A DNA stretch of 64,000 nt from an uncultured Alphaproteobacteria bacterium (GCA_963820075.1 CAWFYS010000006.1:637736-701735); one strand, 5' to 3'. Numbered from the stretch's first letter, positions 1-64,000 are shown. Numbers and translations: made by a program. The notes: generated by a model from the letters alone, not told the origin.

Positions 1-719
1 TCGAAGACGGACGCGGTGGTGAAACTGTTTTCGGCCGAAACAAGCCACGCCACCATGCCGGCTGCCTCATCCACCTCGAGAAAACGGCCGCGCGGGATTT
101 TCGCCAGCATGTAGCCGATATGTTCCTGGCTCATCTGATCGAAAATGCGCGTGCGCGCGGCCGCCGGCGTCACGCAGTTAACCGCAATGTCATATCCTGC
201 CAGTTCCTTGCCGAGCGATTTGGTGAGGCCGATGACGGCGGCCTTGGAAGCCGAGTAGGCGCCGGCGTTGGGATTGCCTTCCTTCCCGGCGATGGAAGCA
301 ATGTTGACGATGCGGCCGTAGTTGCGCGCCTTCATTCCCGGCACAACGGCGCGGTTCACATGGAACGCGCCGTTGAGATTGATGTCGATGACACGATGCC
401 AGTCCTCGAGCGGGTAGGCATCCACCGGGAAGTTCGGCCCGGCAATGCCAGCCGAATTGACCAGAATGGACACCGGCCCCGCCGTCTCCTCCGTCTCGGC
501 AAGGGCGGCCTCGACGGCGGCATAGTCCGTTATGTCGACGACCACCGTGAACGCCGCGGGGCCAAGCTCTGCCTTGGCGGCTTGTAGTTGCCCGGCATCC
601 ATGTCCCAGAGGCTGACCCTGGCGCCCGACGCCGCGATTCTCCTGGCAATCGCGAGGCCCAGCCCCTGCGCCCCGCCAGTCACCACCGCGACTCTTCCAG
701 CGAGATCGATGCTGTTCAT
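1..719 (-). CDS. SDR family NAD(P)-dependent oxidoreductase (3' end runs off the window)
   Basis: Not in the ORF track; manual translation from ATG at 719 gives MNSIDLAGRVAVVTGGAQGLG (TGxxxGxG), LVNSAGIAG and YSASK (YxxxK catalytic motif). Confidence 0.9.
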   Translation of the reverse strand, partial: MNSIDLAGRVAVVTGGAQGLGLAIARRIAASGARVSLWDMDAGQLQAAKAELGPAAFTVVVDITDYAAVEAALAETEETAGPVSILVNSAGIAGPNFPVDAYPLEDWHRVIDINLNGAFHVNRAVVPGMKARNYGRIVNIASIAGKEGNPNAGAYSASKAAVIGLTKSLGKELAGYDIAVNCVTPAAARTRIFDQMSQEHIGYMLAKIPRGRFLEVDEAAGMVAWLVSAENSFTTASVF

Positions 720-849
720 GGACCGCTATTCCTTTCGCCTGCTTGCCCGTTGACGGCGTGCAATCCGGCCTGCCGCCACTGTCGCAGTTAGACACAGTAA
801 CGCGGCGAGGCAATCTTGTTGACGGCAAATGCCGGTCCTGACGGATTTG

Positions 850-1158
850 TCAGGGACGCATCCAGGACCGGCTGGGCGTGATGCACTGAACCACGGGGCA
901 AGGGCCGTCGGCCGCCTTGACGCTGCGGTTTACCGGCACCTGGCCGCCAGCGCACATGTGCCGCCTGCCGACATAGGTGTTGTAGAGCATCAGGCCCGGA
1001 ACCTTTTTGGACTCCGACCGCAAAATGGCCTTGCCGTCTCTGTCGAGGGCGGCCTGAATCCGCGCGCAGGACATCCCCGCCATATTGTAGCGTTCAATCG
1101 CGTCGGCCGATCCGGCAAGGAACAGCGTTGACAGGACGGCTAAGCTCAATCGTTTCAT
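850..1158 (-). CDS. Small exported hypothetical protein with 4 Cys
   Basis: Signal peptide MKRLSLAVLSTLFLAGSADA; mature part has four Cys; GAGGG upstream. Confidence 0.7.
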   Translation of the reverse strand: MKRLSLAVLSTLFLAGSADAIERYNMAGMSCARIQAALDRDGKAILRSESKKVPGLMLYNTYVGRRHMCAGGQVPVNRSVKAADGPCPVVQCITPSRSWMRP

Positions 1159-1468
1159 GAGAGCAGACCCTCGTTGCGGTTTTGCCTTCCAGATGCAGGC
1201 TCGACTTCCTCACTTCCTGCCCATATTATGAACGGCCACCGACAGATGTGTGACGGTCCTGGACTATACAGCCATTGTGGCAATGCCTCAGCCGGAAATA
1301 GCCGAAATACTCAAATGCCCGTGTGCTCGAGTGCTCGTGTGCTGGTGAGAAATGTTGCTCAAGGTGCGAACTGTGTCGCCATCGTTCAAGCCGCCTGGCC
1401 TGTGCATAAGTCGCATTGCTACGTCCGACGCATGGGCAGGCGCCACGGCTTGATTTAACCTTCACGTC

Positions 1469-2294
1469 ATGCAGCCGTCCCGCAACATTTCCCGCCTCGT
1501 TGAAATCATGGCCGCGCTGCGCGAACCGGTCACAGGCTGCCCCTGGGACGTCGAGCAGACATTCCGCACGATTGCGCCCTACACGATCGAGGAAGCCTAC
1601 GAGGTTGCGGACGCGATCGCCCGGGCGGACATGGAAGATCTGCGCGAGGAACTCGGCGATCTGTTGCTGCAGGTCGTCTATCACGCGCAAATGGCCGAGG
1701 AAGCCGGCGAGTTCACGTTCGGCGACGTGGTCGAGGCAATCACGCGAAAAATGATCCGGCGTCATCCGCATGTCTTTGGCGACGCCGATGCGCGCAGCGC
1801 CGGCATGGCCAAGGGCATGTGGGAGAAGATCAAGGCCGAGGAAAAGGCCGACAAGCGCGCGGCGAGGCTGGCGCTGGGCCACGACCCCGAGCACAATGGC
1901 AAGGGATTTCTGGACGGCGTCCCGCTCGCCTTTCCGGCGCTTACCCGTGCGCTGAAGCTTCAGGAAAAGGCCGCAAAAGTCGGATTCGATTGGGGCAACG
2001 CCGTCCCGATACTCGACAAGATCGAGGAGGAGATCGCGGAGCTGCGCGAGGCGATCGGTAGCCGGGACAAAGCGGCGGCGCAGGACGAACTTGGCGATCT
2101 GCTGTTTGCGCTGGTCAATCTTGGACGCCATCTCAAGATCGACCCGGAGGCGGCGCTGAGCGGCACGAACGACAAGTTTCGAACGCGGTTCCATTTCGTG
2201 GAACGCGCGTTGCAGGAGGCCGGCAAAACGCTGGAGGACGCCTCGCTCGACGAGATGGAGGCTGCAGTGGCAGCGGGCGAAGTCCGTCCGCTGA
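1469..2294 (+). CDS. mazG: Nucleoside triphosphate pyrophosphohydrolase MazG (apparent +1 indel near 2265)
   Basis: GCPWDVEQT, EEAYEV, EELGDLL, RRHPHVF and a second MazG domain. The conserved C-terminal WQRAK is in the shifted frame, ending at TGA 2292-2294; the ORF track extends to 2371. Confidence 0.92.
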
Positions 2295-2336
2295 TATTCA
2301 GGAGATCCCTGGTGCCGCTTCGTGTCCCTCGAATTG

Positions 2337-3737
2337 TCAGGACGTTGACGGACGTAGAGGCTTTGCCTTGAGGCGGTTCTCGATCTCGGCGCGGGCGGCC
2401 GCCGTGGCCAGCAGGTCGAAGGTGACGCTGCCGTCCTCGTTGTCGGTACGCGAGACGACCTCGCCATTGCTGTAAACCCAGTCCACGAGACCGAGCTGAG
2501 CCGGCTCCAGCGTGACGTGCAGCGCACCGAGGTTTCCCGAAAGCCGTTGCTCGATGAGGGCGGTCAGCCTGTCCATGCCCTCGCCGGTAACGGCCGAGAT
2601 CGGCACCGCGGAGTGCGCGTTGTTCGAAACCTCATCCAGAAGCCGCCGCCGCGCCGCCTCGTCGAGCCTGTCGATCTTGTTCCAGGCTTCGACGATGTGT
2701 TCGCGGTCGGAGGCATCCACACCGAGCTCATCGAGGATGCGCTCGACGTCCTCGGCCTGCGCTGCCGTGTCCGGGTCGGAAATATCGCGCAGGTGGATGA
2801 CGAGATCGGCCTCCACCACCTCTTCCAGCGTGGCACGGAAGGCCGCGACGAGATGGGTCGGCAGATCGGATATGAAGCCGACAGTATCCGACAGGATGAC
2901 AGGGGTTCCGTGCGGAAGACGTACGCGCCTGAGCGTCGGATCGAGGGTGGCAAACAGCATGTCCTCGGCAAGCACGCCGGCACCGGTCAGGCGATTGAAC
3001 AGCGTCGACTTTCCGGCGTTGGTGTAGCCGACGATCGCGACCACCGGAAAAGGCACCTTGCGGCGTTTGGTGCGGTGCAGGTCGCGGGTGCGGCGCACCT
3101 GCTCGAGTTCGCGCTTCAGGCGGATGATCTTGTCCTGAAGCGCGCGCCGGTCGGCCTCGATCTGCGTCTCGCCTGGGCCGCCGAGAAAACCCGCTCCGCC
3201 CCTCTGCCGCTCAAGGTGGGTCCAGCTTCGCACGAGCCGCCCCTTCTGGTAGGACAGATGGGCCAGTTCGACCTGCAGCGCGCCTTCCCTTGTACGGGCG
3301 CGACGACCGAATATCTCAAGGATCAGCCCGGTGCGATCAAGCACCTTGGCCTCGGTCGCCTTCTCCAGGTTGCGCTGCTGCACCGGCGTCAGCGGGTGAT
3401 CGACAATCAGCAGACCCGCACGCGTTTCGCGGATAATCTCCGCCAACTCTTCGACCTTGCCGCTGCCAAGCAAGGTGGCCGGACGCGGATCGTTGACGGT
3501 GACCGCCGCCAAATGAGTGACGTCGAGATCGATAGCCGCCGCCAGCCCGGCCGCTTCCTCCAGCCGCGCCTCGGCGGACCGGGTAAGGCGTGGCCGATTG
3601 CGGTCGTCGCCGCGCGCCTCTTGCAGTATCGGTACGACGACAACCGCGCGCATTGCCTCGCCGCCCCCGGAGGAACTGGAAGCCTTCTGGCCCTTGCCGG
3701 CGGGTGCCGGGGCGTTCGCGGGAGCGTTTTTGGTCAA
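2337..3737 (-). CDS. hflX: GTPase HflX
   Basis: GYTNAGKS (G1), DTVGF (G3), NKID (G4), GPGETQIEADRR; directly follows hfq. Confidence 0.97.
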   Translation of the reverse strand: MTKNAPANAPAPAGKGQKASSSSGGGEAMRAVVVVPILQEARGDDRNRPRLTRSAEARLEEAAGLAAAIDLDVTHLAAVTVNDPRPATLLGSGKVEELAEIIRETRAGLLIVDHPLTPVQQRNLEKATEAKVLDRTGLILEIFGRRARTREGALQVELAHLSYQKGRLVRSWTHLERQRGGAGFLGGPGETQIEADRRALQDKIIRLKRELEQVRRTRDLHRTKRRKVPFPVVAIVGYTNAGKSTLFNRLTGAGVLAEDMLFATLDPTLRRVRLPHGTPVILSDTVGFISDLPTHLVAAFRATLEEVVEADLVIHLRDISDPDTAAQAEDVERILDELGVDASDREHIVEAWNKIDRLDEAARRRLLDEVSNNAHSAVPISAVTGEGMDRLTALIEQRLSGNLGALHVTLEPAQLGLVDWVYSNGEVVSRTDNEDGSVTFDLLATAAARAEIENRLKAKPLRPSTS

Positions 3738-3986
3738 TCAGGAGCCTTGGCCACCGTCTTCGACGTCGAACATCTGCACCGGCTGGCTGGGCATGATCGT
3801 GGAGATCGCATGCTTGTAGACGAGTTGCGAATGTCCGTCGCGACGTAGAAGGACGCAGAAATTGTCAAACGAAGTTACCACACCGGTCAGCTTTACGCCG
3901 TTGATAAGGAAAATCGTGAGTGGATTCTTGCTCTTGCGAACCGAATTCAGGAACAGGTCCTGAAGATTCTGCGATCGTTCCGCCAT
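3738..3986 (-). CDS. hfq: RNA chaperone Hfq
   Basis: QNLQDLFLN...[11 protein letters not shown]...FDNF...[10 protein letters not shown] Sm motifs. Confidence 0.99.
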
Positions 3987-4132
3987 GGTCTTTTTCTTTC
4001 GCAGGTCCCCTCGGAAATGCAGGCCAGTGCGCCAAAATTACCCGCACGTGTCAAGCGCGCATTATCCCGCCCATGCCCGGTATCGGACAAGTGCAGTGAG
4101 ACAGATTAATGTTGACTACAGTGTCGCGGTTA

Positions 4133-4996
4133 TCAGGCCGGGCGCTTTTCCGCAACGTCAAAAAAGGCGGCGCGCAGCGAAAGCGCCACGGACCCCGGAT
4201 GGCCGTTGGCCACCGGCGCGCCATCGATTGCCACCACCGGCGTGACCACGCTGGTCGCCGAGGTGATGAAGGCCTCGCGCGCGCGCTTGGCCTCGTCGAC
4301 CGTGAAGTTGCGCTCGTCGATTTGCAGCCCAAGCCGTTTGGCGACTTCGAACAAAGTCGTGCGCGTAATGCCTCGCAGGATCCCGTGCTCCGCCGGACGC
4401 GTCACCAGCACGCCATCATTCGTAACGATCCACGCGTTGGTCGACGCGCCCTCCTTGACCGTTCCATCCGGATCGACGAACCATGCCTCCATGGCGCCTG
4501 CAAGCTTGGCGGTCTGCCGGGCAAGCACATTCGGCAGCAGTCCGATCGTCTTGATGTCGACGCGCTCCCACCGATTCTCAGGCACGGTCACGATCTTGAC
4601 GCCGGCCTCGGCGCGCCTGGCGATCACTTCGGGATCGAGACGTTTGGCCGTCACCACGATCGACGGCCGCACGGCCGGCGACGGAAAATAGTGGTCACGC
4701 GGCGCCACGCCGCGCGTTACCTGGAGATAGACGAGGCCACTGCGGACACGATTGCGGCGCACAACCTCGTGCATGACGATCTCGAGGGCTGAACGGTGCA
4801 TCGGCCAGTCGATGGAGAGCTCATGCAGAGACCGGCCGAGGCGGTCGAGGTGACGCGTCATGTCGATGATATAGCCGCGCGCGACCTCGCACACCTCGTA
4901 AACACCGTCCGCGAACTGGTAGCCGCGATCCTCCACATGCACGAAGGCATCCGCGTGCGCGACATAGCGACCGTTCACATAGGCTGCGCGCGGCAT
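4133..4996 (-). CDS. dat: D-amino-acid transaminase (class IV aminotransferase)
   Basis: EDRGYQFADGVYE, DIKTIGLL (PLP Lys), EGASTN, ILRGITR. Confidence 0.9.
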   Translation of the reverse strand: MPRAAYVNGRYVAHADAFVHVEDRGYQFADGVYEVCEVARGYIIDMTRHLDRLGRSLHELSIDWPMHRSALEIVMHEVVRRNRVRSGLVYLQVTRGVAPRDHYFPSPAVRPSIVVTAKRLDPEVIARRAEAGVKIVTVPENRWERVDIKTIGLLPNVLARQTAKLAGAMEAWFVDPDGTVKEGASTNAWIVTNDGVLVTRPAEHGILRGITRTTLFEVAKRLGLQIDERNFTVDEAKRAREAFITSATSVVTPVVAIDGAPVANGHPGSVALSLRAAFFDVAEKRPA

Positions 4997-5013
4997 CTTA
5001 CCTCCGAGGTTCT

Positions 5014-5058
5014 AAGCAGGTTCCGGAAAACCGTGACACACTTTTCCGAAACCTGCTT
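5014..5058. repeat. Palindromic intergenic repeat (short copy of the MITE/REP-like family at 52.4-53.3 kb)
   Basis: AAGCAGGTTCCGGAAAA-CCGTGACACAC-TTTTCCGAAACCTGCTT hairpin; core nearly identical to 53043-53078. Confidence 0.8.
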
Positions 5059-5131
5059 GCCGGATTCAGCTCGGCGGGCGACAGAGCGGCGTGCCCGCGG
5101 AATGTCGAACGGTCCAAGAAGCCTGCCGCCA

Positions 5132-6508
5132 TCAGAAGAACTCGAGGCTGACGCGAAACATCTGTTCGACCTGCTTGACGGCCTTTTCCAATGCGAAGAT
5201 GACGACGCGATCCTTCGACTTGATCCGCAATGATCCGCTTGGCTTGATCACGGCTCCGTCGCGATAGACGGCGCCGATGCGCATGCCGTCCGGCAGATCG
5301 AGGTCGCGCAGGGTCACGCCCACCAGCGGGGATGTGTCCATCGCCTCCGCCTCGATGACCTCGGCGCCGCCGCACTGCAGACTTTGAACGGCGCGGATTC
5401 GCCCCCGCCGCACATGCTGCAGCACGCGCGAGACGGTCACAGCGCCCGGATTGACCGTGGCGTCTATGCCGACCGACTTCGTCATGTCGAGGAAACTCGG
5501 ATTGTTGATGAGCGCGAGGTTCGACTTGCAGCCGAGCCGCTTCGCCATGACGCTCGACAGAATGTTCACCTGATCGCTGTTGGTCAGCGCGACCATCAGC
5601 TCGGCATCGTGAATGTCGGCTTCCATCAGAAGGCGCTGGTCGAGCGCGCTGCCGTTGAGCACCACCGTCCGGCGCAGCAAATCGGCGACGGCAACCGCAC
5701 GGTCGCGATTCATTTCGATGATCTTGACCTTGGTCCGGCTCTGCCTCTGCTCGATCGTGCGCGCGACGAAGAGGCCTATGTTGCCGCCGCCGGCAACCAC
5801 GATGCGCGTCGCCTCCTGCTCCTCATGGCCGAACAGGCCCATGGTGCGGCGAACCTGCTCGCTGGTCGCCACGACATAGGCGACGTCGCCCACGAAAAGC
5901 TGGTCCTCGGAATGCGGGATGAACAGTTTTCCGCCACGGCTCACACCCGCGACAATCGCGGGCAGGTCCGGGAAGAGCTGGCTGAGTTGCGCCAGCGGCG
6001 TATTGATGACCGGACAGTCCTCGAGACACTCGATCGCCACCACCGAGATCTTGTTGTCGGCGAACCGCATGACGTCGATGGCGCCAGGCAGTTCAATGCG
6101 CCGCAACACCATCTCGCCGACTTCCAGTTCCGGTGAAATGATGACGTCTATCGGCAGGTGCTCGCGCGAGAACAGGTCCTGATAGTGCGGCTGCAAATAT
6201 GATTGGGCCCGCAGCCGGGCGATCTTCATGGGCACGTTGAACAGCGCATGCGCGACCTCGCACGCAACGATGTTGACCTCATCATGCAGGGTCACCGCAA
6301 TGATCATGTCGGCCTGCTGCGCGCCGGCCTTTTCGAGCACGTCGGGATGCGACCCATGGCCGACGAAGCCGTGCACGTCCAGCGCGTCGCGCACCGACCG
6401 GATCAGATCCGGCGACGTGTCGATTATGGAAACGTCGTTCTTCTCGGCGGCCAGGCGCTCGGCAATGCCATATCCGACCTGCCCCGCCCCACAGATTATG
6501 ACACGCAT
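5132..6508 (-). CDS. trkA: Trk system potassium transporter NAD-binding subunit TrkA
   Basis: Two RCK_N domains (GAGQVG; GGGNIG) and RCK_C domains, 458 aa. Confidence 0.96.
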   Translation of the reverse strand: MRVIICGAGQVGYGIAERLAAEKNDVSIIDTSPDLIRSVRDALDVHGFVGHGSHPDVLEKAGAQQADMIIAVTLHDEVNIVACEVAHALFNVPMKIARLRAQSYLQPHYQDLFSREHLPIDVIISPELEVGEMVLRRIELPGAIDVMRFADNKISVVAIECLEDCPVINTPLAQLSQLFPDLPAIVAGVSRGGKLFIPHSEDQLFVGDVAYVVATSEQVRRTMGLFGHEEQEATRIVVAGGGNIGLFVARTIEQRQSRTKVKIIEMNRDRAVAVADLLRRTVVLNGSALDQRLLMEADIHDAELMVALTNSDQVNILSSVMAKRLGCKSNLALINNPSFLDMTKSVGIDATVNPGAVTVSRVLQHVRRGRIRAVQSLQCGGAEVIEAEAMDTSPLVGVTLRDLDLPDGMRIGAVYRDGAVIKPSGSLRIKSKDRVVIFALEKAVKQVEQMFRVSLEFF

Positions 6509-6543
6509 TCAAAGACCACTGAACAGCGAAAGGCCGCTCGTCA

Positions 6544-7905
6544 TCAGACCCCCAGCGACTTGAGCTTGCGATGAAGCGCGGAGCGCTCCATACCGATAAA
6601 TTCGGCCGTACGCGAGATGTTGCCGCCGAACCGGTTGATCTGGGCGACCAGATATTCCTTTTCGAACATTTCGCGCGCCTCGCGCAGCGGCAGCGCCATG
6701 ATGTGGTGGTCGGACTGGTTCGGCGCGCGCGGCATGACATCGCCGATTTCGGACGGCAGCAGGTCCGCCGTGATGGGCGCTTCCACATCGTCGCCGCGCA
6801 CCAGGATCATCAGCCGTTCGACATTGTTGCGAAGCTGACGGACATTGCCCGGCCAGTTGTGCGCCTGCAAAACGGCCATCGCGTCGTCGGCGATCCGGCG
6901 CGGCTTGATGCCCGCGTTGCGGGCGACCTGCTTCATGAAGCTGTCAACGAGATAGGGGATGTCCTCGCGGCGCTCGGCGAGCCCGGGAACCAGCACCGGC
7001 ACCACCGCCAAACGGTGATAGAGGTCCTCGCGGAACCTGCCTTCCGCGATCAAGCCCTCGAGGTTTTGGGCGGTGGACGAGAGGATGCGAACGTCGACCC
7101 TCACCCGTTTGGTTCCCCCGACCCGCTCGAATTGCTGCTCCACGAGCACGCGCAGGATCTTCGCCTGGGTCTCGCGCGGCATATCGGCAATTTCGTCCAG
7201 ATAAAGTATGCCGCGATGCGCCTCTTCGAGAGCTCCGACCTTGCGTTCGGTGCCGTTCGATTCGGTGCCGAACAGCTCGATTTCCATGCGCTCGGGTGTG
7301 ATCGTGGCGGCGTTCAGCGACACGAACGGCCCGGTCTTGCGCGCCGAACTGGCGTGAATGGCGCGGGCCACCTGCTCCTTGCCGGAGCCGGACGGGCCGA
7401 TGATCATGACGCGGCTGTTGGTCGGCGCGACGCGCTCGATGGTCTGGCGGAGCTGGCTCATCGCCGACGACATGCCGATGAGATCGAACGTCTCGGCGCT
7501 TCGATTGCGCAATTCCGAGACTTCGCGCTTCAGCTTCGATGTCTCCAGTGCGCGATCCGCGACCAGGATAAGCCGATCGGCCTTGAATGGCTTCTCGATG
7601 AAATCATAGGCGCCGCGGCGGATCGCGGATACGGCCGTCTCGATATTGCCGTGGCCGGATATCATCACAACCGGAAGGTTGGGGTGCATGACCTTGATCT
7701 CGTCGAGCAGCGCAAGGCCGTCGAGACGCGATCCCTGCAGCCAGATATCCAGGAAAACCAGACGCGGCACGCGATCCGCGATCGCCGCCAGCGCGCTGTC
7801 GGCGTCGTGGGCCATGCGCGTCTCGTGACCTTCATCGCTCAAAATACCCGCGACAAGCTCGCGAATGTCTTCTTCGTCATCTACGACAAGTATATCAGAG
7901 GGCAT
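6544..7905 (-). CDS. ntrX: Response regulator NtrX
   Basis: Receiver (LDIWL), AAA+ with GPSGSGKE and no GAFTGA (typical of NtrX), Fis HTH; follows ntrY. Confidence 0.96.
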   Translation of the reverse strand: MPSDILVVDDEEDIRELVAGILSDEGHETRMAHDADSALAAIADRVPRLVFLDIWLQGSRLDGLALLDEIKVMHPNLPVVMISGHGNIETAVSAIRRGAYDFIEKPFKADRLILVADRALETSKLKREVSELRNRSAETFDLIGMSSAMSQLRQTIERVAPTNSRVMIIGPSGSGKEQVARAIHASSARKTGPFVSLNAATITPERMEIELFGTESNGTERKVGALEEAHRGILYLDEIADMPRETQAKILRVLVEQQFERVGGTKRVRVDVRILSSTAQNLEGLIAEGRFREDLYHRLAVVPVLVPGLAERREDIPYLVDSFMKQVARNAGIKPRRIADDAMAVLQAHNWPGNVRQLRNNVERLMILVRGDDVEAPITADLLPSEIGDVMPRAPNQSDHHIMALPLREAREMFEKEYLVAQINRFGGNISRTAEFIGMERSALHRKLKSLGV

Positions 7906-10189
7906 TGCCGACCTTTTCAGTCTCTCGCTGTTTTCCCGAGGAAATATCCTTTGGCTTCGTTTCGCCGTCGGCCGGGCCAGCAGGGAAGAACAGGCTTACC
8001 ATTGCTCCCCTGCCGCCGTGAAACTCCGCCGGTGCATCGTGGAGTTCCAGCCTCCCGCCATGGTCCTCGACGATCTTCTTGACAATGGCAAGGCCAAGTC
8101 CCGTGCCTTTTTCCCGCGTCGTCATGTAGGGCTCCAGCAGCCGCTGCCTGTTCTCGCGGGGCAGCCCCTTGCCGTTGTCGATCACGTCGACGCGTATCAT
8201 GCCGCCTTCGTATCGAGCTACGACCCGGACGACGCCGGTCTCGCCGGCGACGCGCTCGGCCGCATCAATCGCTTCGGTGGCGTTCTTGATGAGGTTTCCG
8301 AGGGCCTGCGCCAGCAAGCGGCTGTCGAATCTTCCCTTGAGCGCCTCCCCGCCATAATTCCGTTCGAACACGATATCGGAGCGGCTGACTTCGATCAGGA
8401 ACGACGCCTCGCGCAATAATTCGCGCAGGTCGATCTCCTTCATCACCGGCTTCGGCATGCGCGCGAAAGCGGAGAACTCGTCGACCATGCGGCCAATATC
8501 GCCGACCTGGCGGATGATGGTATCGGTGCACTGGTCGAAAATCTCGCGGTCCTCGACGATCACCTTGCCGAAGCGGCGGCGAATGCGCTCGGCCGACAGC
8601 TGGATCGGCGTCAGGGGGTTCTTGATCTCGTGGGCAATGCGCCGGGCAACGTCGGCCCATGCGGACGTACGCTGCGCGGTCACGAGATCGGTGATGTCGT
8701 CGACGGTGACAACGAACGACTTTTCCACCGCGTCCTGGTCGGCGCGCTCGTGCGTAACCTGCACATTGAAGGTCCGCTCCGTTCCGGCGCGGAAAAACGT
8801 GACCTGCTCGCGATACACCGGCTTTCCGGAGCCTCGGCCGATCTCGAATACCTTTCCGACATGCGGGAGAAGCTTGGACAGATTTTGCCCGACACTTTCC
8901 CGGGCCGAGATGGCGAGCATCAGTTCAGCCGACCGGTTGACGATGTTTATGACACCGTTCGGATCGACACCGATGACGCCGGCCGTGACGCCTTCCAGCA
9001 CGGCTTCCGAAAAGCGCCTTCGCTCGTCGATGAGATCCTTGGCGGACAGGATCTCGTTGCGCTGCGACTTGAGCTGCAGGATCATCTTGTTGAAGGTATC
9101 GCCGAGCGAAGCGACGTCGCCGTCGGATGCCCGGACAGGCACCGCCACATCAAGATTGCCCGTCGCTACCTCGTCCGCCGCCCCGATCAACTGGCGAATC
9201 GGCCGCACCAGCCTGTCGGCGACCGCGATGCCGGTCCAGATCGCGGCAAGCACGATCACCAGCGTCACGCCGAGATAGAGCAGTGCGAAGGCAATCTGCG
9301 TCGTCCGGCGGTTCGCCTCAAGTCCCCGATAGGCATCGGTATTCGCCGTGACGATCTGGCGAGCCCGGATCACTTGCGGATCGACCAGCCGGATCGTGTA
9401 GAGATAGGTGTCATCGAACTCGCGCAGCTTCACGACGGCGCCCACAATGTTGCGCGTACGCGGTTCGATCAGCACCGGCTTGCCGTCGGCCGCGGTCTGG
9501 ACCGCCTCGATCGGTACTTCCGGCATGTCGAAATCAGCGGCTGTCTGCGCCGTCATGATAAAGGAGCCGTCCGAGCGGATCAGAGCCGCATGGGCCAGCG
9601 CGCGACCGACCGCCTGCTGGCTCATGAAATCGCGAAAGCCGGTCCGGTCCAAATTGTAGAGTGTGCGCGCATTGGCCAAATCATAAGCCATCGACAGGGT
9701 CGTGCCCTGCAGATTGCGTGCATTCTCTAGCACATACGCCTCCGCGATCGACAGCGATGAGCTTACGATCGTCTTGGTGCGGATCTCGAACCACCGGTCG
9801 AGGCCGACATCCAGCGTGATCGAGGCGAAGATAGCGACGATGATCGCTGGTATGGCCGCCACCGCGGAAAACATCGCGACAATGCGCACATGCAGGCGAG
9901 ACGCCGCCTTGCCGTGCTTGCGCGCCGCGAGGATGCGACGCACCTCGCGCACGATCAGCCCGATGAGGAAGACCACGAACGCGGCGTTGATACCGATGAT
10001 CAGTGCCAGCGTCCGCGTGTTGTCGGGAACGATCGGCGTGGCGCCGACCAGCACGGCGAAGGAGAGGCCGGCGGTTACGAGTGCTCCGACGACGGCGATG
10101 ATGCCGGTCAGGGCAAGCAGCCGCCGTCCCTCGAATGCGCGCGCATTCGGGAAAATAGGCGCGGGTGCGGCCGGTATGTTAATCGCCAT
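7895..10189 (-). CDS. ntrY: Sensor histidine kinase NtrY
   Basis: TM segments, [27 protein letters not shown]-box, HATPase; start placed at MAINIP. Confidence 0.95.
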   Translation of the reverse strand: MAINIPAAPAPIFPNARAFEGRRLLALTGIIAVVGALVTAGLSFAVLVGATPIVPDNTRTLALIIGINAAFVVFLIGLIVREVRRILAARKHGKAASRLHVRIVAMFSAVAAIPAIIVAIFASITLDVGLDRWFEIRTKTIVSSSLSIAEAYVLENARNLQGTTLSMAYDLANARTLYNLDRTGFRDFMSQQAVGRALAHAALIRSDGSFIMTAQTAADFDMPEVPIEAVQTAADGKPVLIEPRTRNIVGAVVKLREFDDTYLYTIRLVDPQVIRARQIVTANTDAYRGLEANRRTTQIAFALLYLGVTLVIVLAAIWTGIAVADRLVRPIRQLIGAADEVATGNLDVAVPVRASDGDVASLGDTFNKMILQLKSQRNEILSAKDLIDERRRFSEAVLEGVTAGVIGVDPNGVINIVNRSAELMLAISARESVGQNLSKLLPHVGKVFEIGRGSGKPVYREQVTFFRAGTERTFNVQVTHERADQDAVEKSFVVTVDDITDLVTAQRTSAWADVARRIAHEIKNPLTPIQLSAERIRRRFGKVIVEDREIFDQCTDTIIRQVGDIGRMVDEFSAFARMPKPVMKEIDLRELLREASFLIEVSRSDIVFERNYGGEALKGRFDSRLLAQALGNLIKNATEAIDAAERVAGETGVVRVVARYEGGMIRVDVIDNGKGLPRENRQRLLEPYMTTREKGTGLGLAIVKKIVEDHGGRLELHDAPAEFHGGRGAMVSLFFPAGPADGETKPKDISSGKQRETEKVGNAL

Positions 10190-10363
10190 TCTGCCAGCTT
10201 CGATCCTAAACGAATCCGATCTATGCAACGCATTGTGGCGATTATGCAACAAAAGCGCCCCGCATGGCAGCCATCTTCCGCAATTAATGACCCCAGGACG
10301 GAATTCCAAGCCGGCTTGCGTTGCCTCGCCCGCTTAGCTTCCCTTTTGGCGCGGGAAACGGAC

Positions 10364-11821
10364 TTAGCCGGCCTTCGCGGCGCGATAAACGTTGACGCCG
10401 AGTTCTCGGATCTTCTTGCGCAATGTGTTGCGGTTGAGGCCCAGCAGGTCGGCCGCCTTGATCTGGTTGCCGCGCGTCGCGGTCATCGCCGCCAACACCA
10501 GCGGAAACTCGACCTCGGTCAGCACGCGCTGATAGAGGCCGGCGGGCGGCAGGTCCCCGCCGAAGGCGGAAAAATAGCGCTGGAGATAGTGCTCGACCGC
10601 TTGCCCGATCGAAAGGTCGTCGGGCAGCAGCCGGCCACCCGGCATGGTCGGCTGTTCGCCGGTCTTCAGTTCCGATTCGATAATTTCGGGCGAGATCTCG
10701 TCCTGGGCGTAAAGCGCCGCGAGCCGGCGGACGAGGTTTTCCAGTTCGCGCACGTTTCCCGGCCAGGGATAGCGTTTCATCAATTCGATGCCGCCGCTGG
10801 AGATGCGTTTTGTCTGCAAGCCCTCCTGCTCGCCCTGCTTGAAGAAGTGACGAACGAGATCGGGCACGTCCTCCGAGCGTTCGCGCAATGGCGGAAGGCG
10901 AAGCGGTACGACATTGATTCGATAGAACAAATCCTCGCGGAAGAGTCCCTGATTGATCAGTGTGCGAAGATCCTTGTTGGTCGCCGCGACGATGCGCACG
11001 TCGGTCTTGATCGGCGTTCGCCCGCCGACGGTCGTATATTCGCCCTGCTGGAGAACGCGCAACAGGCGCGTTTGCGCCTCCATCGGCATGTCGCCGATTT
11101 CGTCGAGGAACAGCGTTCCGCCCTCCGCCTGCTCAAAGCGGCCGGTCGACCGGTTCTGGGCGCCGGTAAATGCACCTTTCTCATGACCGAACAACTCGGA
11201 TTCGATCAGGTCGCGCGGAATGGCCGCCATGTTGATGGCAACGAACGGCCCATTGCGCCGGCGGCCGTATTCGTGCAGCGCGCGCGCCACCAATTCCTTG
11301 CCGGTCCCCAACTCGCCGGTGATCATCACCGTGAGATCGGTCTGCATCATGCGCGCCAGCATGCGGTAGATGTCCTGCATGGCCGGAGAGCGGCCTACCA
11401 GCGGCATTGATTCGGGCTGTTCGTCGGCCGTCGCGTCCTTCATCGGCCGCTTCGGCTCCGAGAGAGCGCGATTGACGATGGCAAGAAGCTCATTCAGGTC
11501 GAACGGCTTCGGAAGATATTCATACGCTCCCGTCTCGGAGGCGCGGATCGCCGTCATGAAGGTGTTCTGCGCGCTCATGACGATGACGGGCAGTTCCGGC
11601 CTTGCCTTCTTGATGCGCGGCAGCATGTCGAACGCGTTCTCGTCCGGCATCACGACATCGGTAATGACAATGTCGCCGTCGCCGGCCGCCACCCAGCGCC
11701 AAAGCGTCGCGGCATTGGACGTTACGCGCACATCGTGCCCGACCCGCGAAAGAGCCTGGTTGAGCACGGTGCGGATGGCGGCGTCGTCATCCGCCACAAG
11801 GATATTGCCGCGGGGCTTCAT
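10364..11821 (-). CDS. ntrC: Nitrogen regulation protein NtrC
   Basis: Receiver (TDVVMP), [24 protein letters not shown], Fis [13 protein letters not shown]. Confidence 0.97.
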
Positions 11822-11822
11822 G

Positions 11823-12950
11823 TCACCTCTCGTTGCCGTCGCTGCCGGCGTGCGCTTCCTTCCAGGCTGGCATCATGATGCGGAAGGTCGTGCCGCGCGC
11901 GGTCGAATCACATTCGATGATGCCACCATGTTCGCCGACCAGCTTGGCGACCAGCGCGAGGCCCAGGCCGGAGCCGTTCGGCTTTGTCGTGATGAACGGA
12001 TCGAACAGGATCGGCAAAAGGTCATCCGGCACGCCGGGCCCGTTGTCGCGCACGCAGAACTCCAGCGGCAGCGATACCCGATCCTGCGAGCCGGGTGCGG
12101 ACACCCGGATGCCCGGCCGGAACGCCGTGGAAAGCGAAATTTCCGCCGCCGTCGAATTGCCGGTTGCTTCCGCCGCGTTCTTGACCAGGTTCAGGAAGAT
12201 CTGCACGAGCTGGTCACGGTTGGCGTAGACTGGCGGCAGTGATGGATCATAATCCTCGAAAATCTTGATCTTGCTTGCGAATCCGCTCTTGGCGACGGCC
12301 TTCACATGGTCCAGGACGACATGGATGTTGACAGGGTAGCGGTCGATCGGACGCTCATCGGAAAACACCTCCATGCGATCGACCAGAGAGACGATGCGAT
12401 CCGTCTCGTCGGTAATGAGGCGCGTCAGCGCGCGGTCCTCGTCGGACACCACCGCCTCAAGCAGTTGGGCGGCGCCGCGTATGCCGGAAAGCGGGTTCTT
12501 GATCTCGTGCGCCAGCATTGCCGCGAGACCGGTGACCGAACGCGCCGCACCGCGATGCGTCATCTGCCGGTCGATCTTGTCGGCCATCGACCGCTCCTGA
12601 AACATCAGGACGACGCAGCCAGGCATTTCGGGAACCGGCGAAGCGTAGAGATCGACGACCCTCTCGACCCCCAATCGCGGAGAGGAGATATCGACGCGAT
12701 ACTCGTTGACCGGTGCGTTCCGCTCCCGCACCTGGTCGACCAGCGTCAGAATCGGGCTGCCGAACGGCACAAAACGCGCCAGGGTCGCGCGTGACAGCAT
12801 TGCCGCGCTGGAGCGGAAAAAGTCTTCGGCATCGGCGTTGGCATATTTGATAAGCCCGTCGGCGCCGATCATGATCACCGGGCGGCGGATCGTGTTGAGC
12901 ACGATCTGCGCGGCGTCCGGCCCCCCGCGGGGCGGCGGTATCACATTCAT
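11823..12950 (-). CDS. ntrB: Sensor kinase NtrB
   Basis: [28 protein letters not shown]; start overlaps the dusB stop (ATGA). Confidence 0.96.
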
Positions 12951-13999
12951 GCCGCGCTCCGAATGTCTTCCGGCAAGGCAGCCGCGCCGAAAGCGCGGCG
13001 CAAGCCGGCGATAACGGACGCCGGGTCGAGCGACCGCAGGATCTCGGATCGCAGACCGGCCTGCGTGCTGGGCACGTGCCGGTCGAGATACCATCCGAGA
13101 TGCTTGCGCGCCTGGCGCAGCCCGCTCTCGGTGCCGTAGAGAGCCAGCATGTCCTCGTAGTGCGAGACCACATAGTCAGCGAGTTGCGCCCCATCCGCAG
13201 GACACCAGGCGCCGCTTCCCCCAGCGATCAGGCCGGCGGTCCAGGGCGCGCCGAAACTCGCCCGTCCCACCATCACCGCGTCGGCGCCGGACTGCCGAAG
13301 GACCGCCGCCGCATCGGCCCTGGTGCAAACGTCCCCATTGGCGACCACGGGAATGGACACCGCGTCCTTGACGCGGCGGATTGCCCGCCAGTCAGCCTTG
13401 CCCTCGTAGAATTGACAGCGGGTGCGCCCGTGGACCGTGACCATTCCGACACCGGCATTCTCGGCGCGGCGCGCCAGCACCGGCGCGTTCAGCGCGCTTT
13501 CGTCCCAGCCAAGCCGCATCTTCAGCGTCACCGGCACATCGACCGCACCTACCACCGCGTCGATCAGCGAGACGGCGTGATCGAGATCGCGCATGAGCGC
13601 CGAACCGGAATAGCCGCCCGTCACCTTCTTGGCCGGACAGCCCATATTGATGTCGATGATGCCGGCGCCCTCGCCCGTTGCAATGCGCGCCGCTTCCGCC
13701 ATGTGAGCAGCCTCGCGCCCGGCAAGCTGCACGACGTGAACATCGAGGCCGGAATGCCGGACCCGCAGTCGCGAACCGGCCCGGCCTTTCGCCAATTCGC
13801 CGCTCGCAACCATCTCGGAGACGACCAGACCTGCTCCGTGCGCGTGGGCGCGCATGCGCATCGCGTGATCGGTGATGCCGGACATCGGTGCGAGGAAGAC
13901 CCGGTTGCGGATGGTCAGGGAGCCGATCCGCAGAGGGGCCGCCAGAAGTGACGTTTCAGGCTCATGCACAAAAACAAAGCAGTTGGGGTTCATGCTCAA
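12947..13999 (-). CDS. dusB: tRNA-dihydrouridine synthase DusB (NifR3); true start may be GTG at 13969
   Basis: [31 protein letters not shown]; first gene of nifR3-ntrBC. Confidence 0.95.
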
Positions 14000-14009
14000 T
14001 TTCTAGACA
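13965..14009. promoter_or_regulatory. Two putative tandem NtrC-binding sites at the dusB-ntrBC promoter
   Basis: 17-mers TGCAC-AAAAACA-AAGCA (13965-13981) and TGCTC-AATTTCT-AGACA (13993-14009) resemble TGCAC-N7-GTGCA. Confidence 0.55.
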
Positions 14010-14106
14010 GAATTGAAGGGAAGCGCAACTCTCGGCATCGCTAAATTTTTCGACACCTGGACGAAAGCGCTGGTTCTGGCCGAGCCTTGCGACTAAGCCT
14101 CCCAAC

Positions 14107-15321
14107 ATGGTCTTTTCAGTGTCATCAGCAGCGGATCGCGGCGTTGCGGTCGTCATCGTGGCCGCCGGCCGTGGTGAACGCGCCGGGCAGAGCGGCGGGC
14201 CGAAGCAGTATCGCCAGGTTGGCGGCAAGCCGATCATTCGGCGCACCGTCGAAACCTTCCTGAAGCATGCGGCAATTGGGCCTGTTGCAGTCGTGATCCA
14301 TCGCGACGACCCGGCCCTCTACGCCGAGGCCGTCGGCGCGTTTGCCGACAGGCCTATCCTCGTGGAAGGCGGAGCGACGCGCCAGGACTCGGTACGCCTC
14401 GGCCTGGAAGCACTCGTTGAGGCTCGGCCCGGCAAGGTATTGATCCACGACGCGGTGCGGCCCTTCGTCGATGCCGCCCTGATCGACCGCGTAATCGACG
14501 CGATCGGCGAAAGGCAGGCGGCGCTGCCGGCTGTCCCGGTTTCCGACACGCTGAAACGCTCGGGCGAAGACGGACTGGTTTCCGACACGGTCGCTCGCGA
14601 CCGGCTTTTCGCGGCCCAGACGCCACAAGGCTTTCCGTTCCGCCCGATTTATGAGGCGCATCTGGAGGCCGAACGGCTGGGCAAACTGGATTTCACCGAC
14701 GACGCCGCGCTCGCCGAGTGGAGCGGGTTGCCGGTCAAGCTCGTCGAGGGCTCCCCCGATAACGTCAAGCTGACCTGGGCCAGGGACATCGAAATGGCCG
14801 ACCTTTCCGCCTCGCTTACGCGCTTTCCCGACGTCCGCACCGGCAATGGCTATGACGTGCACGCATTCGAGGCAGGTGACCATGTCTGGCTTTGCGGGGT
14901 CAGGATTCCGCACGCAAGGAAACTCGCCGGCCATTCGGATGCCGATGTCGGTCTGCACGCGCTGACCGACGCGCTGCTGGCGACCTGCGGCGCCGGCGAC
15001 ATCGGCACCCACTTCCCGCCATCCGACCCGCAATGGAAAGGCGCGGCGTCGAAGCGGTTCGTCGGGCACGCAGTAGCCCTCATTCGTGCCCGGTACGGCC
15101 GTATAGCCAATGCCGACGTGACGCTGATCTGCGAGGCGCCCCGCATCGGCCCGCACCGTGATGCGATGACCGCGGCGATGGCGTCCATGCTGGCGATCGA
15201 TCCGGGACGCGTCTCGATCAAGGCGACCACCAACGAGAAACTGGGCTTCATAGGCCGTAAGGAAGGCATCGCCGCGATCGCGACGGCGACCGTCGTTTTC
15301 CCGGGAGAGCTGGACCCGTGA
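14107..15321 (+). CDS. ispDF: Bifunctional IspD/IspF
   Basis: AAGRGERAG...[19 protein letters not shown]; Isp[27 protein letters not shown]. Confidence 0.97.
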
Positions 15322-15830
15322 GCGAAACCGGTGAACTGGCGAACCGTTTCCTGAAGGCCTGCGCAAAACACGGAATCATGGCCGCTACCGCCGAGTCCTG
15401 CACCGGGGGCCTGATCGTCGCGGCGCTCACGGATATTCCGGGTTCTTCGTCCGTGGTGGATCGCGGCTTCGTCACCTATTCCAACGCAGCGAAGATCGAA
15501 ATGGTCGGCGTATCGAAGGACACGCTCGACCGGCACGGCGCCGTATCGCGCGACACCGCCCTGGAAATGGCCGCCGGTGCGCTTGCCCGCTCGCGCGCCG
15601 GCATCGCGCTGGCGGTCACGGGCATTGCCGGACCCGACGGCGGCTCGCCGGAAAAGCCGGTCGGCCTGGTCTGGTTCGGACTTGCCGTCTCGGGCCAGCC
15701 GCCCCATGCCGAGAGGCGGCTGTTCGAAAATCGCGGCCGCGATTTCATCCGCCGGGAAAGCGTGCGGGTCGCGCTGGAACTTGGATTGAAGGCACTGGCT
15801 AAAGGTCAGGATGCCGGCGTGATTCCATAG
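15318..15830 (+). CDS. cinA: CinA family protein (NMN deamidase PncC-like)
   Basis: [25 protein letters not shown]. Confidence 0.92.
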
Positions 15831-16267
15831 ACCTTGTCCGCGCGCTTCTCGAAGGCTTGGGCGAACATGCGGAAGGCGCGATCGAACATCGTTCCCATGA
15901 CGGCTCCGAGCAGTTTGCTCTTGAACTCGTAGTCGATCGAGAAATGAACGTTGGAGGTCCCGGGCTCCGCCGGCTCGAACCGCCAGACATTCGTCAGATA
16001 TTTGAACGGCCCGTCGAGATATCTGACCTCGATGCGGCTCTCCTCGGGCTTCAGATGCACCTGGCTGGTGAAAGTCTCGCGGATCGCCTTGTATCCGACG
16101 GTCATGTCGGCAACCAGGATGGACTGGCCGTCGCGGTCCTTGCGCGAGCGCACGATCAGCCCCTCGCAAAGCGGCAGGAACTCCGGATAGCTCTCCACAT
16201 CCGCAACCAGCGCGAACATGTTTTCCGGACGATGCCGGACGTGCCTGACCGTCTCAAAGCTCGGCAT
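15806..16267 (-). CDS. ratA: RatA/PasT (Coq10-like START domain) protein
   Basis: MFALVADVESYPEFLPLC, GPFKYL.N.W.F, AFEKRA; usual position after lipA. Confidence 0.88.
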   Translation of the reverse strand: MPSFETVRHVRHRPENMFALVADVESYPEFLPLCEGLIVRSRKDRDGQSILVADMTVGYKAIRETFTSQVHLKPEESRIEVRYLDGPFKYLTNVWRFEPAEPGTSNVHFSIDYEFKSKLLGAVMGTMFDRAFRMFAQAFEKRADKVYGITPAS

Positions 16268-16274
16268 GACCGCC

Positions 16275-17240
16275 TCAGACGGCCTTCCCCAGCATGGCTT
16301 CGCGGGCGGCGCGCAGCCGCGCGAAATCCTCGCCGGCATGGTGCGACGAGCGCGTAAGCGGGCTCGACGCCATCAGCAGGAAGCCTTTCGACAAGCCGAT
16401 CGTCTGATAGGACTTGAAATCCTCCGGGGTTACGAACTTCTTCACCGGGTGATGCTTCTTCGACGGCTGCAAATACTGCCCGATCGTCATGAAGTCGACG
16501 TCGGCCGAACGCAAATCGTCCATCAGTTGCAACACTTCGTTGCGCTCCTCCCCCAGCCCGACCATGATTCCGGACTTTGTGAAGATGGATGGGTCGAGTT
16601 CCTTGACCCGCTGCAGGAGGCGAATCGAGTGGAAATAGCGAGCACCGGGACGAACGGTGAGATAGTTCGAAGGCACGGTTTCGAGGTTGTGGTTGAACAC
16701 ATCCGGCTTGGCCGCCACCACGATCTCCAGTGCGCCATCCTTCCGCAGGAAGTCGGGCGTCAAAATCTCGATCGTCGTTCCCGGATTGAGCGCCCGGAGG
16801 TTCCTGATAACGGCCGCGAAGTGGCGCGCCCCACCGTCGTCCAGATCGTCCCGGTCAACCGAGGTGATGACGACGTGGTTGAGGCCCATCTTTCTGACCG
16901 CCCTGGCCACGCTGCCCGGCTCGGTCGGGTCGAGCGCGTTGGGGCGTCCGGTAGCGACGTTGCAGAAAGCGCAGGCGCGCGTGCAGATATCGCCCATGAT
17001 CATGAAGGTGGCGTGCTTCTTGTCCCAGCACTCGCCTATGTTCGGGCAGCCGGCTTCCTCGCACACCGTGACGAGCTTGTGCGAGCGCACGATCTCGCGC
17101 GTCTCGGCGTAACCCTTCGATGTCGGCGCCTTCACGCGGATCCAATCCGGCTTGCGCGCGACCTCCTGATCCGGACGATGCGCTTTTTCCGGATGGCGTG
17201 GGCGGGGCGCGTCCGAGACGCGGTCGAGAACCGTGACCAT
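16275..17240 (-). CDS. lipA: Lipoyl synthase
   Basis: [12 protein letters not shown] and CTRACAFC motifs, RSS near C-terminus. Confidence 0.98.
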
Positions 17241-17248
17241 CGTAAATC

Positions 17249-17533
17249 CTAGTTGATCTTGTTGGGCCGGGAACGCCCGAAAAGCCAGAGAATGAGGATC
17301 GCACCGCCAATTGCGACGCCGAGATTGCCGACGAAGCCGTAATAGTCGAAGCCGAGCACACTCGCCAGCGTGCCGCCGACGAACGAGCCGGCAATACCGA
17401 CCAGTATGTTGGTCAGCACCCCGTGATCGCGATTCATCGTCTTCTCGGCCACATAGCCGGCCAGGAAGCCGATGATCAGCATGCCGAAGAAGCCGGTGCC
17501 CGGCATGCTCAGGATTCCATGGCTCTGGTCCAT
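17249..17533 (-). CDS. GlsB/YeaQ/YmgE family small membrane protein
   Basis: Gly-rich TM helices [10 protein letters not shown]...[13 protein letters not shown]...AIGGAILIL. Confidence 0.85.
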
Positions 17534-17601
17534 GCTCGTCTCCATCCGCGTCAATATAGATTGAACGAGGCCGCTCCGACAGGTGGCGCGGCCCCAGTCT
17601 G

Positions 17602-19047
17602 CTATGCGTTCAGCGCACGGCCATAGGCATCGAGCACGCTTTCCTTCATCATCTCCGAAAGCGTCGGATGCGGGAAGACCGAGTGCATCAGTTCTTCCTC
17701 GGTCGTTTCCAGATTCATGGCGACGACAAAGCCCTGAATGAGTTCGGTAACTTCGGCGCCGATCATGTGAGCGCCCAGAAGCTGGCCGGTCTTCCTGTCG
17801 AAGATCGTCTTGATGAAACCCTGATCCTCGCCGAGCGCGATCGCTTTTCCGTTGGCGCCGAACTGGAAGCGGCCGACACGAATGTCCCTGCCCTCGGCTT
17901 TGGCCTTCTGTTCAGTGAGGCCGACCGACGCGACCTGCGGGTTGCAATAGGTGCAGCCGGGGATTTTCGACTTGTCGAGCGCATGGACGCCGCCAAGATT
18001 GGCGATCTTTTCCACGCAGATGACACCCTCGTGTTCCGCCTTGTGGGCAAGCATGGGCGGACCGGCAACGTCGCCGATGGCGTATAGGCCCGGCACGTTG
18101 GTTCTTCCATAGCCGTCCGCCACGACACAGCCGCGGTCCGTCTTCACACCAAGCGCTTCCAGGCCGAGATTCTCGATGTTGCCCTGCACGCCGACCGCCG
18201 AGATCATGCGCTCGGCGGTGATCTTCTCGACCTTGCCGTCCTTCATCTCGACATGGGCGGTGACCGAATCCGCTCCCCTCTCCACCTTGATGACCTTGGC
18301 CTCCAGATGGATCTTCATGCCCTGCTTTTCGAACTGTTTCCTGGCAAAGGCCGAGACTTCCGCGTCCTCGACCGGCATGACCGCCGGCAGCAACTCGACC
18401 ACGGTGACGTCCGCGCCCATCGTCCGATAGAAGCTGGCAAACTCGATGCCGATGGCGCCCGAGCCCATCACCAGCAGCGATTTCGGCATCTCCTTGGGCA
18501 CCATGGCTTCGAAATAGGTCCAGATCAGCTTGCCGTCCGGCTCGATCCCGGGCAGCGCGCGCGGCCGCGCTCCGGTGGCCAGTATTATGTGCTTGGCTGT
18601 GTAGGTACCCTCGCCCTTGGTGTTTTTCGGCGCCGGGTGCTGCGGCTCCATCGGCTTTTTCGACGACTTCGAGACAATGATCTCGCCGGGTTTCGAAAGC
18701 TTCGCCTCGCCCCAGATCACATCGACCTTGTTCTTCTTCATCAGGAAACCGACGCCGCCGTTCAGGCGCGCGGAAACGCCGCGCGAGCGGTCGACCACAG
18801 CCTTCACATCCGCCGATACGGTCCCGTCGATCTTTAGACCGTAGGCCTTGGCGTGCTCGGCATAGTGCAGGATCTCGGCGGAGCGCAGCAGCGCCTTGGT
18901 CGGAATGCAGCCCCAGTTCAGGCAGATGCCACCCAGATGCTCGCGCTCGACGATCGCGGTCTTGAAGCCGAGCTGGGCCGAACGGACGGCGGTTACGTAG
19001 CCGCCCGGGCCGGAGCCGATGATGATCACGTCGTAGGATTCAGCCAC
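17602..19047 (-). CDS. lpdA: Dihydrolipoyl dehydrogenase (PDH E3)
   Basis: [20 protein letters not shown] disulfide, HPTLSE. Confidence 0.98.
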
Positions 19048-19132
19048 TGAGCACTACCTCCTGCATTTGCTTGTCCCGCGGCGACGCCAAACCGGTCACC
19101 GTCATTTCCCTTGTCCAAGGCCTTCGCGGCGG

Positions 19133-19771
19133 TCAGACCTCAAGCAGGGCCCGCACCGCCGGCGCCAGTCCACTGCCGATCGCCCGCGTATTTTCAGCGT
19201 CGAGATGAACGCCATCGATCGGCGTCGTCCGGGCGACCGATCCCGCGTCGAAAAACCCGCAGTCATACTCCCTGGCGAGATCGGCGTAGAGCCTTGCCAG
19301 TTTCCTGGATTCGGCCACGCCGCCGTCGAACATGGCGTCGAAATCGGCATCGCTCGTCGCGGTAAGCGGCGGCGGCGCCGCCAGCAAAACCCGCGGCGGC
19401 CGGCCACCCAGCGGATAGGCGTGGCCGCGCACGATTTCGACAAGCCGCTCCATTCCCTGCTTTGCACCTATGGCCCGGCCGCAGATGAACGGCTTCATGT
19501 CGTTGGCGCCGAGCATGATGATGATCAGGTCGAGCGGCGCGTGAGTCTGAAGGATGGTCGGCAGAACGCGCGCGCCGTTGCGGTCGCAGTCGGCGAGGTG
19601 ATCGTCATAGGCTGTCGTGCGGCCGTTCAGCCCTTCGGCGATCACCACCACGCCCGGCCCGAGTTCGGCGGCAAGCACGCTCGGCCACCGATCCTCATAG
19701 GCATGGCGGTCGGGACCTACGGCGCAATAGCCCCAGGTCAGCGAGTTGCCGTAGCAAAGCGCGGTCTTCAA
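19133..19771 (-). CDS. SGNH/GDSL hydrolase (arylesterase-like)
   Basis: YGNSLTWG (GDSL variant), GLNGRTT, LGAND, DGVH; TTG start behind GGAGG. Confidence 0.88.
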   Translation of the reverse strand: MKTALCYGNSLTWGYCAVGPDRHAYEDRWPSVLAAELGPGVVVIAEGLNGRTTAYDDHLADCDRNGARVLPTILQTHAPLDLIIIMLGANDMKPFICGRAIGAKQGMERLVEIVRGHAYPLGGRPPRVLLAAPPPLTATSDADFDAMFDGGVAESRKLARLYADLAREYDCGFFDAGSVARTTPIDGVHLDAENTRAIGSGLAPAVRALLEV

Positions 19772-19804
19772 CCTGCCTTCCTCCAATACGGGAACGAACC
19801 TCGA

Positions 19805-20347
19805 TCAGGCGTTGCGCAAGCCGATCGCGACCATCAGAAGGAACACCCCGTTCGACAGCAACTCGATGGCCAGCAGGATGCCGAGCACCGAAGCCGCCGC
19901 GTAGGGGAAGTTCGACAGGATCATGATGCCGAGCACGATGGACAGCACGCCCGACAGCACCGCGAGGATCCACCCGGAGACCGGACGAAGCGAGAAGCCG
20001 TAGAACACCTTGACCACGCCCAGCACCAGGAACAGCAGCGCAACCAGCACGGTGAGCGACAGCGCGCCGGCCACCGGGTTGGTCAGCAGCGAAAGGCCTA
20101 CCGCCGCGGTCAGCACGCCGAGCAGCAGGGCCCACAGAAAGCCCGGCCAACCGCGTACCCGGAAAGCCTGGACAACCTGCAGCACGCCTAACAGCAGGAA
20201 CGTCCAGCCGGCCAGGAGAACCGCGGCGAATGTCGCGGCAAACGGATTGGCGAGCGCGAGGAAGCCACCGACGAGCGAAATGACGCCCAGCAAGGCAAGC
20301 CAAATCCACGAAGTCTTAAGTCGTTGAACCTGTTCGCCAGTTGCCAT
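19805..20347 (-). CDS. HdeD/DUF308 family membrane protein
   Basis: Six hydrophobic helices with a repeated W..LLLGVL..GL..L.NP pattern. Confidence 0.85.
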   Translation of the reverse strand: MATGEQVQRLKTSWIWLALLGVISLVGGFLALANPFAATFAAVLLAGWTFLLLGVLQVVQAFRVRGWPGFLWALLLGVLTAAVGLSLLTNPVAGALSLTVLVALLFLVLGVVKVFYGFSLRPVSGWILAVLSGVLSIVLGIMILSNFPYAAASVLGILLAIELLSNGVFLLMVAIGLRNA

Positions 20348-20378
20348 AGTGGCCTCCTGATTTGGAAAGGTCGAATTA

Positions 20379-21734
20379 TCAGACCAGCATTCCGATCGGA
20401 TTTTCTATGTAGCGCTTGAAGGCGCCGAGCAATTGGGCGCCGAGCGCGCCGTCGACGGCGCGATGGTCGGTCGACAAGGTTGCCGACATCACCGTTGCCA
20501 CCTTGACCTCGCCATTCTTGACTACCGCGCGCGGCTCGCCCGCGCCGACCGCCAGGATCGTCGCATGGGGCGGGTTGATGACGGCCGCGAAGTCCTTGAT
20601 TCCGAACATGCCAAGATTGGACACCGCTGTCGTGCCTCCCTGGTACTCTTCCGGTTTCAGCTTGCGGCTCTTGGCCCGGCTTGCATAGTCCTTCATCTCG
20701 TTGGAGATCGTCGACAGCGTCTTCTGATCCGCCCGCCGGATGATCGGCGTGATCAGCCCTCCCGGGATAGAGACGGCGACGCCGACATCGGCACGGCTGT
20801 GCCTGACCATTGCGGTGTCGGTCCAGGTGACGTTGGCGTCCGGCACCTCGATCAGCGCCAGCGCCAGCGCCTTGATGACCATGTCGTTGACCGACAGCTT
20901 GTAGATCGGGACCTCGCCCTTTTCCGTCTTCCTGACGGGTGCCGCCGCGTTCAACTCGCCACGCATCTTGAGCAGCGCGTCGAGTTCGACGTCAAGCGTC
21001 AGATAGAAATGCGGAATGGTGCTCTTGGCCTCGACCAGCCGGCGCGCGATCGTCTTGCGCATGTTGTCGTGCGGCACGAGTTCGTAGGAGCCCTGCTCGA
21101 ACAGCTTCAGCACAGTCTCGTCCGACATCGACTTCGGCGCGGGCGCGGCTGAAGCCGCCGGCGCGGCAGCGGCGGCCGGCGCGGCCGCAGCCACTGCGGC
21201 TGGAGCCTTCACCCCGCCTGCGATCGCAGCTTCCACATCCGCCTTGACAACCCGGCCGTGCGGACCCGATCCGGCAATCGCCGACACGTCGATGTTCCCA
21301 TCCTTGGCGATGCGGCGCGCCAGCGGCGAAGCGAATGTGCGCTCCCCGGCGGCATGCCCGTTCGTCACCGGCGCGGCGGCGGCAGCCGGCTTTGGCGTTT
21401 CCGCCTTGGCTTCGGCCTTGGGCGCTTCGGCCTTTGGAGCCTCGGCCTTGGCGGCAGGGGCGCCGCCTTTGGCCGCGGCTGCGGCGTCTTCGCCCTCGCC
21501 CGCCAGAACGGCGATCAGCGCGTTGACCTTGACGCCTTCGGTGCCCGCCGGCACGACAATCCTGGCGACCGTGCCTTCGTCGACGGCCTCGACTTCCATC
21601 GTGGCCTTATCGGTCTCGATCTCCGCGATGACGTCGCCGGGCGACACCTTGTCGCCCTCCTTGACCAGCCACTTGGCGAGATTGCCTTCCTCCATCGTGG
21701 GCGATAGGGCCGGCATGGTTATGTTGATCGGCAT
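20379..21734 (-). CDS. pdhC: PDH dihydrolipoamide acetyltransferase (E2)
   Basis: Lipoyl domain ETDKAT, E3-binding ASPLARR, catalytic DHRAVDG. Confidence 0.98.
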   Translation of the reverse strand: MPINITMPALSPTMEEGNLAKWLVKEGDKVSPGDVIAEIETDKATMEVEAVDEGTVARIVVPAGTEGVKVNALIAVLAGEGEDAAAAAKGGAPAAKAEAPKAEAPKAEAKAETPKPAAAAAPVTNGHAAGERTFASPLARRIAKDGNIDVSAIAGSGPHGRVVKADVEAAIAGGVKAPAAVAAAAPAAAAAPAASAAPAPKSMSDETVLKLFEQGSYELVPHDNMRKTIARRLVEAKSTIPHFYLTLDVELDALLKMRGELNAAAPVRKTEKGEVPIYKLSVNDMVIKALALALIEVPDANVTWTDTAMVRHSRADVGVAVSIPGGLITPIIRRADQKTLSTISNEMKDYASRAKSRKLKPEEYQGGTTAVSNLGMFGIKDFAAVINPPHATILAVGAGEPRAVVKNGEVKVATVMSATLSTDHRAVDGALGAQLLGAFKRYIENPIGMLV

Positions 21735-21743
21735 TTTTCCTCC

Positions 21744-22024
21744 TCAGATCCGACCCGAAAGGGAGCGGTTGACGCGTGTTGAACCGCCCGGATTCTCGGC
21801 CGCGAAAGCCGTCCCGGGCGCCGGAAGCGTCGCGATGTCGGCAACGCCTCTCCATTCCGGCGAGTTGCGTCGCGGCATCCGCCAGCACCATTCCCAGTTC
21901 CAGGCACCAGGCTCGAAGCACTCTTTATCGAGGCGATCGCGCCGGACCCGATCCGGGCGCGAGGCACCTTGTCCGTGTCGCTGCCCGCGTTCACCCGACC
22001 GGGACCATCGCGTTCGCGATCCAC
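21744..22024 (-). CDS. Possible small Trp-rich hypothetical protein between pdhB and pdhC (may be frameshifted)
   Basis: GTG start at 22024 behind GAGG; a second frame gives ECFEPGAWNWEWCWRMP and stops just before the pdhC RBS. Confidence 0.35.
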
Positions 22025-22027
22025 GCC

Positions 22028-23410
22028 TCACCCCTTGTATGTCACCGCCTTTACGGCCCCGATCACCTCGCCGACATTGGGCAGCGCCAGCTTTTCGAGG
22101 TTCGCGGCATAGGGCATGGGCACGTCCTTGCCAGCGACGGTTATGACCGGCGCGTCGAGGTAGTCGAAGGCGCGCTGCGAGACCTGGTTGGCGATGAAGT
22201 CGCCCACGGACGACTGCGGGTACCCTTCCTCCACAACCACCAGCCGGTTGGTCTTCTTCACCGAGGCGATGACCGTGTCGAGATCCATGGGCCTGATGGT
22301 TCTGAGGTCGATGAGTTCAGCGTCGATCCCCATGCCGCGTAATTCGGCTTCCGCCTTCACGGCATAGGCCATGCCAATGCCGAAGGACACGATGGTGACG
22401 TCCTTGCCGGCCTTGTGGATGCGCGCCTTGCCGATCGGCAGGACGAAATCATCGAGCTTCGGCACATCGAAGGAGTGGCCGTAGAGAATTTCGTTCTCAA
22501 GGAAGATGACCGGGTTCGCGTCGCGGATCGCGGCCTTCAGCAGACCCTTGGCGTCCGCCGCGGTGTAAGGCTGCACCACCCTCAGGCCCGGAACATGGCT
22601 ATACCAGGCGGCGTAGTCCTGGCTGTGCTGGGCCGCCACGCGCGCGGCCGCACCGTTGGGCCCGCGAAAGACGATCGGCGCGCCCATCTGGCCGCCCGAC
22701 ATATAGAGCGTCTTGGCGGCCGAATTGATGATCTGGTCGATCGCCTGCATGGCGAAGTTGAAGGTCATGAATTCGACGATCGGCCTCAACCCGGCCATCG
22801 CGGCCCCAACACCGATACCGGCGAAGCCGTGTTCGGTGATCGGCGTATCGACGACGCGCCTCGGGCCGAACTCCTGCAGCAGCCCCTGCGTGATCTTATA
22901 GGCGCCCTGGTACTCGGCCACTTCCTCGCCCATCACGAAGACATCCGGGTCGCGGCGCATTTCCTCGGCCATGGCATCGCGCAGCGCTTCGCGCACGGTG
23001 GTCGACACCATTTCCGTTCCCGCGGGAATATCGGGATCGCCAGCGATCTCGGACTTCGGCGCGGCGGCGACAGGAGCCGCTGCCGGCTTTTCCGCCGGCG
23101 CCGGCGGCGCTTCCGCCACGGCTTCGGCCTTGGCCGGAGCGGGCTTGCCGATGGCGTCGGCGCTTTCACCGTCCTGCAGCAGCACGGCGATCGGCGTGTT
23201 GACCTTCACGCCCTCGCTTCCGGCGGGAATGAGAATCTTGCCGAGCGTACCCTCGTCGACCGCCTCGACTTCCATGGTCGCCTTGTCGGTTTCGATCTCG
23301 GCGATGACATCGCCGGCGACGATCTTGTCACCCTCGTTCTTCAGCCATTTGGCCAGATTGCCCTCCTCCATCGTCGGCGAGAGAGCGGGCATCAGAATTT
23401 CAATAGGCAT
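22028..23410 (-). CDS. pdhB: PDH E1 beta subunit with N-terminal lipoyl domain
   Basis: ETDKAT lipoyl domain, [22 protein letters not shown]. Confidence 0.98.
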
Positions 23411-23422
23411 GTCTGCCCTCCC

Positions 23423-24466
23423 TCAATGTACGATGTCGGTCCAGAGCTCGGACGGATCCGGCTCGGGATCGGTCTGGGCAAAATCCGCTGCGTCGGCGAC
23501 GATGTCGCGCACCTCCTTGTCGATCACCTTGAGGTCGTCGTCGACCGCCCATTTGTTTTCGATGAGTCGCGCCTTGACCTGCTCGATCGGATCGTGCTCG
23601 GAGCGCATCTTCTGAACTTCTTCCTTTGTTCTGTACTTGGCCGGGTCCGACATCGAGTGGCCGCGATAGCGGTAGGTCTGCATCTCGAGGATGATCGGTC
23701 CGTTGCCGTCCCGGCACCATTCGGTCGCAACATCGGATGCCGACTTCACCGCCCGCACATCCATGCCGTCGACCTGAAGGCCCGGAATCCGGAACGAGGC
23801 GCCGCGCTGCGAGAAATCGGTCTCCGCCGACGAGCGGACCACGGAAGTGCCCATCGCGTAGCGATTGTTCTCGATGACGTAGATCACCGGCAGTTTCCAA
23901 AGAGCCGCCATATTGAAGCTCTCATAGACCTGGCCCTGGTTCGAAGCTCCGTCGCCGAAGAAGGTAAGGCTGACATTATTGTTGCCGCGGTAGCGGTTGG
24001 CGAAGGCAAGGCCGGTCCCGAGCGAAACCTGCGCGCCAACGATGCCGTGGCCGCCATAGAAATTCTTCTCCTTGGAGAACATGTGCATGGAGCCGCCCTT
24101 GCCCTTGGAATAGCCTCCCCGTCGCCCGGTCAGTTCCGCCATGACGCCGCGCGGCGACATCTCCATTGCAAGCATGTGGGCGTGATCACGGTATGCCGTG
24201 ATCATCTGGTCGCCTTCGATCAGCGCCATCTTCAATCCGGTGACGACCGCTTCCTGGCCGATATAAAGGTGGCAGAAACCGCCGATGAGGCCCATGCCGT
24301 AAAGCTGTCCGGCCTTCTCCTCGAAGCGCCGCATCAAGAGCATGGTGCGGTAGGCCGCGAGCTCCTGTTCCTTCGTAAAGTCCGCCGGTTTCGGCGTGGT
24401 CAAACTGGACTGGTTTTTTCCGTCCGCCTTCGATTTGGCGGACGACTTTCTGGCGGCTTGGGCCAT
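23423..24466 (-). CDS. pdhA: PDH E1 alpha subunit
   Basis: GFCHLYIGQE, GDGASNQGQ...ENN TPP motif, YRYRGHSMSD. Confidence 0.98.
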   Translation of the reverse strand: MAQAARKSSAKSKADGKNQSSLTTPKPADFTKEQELAAYRTMLLMRRFEEKAGQLYGMGLIGGFCHLYIGQEAVVTGLKMALIEGDQMITAYRDHAHMLAMEMSPRGVMAELTGRRGGYSKGKGGSMHMFSKEKNFYGGHGIVGAQVSLGTGLAFANRYRGNNNVSLTFFGDGASNQGQVYESFNMAALWKLPVIYVIENNRYAMGTSVVRSSAETDFSQRGASFRIPGLQVDGMDVRAVKSASDVATEWCRDGNGPIILEMQTYRYRGHSMSDPAKYRTKEEVQKMRSEHDPIEQVKARLIENKWAVDDDLKVIDKEVRDIVADAADFAQTDPEPDPSELWTDIVH

Positions 24467-24656
24467 TAAGACGCTCCCTCGAAATTGTCTCTTGCCGGAC
24501 ACGCTGGAGCCGTTGCAGCCCCTCGCCTTAAATTGAAGCTAGCACGCCAAATCGTGTTCGGCCATGCCGAAAAAACGCATGGCGGGCATGAATCTCAGCC
24601 GCCGAACACCAGCTAACTGGTTAGGATCGTTCGCAATATCGGCCATCAACCGAAAA

Positions 24657-24989
24657 TCAGTTAATTTGAGCGCTCTGCGGAAGCATGATCGTAACCTCAT
24701 CCGCATGGGAGAGGTTGAGCGCGCGCCGCGCCTGCTCGTCCAGCATATCCTTGTCGATGGTGCCGTCGCGCAGCATGTGCACCCGCTCCTCAAGGTCGAG
24801 CCGTTCGGAGCGGACCTTGTCAAGCCGCGCCTGCAGGACCGTCGCGTGCGCCCTCGACTGGTCTTTCGAATTGATGCCGAATTCGCCGTGATACATGTGG
24901 TAGCCGAAATAGGAGAGGAACGCCACGGCCAGCGCCGGCACGATCAGGCGTCCGGTCTGGCGGGGGCGGTGCTGGCGTGTCCACATCAT
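24657..24989 (-). CDS. ftsB: Septum formation initiator (FtsB/DivIC family)
   Basis: One TM helix, G..G then coiled coil, DKDMLDEQARRAL; follows eno. Confidence 0.85.
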   Translation of the reverse strand: MMWTRQHRPRQTGRLIVPALAVAFLSYFGYHMYHGEFGINSKDQSRAHATVLQARLDKVRSERLDLEERVHMLRDGTIDKDMLDEQARRALNLSHADEVTIMLPQSAQIN

Positions 24990-25026
24990 GCGATTCCTCG
25001 ATCGCCGCCATCTCGCCCGATCTTGC

Positions 25027-25041
25027 TTAACACGCGGTTAC
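25027..25041. promoter_or_regulatory. Putative CtrA box upstream of ftsB
   Basis: TTAA-CACGCGG-TTAC, a one-mismatch match to TTAA-N7-TTAA, about 40 bp upstream of the start. Confidence 0.55.
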
Positions 25042-25138
25042 GCTTCGTCGGCCGGGAGTAGCCGGGCATCCGAACTCGGACAAACGAAGGGGCGGAAGGG
25101 GCGGCAAACAGCAAAGCTTTCCGCCCTATCGGTCGGGA

Positions 25139-26452
<1,314 letters not shown>

Positions 26453-26586
26453 TTAGCCAAAGCGCCGCAAAAGGCAATCTGCACGGCGCAAAATTCGGGT
26501 ATTCGGCGCAGGTGTGCTGCCGCCGGACATCCGCTCCGGCTTGGGGGCCGATGTGCGGATTTTGGAGCCGAAGCGGCCGGCAGGGA

Positions 26587-28228
<1,642 letters not shown>

Positions 28229-28315
28229 TTAGCTTGGGCGGTCCGATTCCGCCAGAAAAAAATCCCGCCCGGTCGAATATCCCCGGATATCCACTGGCGG
28301 TACGTCACGATGGCC

Positions 28316-28348
28316 AAAATAAAAGGGCCGGCACGAGCCGACCCTCTC
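28316..28348 (-). terminator. Rho-independent terminator after the L,D-transpeptidase gene
   Basis: Minus strand AGGGTCGGC-TCGT-GCCGGCCCT followed by TTTATTTT. Confidence 0.75.
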
Positions 28349-28366
28349 TCCGCTCAGTGCGGCGAA

Positions 28367-29527
28367 TCAGAGAATGACGACCTGCGTGCCGGTGCGGACC
28401 CGGCTGTAAAGATCGATGACATGCTCGTTTGTCATGCGGAAACAGCCGTTGGACGAGTTCGTGCCGATCGAATGCGGCGCGATGGTGCCGTGGATGCGCA
28501 GATGGGTATCCTTCTTGCCGCTGTACAGATACATGGCGCGGGCGCCGAGCGGATTCTGGCCGCCGCCAGGCATGCCGTCCTTGTACTGGCCATACTTACG
28601 CGGCTCGCGCTGCTGCATCTCCTTGGTGGGAATCCAGCGCGGCCATTCCTGCTTGTCGCCGACCGCGACCTTGCCCTTGAATTGCAGGCCATCGCGGCCG
28701 ACTGCGATGCCGTAGCGGCGAGCGGTCCCGGCAGACTCGACCAGATAAAGGAAGTGAGCGTCGGTATCGATGACGATGGTGCCGCGCGGATAGCCGCTGA
28801 ACGCCACCGTCTGCGCTTCATACTGAGGCTTCAGCTTGAACTTGCCCTTTACCTGCTGCCGTTGCTCCAGGGCCGCATCGAGCGCCCGCGTTTCCGGCAG
28901 CATCCTGGGAGGCGCCGGCTCGTCGCCAAACAGAATCTGCAAAAAACCCGAATTTGCATTGCCTGCGTCGGCACTGCGCAACTCACCATTATTGCCTCTG
29001 CGAACGACGGCATCGGCGCCTACGGCGGCCGCCCGCTGGGCGGCGGCGCGCTGGGAGGTCATGCCAGTGGCCGGCACGATTCTGCCGCCGCTGACAGGAA
29101 CGCCTTGCCTGATCGTCCCCCCGGCCGAGGCAAGCCGGACTGGCCTGTTCAACCGCTTGGCTCCGCCGGCGGCGTTGGCATTCGCGACCTCGACGGTCCT
29201 GCCCTGCCGCGGGGCGAGCGCGGCGGCCCGCCGCGCATCGGCATCCGCCTTCGCCTTTGTCCGCAAGGCGAGAAGCTTGGCCTGCCGCGCCTTGTCGGCC
29301 GCGGCCTCCCTGGCTTTCGCCTTCTCCGCCGCGGTCAGTTCCACACCGGCCTTCTTCCTTGTCGCCTTGGCCGCGAGCTTCTTCTGGCTCGCCGGCCTCT
29401 GTTGCGCGTAGGCCTTTGTCTTGACGACGATCACGGTGGGTTTTTGCGGTTTGGCGGTCTCCGCCAAGGTGGGTGTGGCCAAGCCCAAAGCGGCGCAAAG
29501 GCCCAATAGGAGGAGGCGAGGTAGCAT
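28367..29527 (-). CDS. L,D-transpeptidase (YkuD/ErfK) with long Lys/Ala-rich N-terminal region
   Basis: Signal peptide; GTIVIDT..HFLYL, NPLGARAMYL, RIHGT...SSNGCFRM catalytic His/Cys. Confidence 0.92.
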   Translation of the reverse strand: MLPRLLLLGLCAALGLATPTLAETAKPQKPTVIVVKTKAYAQQRPASQKKLAAKATRKKAGVELTAAEKAKAREAAADKARQAKLLALRTKAKADADARRAAALAPRQGRTVEVANANAAGGAKRLNRPVRLASAGGTIRQGVPVSGGRIVPATGMTSQRAAAQRAAAVGADAVVRRGNNGELRSADAGNANSGFLQILFGDEPAPPRMLPETRALDAALEQRQQVKGKFKLKPQYEAQTVAFSGYPRGTIVIDTDAHFLYLVESAGTARRYGIAVGRDGLQFKGKVAVGDKQEWPRWIPTKEMQQREPRKYGQYKDGMPGGGQNPLGARAMYLYSGKKDTHLRIHGTIAPHSIGTNSSNGCFRMTNEHVIDLYSRVRTGTQVVIL

Positions 29528-29723
29528 GCTTTGATCCCGAAATGTGAATGCACCGGCCCTGTGACACACGACTTATCGCGTGGAACCATCGTGGTGGCCG
29601 TTGGCGACTTATAGGCGCATTTCGCGATATCGCTCAAGGCGTCCGGCAAGCCGTGCCGGATCGCATCTGCGTGATCACATCGGCATTTGGCCGAGTGTGT
29701 TCAATTGGTCACAGGCCTTGTTG

Positions 29724-30265
29724 CTACTGAACGGGAACCTGCGGCTGAGCCGGAGTGGCGGGAGCAGCTTCGGTGCTTGGCGGCGTCGACGTTGCGCCGT
29801 CGGCCGCCGGCGGCGTGGTTGCCTCTCCTGCCGGCGGCGCAGCCGCCTCTCCCGACTGCGGAGTGGCCTCTCCGCCGGCGCCGTTTCCGTCGCCGGAGGC
29901 GCTGCGGCGGCAGGCGCCGTCTCACCGGATGGCGCCGCCGGAGCGGGCGCCGGTATGTCCGAGCCGCCGAGCTGGTCCAGGACACCGGAGCCGCCGCCCG
30001 CGCCTTGCGTGGTCGGCACACGGTCGAGTATGTCGATCGGGCGCTCGCCGTAACGGGCGATCAACGAAAGTCCCAGGGAAGTCGCGAAGAAAGCGGCCGC
30101 CAGGATCGCGGTGGCGCGCGTCAATGCGTTGGCCGCGCCACGGGCCGTCATGAACCCGGAACCGCCGCCAATTCCAAGTCCGCCGCCCTCCGAACGCTGC
30201 AGCAGGACCACGCCCACCAGAGCGAGCACGATCATGAGATGAATGACGATGACGACAGTTTCCAT
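29724..30265 (-). CDS. secG: Preprotein translocase SecG with Ala/Pro-rich tail (apparent -1 indel near 29873)
   Basis: VLLQRSEGGGLG...NALTRAT; the low-complexity tail continues in the shifted frame (GEATPQSGEAAAPP...QPQVPVQ*) to TAG at 29724. Confidence 0.9.
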
Positions 30266-30479
30266 AACTTCCCCGGCGGATTTCAGGACGCGGACAGGCG
30301 CACCCTGCCGAAACGTGGCGGCTCAATACATGGCTTTCGCGGCATTTCCAAGCCTGCCGGAATATGGGACCCATCGCCGCGAATGCAACAGGCGCGGTGA
30401 ACGATGCCGGAACTTACGGGCGACCTTGCCCGACCGCACGGATATTCGTCGGCGCCGTCGCTCCAGGCTCGGCCACAAA

Positions 30480-31244
30480 TCAGAGCCCGAGATAGGCCTC
30501 GGCGATGCCGAGAAAATCCTTCGCCTTGAGGCTGGCGCCGCCGACCAGCGCACCGTCGACATTGACGATCGCCAGCAGTTCCGCCGCATTGGCGGGCTTG
30601 ACCGAGCCGCCATACAGAATGCGCATGCGCCTGGCCTCGCCGCCGATTTTCTTGTCCAGTTCGGCGCGGATATGAGCATGCGCCTCGGCGACATCCGCGG
30701 CCGTCGGCGTCAGGCCCGTGCCGATCGCCCATACCGGCTCGTAGGCGACGACCGTATTTTCGGCCTTGGCGTCGCTGGCGACCGATCCGGCGACCTGACG
30801 CGAAAGCACTTCCATGGTGGCGCCCGATTCGCGCTCGGCCCGCGTCTCGCCGATGCAGACGATTGCCGTCAGTCCGGCGCGCCAGGCGGCTTGCGCCTTG
30901 GCCTGAACGACGGCGTCGGTCTCGCCGTGATCGGTGCGGCGCTCGGAATGACCGACGATGACATAAGTGGCGCCGGCATCCTTTAGCATCCCGGCTGAAA
31001 TGTCGCCCGTGTGAGCACCGCTCTCCTTTGCATGGCAATCCTGGCCGCCGGCCTGCACGGGCGAACCATCGAGCGCACTCGCGGCGCGCGTCAGCAATGT
31101 CGCGGGCACACAGACCAGCCCCTCGGCCTTTTCGTCGAGCGCACCGGAAAAGCCCTGTCCGATCGATCGAAGCTCGGCAAGCGAGCCGCCGACACCATTC
31201 ATCTTCCAATTGCCTGCGACGAGCGGGCGAATTCCGGGTGTCAT
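30480..31244 (-). CDS. tpiA: Triosephosphate isomerase
   Basis: [36 protein letters not shown]. Confidence 0.99.
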
Positions 31245-31376
31245 TGTCATCTCCTCCTGACAAGCGGCCCTCCCTACCAAAATCCGGCCACAAAGCAATC
31301 GACACATGCAGCCAACGGCGCTATTGCCCTTCCTCACCGCTCTCGCCCGCGCGCGAGACCTTCAACGGACCATTTC

Positions 31377-33266
31377 ATGCTCAACTCATTGCGAACCGCG
31401 GCCGGCACATGGATAGCGAAGCTGTTGCTTCTGCTGCTTGTGCTCAGCTTCGCGGTCTGGGGTATCTCGGGGCAGCTTGGCGGCGGACTTGGCGGCAATG
31501 CCGTTATCTCCGCCGGCGGCACATCGGTTTCCGTCAACGAGTACCGCCTCGCTTACGACCGCCAGATAAACCAGCTGTCTCAGCGTTTCGGCCAGCGGCT
31601 GACGCGCGAGCAGGCTACGGCACTCGGCGTGGACAATCTTGTCCTGTCCCAACTCGTCTCCGGCGCCTTGCTCAGCGAAGAAGCCCGCGCGCTCGGTCTC
31701 GGCCTTTCGAAGGACAGGATCGCCGCGCTCACGGCGGAGGATCCCGCTTTCCACGGCCCGGACGGAAAGTTCAACCGGCAGCAGTTCGAATACGTGCTGC
31801 GCGAGGTCGGCATGCGGCCCGAGGACTACCTCGGCAATCGCTCGCAAGAAGCCATCCGCCGCCAGATCATCGAAGCCGTCGCGGACGGCATGAAGGCGCC
31901 TGACACATTCCTGCGCGCCGTCGCGCTTTACGGCGGCGAGGACCGCACCGCCGAGTACATCGCGCTGCCCAAATCGACAGTAGAGCCGATCGAGCCGCCC
32001 GGCGACGCCGTCCTGTCCACCTGGTTCGAAGAGCGCAAGCCGCAATATGCCGCGCCCGAATACCGCAAGATCGCCTATGTCAAGCTGGCGCCGGAGGACA
32101 TCGCCGACGAAAGCGCGATCAGCGACGACCAGCTGCGCGCCGACTACGAGAAGAACAAGGCTCGCTACACGACCCCGGAGACCCGCACGATCGAGCAGTT
32201 GGTCTTTGCTTCGCGGCCGGCGGCCGAAGCTGCCCACGCCACGCTGAACAGCGGCACACCCTTCGACAAGATCGTCGAGGCGGAGGGAAGGACGATGGCG
32301 GATGTCCTGCTCGGCACGCTCGCCAAGGACCGGATCTCCGACAAGGCGGTTGGCGAGGCCGCGTTCGCGCTGCCTCTCAGCGAGGTGAGCGAAGTCGTGG
32401 ACGGCTCCTTCGGCCCGGTCCTTGTCCGGGTCACGGCGATCAATCCGCAGGTGGTCCGGTCTTATGACGAGGCCGCGCCGGAGATCCGCAAGGATCTCGC
32501 GCTTGGCGAGGCCCATCGCATTCTTCTCGATGTGCACGATTCCTATGAGGATGCGCGGGCGGCCGGCGAAACGCTGGCGGAAGCCGCCGCGAAGCTGAAA
32601 CTCAAGGTCGTAACCGTCGATGCGATCGACCAGTCCGGCCAGAAGCCTGACGAGACGATCGTCAACGACCTGCCGGAATCCAGCGAATTGTTGCGCGCCG
32701 CCTTCGACACGGAAGTCGGCGTCGAGAACCCGGCGATCAACCTTGGTTCGAACGGCTATCTCTTCTTCGAAGTGCAGGGCGTTACGCCTGCCCGTGACCG
32801 CCCTCTGGATGAGGTAAAAGGCAAGGTGGTCGCCGACTGGACGGCGGCCGAGGCGCAGAAGCGGCTTTCCGACAGGGTCGCCGAACTTGAGAAGCGCCTC
32901 AAGGACGGGACGGCGCTCGATACGATCGCTTCGGAGCTTTCGCTCGAGAAACAGACCAAGCGCGGCCTGAAACGCGGCGGCGATGACGCGGATTTCGGCA
33001 GTGACGGTGTCGGCGCGGTGTTCGGCGTTGCCGAGGGCGGCACCGGCGCCTTTGCCTCGCCCACCGGCGATGCGCGCATCCTGTTCAAGGTGACGGAGAC
33101 GTTCGAGCCAGTCGCCTCCGGTCCGGATGCCGTTTCCGCGGACGCCCGCAGGGGCTATGAATCAGGGCTTGCCGAAGACATGCTCAGCCAGTTGGTGGCG
33201 CGGCTCGAAGGTGAACATGAGGTGCGCGTGGATCAGTCCGCGATCGACCGCGCCTTGGCATTCTGA
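31377..33266 (+). CDS. ppiD: SurA N-terminal/PpiD-like peptidylprolyl isomerase
   Basis: N-terminal TM (LLVLSFAVWGI), YAAPEYR, rotamase-like region; conserved position between tpiA and trpD. Confidence 0.85.
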   Translation: MLNSLRTAAGTWIAKLLLLLLVLSFAVWGISGQLGGGLGGNAVISAGGTSVSVNEYRLAYDRQINQLSQRFGQRLTREQATALGVDNLVLSQLVSGALLSEEARALGLGLSKDRIAALTAEDPAFHGPDGKFNRQQFEYVLREVGMRPEDYLGNRSQEAIRRQIIEAVADGMKAPDTFLRAVALYGGEDRTAEYIALPKSTVEPIEPPGDAVLSTWFEERKPQYAAPEYRKIAYVKLAPEDIADESAISDDQLRADYEKNKARYTTPETRTIEQLVFASRPAAEAAHATLNSGTPFDKIVEAEGRTMADVLLGTLAKDRISDKAVGEAAFALPLSEVSEVVDGSFGPVLVRVTAINPQVVRSYDEAAPEIRKDLALGEAHRILLDVHDSYEDARAAGETLAEAAAKLKLKVVTVDAIDQSGQKPDETIVNDLPESSELLRAAFDTEVGVENPAINLGSNGYLFFEVQGVTPARDRPLDEVKGKVVADWTAAEAQKRLSDRVAELEKRLKDGTALDTIASELSLEKQTKRGLKRGGDDADFGSDGVGAVFGVAEGGTGAFASPTGDARILFKVTETFEPVASGPDAVSADARRGYESGLAEDMLSQLVARLEGEHEVRVDQSAIDRALAF

Positions 33267-33269
33267 CCA

Positions 33270-34281
33270 ATGAGCAATTTGAGACCGTTTCTCGCCAAAG
33301 TAGCAACCGGGGCCGTCCTCTCCTTCGAAGAGGCGAAGGACGCTTTCGGCGTCATCATGTCCGGCGAAGCAACGCCAGGCCAGATCGGCGCCTTTCTCAT
33401 GGCGCTCAGAGTGCGCGGCGAACAGGTTCCCGAGATTTCGGGCGCCGTCGCGACCATGCGCGAAAAGATGCTGCGGGTGGAGGCGCCTGAGGGCGCGATC
33501 GACATCGTCGGCACCGGCGGCGACAATTCGCACAGCGTCAACATATCGACCGCCTCCGCCTTCGTGATCGCCGGCCGCGGCGTACCGGTCGCCAAGCACG
33601 GCAATCGCGGCCTCTCCTCGCAGACCGGCGCGGCGGACGTGCTGACGGCGCTGGGCATAAGGATCGATCTGCCGCCGGAGGCGATCACGACCTGCATCCG
33701 CGAGACCGGCGTCGGCTTCATGTTCGCGCCCGCCCATCATCCCGCGATGCGCCATGTCGGACCGGTGCGCGCCGAACTCGGCACGCGCACGATCTTCAAT
33801 CTGCTCGGGCCGCTTTCCAACCCGGCCGGCAGTACGCCGCCAGATGGTCGGTGTATTCTCGCCGGACTGGGTCGAGCCGGTGGCCGAGACCCTGAAGAGG
33901 CTCGGCGCCGATCACGCCTGGGTGGCGCATGGCGACGGCCTTGACGAGATCACGACGACCGGCGAAACCAAGGTGGCGGAACTCGTGAACGGCGAGGTCC
34001 GCACTTTTAGCCTTGAGCCTGAACCATTCGGCCTGCCGCGCCGCAGGCGCGAAGAGTTGCGCGGCGGCGACGCCGCGTTCAACGCGGCCGCGCTGCGCGC
34101 CACGCTCGAAGGCAAGCCGGGCGCCTATCGTGACACGGTCCTGATGAACGCCGGCGCCGGTTTGGTCGTCGCCGGCAGGGCGGCGGACCTCGGCGAGGGA
34201 ATCGCCCTTGCCGCGGCGTCGATCGACCAGGGCCGGGCAATCGGTGTGCTCGACCGCCTGGTTCTCGTCTCGAACGGATAG
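33270..34281 (+). CDS. trpD: Anthranilate phosphoribosyltransferase (apparent +1 indel near 33831)
   Basis: [29 protein letters not shown], then VRRQMVGV...HGDGLDE in the next frame. Confidence 0.95.
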
Positions 34282-34287
34282 GGTGCC

Positions 34288-35106
34288 GTGGTCGACATTC
34301 TAGGCAAGATCGAGGCTTACAAGCGTTCCGAGATCGCGCAGGCGAAGCGGCTTACCCCGATCGCCGAGCTGAAGGCGGCGGCGCGCGACGCCGATCCCGT
34401 TCGAGGCTTCACGGAGGCGCTGCGCGCCATGCGCCGCGGCGGCAGCTTTGCACTGATCGCCGAGATCAAGAAAGCCAGTCCTTCGCGCGGCCTGATCCGC
34501 GCGGATTTCGATCCGCCCTCGCTGGCGCGCGCCTATGAAGCGGGCGGCGCCGCCTGCCTCTCGGTGCTTACCGACAAGCCTTCCTTCCAGGGCGCGCCGG
34601 AGTATCTGGCGCAGGCACGCGCGGCCACTACCCTGCCCGCCTTGCGCAAGGATTTCATGTACGATCCGTACCAGGTCTACGAAGCGCGGGCATGGGGCGC
34701 CGACGCGGTTCTGATCGTGCTCGCGGCGGTCGGCGACGGCGAGGCGCGCGCAATCGAGGAAACTGCCCTTGAACTCGGCATGGATGTGCTGATCGAGGTC
34801 CACAACGAGGCCGAGATGGAGCGTGCGCTGTCCATGGCCTCGCCGCTGATCGGCATCAACAATCGCGATCTCCATAGTTTCAATGTCGATCTGGCGGTGT
34901 GCGAGCGGCTCGCCAAACTCGTGCCGGACGATCGGCTGCTGGTCGGCGAGAGCGGCATCTTCACCCATGACGATTGCGTGAGGCTGGCGCGATCCGGCAT
35001 ATCGACGTTGCTGGTCGGCGAGAGCCTGATGCGCCAGCCGGACGTGGCGCAGGCAACGCGCGTACTTCTCAATGGGGAGGCCGCGACGTCGATGGCCGCG
35101 GGCTGA
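34288..35106 (+). CDS. trpC: Indole-3-glycerol phosphate synthase
   Basis: [31 protein letters not shown]. Confidence 0.98.
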
Positions 35107-35111
35107 GAGAG

Positions 35112-35603
35112 ATGGCCGCCGGGAAAGCCGCGCTCACCCACCTCGGCCCGGACGGCCAGGCCAACATGGTCGATGTCGGCGGCAAGGACGATACCGTGCG
35201 GACCGCAGTCGCCGAGGGCGCGGTAACGATGCGCCCCGAGACGCTGGCGATGATCATCGCCGGCAATGCCAAGAAGGGCGACGTGATCGGGACCGCGCGG
35301 ATTGCCGGCATCATGGCGGCGAAAAGGACGCATGAGCTGATCCCGCTCTGCCATCCCTTGCTCCTGACCAAGGTCGGGGTCGACATCGTCGAGGACCCGA
35401 CCCTGCCCGGCCTGCGCGTCACGGCGATTGCCCGCGTTACCGGCAAGACCGGCGTCGAGATGGAGGCGCTGACGGCGGCCACGGTCGCCTGCCTCACCAT
35501 CTACGATATGGCGAAGGCGGCGGACCGCGGAATGGTGATTACCGGAATCAGGCTGGTCGAGAAAACCGGCGGCAAGTCCGGCGACTACAGGGTCTCCGGC
35601 TGA
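35112..35603 (+). CDS. moaC: Cyclic pyranopterin monophosphate synthase MoaC
   Basis: [41 protein letters not shown]. Confidence 0.98.
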
Positions 35604-35604
35604 A

Positions 35605-36810
35605 ATGGCCCTGCTGCCGGTTGATGACGCGCTGCACCGTTTGCTCGACGCGGTTCAGCCGCGACCGCCGGAGCGCGTTCCTCTGGCCAAGGCGGCCGGA
35701 CGCGTGCTGGTGGCACCGCTGGCGGCGCTCAGAACGCAGCCCCCGTTCGACGCCTCGGCAATGGACGGCTACGCGGTACGCGCCGCCGAGGTCGCCAACG
35801 TGCCCGTCCGGCTGAAGCAGATCGGCGTGGCGGCCGCCGGCCGCGGGTTCGGTGGCACGGTGGGTGCGGGTGAAGCGGTGCGCATCCTGACCGGGGCGCC
35901 GCTGCCCGAGGGCGCCGACACGATCGTCATTCAGGAAAATGCGCGCCGGGTCGCGGACGACGTGATCGAGGTCTTCGAGAGGGTGGCGGCCGGCCGGCAC
36001 ATCAGGCTGCGTGGCCTCGATTTCGCGCAGGGCGATACGCTGCTTGCCGCCGGGCGCGTGCTGGACCCCGCCGCCCTTTCACTTGCAGCCGCCGCAAACC
36101 ACGCCTTTCTTGACGTCGTCGGGAGACCGCTGGTCGCCATCATAGCCACGGGCGACGAATTGATGCTTCCCGGAACGGAGCCGGGACCGGACCAGATCAT
36201 TGCATCCAACGCCTATGGCGTGGCGGCGATCGCCGCTGCGGCGGGAGCGCGCGTCCTTGACCTGGGTATTGTCGGCGACGACCCTAACGCAATAGCCGAA
36301 CGGATTTCCGACGCAACACGAGCCGGCGCCGATGTGATCGTTACGCTCGGCGGTGCATCGGTCGGCGATCATGACCTCGTCCACGGCGTGCTCGGCACGC
36401 AAGGCGTGACGCTCGATTTCTGGAAGATCGCCATGCGGCCCGGAAAGCCGCTGATGTATGGCCGCCGCGGGGAGCAGCGCTTTCTCGGCATGCCGGGCAA
36501 TCCGGTGGCGAGCCTCGTCTGTTCGCACTTGTTTTTAAAACCCCTGGTGGCTCGGCTTGGCGGCAGGCAGGCCGAACAGGACGTTCGCACGGCCCGCCTC
36601 GGCGGGCCGATGTCGGCGAACGACCTCCGGCAGGACTATGTCCGTGCCGATCTATCCGTCCAGGGCGACGTGCTGACGGCGACACCCTATCCGCTCCAGG
36701 ATTCTTCCATGCTGCGGATTCTCGCCGATTCGGGCGCCCTCATCATTCGCCCACCCTTCGCGCCGGCCGCGGCGGAAGGCGATGCCTGCATGGTGCTGAT
36801 GCTGAGGTAA
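35605..36810 (+). CDS. moeA: Molybdopterin molybdotransferase MoeA
   Basis: SAMDGYA, ILTGAPLP, TGDEL, GGASVGD, MRPGKP, MPGNP. Confidence 0.97.
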   Translation: MALLPVDDALHRLLDAVQPRPPERVPLAKAAGRVLVAPLAALRTQPPFDASAMDGYAVRAAEVANVPVRLKQIGVAAAGRGFGGTVGAGEAVRILTGAPLPEGADTIVIQENARRVADDVIEVFERVAAGRHIRLRGLDFAQGDTLLAAGRVLDPAALSLAAAANHAFLDVVGRPLVAIIATGDELMLPGTEPGPDQIIASNAYGVAAIAAAAGARVLDLGIVGDDPNAIAERISDATRAGADVIVTLGGASVGDHDLVHGVLGTQGVTLDFWKIAMRPGKPLMYGRRGEQRFLGMPGNPVASLVCSHLFLKPLVARLGGRQAEQDVRTARLGGPMSANDLRQDYVRADLSVQGDVLTATPYPLQDSSMLRILADSGALIIRPPFAPAAAEGDACMVLMLR

Positions 36811-37007
36811 ACCCGCTGGTGCAGCACATTCGAGAGCCCGCGCCCCGGCGGGTTTTCGACGCCATACAAATCACCGTTAATATAACAATTTCAATATGAT
36901 ATTTGTCTAAATTGAAGCCAGATGCAAGCACGCGAGACATCCCGCAAATTCGCCCGTCGAGACGCGGGCGGTGGCGACGGGCGGAGACGGCCACCGCCCG
37001 GCCGACG

Positions 37008-37035
37008 AAAAAACCCGGCGGTTGCCCGCCGGGTT
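37008..37035 (-). terminator. Rho-independent terminator of the porin gene
   Basis: Perfect stem AACCCGGCGG/CCGCCGGGTT with a 4-nt loop and T-run on the minus strand; second perfect hairpin at 36965-37000. Confidence 0.85.
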
Positions 37036-37062
37036 CGGATTGGGTCAGTCGCTGGCGACTGA

Positions 37063-38187
37063 TTAGAAGTTCCGCTGGAAGCGGATATCGAAGCCCCACT
37101 GGTCGGAAAGCTCTTCATCAGCGTTGTCGTCGAAGTTGTCGGTATAGTCAATTTCAGGCGTGATGGTGAAGCCAGGAACCAGTTCGTAGGCAATATTGGC
37201 GGCAACCGAGAAGTCCTCGAAGTCGTCATAACCAACTTCAGCGTTGAATGTCGCCTTTTCGTTGATCTTGATCGCCGTGCCAGCCCAGATGGCCCAGTCG
37301 CCACCCCAAGGTGCGTAGAAGTTCGCACCAGTGTCCTCTTCCTCGAAGTCGTCGCCGCCAGTGTCCCACGCACCCATCACGAAGACAGAAGCCGTCTCGG
37401 TGATGTTAAAGTCCACGCGAGCCTTGACCGCGACTTCCTCCTGATCGGTATCCCAACCGGCAACGAGGCCGATCTTGCCCCAGCCCTGGGTCAGCGACAC
37501 GCCGCCCACGACAAACGGTGCGTAGTCCTGGGTGATGCCACCTTCGTCCTCGTCACCCTGTTCAACCGCGATGGCGGCAGAGAAGCCGTTCGGGCCGGTG
37601 TAGGTGTAGGCGATCTGGAGCGTCGCGAATGGGCCGTAAGGCACCAGACCGTCGTTCAGCACGCCCGAGGAGTAGTCGGTGAAGGTCGAGAACAGCGAGT
37701 TCGTCTTACCGATACGGAAGCCGCCGAGCTCGATATAGATGTGTTCCCACGCGATACCGTCTTCGTTGTCGTAGGTGGTGTCGTAGACGAGATCGTTGGT
37801 ATCAGGGTCGATGCCGACGGGGTTCTGACCGTTGGTGCCCTCGTATTGGAAGTCGACCGCAGCATAAGAACGCAGCGTGCCGAGCTCGGTTTCCGAACGG
37901 GCGTCGACGCGCAGCTGGAAGCGGGCGCGGTTGTCATAGGTTTCTTCACCGTCCTCGCTGATGCTCTCAAACAGGTCGCCGCCGCGGATATCGACGCGGA
38001 CGTAACCGCTGACTTTCAAGCAGGTTTCGGTGCCGGGCATGTAGTAGAAACCGGACCCGTAAACGTCGCAGACGCGAACATATTCCATTGGTTCCGGCTC
38101 GGCGACGACCACAGCATCCGCCGCGCGAGCGCCGGAAACCGCGACGAGCGCCGCAGCGGAGCCAAGAAGAAGGCTCTTAATTTTCAT
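37063..38187 (-). CDS. Alphaproteobacterial porin (Omp2/RopA family)
   Basis: MKIKSLLLGSAAAL...AADAVVVAEPEPMEYVRVCDVYGSGFYYMPGTETCLKVSGYVR; C-terminal FQRNF; strong RBS GGAGG. Confidence 0.96.
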   Translation of the reverse strand: MKIKSLLLGSAAALVAVSGARAADAVVVAEPEPMEYVRVCDVYGSGFYYMPGTETCLKVSGYVRVDIRGGDLFESISEDGEETYDNRARFQLRVDARSETELGTLRSYAAVDFQYEGTNGQNPVGIDPDTNDLVYDTTYDNEDGIAWEHIYIELGGFRIGKTNSLFSTFTDYSSGVLNDGLVPYGPFATLQIAYTYTGPNGFSAAIAVEQGDEDEGGITQDYAPFVVGGVSLTQGWGKIGLVAGWDTDQEEVAVKARVDFNITETASVFVMGAWDTGGDDFEEEDTGANFYAPWGGDWAIWAGTAIKINEKATFNAEVGYDDFEDFSVAANIAYELVPGFTITPEIDYTDNFDDNADEELSDQWGFDIRFQRNF

Positions 38188-38819
38188 TTTCTGACCTCCA
38201 GTCAAAGTTCAAAATCGGGTTTGGGTCTTTTCTTGCCAAAGGACAGCGTTCCCTGCCCCATCCCCGAAAGTCGAAAAAGATACGATCGCTCGCCCTTTCA
38301 AGGTTGATGTTTACCTATCGCCCCGCCCCGTTCAACCATGATCGCAACCAATACCCCTCTGTACGGATTGCGATCACCAAAGTCTGTGGCACAAATGACA
38401 CGATTTGGCACCCCTCGGAAACGCATCGTTAACCACGTCGCCGCCCAAAGGCCGTGAACAATGATTGTTCCCTCCGCGAATCGCACAAGTACACTCCTTT
38501 GCCTCCGTGAATCATCTTTGGAATATATTCCTCGCGATCTTGTCGGCATGAATCAACGACGTTGAGCCGGGAAACAATTTTGTTTCAATATCAACCCAGA
38601 ACTGAACAAGGGCGACACCGCACGGCCGGGCGAGCCGGAAAACCGGCGTGCCCCGCCCGGGTTTCAGGCATACGCAATGGGATGCCGAAGCATGGTCATG
38701 TCGGGTGTCCATCGGAACGAGGTTTTCGAACTGGTCGGCGTCACCCGGATCGACCTGCCGCTGCAAGGCGGGATGGCGTAGCCGCTTGTCGTGTTGCGGC
38801 GGCGGACAGTTCAGGAATA

Positions 38820-39770
38820 TTACACCTGACGATCCTGCCGCGCGCCGTGCGCGCCAGGCAGGGCAACCGCAAAGGGAAAATCGGCGCGCCTGCCTTCTGT
38901 GGGGCAGATATCCACGGCGCACCGCGCGGCCGAGTTTCTGACGATGGGCGCGATGTGGCGTGCGAACGCCGTGATCTCCTCGACGGTGTCGAGGTCCCGG
39001 ATCATGAGTTCGGATATGCCAAGCGCGAAATAGGGCAGCAACGCAAGCGCCAGACGTTCCGGCGAACCCGCGCGCAATGCCGAATCCACACCGGTATCCG
39101 CACGTCCACCCTGGCCCCATTGGCAAAACCGAAGCGGCAGCGCGAACCGGATTTTCGCCGACCGGCCGCGGTCGGCGGCGGCGGCCCGCACACGCCCGAC
39201 GATGTGACGCAACTGGTCGGGCGGCGCGCAGGGCAGTTCGAACACGTCCGCGTGCCGCCCGGCAATGCGAAAGGCCGTGCCGGACAAGCCGTTCATGCGC
39301 ACCGGAATGTCGGCGCCCCGCGGCCCCTTGCGCGGCACGAAACCGCGCCGGATGCTGTAGGCTGGGCCTTCGTGATCGAATGGCGTCGCATTCGCCCACA
39401 AACGCTTCAGCAGCACAAGGTATTCGTCGCTCCGCTTCAGCGCCTCGACGTGGCTGGCCAGGTCGCCCGGCACGCTTGCATGGGTGACCATCCGAACCGA
39501 CAGCCTGCCGCCGCTCGCCGTGTCGAGTGCGGCGAAGCGGCGTGCCGCAGTAATCGGCTCGATTTCACCGGCGCGGTGGTCGATCGCGATATCCAGCATG
39601 CTGCTGCCGGCAATCGCCTCCTCGGCGATGTCCAGATTGGTCAGCGGTGCACCTTCATCCTCCACGATGATCCGGCCGAAGCCGGCGCGCTCCACATCGA
39701 AGTAGGGCGACGCCGCCCTCCCCGCGCCGGCAGCGCGCGACCCTATGACATGCGCGAACTCAAGCTGCAT
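38820..39770 (-). CDS. Divergent LLM-class (luciferase-like) flavin-dependent oxidoreductase, SsuD-like
   Basis: HRAGEIEPITAARRFAALDTASGGRL, LKRLW...PFDHEGPAY, IAGRHADVF; start behind GGAGGAG. Confidence 0.75.
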   Translation of the reverse strand: MQLEFAHVIGSRAAGAGRAASPYFDVERAGFGRIIVEDEGAPLTNLDIAEEAIAGSSMLDIAIDHRAGEIEPITAARRFAALDTASGGRLSVRMVTHASVPGDLASHVEALKRSDEYLVLLKRLWANATPFDHEGPAYSIRRGFVPRKGPRGADIPVRMNGLSGTAFRIAGRHADVFELPCAPPDQLRHIVGRVRAAAADRGRSAKIRFALPLRFCQWGQGGRADTGVDSALRAGSPERLALALLPYFALGISELMIRDLDTVEEITAFARHIAPIVRNSAARCAVDICPTEGRRADFPFAVALPGAHGARQDRQV

Positions 39771-39842
39771 AAGACGCTCCTCCGTCATTGCCTGCCGAGA
39801 ACCGAACGGACTTGGCCAGCGACCTCCCTGCCGCGTTCGGCC

Positions 39843-39995
39843 TCAAACGATGAGGCCGAAAACCAGTGCCGCCGCAAAGGCAAGGGCGACAATAAAAGCG
39901 ACATGCGCCGAAAGCGACGCCATGAAATGGCCCGCCGGAGCGTGATTGGCGCGAGCAGCGGAACGCGCTTCGGTCAGGCGATGGGCATGGGCCAT
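39843..39995 (-). CDS. 50-aa small membrane protein
   Basis: Below ORF-track cutoff. GAGGAGG RBS, MAHAHRLTEARSAARANHAPAGHFMASLSAHVAFIVALAFAAALVFGLIV*; C-terminal TM helix. Confidence 0.7.
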   Translation of the reverse strand: MAHAHRLTEARSAARANHAPAGHFMASLSAHVAFIVALAFAAALVFGLIV

Positions 39996-40062
39996 GATAA
40001 CCTCCTCATTCGGTTCGGTCCGTTCAAGCCGAAAACATCTCCCCTCGTCCGGAATTCATCTC

Positions 40063-40392
40063 TCACGCCGCTTTGCCGCGCAGCCGCTCCACGCAAATGG
40101 CCCGCAACAGGAATGCCGCCTCCGCATAGGTAACGGCGCCATCGACCATATCGGCGGTTCGCTCGCCAAGCGCGTCCCTGACGTCGTCGAGTATTCTCAC
40201 CGGCAGCAAATCCGTGCAGGTCCGCATCCGGCCGAATACCGAACTGATGGGCACGGTCCTGCCCTCGAACTCAACCGCCGGCTCGTCGGAATGCAGACCC
40301 CAATTCTCATAAGCCTCAAGCGCATCCTGGAAGGCCTGGTGCAGGAAGATCGGCGCGTGGCCCTCATGCAAAGGGGGAAGAACTCGAGTCAT
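40063..40392 (-). CDS. Hypothetical protein (109 aa)
   Basis: RBS AAGAGGAG; natural-looking composition (FQDALEAYENW...VFGRMRTCTDLLP). Confidence 0.75.
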   Translation of the reverse strand: MTRVLPPLHEGHAPIFLHQAFQDALEAYENWGLHSDEPAVEFEGRTVPISSVFGRMRTCTDLLPVRILDDVRDALGERTADMVDGAVTYAEAAFLLRAICVERLRGKAA

Positions 40393-40498
40393 GGCATTCT
40401 CCTCTTGGAATCTTGCTTCTGGCGCGAGCACGACCCCGCCCGGGGCCGCAATCGAAACTGGTACTCAACACCAATGGAATGGGACACGGTCGAGCGGC

Positions 40499-40669
40499 TT
40501 ACCAATGGCCGCACCAGGCCAGATAGACCAATTCTCCACGTGCCGGACGGGCCTCCTTCCGGACACCCACAACAAGGCTCCTGGCGATGGCCACCGCTTC
40601 GCCCGTGCTGAACATCACCCGAGCCCGGTCCAGCAGCGACCGGACAAGGCCGGAAAACGTCGGTGTCAT
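40499..40669 (-). CDS. 56-aa putative leader peptide ending YLAWCGHW
   Basis: RBS GAGGAG 6 nt before ATG 40669; first ORF of the leftward unit. Confidence 0.55.
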   Translation of the reverse strand: MTPTFSGLVRSLLDRARVMFSTGEAVAIARSLVVGVRKEARPARGELVYLAWCGHW

Positions 40670-40757
40670 CGTCAACTCCTCTGCATTGAACTGCGGATGG
40701 TTGGCAAAGGGCACTGCGTCACGGATTATGACGGCTCATTTCAGGATGTCAACAATG

Positions 40758-40774
40758 TCTACTAATTTTGTAGA
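40758..40774. promoter_or_regulatory. AT-rich palindrome, candidate operator (Rrf2-type spacing)
   Basis: TCTAC-TAATTTT-GTAGA in the divergent intergenic region. Confidence 0.5.
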
Positions 40775-41079
40775 TTAATAAATCGGACCAACGACTTAGG
40801 CCCATTTTCCGGCCCCCGAACCGGTCCCGATCCGGAACCGGCCGAAGGCTGAAAACCTGCCTGATTTTCTTCGGATGCTGAAATTATCAATCAGGAACAA
40901 AAAAAGATTCCGGAATTACCCCTAGAAATGGTTGAAATTACCTTCAGCCTGGCAGGCCGCGCATGGGATGGGAGCGGTGCGCAACGCGGCGTCCGCACGC
41001 GCGTTGTGGGTAGGGTTCAAGCCGGATTCGGCCCTGCCCGCGCATCGCGGAAGAGGCCGGCTGCTCCACGGAGGCAGAA

Positions 41080-42504
41080 ATGAGCGTCCACGCGATATCG
41101 GCATATGAAGGCGGCACGGGCCGCCTCAAACCGCCCTACCGGTCCGTTCTCGACCTCATCGGCGAAACGCCCGTGGTGGAACTCAAGCGCTTCGACACGG
41201 GCCCATGCCGTCTGTTCATCAAGCTGGAAAGCCAGAATCCCGGAGGCTCGATCAAGGACCGCATAGCCTTGTCGATGATCGCCGACGCGGAGCGCTACGG
41301 GCGCCTGGCGCCGGGCGGCACGATTGTGGAAGCCACGGCCGGCAACACCGGCCTGGGCCTGGCCCAGGTCGGCATTCCCAAGGGCTATCGCATCGTCCTC
41401 GTCGTTCCCGACAAGATGTCACGCGAGAAAATCCAGCACCTCAGGGCGCTCGGCGCGGAAGTCCGGCTGACACGCTCCGACGTCGGCAAGGGCCACCCGG
41501 AATATTACCAGGATATGGCGGAGAAAATCGCGGCCGGCACGCCCGGCGCCTTCTATGTCAACCAGTTCGCCAATCCGGCAAATCCGCTGGCGCATGAGAC
41601 GACCACCGGGCCGGAGATCTGGAGCCAGCTCGGCGAGGACATCGACGCCGTGGTCGTCGGCGTCGGGTCCGGCGGTACGTTGACGGGCCTCGGCCGCTTT
41701 TTCGCGAGGGTGTCGCCGAAGACGCAGATGGTGCTTGCCGACCCGGTTGGATCGGTGCTGGCGCCCTATGTCAAGACCGGCGAACTGCGCGAGGCCGGCA
41801 GCTGGACGGTGGAAGGCATCGGCGAGGATTTCATCCCGCCCAATGCCGACCTGTCCTTCGTCAGGAAGGCATACTCGGTCACCGACAAGCACAGCATGCT
41901 GGCCGTGCGCGACCTGCTCTCCAGGGAGGGCATACTCGCCGGCTCGTCCTCCGGCACGCTGCTTGCCGCGGCGCTACGCTACTGCCGCGAGCAGACTGCG
42001 CCAAAGCGCGTGCTGACCTTCGTCTGCGACAGCGGCAACAAGTATCTTTCCAAAGTATTCGACGATTTCTGGCTGGTTGAGCAAGGATTGGCCGAACGCG
42101 AGCAGCATGGCGACCTGCGGGACCTCGTCGCGCGAGCGCATCGCGAGGGCGGGACCGTCTTCGTCGGACCTCAGGATACGCTGCTGACGGCCTATGGCCG
42201 CATGCGCCGGGGTGACGTTTCGCAGCTTCCCGTGCTTGAGAACGGCACGCTGGTGGGCATCGTCGACGAGAGCGACATACTGGCCGTGCTCGAGGGACCC
42301 TATGAAGGCCGGTGGGACCGCTTCAGCGCGCCGGTGGCGACCGCAATGACGGCTGACCTGCACACGCTTCAGGCCGGCCAGACGCTCGACGCCCTGCTGC
42401 CCGTCTTCGAGCGCAACGAGGTGGCGATCGTCTTTGACGGCGACGAGTTTTTCGGCCTGATTACACGGGTCGACCTGATCAATCATCTGAGGCGGAATAA
42501 ATGA
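41080..42504 (+). CDS. cbs: Cystathionine beta-synthase (PLP domain plus CBS pair)
   Basis: KLESQNPGGSIKDR, ATAGNTG, GVGSGGT, EGIG, DSGNKYLSK, C-terminal CBS domains. Confidence 0.93.
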   Translation: MSVHAISAYEGGTGRLKPPYRSVLDLIGETPVVELKRFDTGPCRLFIKLESQNPGGSIKDRIALSMIADAERYGRLAPGGTIVEATAGNTGLGLAQVGIPKGYRIVLVVPDKMSREKIQHLRALGAEVRLTRSDVGKGHPEYYQDMAEKIAAGTPGAFYVNQFANPANPLAHETTTGPEIWSQLGEDIDAVVVGVGSGGTLTGLGRFFARVSPKTQMVLADPVGSVLAPYVKTGELREAGSWTVEGIGEDFIPPNADLSFVRKAYSVTDKHSMLAVRDLLSREGILAGSSSGTLLAAALRYCREQTAPKRVLTFVCDSGNKYLSKVFDDFWLVEQGLAEREQHGDLRDLVARAHREGGTVFVGPQDTLLTAYGRMRRGDVSQLPVLENGTLVGIVDESDILAVLEGPYEGRWDRFSAPVATAMTADLHTLQAGQTLDALLPVFERNEVAIVFDGDEFFGLITRVDLINHLRRNK

Positions 42505-43670
42505 CCACACCGAACAGGAACCGCCTGGCTTTCTCGACACGCGCCATTCACGGCGGCCAAAGCCATGATCCGACCACCGGCGCGGTCATGGTGCCGATCT
42601 ATGCGACCTCCACCTACGGCCAGCAAAGCCCTGGAGTTCACAAGGGGTTCGAATATGCCCGCAGCCAGAACCCGACGCGCTTCGCCTTCGAGCGCGCGGT
42701 GGCCGACCTTGAGAGCGGCACGGCCGCCTTTGCCTTCGCGTCGGGTCTTGCGGCCATCGCCACCGTATTCGAGTTGCTCGACGCGGGCGCCCACATCGTC
42801 GCGACCGACGATATATACGGCGGCACATTCCGGTTGCTGGAACGGGTGCGTAAACGCTCGGCCGGCCTGCGGGCCAGTTTCGCCGACTTCACGGACCTCG
42901 CGGCAGTTGAAAGAGCGATCACGCCGGAGACCAAGCTGCTGTGGGTCGAGACGCCCACCAATCCCTTGCTGAAGATCGTCGACCTCGAAGGCGTCGCCGC
43001 CCTGTCAAAGCGTAAGAACTTACTTACGGTCGTCGACAACACATTTTGCAGCCCCTATCTGCAACGGCCCCTGGAACTCGGGATCGACATTGTCGTGCAC
43101 TCGACCACCAAATACCTGAACGGCCATTCCGACATGGTTGGCGGCGTTGCGGTCGTCGGCGAAAACCGCGATCTCGCCGACCGGCTGAAATTCCTGCAGA
43201 ACGCGGTCGGCGCGATTTCCGGTCCATTCGACAGTTTCCTCGCATTGCGCGGCATCAAGACGCTGGCGCTGCGCATGGAGCGGCATTCGTCCAACGGTCT
43301 GAAGATCGCGCAATGGCTGGAGGGCCGCGTCGACGTGCGGCGCGTCATCTATCCCGGCCTTGCCAGCCATCTTCAACACGCGATCGCCAAACGCCAGATG
43401 CACGCCTTCGGCGGCATGATCTCAATCGAACTCGACCGCGATCTCGACGGCACGAAACAATTCCTTGAGCGCACCCGCCTGTTCACCCTGGCCGAAAGCC
43501 TTGGCGGCGTGGAAAGCCTGATTGAGCAGCCTGCCCTGATGACGCATGGCAGCATCCCGCCCGAGCAGCGCGCGGCACTCGGCATTTCCAATTCGCTGGT
43601 GCGTCTTTCGGCAGGCATCGAGGACGGCGACGATCTCATCGCCGACCTGGAGCAGGCGCTGTCGGGATAG
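42501..43670 (+). CDS. Cystathionine gamma-lyase/synthase
   Basis: YARSQNPTR, ETPTNP, VDNTF, HSTTKYLNGHSD, AESLGGVESL; ATGA-coupled to cbs. Confidence 0.93.
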   Translation: MTTPNRNRLAFSTRAIHGGQSHDPTTGAVMVPIYATSTYGQQSPGVHKGFEYARSQNPTRFAFERAVADLESGTAAFAFASGLAAIATVFELLDAGAHIVATDDIYGGTFRLLERVRKRSAGLRASFADFTDLAAVERAITPETKLLWVETPTNPLLKIVDLEGVAALSKRKNLLTVVDNTFCSPYLQRPLELGIDIVVHSTTKYLNGHSDMVGGVAVVGENRDLADRLKFLQNAVGAISGPFDSFLALRGIKTLALRMERHSSNGLKIAQWLEGRVDVRRVIYPGLASHLQHAIAKRQMHAFGGMISIELDRDLDGTKQFLERTRLFTLAESLGGVESLIEQPALMTHGSIPPEQRAALGISNSLVRLSAGIEDGDDLIADLEQALSG

Positions 43671-43678
43671 AATGCGGG

Positions 43679-44476
43679 CTAACCGTTCGCGGCAATCACA
43701 GCCCGCTTGGCCATGACGACGACGAGGTTCGCCCGATATTCCGCGGAAGCGTGCAGGTCGCTCATCAGCGCGTCGCTTGGCACCGACACCCCGGCAAGGG
43801 CAGCGGCGTCGAAATTCTGCGAGAGCGCTGCTTCGATCGGCGCGGAGCGGAACACGCCGTTCTCGCCGGCTCCCGTCACCGCGACGCGTACGCCATCATT
43901 GTCCTTCGCCACGAAAACACCGGTCATGGCGTAGCGAGAGGCCGGATTCGGGAATTTCGAATAGCCGGACCTGGCCGGTATTGCGAAGCTGACCGCCGTT
44001 ACCATCTCGCCTTCCCCAAGCGCTGTCTCGAACAGGCCCGTGAAGTAGTTTTCGGCCGCGATCTCGCGGCTGTCTGTGACGATGGTCGCGTTGAGCGCAA
44101 GCAGAGCCGCCGGATAATCGGCCGCCGGATCGTTGTTGGCGATCGAACCTCCGATCGTGCCGCGGTGGCGGACATGGGGATCGCCGATGTGGGCGGCGAG
44201 ATGGCAGATCGCCGGGCACGCCGCCTTGAGTTCGGCATTGCCGGCGACCTCGGCATGGGTGGTCGCGGCGCCGATGGTGACGGTCCCGCCCGATATGGTG
44301 ATGCCTTTCAACTCGGCTATATGGGTCAGATCCACGAGATCCGACGGTGCCGCAAGCCGTGTCTTCATCGCCGGGATCAACGTCATGCCGCCCGAGAGAA
44401 ATTTCGCCTCTCCTGTCCTGGCAAGTCTTGCAGCTTCGGAGAGCGAAGTGGCGCGGTGGTAGTTGACGGAATACAT
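43679..44476 (-). CDS. coxM: Xanthine dehydrogenase family FAD subunit (CoxM-like)
   Basis: LSGGMTLIP, VRHRGTIGGSIANNDPAAD, SAEYRA. Confidence 0.9.
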   Translation of the reverse strand: MYSVNYHRATSLSEAARLARTGEAKFLSGGMTLIPAMKTRLAAPSDLVDLTHIAELKGITISGGTVTIGAATTHAEVAGNAELKAACPAICHLAAHIGDPHVRHRGTIGGSIANNDPAADYPAALLALNATIVTDSREIAAENYFTGLFETALGEGEMVTAVSFAIPARSGYSKFPNPASRYAMTGVFVAKDNDGVRVAVTGAGENGVFRSAPIEAALSQNFDAAALAGVSVPSDALMSDLHASAEYRANLVVVMAKRAVIAANG

Positions 44477-44495
44477 CGGTTTTCTCCTTGCGGGA

Positions 44496-44609
44496 GTGAA
44501 TGGTGAACGGTGAATGGTGAATGGAATATTTCCCGGAACGTGATCTGCGCCTGGCGCCTTCGTTGCGGCGCCTTGCCTGTTCACCGCTCGATATCCACCA
44601 TTCACCTCC
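44496..44609. repeat. Heptamer tandem repeat (GTGAATG)x4 with inverted partner
   Basis: GTGAATG GTGAACG GTGAATG GTGAATG at 44496-44523; complementary TTCACC and TCCACCATTCACC at 44580-44606. Confidence 0.7.
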
Positions 44610-44611
44610 TC

Positions 44612-46960
44612 TCAGTGCTTTGCCGCCTGCAGCGCCGCCCAGACCTTCTGCGGCGTTGCCGGCATGGTTATGTCGTTGACGCCGATCGCATCGGTTATGG
44701 CGTTGATGACGGCGGGCGGCGAGCCGATGGCGCCCGCCTCGCCGCAGCCCTTGATGCCGAGCGGGTTGCCGGGGCAAGGCGTGTTCGAGGTCGAAACCTT
44801 GAACGAGGGCAGATTGTCGGCGCGCGGCATGGTGTAGTCCATGTAGCTCGCCGTCAGCAGCTGGCCGCCGGCATCGTAATAGGCGCACTCCAGAAGCGCC
44901 TGGCCGACGCCCTGCGCGATGCCGCCGTGAACCTGTCCCTCGACGATCGCCGGATTGATGATATTGCCGAAATCGTCCGCCGCGACGAACTGCACTATGT
45001 CTGTGACCCCGGTTTCGGGATCGATCTCGACCTCGCAGATGTAGCATCCCGCGGGGAAGGTGAAGTTGGTCGGGTCGTAGAACGCGCCCTCCTTGAGGCC
45101 GGGCTCCATTCCAGCCGGCAAATTATGCGCGGTATAGGCGGCCAGCGCCAGTTGGAACCAGGGAACCGACTTGTCGGTGCCGGCGACTTTCAGAGCGCCA
45201 TTTTCGACGACGATGTCGCCCTCGTCGGCCTCCATCAGATGGGCGGCGATTTTCTTGGCCTTGGCCTCGATCTTGTCGAGCGCCTTGACGATGGCCGACA
45301 TGCCGACCGCGCCGGAGCGCGAGCCGTATGTGCCCATTCCCATCTGCACCTTGTCGGTGTCGCCGTGCACGATCGACACGCTGTCCAGCGGCACCCCGAG
45401 GCGATGCGAGACAAGCTGTGCGAATGTGGTTTCGTGTCCCTGGCCGTGGCTGTGCGAGCCCGTCAGCACCTCGATCGTGCCGACCGCGTTGACGCGCACC
45501 TCGGCCGATTCCCACAGGCCGACGCCCGCGCCGAGGCTGCCTACCGCCGCCGAAGGCGCGATGCCGCAGGCCTCGATGTAGCAGCTCATGCCGATGCCGC
45601 GCAGCTTGCCTCTGCTTGCTGCCTCCCCCCGCCGCACGGCGAAGCCGTCATAGTCGGCCGCCTGCATTGCCGCGTCGAGCGAAGCGCCGTAGTCGCCGGC
45701 GTCGTAACACATGATCACCGGCGTCTGGTGCGGGAAGCTCGTGACGAAGTTGGTCCGCCTGAGTTCGGCGGGGCTGACGCCAAGCTCGCGCGCGGCGGTC
45801 TCGATCGTACGCTCGACAAGATAGGTCGCCTCCGGCCGCCCCGCGCCGCGATAGGCATCGACCGGCGTGGTGTTGGTGTAGACCGTGCGCACATTGGCAT
45901 GGATCGCCGGTATGTCGTACTGGCCCGACAGCAGCGTGGCGTAAAGATAGGTCGGCACGGAGGACGAAAACAGCGACATATAGGCGCCAAGATTGGCAAT
46001 GGTGTCGACCTTGAGCCCGGTGATCCTGTTGTTCGCGTCGAAGGCCATCTCGACCTCCGACACATGGTCCCTGCCATGCGCGTCGGTGAGGAAGCTTTCG
46101 GTACGGTCGGCCACCCATTTTACCGGCACGCCGGTCCTCTTGGATGCCCACAGGCAGACGATTTCCTCGGGGTAGATATAGATTTTGGAGCCGAAACCGC
46201 CGCCCACGTCGGGCGCGATCACCCTGAGCTTGTTCTCGGGCGCGACATTGTAGAATGCGCTGAGCACGAGGCGGGCGACGTGCGGATTCTGCGAGGTGGT
46301 CCAGCAGGTGTAGTGATCCTCGCCCCGGTCGTAATGGCCGAGAGCCGCGCGCGGCTCCATGGCGTTCGGCACCAGCCGGTTGTTGTGGATCTTGATGCGG
46401 GTGACGTGCGCGGCCGCGGCGATCGCCGCCTCGGCGGCCTTGGCGTCACCAATTTCCCAGTCGAAGATCAGATTGTTGTCGGCCTCCGGATGGAGTTGCG
46501 GGGCTCCTTCCTTGATCGCCTCTGCCGCGATGATCACCGCCGGCCTTTCCGCGTAGGTGACCTCGACCGCCTCCGCGGCGTCGCGCGCCTGGGCTTTCGT
46601 GTCGGCCACCACCACCGCCACCGCCTCGCCGACATAGCGCACGCGGTCGACGGCCATCGGCGACCACGCGCCCATCTTCATCGGCGAGCCGTCCTTGGAA
46701 TGGATCATCCAGCCGCAGATGATATTGCCGATACCGTCGGCCTTGATTTCCCTGCCGGTCAGCACGCCGATCACGCCGGGCATGTCCCTGGCATTCGAAA
46801 CATCGACAGTCGTGATGTCGGCATGCGCATGCGGGCTGCGCACGAACGCGGCGTGCTTCATGCCGGGCACAACTATGTCATCGACGTAGCGGCCGGCGCC
46901 GGTGATGAAGCGCCGATCCTCCTTGCGCGCGACGCGGGCGCCAATTCCCTCGAAACCCAT
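44612..46960 (-). CDS. coxL: Molybdopterin large subunit, form II CoxL-like
   Basis: DVGGGFGSK, AYRGAGR active-site loop (form II, not AYXCSFR), GQGHET, KGCGEAG. Confidence 0.92.
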   Translation of the reverse strand: MGFEGIGARVARKEDRRFITGAGRYVDDIVVPGMKHAAFVRSPHAHADITTVDVSNARDMPGVIGVLTGREIKADGIGNIICGWMIHSKDGSPMKMGAWSPMAVDRVRYVGEAVAVVVADTKAQARDAAEAVEVTYAERPAVIIAAEAIKEGAPQLHPEADNNLIFDWEIGDAKAAEAAIAAAAHVTRIKIHNNRLVPNAMEPRAALGHYDRGEDHYTCWTTSQNPHVARLVLSAFYNVAPENKLRVIAPDVGGGFGSKIYIYPEEIVCLWASKRTGVPVKWVADRTESFLTDAHGRDHVSEVEMAFDANNRITGLKVDTIANLGAYMSLFSSSVPTYLYATLLSGQYDIPAIHANVRTVYTNTTPVDAYRGAGRPEATYLVERTIETAARELGVSPAELRRTNFVTSFPHQTPVIMCYDAGDYGASLDAAMQAADYDGFAVRRGEAASRGKLRGIGMSCYIEACGIAPSAAVGSLGAGVGLWESAEVRVNAVGTIEVLTGSHSHGQGHETTFAQLVSHRLGVPLDSVSIVHGDTDKVQMGMGTYGSRSGAVGMSAIVKALDKIEAKAKKIAAHLMEADEGDIVVENGALKVAGTDKSVPWFQLALAAYTAHNLPAGMEPGLKEGAFYDPTNFTFPAGCYICEVEIDPETGVTDIVQFVAADDFGNIINPAIVEGQVHGGIAQGVGQALLECAYYDAGGQLLTASYMDYTMPRADNLPSFKVSTSNTPCPGNPLGIKGCGEAGAIGSPPAVINAITDAIGVNDITMPATPQKVWAALQAAKH

Positions 46961-47099
46961 CGAAATTCTCCTCCCGAACCTCGAACTGAACTGAAAACGC
47001 GGCGTGCGGCGCGGCCTGGCCGGTCAAACCATCGATCGGCCGATGTCCTCGCGCGAACGGCGATTTCCGCTCATCAAACCCTGCACTCTTTCTCGACTC

Positions 47100-47594
47100 T
47101 CACGCGGCTTTCGACGCTCCGGCACTCTCGGACATTGCCCGAGACGCCGCCAATATCGACTTGACGATGTTGTGATAACCCGTGCACCGGCAGATATTGC
47201 CTTCAAGCTCGGCACGCACCGTCGCCTCGTCCAGCCCTTCCGGATGCCGGTTGATCATGTCGGCCGCCGACATGATCATTCCGGGGGTGCAAAAGCCGCA
47301 TTGCAGGCCATGGTTTTCCTTAAAGGCAATTTGGATCGGGTGCAGATCCGCACCGCCGGCCAGCCCCTCGATGGTCACGACCGTGGAGCCCGACGCCTGG
47401 GCGGCCAGAATGGTGCAGGATTTGACCGCCTTGCCGTCGACATGCACGACACAGGTTCCGCATTGGGATGTATCGCAGCCCACATGCGTTCCGGTAAGTC
47501 CCAGATTTTCCCTGAGGAATTGGACGAGCAGCGTGCGGTCCTCGACCGTCGCGCCGACCTTGCGCCCATTAACAGTTAGAGAAACGTCCGACAT
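47100..47594 (-). CDS. coxS: [2Fe-2S] small subunit (CoxS-like)
   Basis: [10 protein letters not shown]...[17 protein letters not shown]. Confidence 0.93.
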
Positions 47595-47864
47595 GCTTGC
47601 CTGCCTCCCTCGGTAGGTATTCGGCGCGGGCCCCTTGGCGCCAACGATGCTCCGGCGGACGGCCGGATACATGATCCGGCGAGAATGCAGCCGACCCCGA
47701 AAACCGTATATTGTACTAAAGGCCAGCCGCAGCATTGCAAATGGACGGTCGGCATACAAGAATGGAATCAAGCAGCGTCAGCACGGCGCTATAACAACGA
47801 TGGGCGGGATAACACCAAGGGCGGGGCGGAAGGCCCTAACAATTTGGCGCGAGTCACTTCGAAG

Positions 47865-49019
47865 ATGAACTATGGCTGCGGACTGGCGGTGCTGAGCACC
47901 GACCGGCCCGACGCGGACGTGTTTGCTCGCGACGTCGCGCGGGAAGCGGCGCGGATGAAGGCCAGCTTCGCCCTGTTCTTCTTTTCGCAGGCTCTCGTCC
48001 AGGCATCGGCGCTATCGGCCGCGATTGCCCGCCACGCTCCGGGGCTGCACCATGCCGGCTGTTCGACGGCCGGCGAGATTACGCCATTCGGGCTGGAAGA
48101 AGGACAGATGCTGGCGATTCTGTTTCCTTCGCGAAGCTTCGCGGTCGCCAGCGCGATGATCCGCAACCTGTCGGGTTCGGGCATGGACAAGATCGCCGCC
48201 AATGTCGGCGCGCTGAGGCGCTCGCTGTCAAGGCGCGCCGGGCGCTCGCCCGCCGTCAATACCTTCGCGCTCTGCCTCATCGACGGCCTGTCCTTCGCCG
48301 AGGAATCGGTGACGTCGGCGATCCACTGGGGTCTCGACGACATACCCCTGATCGGTGGATCCGCCGGCGACGACCTCAAATTCGAAACGACGACGCTGAT
48401 CTGCGACGGCATCGTCGATAGCGACTGCGCGGTCGTGATACTGGTCGCGACCGACGTGCCGTTCCACGTATTCAAGACCGAGAATTTCGTCCCCACCGAC
48501 GAGAAGCTGGTGGTAACCTCGTCCGATCCGGACCGCCGCATCGTGCATGAGTTCAATGCCAGGGTCGCGGCGGAGGAGTTTGCCCTGGCGGTCGGCATCA
48601 TGCCGGACGCCCTCACCCCGTTCAGCTTCGCCTCCCACCCCGTCGTCGTGCGGGTCGGCGGCGAATATTACTGCCGCTCGATCCAGAAGCTGAACCCCGA
48701 CGGTTCCCTCTCCTTCTTTTGCGCAATCGACGACGGCATCGTTCTTTCCATTGCCCAGCCGACCGGAATGGTCGAATCGACGCGATCGGCGCTGCAGGAT
48801 GTCGCCGACAAGGTCGGCGGCATCGATGTCGCTCTCGGCTTCGACTGTGTTCTGCGCCGTGTCGATGCCAGGAACCGACAGGTGTTGCGCGAAATTTCCG
48901 ATCTGTACCGCATGAACAATGTCATCGGTTTCGGCACTTATGGCGAACAGTACCGCACAATGCACCTCAACCAGACGCTGACCGGCATCGCCTTCGGCCG
49001 CCGGCAAGCCGCCGAATGA
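47865..49019 (+). CDS. FIST N/C domain signal transduction protein (NosP-like); start uncertain
   Basis: GCSTAGEI, DGLS..EE, GGSAGDD, FFCAIDDG, FDCVLRR, GFGTYGEQ...HLNQTLTG. Confidence 0.9.
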   Translation: MNYGCGLAVLSTDRPDADVFARDVAREAARMKASFALFFFSQALVQASALSAAIARHAPGLHHAGCSTAGEITPFGLEEGQMLAILFPSRSFAVASAMIRNLSGSGMDKIAANVGALRRSLSRRAGRSPAVNTFALCLIDGLSFAEESVTSAIHWGLDDIPLIGGSAGDDLKFETTTLICDGIVDSDCAVVILVATDVPFHVFKTENFVPTDEKLVVTSSDPDRRIVHEFNARVAAEEFALAVGIMPDALTPFSFASHPVVVRVGGEYYCRSIQKLNPDGSLSFFCAIDDGIVLSIAQPTGMVESTRSALQDVADKVGGIDVALGFDCVLRRVDARNRQVLREISDLYRMNNVIGFGTYGEQYRTMHLNQTLTGIAFGRRQAAE

Positions 49020-49026
49020 CGCGCGA

Positions 49027-50367
49027 ATGCCGCTCCACGACATTAGTGACATCGAACGGCTGAAGAAGATCAACGCCGCGCTGATTTCGCGGGTCGAGCG
49101 CTCGATGGACCAGCAGGGCAATGCATTCACCCTGTTCCAGACGGCGATAAATCTCGAAAACCGCGTGCGCAGCCGCACCGAGGAACTGCGCTCCACTTTG
49201 CGCCGGCTGGAAGAATCCAACATAGGCCTTTACGCGGCGAAGGAGGCGGCGGAACTTGCGAACCGGTCGAAGACGCGCTTTCTGGCCGCCGCCAGCCACG
49301 ACGTTCTGCAGCCGCTCAATGCGGCCCATCTCTCCATCTCGGCGCTCGCCGAAACGCAGACTACCGAGGAGGGCCGCCGGCTGGTCGGCCAGGTCGAGCG
49401 GTCGCTGACGACGATCGGCAACCTGCTGCAGACGCTGCTCGACATATCAAGGCTCGACGCTGGGGTCGTGGAGCCGGACATCGCCGATATCGCGCTCGAA
49501 CCCTTGTTTGCCTCGATCAAATCCGACTTCCAGCCGCTCGCGGAACAAAAGGGCCTGAAATTCAGATTCCGCGCCGGCAATGCCATCGTACGCTCCGACC
49601 GGACGATGCTGAGGCGCATTCTGCAGAACATCGTTTCCAATGCCATGCGCTACACACGGTCCGGCGGCGTGCTGGTCGGCGCGCGCCGCCGCGGCGCGAT
49701 TGTCCGCATCGAGATCGCCGATACCGGCTGCGGCATACCGGCCGACCAGCATGAAGCAGTCTTCGAAGAGTTCCATCGCGGCGTCAGCCTCAGCCAAGGC
49801 GACATCGCCGGAGCCGGCCTCGGGCTCGGCCTGGCAATCGTGCGCCGCATGGCCGACACGCTCGGCCACGGTATCGGCTTCTCCTCGACTGTCGGACGCG
49901 GCACGGTATTCCGGCTGGACGTGCCGGCGGCGACGCCTCACAGCCTGCCCGCGGCGGCTGGCGCGAACGGGCCTGGGCACCCCCGCGCCTATGGCCTTTT
50001 CGGAACGAAGGTTCTGCTGATCGAGGACGATGCCGAGGTGTCGGCGACAATGGCAGGACTGCTCGGGCGTTGGCAATGCGTGGTGCGCGCCGCCGCCTCG
50101 TCGATCGAGGCGCTGCATGCGATCGGCGACACCGACTGGGTGCCCGACGTCGTCATAGCCGACCAGCATCTGGCGGACGGCGATCTCGGCAGCCACACCA
50201 TCGGCGACGTGAGATCCTATCTGGGCCGTGCCGTGCCGGCGCTGATCATCACCGGCGACAACTCGCCAGCGCTGGCGCAGGCCGCGCGCGCGGCCGGCAT
50301 CGAATTGATGCGCAAGCCGGTCAAGCCGGCCGAGCTTAGGGCGCTTCTCGCGCATCTCCTGGCTTGA
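49027..50367 (+). CDS. Soluble hybrid histidine kinase/receiver (NahK/ErcS-like)
   Basis: Coiled coil, KTRFLAAASHDVLQPL H-box, N/G boxes, C-terminal receiver; no TM segment. Confidence 0.92.
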   Translation: MPLHDISDIERLKKINAALISRVERSMDQQGNAFTLFQTAINLENRVRSRTEELRSTLRRLEESNIGLYAAKEAAELANRSKTRFLAAASHDVLQPLNAAHLSISALAETQTTEEGRRLVGQVERSLTTIGNLLQTLLDISRLDAGVVEPDIADIALEPLFASIKSDFQPLAEQKGLKFRFRAGNAIVRSDRTMLRRILQNIVSNAMRYTRSGGVLVGARRRGAIVRIEIADTGCGIPADQHEAVFEEFHRGVSLSQGDIAGAGLGLGLAIVRRMADTLGHGIGFSSTVGRGTVFRLDVPAATPHSLPAAAGANGPGHPRAYGLFGTKVLLIEDDAEVSATMAGLLGRWQCVVRAAASSIEALHAIGDTDWVPDVVIADQHLADGDLGSHTIGDVRSYLGRAVPALIITGDNSPALAQAARAAGIELMRKPVKPAELRALLAHLLA

Positions 50368-50539
50368 AGGGCGCATTTGCTTCCAAAGTACCGGGATTGC
50401 GGCGGAACACGACAGTTTGCTTGCCGAAACGGAGGCGCCGCGACCCAGCAACGCCGCCGGCGCGTTGTCCAGGCTGCGAACACACGGAAAGGCCGCGCCG
50501 TCCGAGAAACAGAATGATCCAATCCAACCGCAACTTGCT

Positions 50540-51418
50540 CTATTGGAGCAACATCCTTCTCATGTCTCCATATCGCAAGGAGACCGGGACGCCATCGATT
50601 GAAAGCTGCCGCGACTTCGCGCTGCCGACAAGATGAATGATATTGATGGCCTCGTGGGGTGGTGTAGGCGCTGTCAGCAGCCGGGTTTCCCGGTCAAAGC
50701 GAGGAATGCTGTGAAGCGCCAGCCAATTGTTGACGGCGCGCAGAGGACAAATTCGCAAGCGTTGTTGGTATATCAATCTGTGCAGCGGAATCTGATCCGA
50801 AAAAAACCGCTCCTTTTCAAAGATCAATCGATTTTTCACCTCGTCCAGGCTTTCTTTCCAGATTTTCCAAACAGGTGATGAGTAAAATGCACCGAATACG
50901 CCGGCATTGACCATGGGAAATCGTGAAAATTTATTCCTATCCTGCTCGCCAAACATTTGTTTATAAACAGAAAGCGTATAATTGTCCGGAAATTGGCAAG
51001 CAAAATAGTTTGGATCGATCTGGGGGTGGATCGACAGGTCGGCGACGCGCGCGGCTTGCGCGATTTCGTGAAGCCCGGCTTCCCGCTGAACCCACGTGTC
51101 GGCGTCGAGCCAGATATAAGTCTGATAGCCTGGAAAAAATTCCGGCAAGCGCGTCTTGACCGCAAGATAGGCGAGCTGGAACCCTTCGTTCGGCGTCAGC
51201 GCAAATTTATCGGTCGACACGGTCGCAAGAATGTCGGCTCGCGACACGACGGAATCTGGCGGCGGGACATCACCGACTTGAATGAAGCCGACCGTGAAAG
51301 TCCGGGACTTCATCGCTCGCAGTGACAGGAGAAGCTCCGCCGCCAACTCATAGTGGTTGGCGTCGCACCCAGTCACGACTATCGAATCCCGCAATATCCC
51401 GCCCCAGTCATCGGCCAC
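50540..51418 (-). CDS. Putative GT-A fold glycosyltransferase-like protein, lower GC
   Basis: IWLDADTW (DxD), VNAGVF, SDQ and IIHL pattern like GT8-type enzymes; visibly AT-rich. Confidence 0.65.
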   Translation of the reverse strand: MADDWGGILRDSIVVTGCDANHYELAAELLLSLRAMKSRTFTVGFIQVGDVPPPDSVVSRADILATVSTDKFALTPNEGFQLAYLAVKTRLPEFFPGYQTYIWLDADTWVQREAGLHEIAQAARVADLSIHPQIDPNYFACQFPDNYTLSVYKQMFGEQDRNKFSRFPMVNAGVFGAFYSSPVWKIWKESLDEVKNRLIFEKERFFSDQIPLHRLIYQQRLRICPLRAVNNWLALHSIPRFDRETRLLTAPTPPHEAINIIHLVGSAKSRQLSIDGVPVSLRYGDMRRMLLQ

Positions 51419-51421
51419 TGG

Positions 51422-52102
51422 CTAGAACCCTGCCTCGCGAAACAGGTCGGCATTGTCCAGCTTCGAGACCTCGATTACCGCCTGGGTACGGCTGTAGACG
51501 TTGAGTTTCCGCAGGATCTCGGAGACATGCGCCTTCACCGTCGTCTCGCCGACCTGCAGCTCGTAGGCGATCTGCTTGTTCAGCAGCCCCTGCCGCAACA
51601 TCTGCAGGACGCGAAGCTGCTGTGGCGTCAGCGTCGCAAGCCGCCGCACCATGTCGGCCCGGTCGGCGTTCTCCGGTTCAGGCGGGCGAGCGACATAGTT
51701 CTCGGGAACATAGACGGCGCCCTCCATGACCGTGCGGATCGCCGCGGCCAGTTCGTCCTTGCGCACCGATTTCGGGATGAAGCCGGCGGCGCCGTATGAC
51801 AGCGCCTCGGAGATGATCTTGGGCTCCTCATGGGCCGAGACCACGACGATCGGAAGGCGCGGATGGCGGGTGCGCAACTGCAGGAGACCTTCAAACCCAT
51901 GGACGCCCGGCATGCCGAGATCAAGCAGCGCGATGTCGAACGGCCGGGGGCCCGATAGTGCGTCCAGAGCTTCCGCGATGGAGCGGGCCTCCATGGTATC
52001 GACTTCGGGATAGGCCATGCGAACGGCGCTGTGCAGCGCCTCGCGAAAAAGCGGATGATCGTCGATGATCAGGAAGCGCGTCGCCTCGCTGCTCTGGCTC
52101 AT
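51422..52102 (-). CDS. NarL/LuxR family response regulator (ErdR/CrbR-like)
   Basis: IDDHPLFR, LLDLGMPG, FIPKS; LTPQQLRVL...GLLNKQIAYEL...TVKAHVSEILRKL HTH. Confidence 0.93.
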   Translation of the reverse strand: MSQSSEATRFLIIDDHPLFREALHSAVRMAYPEVDTMEARSIAEALDALSGPRPFDIALLDLGMPGVHGFEGLLQLRTRHPRLPIVVVSAHEEPKIISEALSYGAAGFIPKSVRKDELAAAIRTVMEGAVYVPENYVARPPEPENADRADMVRRLATLTPQQLRVLQMLRQGLLNKQIAYELQVGETTVKAHVSEILRKLNVYSRTQAVIEVSKLDNADLFREAGF

Positions 52103-52364
52103 GTCGTGCTCCGCCGCTGCATCATACTCGCGAGGCCTGCCGTCGAACGCTTTTCCCAAATAGACGGCGAACTCGAATTCCACAGAGTAGCGGCGTCCAG
52201 CCGAAGCGTCTATGCAGACGCCGAGCCTGGTCCAGCGCTTTGCGCAATCCGCAAAGGAGACATCCAGCATGACCGATTTCGTCTTTGCGCCGCCTGTGCC
52301 GCCTTCCGCCTCGGTGAGATCGACATCGCCATCGCGCAGAACCAGCCGTCCAGAGCGGCCGACT

Positions 52365-52454
52365 GGCAGGCACCGGAAAAGTGTCTCACGGTTTTCCGAC
52401 GGAAACCCGCGACAGGACAAAGGCCAAGCAGGCGAAGCGCGGCTACGTGCTTAG
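52365..52454 (+). repeat. MITE/REP-like repeat copy
   Basis: CCGGAAAAGTGTCTCACGGTTTTCCGACGGAAACCCGCGACA...AAGCAGGCGAAGCG...TGCTTAG; reverse complement of copy 52974-53079. Confidence 0.8.
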
Positions 52455-52939
52455 GCTTCGCGCTTGTGCCGGCGCTCGTAGAGCATGACCAGCGTGTCGG
52501 CGACGAGGGCCGGTCTCTCCTCGCCTTCGATCTCCATCGTGCTCGCGGCCTTCATCAGGTACCGGCCCGGGCCCTTATCCTCCATCGAGACGAGGGTCGT
52601 GCGCAGCCGGACCCGCGAGCCGGCCCGGACCGGAGCGATGAACCGCACGCGATCGATGCCATAGTTGAAGGCGCCCTGCGTATTGTCCGGCAGGATGCGC
52701 ATCTCCTGGATAAACGAACTGATCAGCGACAGCGTGAGATAGCCGTGCGCGATCGTGGTTCGCAGCGGGCTCTTGCGGCGCGCCTGCTCGACGTCGACGT
52801 GAATCCATTGCCTGTCGCCGGTGCATTCGGCGAACTGGTCGATACGCGCCTGATCGACCAGGACCCAGTCCGAAACGGCAAGCTCCTGGCCGATCAGGTG
52901 CCACAATTCCTCGAATGTCGGGGCGATCTCCCTCGGCAT
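52451..52939 (-). CDS. MaoC family dehydratase (NodN/PhaJ-like)
   Basis: FAECTGDRQWIHVD...TIAHGYLTLS hydratase motif, NYGIDRVRF. Confidence 0.92.
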   Translation of the reverse strand: MPREIAPTFEELWHLIGQELAVSDWVLVDQARIDQFAECTGDRQWIHVDVEQARRKSPLRTTIAHGYLTLSLISSFIQEMRILPDNTQGAFNYGIDRVRFIAPVRAGSRVRLRTTLVSMEDKGPGRYLMKAASTMEIEGEERPALVADTLVMLYERRHKREA

Positions 52940-52973
52940 CGCGTTCCCTCCGCTTGAGCAGTTCGGCGGTTAC

Positions 52974-53079
52974 CTAAGCAGACTTGCGTGGCTTCGCCCA
53001 CGCTTCGCCTGCTTAGCCTCCTGTTTCGTCGCAGGTTTCTGTCGGAAAACCGTGACACACTTTTCCGGAACCTGCTTAG
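52974..53079 (-). repeat. MITE/REP-like repeat, most complete copy (terminal inverted repeats CTAAGCA/TGCTTAG)
   Basis: Begins CTAAGCAG and ends CTGCTTAG; internal CGGAAAA-N11-TTTTCCG palindrome. Confidence 0.82.
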
Positions 53080-53161
53080 CCATTGCGGCGGCAGACGCAA
53101 CTCGGACGATCCGGCGCCGTTTGAACTGCCGCAAGACAAGTCCGAGAGGGGGCCGGCCGAG

Positions 53162-53267
53162 CAAGCAGGCCTGTTTGACCCTGCCTTTGCCTGGCCTGCT
53201 CAGCCTCTTGTTTTGTCGCAGGTTACCGCCGGAAAACCGTTGCTGCGCTTTTCCGAAACCTGCTCAG
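53162..53267 (-). repeat. MITE/REP-like repeat copy overlapping the phasin stop codon
   Basis: TGTCGCAGGTT...CGGAAAACCG...CTTTTCCGAAACCTGCTCAG, same orientation as 52974-53079. Confidence 0.78.
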
Positions 53268-53695
53268 CCCTGCTTTTCATAGCCCTTTCGGATCTCGTCC
53301 ATCGAATTGCGAATGCGAGCCCTCAGAATCTCAAGCGATTCGGCTCCTGATTTCTGCGCGATCTGGGCGACTTCGCTGGCGTTCTTGACCGCCTCCTCGA
53401 AAGAACGGCGTACGAATTCGGCATGCTTGGCCATCGCCTCCTGCGCTCCAGCCACGTTGCCGTAGCTCTGAGCTACCTCGGCGATTTCGCTCAACTGCTG
53501 CTGCAACGCCTCGCGCTGCTTCGCCAGGATCGAGGACGCGCCGGATGCGGTGGTGGAGGCCGATTTCTGAAGGGCGTCCAGGTTCTTTCGGTGATTGTCG
53601 AGGATTGTCTCGATATCAATCCTGGGCACCTTCAACGCGCGGCCAAAGCCGTCGAACATGTCCACCAAGGTTTCGGTTTCGGGTTTTTTTGCCAT
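53264..53695 (-). CDS. Phasin family protein
   Basis: DIETILDNHRKNLDAL...KQREAL amphipathic helical pattern of Phasin_2 proteins; RBS AAGGAGG. Confidence 0.8.
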   Translation of the reverse strand: MAKKPETETLVDMFDGFGRALKVPRIDIETILDNHRKNLDALQKSASTTASGASSILAKQREALQQQLSEIAEVAQSYGNVAGAQEAMAKHAEFVRRSFEEAVKNASEVAQIAQKSGAESLEILRARIRNSMDEIRKGYEKQG

Positions 53696-53797
53696 GGGGT
53701 CCTCCTTTTTCGCTCGGCCGAGAATAGGCTCCTATCACGACGCGTCAATTACAGGAGGAGGCGCAAGCCGCTGAAATTTCGGCGGCCGAACGAGCGC

Positions 53798-54349
53798 TCA
53801 CCTGGCGGGCCAAAGCCAGGCATGCGCGGTCGACGCCAAAGCCGACCATACACCCCGAATGGCCGGCACCGGGTCGAGTTCGATGATGCCGACAGTTTCT
53901 CCGGCGTGGAAATTCAAATGCGCGTCGAACTTGGCCGCCAGGCTCCGCATGCGTGCGTTCTCCGGATGGGTCGTGACGCGCAGCCGAACATATCCCAGCG
54001 CGCGGGCATGGGTCAGCAGGCGCTCGAACAGCAGCGCCCCGATTCCGCGGCCCTGCAACGCAGGCTCGACGCTGAAGGCGATCTCGCCCGTCGGCTCGGC
54101 ATCGTCCGGGCAGTCGTGGAGTTCCGCCGCCCCGCGGACCCTGCCATCTTCCACATAGCCGATCACGGTCGTTCCGCGCGCGAAACAGCGCTCGGCGTAG
54201 GCGACGACATAGGCGTCGCCCAGCCCGCCATTGAAACGGTCGCGCCGGCTTGCCGGGTCGAGACGAAGCAGGTGATCGCGGAATTCACGCCGATCGGACG
54301 GTCGAAGCTGCCTAATTCTGCCTGGAAGGCGCTCGAATTGGCTTGCCAT
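53798..54349 (-). CDS. GNAT family N-acetyltransferase
   Basis: LRLDPASRRDRF, EIAFSV...QGRGIG (motif A), ENARMRSLA. Confidence 0.88.
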   Translation of the reverse strand: MASQFERLPGRIRQLRPSDRREFRDHLLRLDPASRRDRFNGGLGDAYVVAYAERCFARGTTVIGYVEDGRVRGAAELHDCPDDAEPTGEIAFSVEPALQGRGIGALLFERLLTHARALGYVRLRVTTHPENARMRSLAAKFDAHLNFHAGETVGIIELDPVPAIRGVWSALASTAHAWLWPAR

Positions 54350-54478
54350 GTCGTATCCCTCATGGGTTCCTCCCGTGAGTTGACGACTCCCGTCAGTAAT
54401 ATTGTGCGGCGCACCATCCGATGCAATAGTTCCATTCGGCTTGCTGCCATGTGCCTTGCGCATGGCAAGCGCAAAACA

Positions 54479-54493
54479 TGATTTCTAAAATCA
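54479..54493. promoter_or_regulatory. IRO (RirA) box upstream of rirA
   Basis: TGA-TTTCTAAAA-TCA = TGA-N9-TCA. Confidence 0.75.
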
Positions 54494-54511
54494 AGAAATG
54501 CCCCAGATCAG

Positions 54512-54528
54512 TCTGGAATTGTTCCAAA
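54512..54528. promoter_or_regulatory. ICE (Irr) box upstream of rirA
   Basis: TCTGGAA-TTG-TTCCAAA versus TTTRGAA-N3-TTCYAAA. Confidence 0.75.
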
Positions 54529-54573
54529 CTATGGGCCATATTCGGCCGACGAACCTCCGCGGAAGGAACGATC

Positions 54574-55038
54574 ATGCGGCTCACCCGCCAGACCAACTAT
54601 GCCATGCGCATTTTGATGTATTGCGCGGCCAACGAGGGCCGGCTGAGCCGTATCCCCGAGATCGCCGAGGCCTATTCAGTATCCGAGCTTTTCCTGTTCA
54701 AGATCCTCCAGCCCCTGGTCGAAAACCGTCTCGTCGAGACGGTGCGCGGCAGGAACGGCGGCGTCAGGCTCGGACGGCCCGCCGACAAGATCAACCTGTT
54801 CGACGTCGTACGTGTCACCGAAGAGAGCTTTGCCATGGCCGAGTGCTTCGAAAACGACGCGACCGAGTGTCCCTTGGTGGATAGCTGCACGCTGAACGCC
54901 GCGTTGCGCGAGGCGCTGAACGCCTTCTTCAGCGTGCTCGAACGCCATACGATCGAGGATCTGGTCAAATCGCGGCAAGACGTGCGCGCGCTGCTGGGAA
55001 TTGATGCGCTGGCAGCGGCCCGGGCGCCGGCGGCCTGA
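54574..55038 (+). CDS. rirA: Iron-responsive Rrf2 regulator RirA
   Basis: MRLTRQTNYAMRILMYC, RGRNGGVRL, ECFENDATECPLVDSC three-Cys cluster motif. Confidence 0.96.
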   Translation: MRLTRQTNYAMRILMYCAANEGRLSRIPEIAEAYSVSELFLFKILQPLVENRLVETVRGRNGGVRLGRPADKINLFDVVRVTEESFAMAECFENDATECPLVDSCTLNAALREALNAFFSVLERHTIEDLVKSRQDVRALLGIDALAAARAPAA

Positions 55039-55080
55039 TTCCCGTTCCGCGCCCGCTCCCGGCCGACAGTCCTGCCTGCT

Positions 55081-55873
55081 TCAGAGCGCCACCGACTGCG
55101 GCAGGACGAACGGTATTCCGCCCGCCGGCAGAACGCCTACCTTCAGGTCGCAGTCGAACACTTTCGCGATCAGCTGGTTCTCGAGCACTTCCTGGGCGAC
55201 CCGGACGCGGCAACCCGACCGTTCTTCATGACGAGGACACGATCGGCATACATGGCCGTCAGATTGAGGTCGTGCAGGATCGCCACCACGCCGCCGCCGC
55301 GGCGGGCGAAGTCGCGCGCAATATCCATGATTACAAGCTGGTGCTTGATGTCGAGGCTGGATACAGGTTCGTCGAGGAACAGATAGCGCGGGCGGCCCTC
55401 CAGCACAGGCGTCCAGACCTGGCAAAGCACGCGGGCAAGCTGCACGCGCTGCTGCTCGCCGCCGGAAAGCTCCTGATAGAACCGCCCGCCGAAGCCGGCC
55501 AGATCGACGCGCGCCAAAGCGCGCTCCGGCAAGCGCTCGCGCCTCGCCCGCGAGAGCGCCGGAGCGTCCGCCGAGCAGCCCGAGCCGCACCACCTCGTGC
55601 ACGGTGAAGGGGAAGGAAAGCTGTGTCGCCTGCGGCAGTACGGCGCGCAGCCCGGCGGCTTCGCGCTGCGGCATCGCGGAGACTTCGCGGCCGTTCAGCG
55701 CGATCCTTCCGCGATATGGCAGATCGCCGGACAAGCGCCTTCAGAAGGGTTGTTTTCCCGGAGCCGTTCGGGCCGACAATCGCAGCGACCTCTCCCGGCG
55801 AGGCGGTGAAGGCGGCGTCCTCCACGATCCGCTTGCCGCCAATCCAGACGCTCACATTGTTGGCTTCGATCAT
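55081..55873 (-). CDS. hmuV: Heme ABC transporter ATPase (three apparent indels near 55730, 55535, 55195)
   Basis: GPNGSGKTT, LPQATQLSFPF, LSGGEQQRVQLARVLCQ, LDEP and LHDLNL spread over three frames. Confidence 0.88.
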
Positions 55874-55884
55874 CGGGAATATCG

Positions 55885-56957
55885 CTACAAGTCGAGAATT
55901 CCGCGCTTTCTCAGCAGAATCCAGAGGAAAATGGGCCCGCCGGCGGCGGCGGTGATGATGCCGATGGGCAAGCTCGGCGGGCGCCACGACGGTGCGGCTG
56001 ACGGCGTCGGCAATCAGCAGGAGGCTGGCGCCGAGCAACGCCGCGCAAGGCAGAAGATATCTGTTGTCCGGGCCGATCAGCAGACGCAGCAGATGCGGCA
56101 CGACGATGCCGACAAAGGCGATGCCGCCGCTGACGGCAACCGCGGCGCCGGTCGCGGCCGAAACGACCAGGATCGCCACATGCTTCAGCCGCTGCACCGG
56201 CACGCCGAGATGGGCGGCCGCGGCCTCGCCCAGCGCCATGGCGTTCAGCCCCTGGGCCAGAAAAGGCGTTACGACGAGGGCTGCCAGCACGATCGGACCC
56301 GCGGCGAAAACCTTTGTCCAGGTCGCCCCGGCGAGAGAGCCGAGCGACCAGAAGGTCAGGTCGCGCAATTGCCGGTCATCCGCCACGAAGATCATGAGAC
56401 CGGTAAACGCCGTGGCCATCGCGCCGAGCGCGATGCCGGCAAGCAGCATGGTGGCTATGGAGGTCTGGCCGCGCCGGGTAGCGACCCGGTAAAGGACAAG
56501 GGTCACCGACAATCCGCCGAAAAACGCGGCGAGCGGCAGCGCGTAGATGCCGAGCGCGCCGGTCAAGGGCGACAGCACCGTCGCACCGAGCACGATGACC
56601 GACACCGCTCCTAGGCTGGCGCCGGCCGAGACGCCGACAATTCCGGGATCGGCGAGCGGATTGCGGAAAAGACCCTGCATGACGGCGCCCGAGATGGCGA
56701 GCGCCGACCCCACCAGAATGCCCAAAGCGACGCGCGGCAGGCGGATGTCGTAGATGATGATGCGGTCGCGCTCGGACAGGACCGCGTCGGCTCCGCTCGC
56801 ACGGAAGCCAGGATTTCAAGACCGCAAGGGCCGAGGCGTCCGATGCTCCGGAGGAAATGCCGAAGCCGGCCGTCAGCGCAAGCGCCACGCAGAGCAGCCC
56901 CAGGACGACCCTGGCGCGTCCCGACCTGTCGCCGGTCTCGCTCTTGGATTGGGCCAT
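55885..56957 (-). CDS. hmuU: Heme ABC transporter permease FecCD (apparent indels near 56800 and 55968)
   Basis: IRLPRV, QGLFRNPLADP, LGEAAAAHLG, FVGIVVPH, ELPIGII once frames are joined. Confidence 0.88.
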
Positions 56958-57000
56958 CGCCACGGGCGGCACCAACGATTGCGATGGACATCGGGCTGGA

Positions 57001-57908
57001 CTACTGCTTCGATCGCGTCGCCGTAAAGTGCGACGGCAAGTTCGCGGATGGCGCCAGCGGTGCGGGGACCGAAGCCCAGAAGATAGGAGCCGTTCATGCG
57101 CACAAACCGCCTGTCGACGCCCGCCGGCGTCGAACGAATCGCCGGGAAGCGCGAAGAGCTGCGCTTCGATGTCGGCATGATTGCCCTCGCCGCGATCCAT
57201 CATGAGGATAAGGTCGGGCGCGGCGGTAATGATCGATTCGTCAGAGAGCGGCCGGTAGCCGGCAAATCCTTCGATGGCATTCACGCCGCCTGCCAGTTTG
57301 ATTATTCCGTCGGCCGCCGTGCCGCTCCCGGAGCCCAGGATCTTGCCGTCCTGAAGGCCGAGAATGAACAGCACCCTCTTGCGGTCGGTTATCCCGGCGG
57401 TGAGCGCTTCGGCCGATTTCAGCTCCGCATCCACCTTTTCCGCCAGCCTTGCCGCTTTCTCCTCCGCGCCGATCGCCTTGCCGACAAGCGCGATCTTGCT
57501 CAGGATTCCTTCGTGCTCGAAATCGTCCGGAACTTCGATGTAGGGAATGCTGGTCTTCTTGAGAACGTCCACGGCTTCCTTGGGCCCGCTTCCCTTGAGC
57601 GCAAGGATCGCCGACGGCTTCACCGAAAGAACCCCTTCGGGCGAGAGCGCGCGCATGTAGCCCACATCCGGCAGGCGCAAGGCGGCGGGAGGATAGATGC
57701 TGGTCGAATCACGGGCGGTCAGCAGCTTCTCTTCGCCGAGAGCATAGATGATTTCGGTGATCGAGCCGCCCACCGCGACCAGCCGCGACGGATCGGGAAT
57801 AACGGAAACACCCTCTTCGGCACGGGACGCCCCGGCGCCGGCGCACAGAAGCATTACGCTGACAACAGTCGCGCGCAGTGACGAACCGCCGAAACTCGAA
57901 TATCTCAT
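57001..57908 (-). CDS. hmuT: Heme ABC transporter periplasmic binding protein (apparent indel near 57145; 3' end approximate)
   Basis: Signal peptide, GGSITEIIYALG, DSTS.YP, VGYMRALSPEG, LLGFGPRT in the shifted frame. Confidence 0.88.
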
Positions 57909-57918
57909 TTCAAATCTT

Positions 57919-58974
57919 TCACGCGGCGGTCGAGCAGGAAATGCGCGGCAGGTGCTCCGCGAGGAAGCGCCATTCCGGGCGCTCCCCCTGGCCCTCGTGG
58001 CGCTTGCCGAAGAACTGGATCACCATGCGCCCGGCCGAATCATATGCCTCGATCGAGGTGACATGGCCATCCTTGGTCGGCTTGCGAACGGCCCAGGTCT
58101 CATGAATATGGTCGAGCCTGAGATGCAGGTGGAAGGTTTCGTCAAGCACATTGATCCACGGCCCCATCGGCTTGATCGATCTGATCGGGCCTGAATGTAT
58201 CTGGATGCAGCCCCGGCTGCCGACGAAGCACATGATGGGAAGCGCATCCTGCGCGGCGAGGCTCATCATCGCAGCCAGCGCATCGCCGTCCAGCCGCCAT
58301 GCGAAATCGGGGCCGGCCAGGCGCATTGCGCGCCGACGGCTGACGCGCAGTTCGCGCAGCATGCCAAAGAACTGATGCGTATCGGTGAGTTTCGCCCACC
58401 GTTCGCGCAGCGCCTCCGCCGACACGGATTCGTCCTCGGTCTCGGCGCCTTGCGGATTGACGCGAACCTCGACCAATGGCGACTGATCAGTCGATTCGAG
58501 CGACGATACCAGTTTCTGGTAAGCGTAAAGGCTCGAGGCCGGCCTCAGATGAACTTTGTGAACTGCCTCCCCGGCCGCGTCGAAAAACTGCAGGCTACGG
58601 CGGATTTCATTGCCGTCCCGCTTTTCGACGGCAAATCCATGCGTCCAGATTTTCGGAAATATGCGCAGATCGATCTCCGAGCCCAGCACCATGGCGCTCT
58701 GCCCGCCGGTGACGACCTTTTCATAGACGCCGATCTTCTCGTGAACGGCGCTGTCGTTGCGCGTCAGCGCCATGACTTCGCCAAGCGCCTCCAGGCCGAT
58801 CAACAGGTCGTTCACGCGCGGCTCGACGCGAACCACCGTATCTCCGCAATGAGCGGCGATCAGTTCCGCCTCGGATATTCCGAGTTTAGTGGCAAGGTCA
58901 CGCTCGCGCGACTTCGGATTCACGACTACTTCGCGCCGGATCTGCTCCGGCGCCGGCTTCACATGCTGATTCAT
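57919..58974 (-). CDS. hmuS: Hemin-degrading/trafficking factor HemS/HmuS
   Basis: MALTRNDSAVHEKIG, SLQFFD..G.AVHK, DTHQFF, IQIHSG, QFFGKR. Confidence 0.95.
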   Translation of the reverse strand: MNQHVKPAPEQIRREVVVNPKSRERDLATKLGISEAELIAAHCGDTVVRVEPRVNDLLIGLEALGEVMALTRNDSAVHEKIGVYEKVVTGGQSAMVLGSEIDLRIFPKIWTHGFAVEKRDGNEIRRSLQFFDAAGEAVHKVHLRPASSLYAYQKLVSSLESTDQSPLVEVRVNPQGAETEDESVSAEALRERWAKLTDTHQFFGMLRELRVSRRRAMRLAGPDFAWRLDGDALAAMMSLAAQDALPIMCFVGSRGCIQIHSGPIRSIKPMGPWINVLDETFHLHLRLDHIHETWAVRKPTKDGHVTSIEAYDSAGRMVIQFFGKRHEGQGERPEWRFLAEHLPRISCSTAA

Positions 58975-58985
58975 TGCCGACTGCG

Positions 58986-59195
58986 TTACTTGTTGAGGAT
59001 GAGCTTACCCTGGCGGGTAATCTTCAGCCGGTAGAGCGAGCCGGCGTGATCGATACCGATCTCATGTTCACCCTGAAAGAGCGACTGACTGGTCAGCGTG
59101 CGGACGGCGGCCGGACGTTTGAATTCGGGGCGGGGCAACGATTCGTTGTCATAAGGGCGCGCTCGGAAAAAGCCATTCGGATTGTGCGTGTTCAT
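58986..59195 (-). CDS. hmuP: Hemin uptake regulator HemP/HmuP
   Basis: C-terminal LFQGEHEIGIDHAGSLYRLKITRQGKLILNK. Confidence 0.93.
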   Translation of the reverse strand: MNTHNPNGFFRARPYDNESLPRPEFKRPAAVRTLTSQSLFQGEHEIGIDHAGSLYRLKITRQGKLILNK

Positions 59196-59264
59196 CCTGG
59201 TCGACCCTCTCGATTTTATCGCGGCGGCGCCGGGGCTTGGCTCATCCAAGAGCCGGCTTGTTAT

Positions 59265-59283
59265 CTTGACTCACAATATCAAG
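59265..59283. promoter_or_regulatory. IRO (RirA) box between hmuP and the heme receptor gene
   Basis: CTTGA-CTCACAATA-TCAAG palindrome (TGA-N9-TCA). Confidence 0.8.
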
Positions 59284-59397
59284 TTTATTAGGAAGCGCAA
59301 TACCGGATAAATCGACACAAGATTTTAACGGGCAACACGAGGAATGCCAGCCAGCCCCACGCCAGCCCGCATTTGTCTGAATCAGGAGTTTGGGATC

Positions 59398-61625
59398 ATG
59401 GGGCTAGCGGGTTTGGGATCTGGCGATAGAGCGCGGGCGCGCCGCGTATGCAGGTCGTCGCTTTCGAGACGAATCGCGCTGTTGGCGGGGGTCGCGTCGC
59501 TGGCGCTGACCGGCACGTCGGCGTTGGCGCAAGAGCGGCCCGCGGCAGCGGGCACGCCGGCAACCGCGCAGGCCGCCCAGGCGGCCGGCACAGCGTCGAA
59601 CGCCGCGCCGAATACCGGCGCAACAGTGCTCGATCAGATTACAGTGGTGAGCAGAACCGGCGAGACGGCGATCGACACGCTCGCTTCGGTCAGCCATATC
59701 GACGAACAACAGATAGAGCGGCGCATGCCCGTGACGCCCGGCGATGTGTTTTTCGGGGTGCCCGGCATCACCGCGCAGACCGACGCCAAGCGCGCCGCGA
59801 CCAGCATCAACATACGCGGCCTCCAGGATTTCGGGCGCGTCGCCGTCATCGTTGACGGCGCCAGGCAGAACTTCCAGCGCACCGGCCACGGAACCCAATC
59901 CGTGTTCTTTCTCGACCCTGAACTGATCCAGGAGGTCGACGTGATTCGCGGGCCGGTCGCCAACACCTATGGTTCGGGCGCCATCGGCGGCGTGGTGTTC
60001 TACGAGACCAAGGACGCGGCCGATTTCCTGCGCGGCCGGCGAGACCTGGGCGGCATCCGCCACGGGCCGATATCGACACCAACGGCAGCGGCTGGACGAC
60101 CAGCGCGACAGGCGCCTACCGCTTCAACGAAGCGGCCGACGTTCTCGGCAACATCGTCTGGCGCGATTATGGCGACTACAAGGACGGCGACGGCGACAAG
60201 GTCAGCGGTACGGGCTTCGAGGTGCTGAGCGGCATGCTGAAGAGCACGGTGCAGCCGACTGAAAACAGTGAATTGAAGCTCGGCTGGGTCGGCGGCAAGA
60301 ATAGCTGGTCGGAGGGGCTCGACACTTATGACGTGGATGTCAAGCAGAACACCTTCACCGGCCGATACAATATCACCGACGACAACCGGAGCTGGCTGGA
60401 CCTGCATATCAACGCCTCGGCCAATCTGGCCTCGCTCGACCAGACCTACAATGTGAACGTCCCCCGTTTCAGTTCGGTCAACGGACAGCGCATCACCATT
60501 GCCAGCGGCGCCCAGGCGACGAATGATATCGACACTTACGGCATCGACCTCTGGAATACGTCGCGGTTCGAGACCGGCCAGATATCGCACGAGCTTACCT
60601 ATGGCGGCGACTGGGTGAGGGACGACGTGACGACGACGAGCCCGGAAGGCGGCGACGATCTGTTCACGCCATCCGGCAAGCGCAACCTGTCGGGCGCCTA
60701 TATCCAGGAGAAGCTCATCTGGGAGTGGCTGGAGGTGATCGGCGCGCTCCGCTACGACAGCTACAAGCTCGACGACCAGCAGGTCGAGGTTTCGGGAGAC
60801 AGGCTTTCGCCGCGCATCACGGTCGGTGTCTCGCCCTTCGAGAACATGGGTCTGGCCGGCCTGCAGGTCTACGGAACCTATGCGGAAGGCTATCGGTCGC
60901 CGTCCCTGTCGGAAACGCTGATCACGGGACTGCATCCGAACGGGGTGGTATTTCCATTCCTGCCCAACCCCTATCTTCGTCCGGAAACCGCCAAGACCTG
61001 GGAGTTCGGCGTCAATTACAGCCAGGACGGCATCATCCAGGCCGATGACAGCCTGCGGCTCAAGGCTGCCTATTTCAACAACGACATAGACGACTATATC
61101 GGCGGCACCACGATATCGGCCTTCAGCCGCACGCCCGGCTGTACGTACCAGCGTGGTCCGGGCAGAATTCCGGTATGCTTCCAGTATCAGAACTATGCCA
61201 GTGCCGAGATCAAGGGTTTCGAGCTGGAAGGCGTCTACGAAGCCGGCTGGGGCTTCGCCTCGCTGACGGCTTCCGTGATCGAAGGCCACACCATCTCCTA
61301 TCAGGGTGTGGAAGAAGACCTCGCCACCATCCCGTCCTCGCAAGTTACCGGGCAGCTCGGCTTCCGCTTCATGGAGGACAAGCTGACGGTCGGCGGCGAA
61401 GTCCAGTACAATGGCGCGCCGGCAGGCAATCCGATTGCCGAGGACTACACGCTGGTGAACGCCTTCGCCAGCTACCAGGCGACGGAGAACTTCCGGCTCG
61501 ACTTCCGCGCGGACAACATTTTCGACGTCAACTATGTCAATCCGCTGAACGGCACGACCGTGGAACCCCTCTACGAGCCCGGCGTGTCGCTGAAGCTGGC
61601 CGCCACCGTCCGCTTCGGAGGCTGA
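59398..61625 (+). CDS. TonB-dependent heme/hemoglobin receptor (ShmR/HmuR-like; two apparent +1 indels near 60034 and 60073)
   Basis: TonB box LDQITV, INIRGLQDFGRV, VIRGP...YGSGAIGG plug; YRSP/NPYL (FRAP/NPNL variants) flanking His; C-terminal VRF. Confidence 0.92.
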
Positions 61626-61627
61626 CC

Positions 61628-62071
61628 TTGGCGAAGTTCTCGAAGCCAGCATACGCGGCACTGGTCGCGGCGGCGCTCTTGCTCGCCGCGGGCAATGCGG
61701 CCGCCGAGGAGACAGCGCCAAAGCCTGCGCTTTCGCTGGAACTCAACGCCGTTCAGCAGTCGCAGAAAGGTTGCCGGCTCACTTTCGTGGTCGCCAACCG
61801 GCTCGGCGCGGACCTGTCGAAGGCGGCGTTTGAAATCGCCCTCTTCGATCCGGCCGGCGTCGTCGATACGCTGACCGTGCTGGATTTCAAGGAGTTGCCG
61901 GCGGAAAAGACCAAGGTCACGCGTTTCGACCTCCCGGGGCTGGACTGCTCGAATATCAGCCGCGTGCTGGTCAACCGTGCCACCGAATGCGCCGGTGAGG
62001 GCATCGAGCCGTCCGCCTGCATGCGGCAGCTCGCGCCAAGCACCAAATCGCAGATCGTCTTCGGAGTGTGA
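61628..62071 (+). CDS. Exported hypothetical protein with 4 Cys in the heme locus
   Basis: TTG start 2 nt after the receptor stop; signal peptide; LSLELN...GCRLTFVV.N...DC..ISRVLVN....C. Confidence 0.78.
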   Translation: MAKFSKPAYAALVAAALLLAAGNAAAEETAPKPALSLELNAVQQSQKGCRLTFVVANRLGADLSKAAFEIALFDPAGVVDTLTVLDFKELPAEKTKVTRFDLPGLDCSNISRVLVNRATECAGEGIEPSACMRQLAPSTKSQIVFGV

Positions 62072-62217
62072 TCGGCGGCACTGCCATATCCGTCGCCGGC
62101 GACGGCGATGCCGAGGCCAGGGTCGTCGGACCTCCTTATCCTGGCACCGGGAGGGTGTGCCTTCACAGCATGCCTTCCCTTTCCACGCTCAACCCAACTT
62201 TCCGCCGGAGTCATGTC

Positions 62218-62484
62218 TTGAACCTGCTTCCCCTGCATATGCTCGCCGCCGGCCGTGGTGACGGCCTGCATCCGAGGCTGCTTGAGTTGCTCGAACTTCG
62301 CGCGCGTTCGGCCGCGGCGCCGACCATCGCGGCACTTGCCTTGCATCGCGGCGACCCGCATATGCAGGCAGGCCCGCACCCGGCCGGCGATGCGGATCAA
62401 TTGGAATTGCCGGACAATGTCGTGCGCTTCGCGGCGCGGCCGGTGAAGCCCCGACTGTCATTCCGCTCGAAGGCGGTCTCGTGA
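62218..62484 (+). CDS. Hypothetical protein (start uncertain)
   Basis: GGAG RBS at 62207, out-of-frame ATG at 62213 or in-frame TTG at 62218; C-terminal LPDNVVRF. Confidence 0.45.
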   Translation: MNLLPLHMLAAGRGDGLHPRLLELLELRARSAAAPTIAALALHRGDPHMQAGPHPAGDADQLELPDNVVRFAARPVKPRLSFRSKAVS

Positions 62485-62506
62485 CGAAACTCTGAAAGGA
62501 ACTGCC

Positions 62507-62821
62507 ATGTATATCGCCATGAACCGCTTCAAGGTGCAGAAGGGCTCGGAGGAAGCCTTCGAGAACATCTGGAAGGGCCGTGATTCGAGGCTGCCGGAAA
62601 TGACGGGCTTCAAGGAATTCCACCTCCTGCGCGGAGCGGTCAACGAGGCCGAGGGCTATACACTGTTTGCGTCGCATACCGTCTGGGCGAGCCAGGACGA
62701 CTTCGTTGCCTGGACGAAATCGGAAAACTTCCGCGCCGCCCACCGCAATGCCGGAGACAACAAGCCGCTCTATCTCGGCCATCCCCAGTTCGAGGGATTT
62801 TCCGTCGTGGAAGGCGCGTAG
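62507..62821 (+). CDS. Antibiotic biosynthesis monooxygenase family protein (IsdG/HmuQ-like heme oxygenase)
   Basis: MYIAMNRF...W...F.AWTKSENFRAAH carrying the IsdG Asn/Trp/His residues. Confidence 0.88.
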   Translation: MYIAMNRFKVQKGSEEAFENIWKGRDSRLPEMTGFKEFHLLRGAVNEAEGYTLFASHTVWASQDDFVAWTKSENFRAAHRNAGDNKPLYLGHPQFEGFSVVEGA

Positions 62822-62848
62822 GCGCCTACGCAGCAGCCGAGAGGCTGC

Positions 62849-64000
62849 TCACCCCGCCCCGGCAAGCAGGCTGGCATTGCCGCCGGCAGCGGTCGTATCG
62901 ACGCAGACGGAACGTTCATGCGTATAGGCAGCGGGGTTGATGACCTCGCTGATCAACGGCACGATCGGGCCCGATCTTTCCGCCAGAACCCGCCGGACGA
63001 TGCGCACGGCTTCGGGCGTCCCTGAAAAGGCCACCGCGTCGACACTTAGCGCGCGCGATTCGACCGGATCCGGCCGCCCGTCGATCGCGGCGATCGGCAA
63101 TCCCTTTCCAAGCAGCGGCTGAAGCGCGGCCGGCGCGCCCGGCGCCACCGCCAGCACGGCATTGCCGGCCGCCAGCGCCTGGACAGCTTGCGCCAGCAGC
63201 GTCTCGCCGTCGGGGCCGAGGCAGAGCACGCGCCCGCGCGGGTGAAGGGTCAGCGTGTTGGCCTCGCCGGTCGGACCGGGCAGATCGACCGGCCCGAAAT
63301 CCGTCGCCGCCGCGGCCGAAATCGCATCCGCGCCCTTGCCCCGCAACAGCTTGCGCAGCACCGGAACGCGGTCGGCACGGGTCGACCAGCCACCCTCGGC
63401 CGGGTTCGGCAAAGAATCGGCCAGTTCCGTCGCCGTCACCTTGTGACCGGCGGCGAGTTCGGTCCCCGCCTCGGCGGACCGGCGAAAGCGCCTCAGATAG
63501 TGCGGTCCGCCCGCCTTCGGGCCGGTACCCGACAGGCCTTCGCCACCGAATGGCTGCGAACCGACCACCGCGCCGATCTGGTTGCGGTTGACGTAGATAT
63601 TGCCGACCCTGACGCCGTCGACGATATGCTGCACCCGTGCCTCGATGCGGGTGTGCAGACCGAAGGTCAGGCCGTAGCCCTTACGGTTTATCGAGGAAAT
63701 GACCTTGTCGATCTCGTCCGCGTCGAAGGTCGCGACATGCAGCACCGGACCAAAGATTTCCCTGCGAAGCTCCTCGATACCTGAAACCCGGAAAATGTGC
63801 GGGGCGACAAAGCGCCCCTCCGCCGGCGCCGGTAGCCTGGCGACCAGCCGGCCCTGCTGCTCCATGTCGGCGCAATAGGCAAGGATCGATTGGCGCGCCT
63901 CGTCGTCGATTACCGGTCCGACATCGGTCGAAATGGCCCACGGATCGCCGACGACCAGCGTCTTCAGCGCCCCTTCGAGCATTTCCAGAACCTTCTTCTC
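62849..64000 (-). CDS. putA: Bifunctional proline dehydrogenase/P5C dehydrogenase, 3' part
   Basis: EIFGPVLHV, YGLTFGLHTR, PFGGEGLSGTGPKAGGPHYL, DTTAAGGNASL. Confidence 0.96.
   Translation of the reverse strand, partial: EKKVLEMLEGALKTLVVGDPWAISTDVGPVIDDEARQSILAYCADMEQQGRLVARLPAPAEGRFVAPHIFRVSGIEELRREIFGPVLHVATFDADEIDKVISSINRKGYGLTFGLHTRIEARVQHIVDGVRVGNIYVNRNQIGAVVGSQPFGGEGLSGTGPKAGGPHYLRRFRRSAEAGTELAAGHKVTATELADSLPNPAEGGWSTRADRVPVLRKLLRGKGADAISAAAATDFGPVDLPGPTGEANTLTLHPRGRVLCLGPDGETLLAQAVQALAAGNAVLAVAPGAPAALQPLLGKGLPIAAIDGRPDPVESRALSVDAVAFSGTPEAVRIVRRVLAERSGPIVPLISEVINPAAYTHERSVCVDTTAAGGNASLLAGAG

What the first reader, a model, noticed from the sequence alone, without database searches (positions are those of the whole stretch)
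38820..43670. Divergent sulfur locus: microprotein operon plus degenerate LLM opposite reverse-transsulfuration genes
Seen: four co-oriented minus-strand ORFs with strong RBSs (56-aa peptide ending WCGHW, 109-aa protein, 50-aa TM peptide, divergent LLM) share a ~410-bp intergenic region with cbs and cystathionine gamma-lyase. The region has an operator-like palindrome and a structured cbs leader. Known: CBS/CGL make Cys from homocysteine and release H2S, and SsuD-like LLMs are typically sulfur-starvation genes. Inference: a co-regulated cysteine/sulfur-status module built from small proteins that I cannot match to a described system. Best candidate for novelty in this window.
Basis: partly seen in the sequence, partly recalled or inferred. 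Interest (0 to 1): 0.72.

Follow-up and report, generated by a model that had tools for sequence, protein, structure and literature searches.

The report
Sulfur-starvation regulon remnant with small proteins
Three conserved small genes and a monooxygenase-like gene that lacks the known catalytic residues sit behind a conserved DNA palindrome that, across rhizobia, precedes sulfur-uptake and sulfur-assimilation genes, so they are likely accessory members of a sulfur-starvation response run by a four-cysteine Rrf2 repressor that this genome has probably lost.

Summary
The four minus-strand ORFs, the 410-bp gap and cbs-cgl are real. The palindrome TCTAC-N7-GTAGA (40758-40774) is a conserved operator-like site: it precedes 16 of 19 loci of the 56-aa family and 30 of 43 of the 50-aa membrane-peptide family. 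It also precedes sbp, cysG, cysH, tauA, ssuA and msuE, and lies beside a four-cysteine Rrf2 gene with which it co-occurs (62 sites vs 10 controls in 72 genomes with it; 14 vs 34 in 78 without). The LLM lacks MsuD's R225, W195, lid and R296 loop, so it is not an SsuD. The 109-aa protein is NCBIfam BRA0787 family, function unknown. In the closest relative about 46 kb, holding cysPTWA and the Rrf2 gene, lies where this window joins porin to LLM; here the regulator is not found and the second operator is gone, so this copy is probably a deregulated remnant. Not supported: a structured cbs leader (looks like an ECF-type promoter), a conserved WCGHW cysteine, and obligate linkage to cbs-cgl (adjacent in 2 of 17 genomes). 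I found no paper on this regulon. Binding and protein functions are untested.

The parts
38820..39770 (-). LLM (luciferase-like TIM barrel) of an unnamed family lacking the SsuD/MsuD sulfonate ligands and lid; this copy has an in-frame 11-residue deletion in helix 1; likely start 39770
39843..39995 (-). C: 50-aa single-helix membrane peptide, unnamed family (F-x5-F-x2-A-x-V-x-G); in relatives it is the first gene behind its own operator/promoter, lost here
40063..40392 (-). B: 109-aa BRA0787-family protein (NF052508), invariant H12, W31, C59, D61; confident model, no fold match
40499..40669 (-). A: 56-aa peptide, divergent member of an unnamed family with a conserved aromatic C-terminus (E-x-F-Y-W...G-x-W)
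40725..40752 (-). sigma70-type promoter TTGACA-16-CATAAT for A-B(-C-LLM), conserved in relatives
40758..40774 (.). Operator-like palindrome TCTAC-N7-GTAGA (family consensus TCTAY-N-A-R-W-Y-T-N-RTAGA), 5 nt upstream of the -35 box; it also fills the spacer of a possible plus-strand TCAACA-16-TAGATT promoter (40749-40776)
40981..41005 (+). GCAAC-N16-CGTT element upstream of cbs, spacing conserved and spacer free in 7 of 7 loci; likely an ECF-sigma-type promoter (consensus recalled), not an RNA leader
41080..42504 (+). cystathionine beta-synthase-like enzyme (PALP plus 2 CBS domains)
42501..43670 (+). cystathionine gamma-lyase
38423..38820 (.). Junction where the collinear relative G008 has about 46 kb ending in cysP-cysTWA, the four-Cys Rrf2 gene and an FAD/NAD-binding gene

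Best explanation
The four minus-strand genes are conserved and sit behind a conserved palindrome, and they are likely accessory members of a rhizobial sulfur-starvation regulon that is probably repressed by a four-cysteine Rrf2 protein binding that palindrome. Shown: the palindrome precedes A-B and C-LLM units and known sulfate/sulfonate genes, tracks the Rrf2 gene across genomes, and lies next to or inside sigma70-like promoters. Inferred: with sulfur plentiful the Rrf2 protein (likely holding an Fe-S cluster on C-x8-C-x2-C-x4/5-C) blocks these promoters, and starvation would release it. Inferred, weaker: C likely acts at the membrane on sulfur-compound uptake; the LLM is likely a non-desulfonating flavin-binding or partner subunit; A and B likely act together. 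In this genome a deletion probably removed the regulator and the second sulfate transporter, the C operator decayed, and A-B-C-LLM would now run unregulated from one promoter. cbs-cgl is a genus-specific neighbour, probably with its own promoter.
For: Site with at most 1 mismatch upstream of 16 of 19 A loci and 30 of 43 C loci; 5-6 nt before TTGAC in 14 of 16 A loci and inside TCGACA-16-TAGACT at C loci. Strict pattern: 62 sites vs 10 reversed controls in 72 genomes matching the regulator profile, 14 vs 34 in 78 without; 19 of 61 listed sites within 10 kb of the regulator gene, 0.3 expected. One-mismatch sites directly upstream of the Rrf2 gene in L095-L097. Of 20 sites fetched, 12 precede recognisable sulfur genes (cysG, cysH-cysD, sbp, SsuA/TauA-type transporters, FMN reductases, TauD, LLMs), 3 precede C-LLM, 3 are plausible, 2 are not sulfur-related. 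Out of sample: the single strict hit on a 1.66-Mb S. meliloti pSymB lies 47 bp before msuE-LLM-ABC. 28 of 28 regulator hits carry the four Cys. A named Mesorhizobium plasmid carries operator-C-LLM beside Rrf2, ssuD and sfnB. The LLM family is Cys/Met-poor (0.43%/1.33% vs 0.88%/2.07%). Loss: synteny with G008, junction spanned by independent soil contigs, only Rrf2 in G000 is RirA.
Against: No binding or expression data. The genomes are kin, so the Fisher p (1e-5) overstates, and some counted sites were used to build the pattern. 38 of 72 regulator-bearing genomes have no strict site and 11 of 78 without it have one. G000 is 87% complete, so the regulator could be unassembled; the perfect operator and a looser site before sbp survive here, which fits a regulator still present. 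cysG and cysH in G000 have no site. 7 of the 8 lowest-scoring distinct B loci examined have no operator or partner, so B is not sulfur-specific. The roles given to A, B, C and the LLM rest on context only.
Confidence: 0.72

Rival explanations
1. One reading: the palindrome co-regulates both arms, making A-B-C-LLM and cbs-cgl one cysteine/H2S-status divergon.
For: In the own genus a site lies roughly 240-380 nt upstream of cbs in 7 of 8 genomes whose cbs locus was read, also when tauABC is inserted or A-B is missing. The site fills the spacer of a plus-strand TCAACA-16-TAGATT promoter-like sequence facing cbs. Reverse transsulfuration suits sulfur limitation (general knowledge).
Against: Outside the genus none of 15 close cbs loci has the small genes beside it within 1.5 kb, and only one has a weak one-mismatch site. 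Each site near cbs is explained by the divergent gene it faces. cbs has its own conserved GCAAC-N16/17-[CA]GTT element in 7 of 7 loci.
Confidence: 0.25
2. In this genome the cluster is a decaying relic without function.
For: Regulator, FAD-protein, ssuE, ssuA and tauA orthologs not found; C operator gone; 11-residue LLM deletion, the shortest N-terminal segment of the 33 measured; A has lost motif residues and shows dN/dS 0.76 against L015.
Against: All four frames are intact with RBSs; B, C and LLM dN/dS against relatives is 0.11-0.30, like pairs without the window; promoter and operator are intact; the LLM still models as a TIM barrel, pLDDT 87; near-identical soil strains from 4 studies show no indel in these ORFs among the rows listed (11 indel rows not shown).
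Confidence: 0.2
3. The palindrome is read by another factor (for example a LysR/CysB-type activator); the Rrf2 gene only hitch-hikes in sulfur islands.
For: At A the site is centred near -48, an activator-like position. The site persists in G000 without the Rrf2 gene. Many regulator-bearing genomes lack strict sites.
Against: At C the site covers the spacer and -10 box, a repressor position. Sites lie directly upstream of the Rrf2 gene itself. The 5-N7-5 layout resembles Rrf2 sites such as TGTAA-N9-TTACA (PMC9218516, passage seen).
Confidence: 0.1
4. A is a ribosomal peptide precursor (variable leader, aromatic C-terminal core), B its binding partner, and the LLM or the FAD protein a tailoring enzyme.
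For: Only A's aromatic C-terminus is conserved; A is followed by B in 17 of 19 loci (most loci were fetched through B, so biased); relatives have oxidoreductases nearby.
Against: B often occurs without A; LLM and FAD genes belong to separate promoter units and are absent from several A-B loci; no radical-SAM, protease or exporter gene beside A in the loci read.
Confidence: 0.07

Closest known systems
CymR regulon of Bacillus subtilis / Staphylococcus aureus
   Same: Rrf2-fold regulator (best named NCBIfam match and among top PDB hits) predicted to control sulfate, sulfonate and cysteine genes through palindromes at promoters
   Different: 88.5 bits vs cut-off 195; four invariant Cys, whereas CymR has no cofactor (PMC5411485, passage seen); alphaproteobacterial; different site; includes three unnamed small-protein/pseudo-enzyme families
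Fe-S Rrf2 regulators IscR, NsrR, RirA, RsrR
   Same: Cys cluster in the connector region, likely metal-cluster ligands
   Different: All below cut-off; spacing C-x8-C-x2-C-x4/5-C vs IscR C-x5-C-x5-C-x2-H (PMC9218516 section 4); predicted targets are sulfur uptake and assimilation. May be one of that paper's uncharacterised SSN clusters; I could not map it
SsuD/MsuD/SfnG alkanesulfonate and dimethylsulfone monooxygenases
   Same: Closest sequence and structure matches; H123 and S178 equivalents kept; same regulon
   Different: R225 replaced by a nearly invariant Pro, W195 lost, lid and R296 loop deleted; these are required for activity in MsuD (PMC8234197, passages seen)
BRA0787 family (NCBIfam NF052508)
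   Same: B passes the cut-off (141.7 vs 65 bits)
   Different: No function attached; the sulfur linkage holds for the close clade only
Mesorhizobium loti cbs-cse operon (mll4505/mll4503)
   Same: Same gene pair; the CSE mutant makes less H2S (PMC10522845, abstract start and passages seen)
   Different: No link to the small genes in the passages seen; orthology not tested by alignment
Small sulfur-starvation proteins OscA/YezD (DUF2292) (recalled, no call)
   Same: Tiny genes at the head of sulfur-uptake units
   Different: No Pfam match of A or C above noise at E<=1

Membership tests
SsuD/MsuD alkanesulfonate monooxygenase | LLM TIM-barrel fold | tested here: met
   PF00296 76.8 bits; model pLDDT 87, Foldseek top hits SsuD, SfnG, MsuD
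SsuD/MsuD alkanesulfonate monooxygenase | Sulfonate ligands R225 and W195 | tested here: not met
   Profile alignments to 7jv3 put Pro at R225 and Pro/Ala/Gly at W195; numbering from PMC8234197 with a 23-residue tag offset read from the alignment
SsuD/MsuD alkanesulfonate monooxygenase | Lid (250-282) and R296 sulfonate-binding loop | tested here: not met
   About 55 residues of MsuD are an insert relative to the family profile
SsuD/MsuD alkanesulfonate monooxygenase | NCBIfam cut-off | tested here: not met
   47.7 vs 518 bits
SsuD/MsuD alkanesulfonate monooxygenase | Sulfite release with FMNH2 | not testable with these tools
   needs an assay
BRA0787 family | NF052508 cut-off | tested here: met
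   141.7 vs 65 bits
CymR (Firmicute) regulon | Rrf2 winged-helix regulator | tested here: met
   TIGR00738 116 vs 73 bits for the relative's protein; not found in G000
CymR (Firmicute) regulon | NF047409 cut-off; no Fe-S ligand set | tested here: not met
   88.5 vs 195 bits; four Cys in 28 of 28
CymR (Firmicute) regulon | Sites upstream of sulfur uptake and assimilation genes | tested here: met
CymR (Firmicute) regulon | DNA binding in complex with CysK | not tested
IscR / NsrR / RirA | Family cut-offs and Cys spacing | tested here: not met
   67.8/207, 75/182, 61.7/193 bits; spacing differs
Four-Cys Rrf2 as Fe-S protein | Binds an Fe-S cluster | not testable with these tools
   inferred from four invariant Cys
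Riboswitch / structured cbs leader | Rfam match, excess stability or covariation | tested here: not met
Cystathionine beta-synthase | PALP domain plus C-terminal CBS pair; nearest solved structures are CBS | tested here: met
Cystathionine beta-synthase | TIGR01137 cut-off; serine vs O-acetylserine as substrate | tested here: inconclusive
   best family but 375.5 vs 510 bits; substrate untested
Cystathionine gamma-lyase | PF01053; nearest solved structures are CGL | tested here: met
   (E 5e-176)
RiPP precursor with recognition element | Partner with a PqqD-like fold | tested here: inconclusive
   B model: best Z 5.4, generic helical matches

The most novel reading that the evidence does not exclude
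Rhizobia run an undescribed global sulfur-starvation regulon: a four-cysteine (probably Fe-S) Rrf2 repressor reading TCTAY-N7-RTAGA from Mesorhizobium to Sinorhizobium. In the Mesorhizobium-like lineage it drives three dedicated unnamed effectors (a membrane micropeptide, an aromatic-tailed micropeptide with its BRA0787 partner) and a conserved pseudo-monooxygenase that tune sulfur uptake or flavin delivery.
Probability: 0.45. Interest if true: 0.72.

Novelty: new variant of a known kind. Interest (0 to 1): 0.56.

Why it matters
How rhizobia sense sulfur shortage was not covered by any paper my searches returned. This gives a named candidate regulator, a 17-bp site and a target list that can be tested directly in S. 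meliloti (regulator homolog and an msuE site on pSymB). It may give a function to a large uncharacterised four-cysteine Rrf2 group. It gives the first functional context for two unannotated microprotein families, the BRA0787 family and an LLM lineage that lost the sulfonate site. The window itself looks like a natural regulator-loss case. cbs-cgl is ordinary.

Tried and rejected
Riboswitch or structured leader before cbs: rejected. WCGHW as a metal/redox motif: Cys not conserved. Pfam and PHROGs give nothing for A, B, C; none of 84 distant B homologs has a Pfam match explaining the domain. Fold searches for B: no Foldseek hit at E<=0.001, best VIA Z 5.4; this shows neither a new fold nor a known one. 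ESM Atlas: no usable hit for B; A could not be run. A-B complex prediction on the L025 pair: no answer, score 0.00. RNA-library contigs (4 runs, 3 studies) cover parts of A, B, C and LLM at 95-100% identity and little of cbs-cgl; runs were found with this stretch, are contigs, and no silent-stretch control was laid, so I draw nothing on expression or ranking. The loose pattern TCTAY-N7-RTAGA was not enriched over its control in 2 of 5 genomes (6 vs 5 each); the stricter pattern was used instead. The one paper naming BRA0787 lists it in an ABC-transporter table as a membrane subunit, which does not fit this protein. My notebook label 'metQ' for L163 was wrong (Peripla_BP_4). The B tree is a quick unfinished search with weak support and a duplicate row (L217); only its context counts were used. 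Only the 30 best of 81 B matches were fetched, so the distant clade is thinly sampled (8 loci). Literature searches with no relevant hit. The 2024 Rrf2 review (pmid 39321716) is not held, RegPrecise could not be consulted, and I recall but could not retrieve a report of a CymR-named regulator in Paracoccus. The SifR supplement search did not map our regulator to an SSN cluster (file cut, figure not held). Earlier findings: nothing relevant.
Full report
Observation. The gap is 410 nt and each small ORF has a good RBS; the LLM's RBS favours ATG 39770. CBS and CGL are confirmed by domains and nearest solved structures. B passes NCBIfam NF052508, BRA0787 family, with no function attached; A and C match no Pfam, NCBIfam or PHROG family. 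Named relatives are Mesorhizobium, Tianweitania and Oryzicola. All three small ORFs are coding by conservation: 25 A, 151 B and 48 C homologs and dN/dS below 0.4 in 11 of 12 pairs, the exception being window A vs L015 at 0.76. In A only the aromatic tail E-x-F-Y-W...G-x-W is conserved, not the Cys.

The palindrome. TCTACTAATTTTGTAGA at 40758 is not special on its own (24 of 300 shuffles) but is the only perfect TCTAC-N7-GTAGA in the assembly and by far the best PWM hit (34 bits; next 18; best control 18.5). It ends 5 nt before a TTGACA-16-CATAAT promoter facing A. In relatives a site with at most one mismatch lies upstream of 16 of 19 distinct A loci and 30 of 43 C loci (one C hit is probably spurious). 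At A it is 5-6 nt before TTGAC in 14 of 16 loci; at C it typically fills the spacer of TCGACA-16-TAGACT. So relatives have two units, operator-A-B and operator-C-LLM. A is followed by B in 17 of 19 loci (biased, as most were fetched through B) and C by the LLM in 25 of 42. The window's C has no site.

The regulon. Relatives carry the cluster in a sulfur island: cysP/sbp-cysTWA, an Rrf2 gene, an FAD/NAD-binding gene, tauABC, ssu genes. The Rrf2 protein is below the CymR, IscR, NsrR and RirA cut-offs and has C-x8-C-x2-C-x4/5-C in 28 of 28 copies read. In 150 family genomes the strict pattern gave 62 sites vs 10 reversed-pattern controls in the 72 genomes matching the regulator profile, and 14 vs 34 in the 78 without; 19 of 61 listed sites lie within 10 kb of the regulator gene against 0.3 expected. 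These genomes are kin, some sites helped build the pattern, and 38 of the 72 have no strict site. I fetched 20 sites from seven genomes with three or more: 12 precede recognisable sulfur genes (cysG-sulfite reductase, cysH-cysD, sbp, SsuA/TauA-type transporters, FMN reductases, TauD, LLMs), 3 precede C-LLM, 3 are plausible, 2 are not. As an out-of-sample check, the only strict hit on an S. meliloti pSymB record is 47 bp before msuE-LLM-ABC, and that replicon encodes a 57%-identical regulator. C was found in 15 and the LLM in 14 of the 18 genomes with the closest regulator clade, and rarely elsewhere; this may reflect shared ancestry. B is wider (74 of 300 genomes): 31 of 33 high-scoring loci have A, C, LLM or regulator within 1.4 kb, but 7 of 8 low-scoring distinct loci have none.

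The proteins. The LLM's nearest structures are SsuD, SfnG and MsuD, but the family has Pro at MsuD R225, lacks W195 and lacks about 55 residues holding the lid and R296 loop. In MsuD the R225A, W195A and R296A variants make no sulfite (PMC8234197, passages). H123 and S178 equivalents remain and the family is under purifying selection, so a flavin-binding or partner role is my inference; a new substrate is not excluded. The family is Cys/Met-poor. B gives a confident model (pLDDT 91) without a fold match; His12, Trp31, Cys59 and Asp61 are invariant and largely kept in the 150 best of 350 distant hits, which suggests a metal or catalytic site (inference; coordinates not available). C is a single C-terminal hydrophobic helix and sits next to cysA where the LLM is absent (L016, L026, L027), hence the transporter-accessory guess.

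This genome. G008 is collinear on both sides but has about 46 kb between the porin and the LLM, ending in cysP-cysTWA-Rrf2-FAD gene. Soil contigs from two independent studies span the window's porin-LLM junction. G000's only Rrf2 is RirA; 9 of 10 same-genus genomes have the regulator. ssuE, ssuA, tauA and the FAD gene were not found. The LLM has an 11-residue deletion, the C operator is gone and A has drifted. Against a full loss: the assembly is 87% complete, and both the perfect operator and a looser site 30 nt before sbp persist.

cbs-cgl. Among 17 genomes with a close CBS the small genes are adjacent in 2, G000 and G001. Within the own genus a site is near cbs in 7 of 8 genomes read, so co-control there is possible. 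The supposed leader folds no better than shuffles; what is conserved is GCAAC-N16/17-[CA]GTT with a free spacer in 7 of 7 loci, a pattern expected about 0.005 times per 200 nt and resembling an ECF-sigma promoter (recalled consensus).

Literature seen. Passages: PMC2821768, PMC1698941, PMC11672702, PMC5411485, PMC9338935, PMC8234197, PMC10522845, PMC7474069, PMC12774639. Section 4, passages and a supplement search: PMC9218516, which lists large uncharacterised Rrf2 clusters. The Rrf2 passages list IscR, CymR, RirA, NsrR, RsrR, SifR, HypR and SaiR, none with this Cys pattern or site. Nine searches found no description of the regulon, the site or the small genes. Subscription papers, the 2024 Rrf2 review and RegPrecise were out of reach, so prior description is not excluded.

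Verdict. A real, conserved sulfur-linked small-gene cluster. It works like a CymR-type sulfur regulon but the regulator is not a CymR and the LLM is not an SsuD. The novelty lies in the predicted regulon and its unnamed effectors, not in cbs-cgl; the window's copy is probably a deregulated remnant. New variant of a known kind; interest 0.56.

Noticed in passing
G000:C4 about 98368 (L177:6369): Second, looser operator-like site 30 nt upstream of sbp-cysTWA, at the same place in G001 and G005.
   Followed up: partly
window 38339-38376 and 38456-38470: Inverted repeats upstream of the Omp2-type porin gene (37063-38187, PF02530); possible operators of the porin promoter.
   Followed up: no
window 44495-44524: A 29-30-nt intergenic element between the cox-like genes recurs at many places in four of the five relatives searched; REP-like repeat.
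   Followed up: no
window 54580-55020: RirA, the only Rrf2 gene in the assembly.
   Followed up: yes
window 43679-47594: coxMLS-like molybdo-hydroxylase genes right after cgl; collinear in G008 only among five relatives checked.
   Followed up: partly
P0146-P0270: Distant B-family branch (GGHAP...W..GEPEP...LLWNCxD) without Pfam or PHROG match in those scanned; one member carries a Fic domain N-terminally (P0165). Contexts unknown.
   Followed up: partly
L227:4923-5456 and CP140955.1:155044: S. meliloti pSymB encodes the four-Cys Rrf2 homolog next to der and bacA, and has a strict site before msuE: a ready test system.
   Followed up: partly
L022:9046-10389 and orthologs: An uncharacterised FAD/NAD(P)-binding protein (PF13454) repeatedly sits beside the regulator and the LLM in relatives; not found in G000.
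   Followed up: partly
L169:2509: A strict site upstream of a 1-Cys peroxiredoxin in G146; recalls the sulfate-starvation peroxiredoxin LsfA of Pseudomonas (recalled).
   Followed up: no
window 50540-51418: Low-GC (48%) stretch with a weakly glycosyltransferase-like ORF.
   Followed up: no
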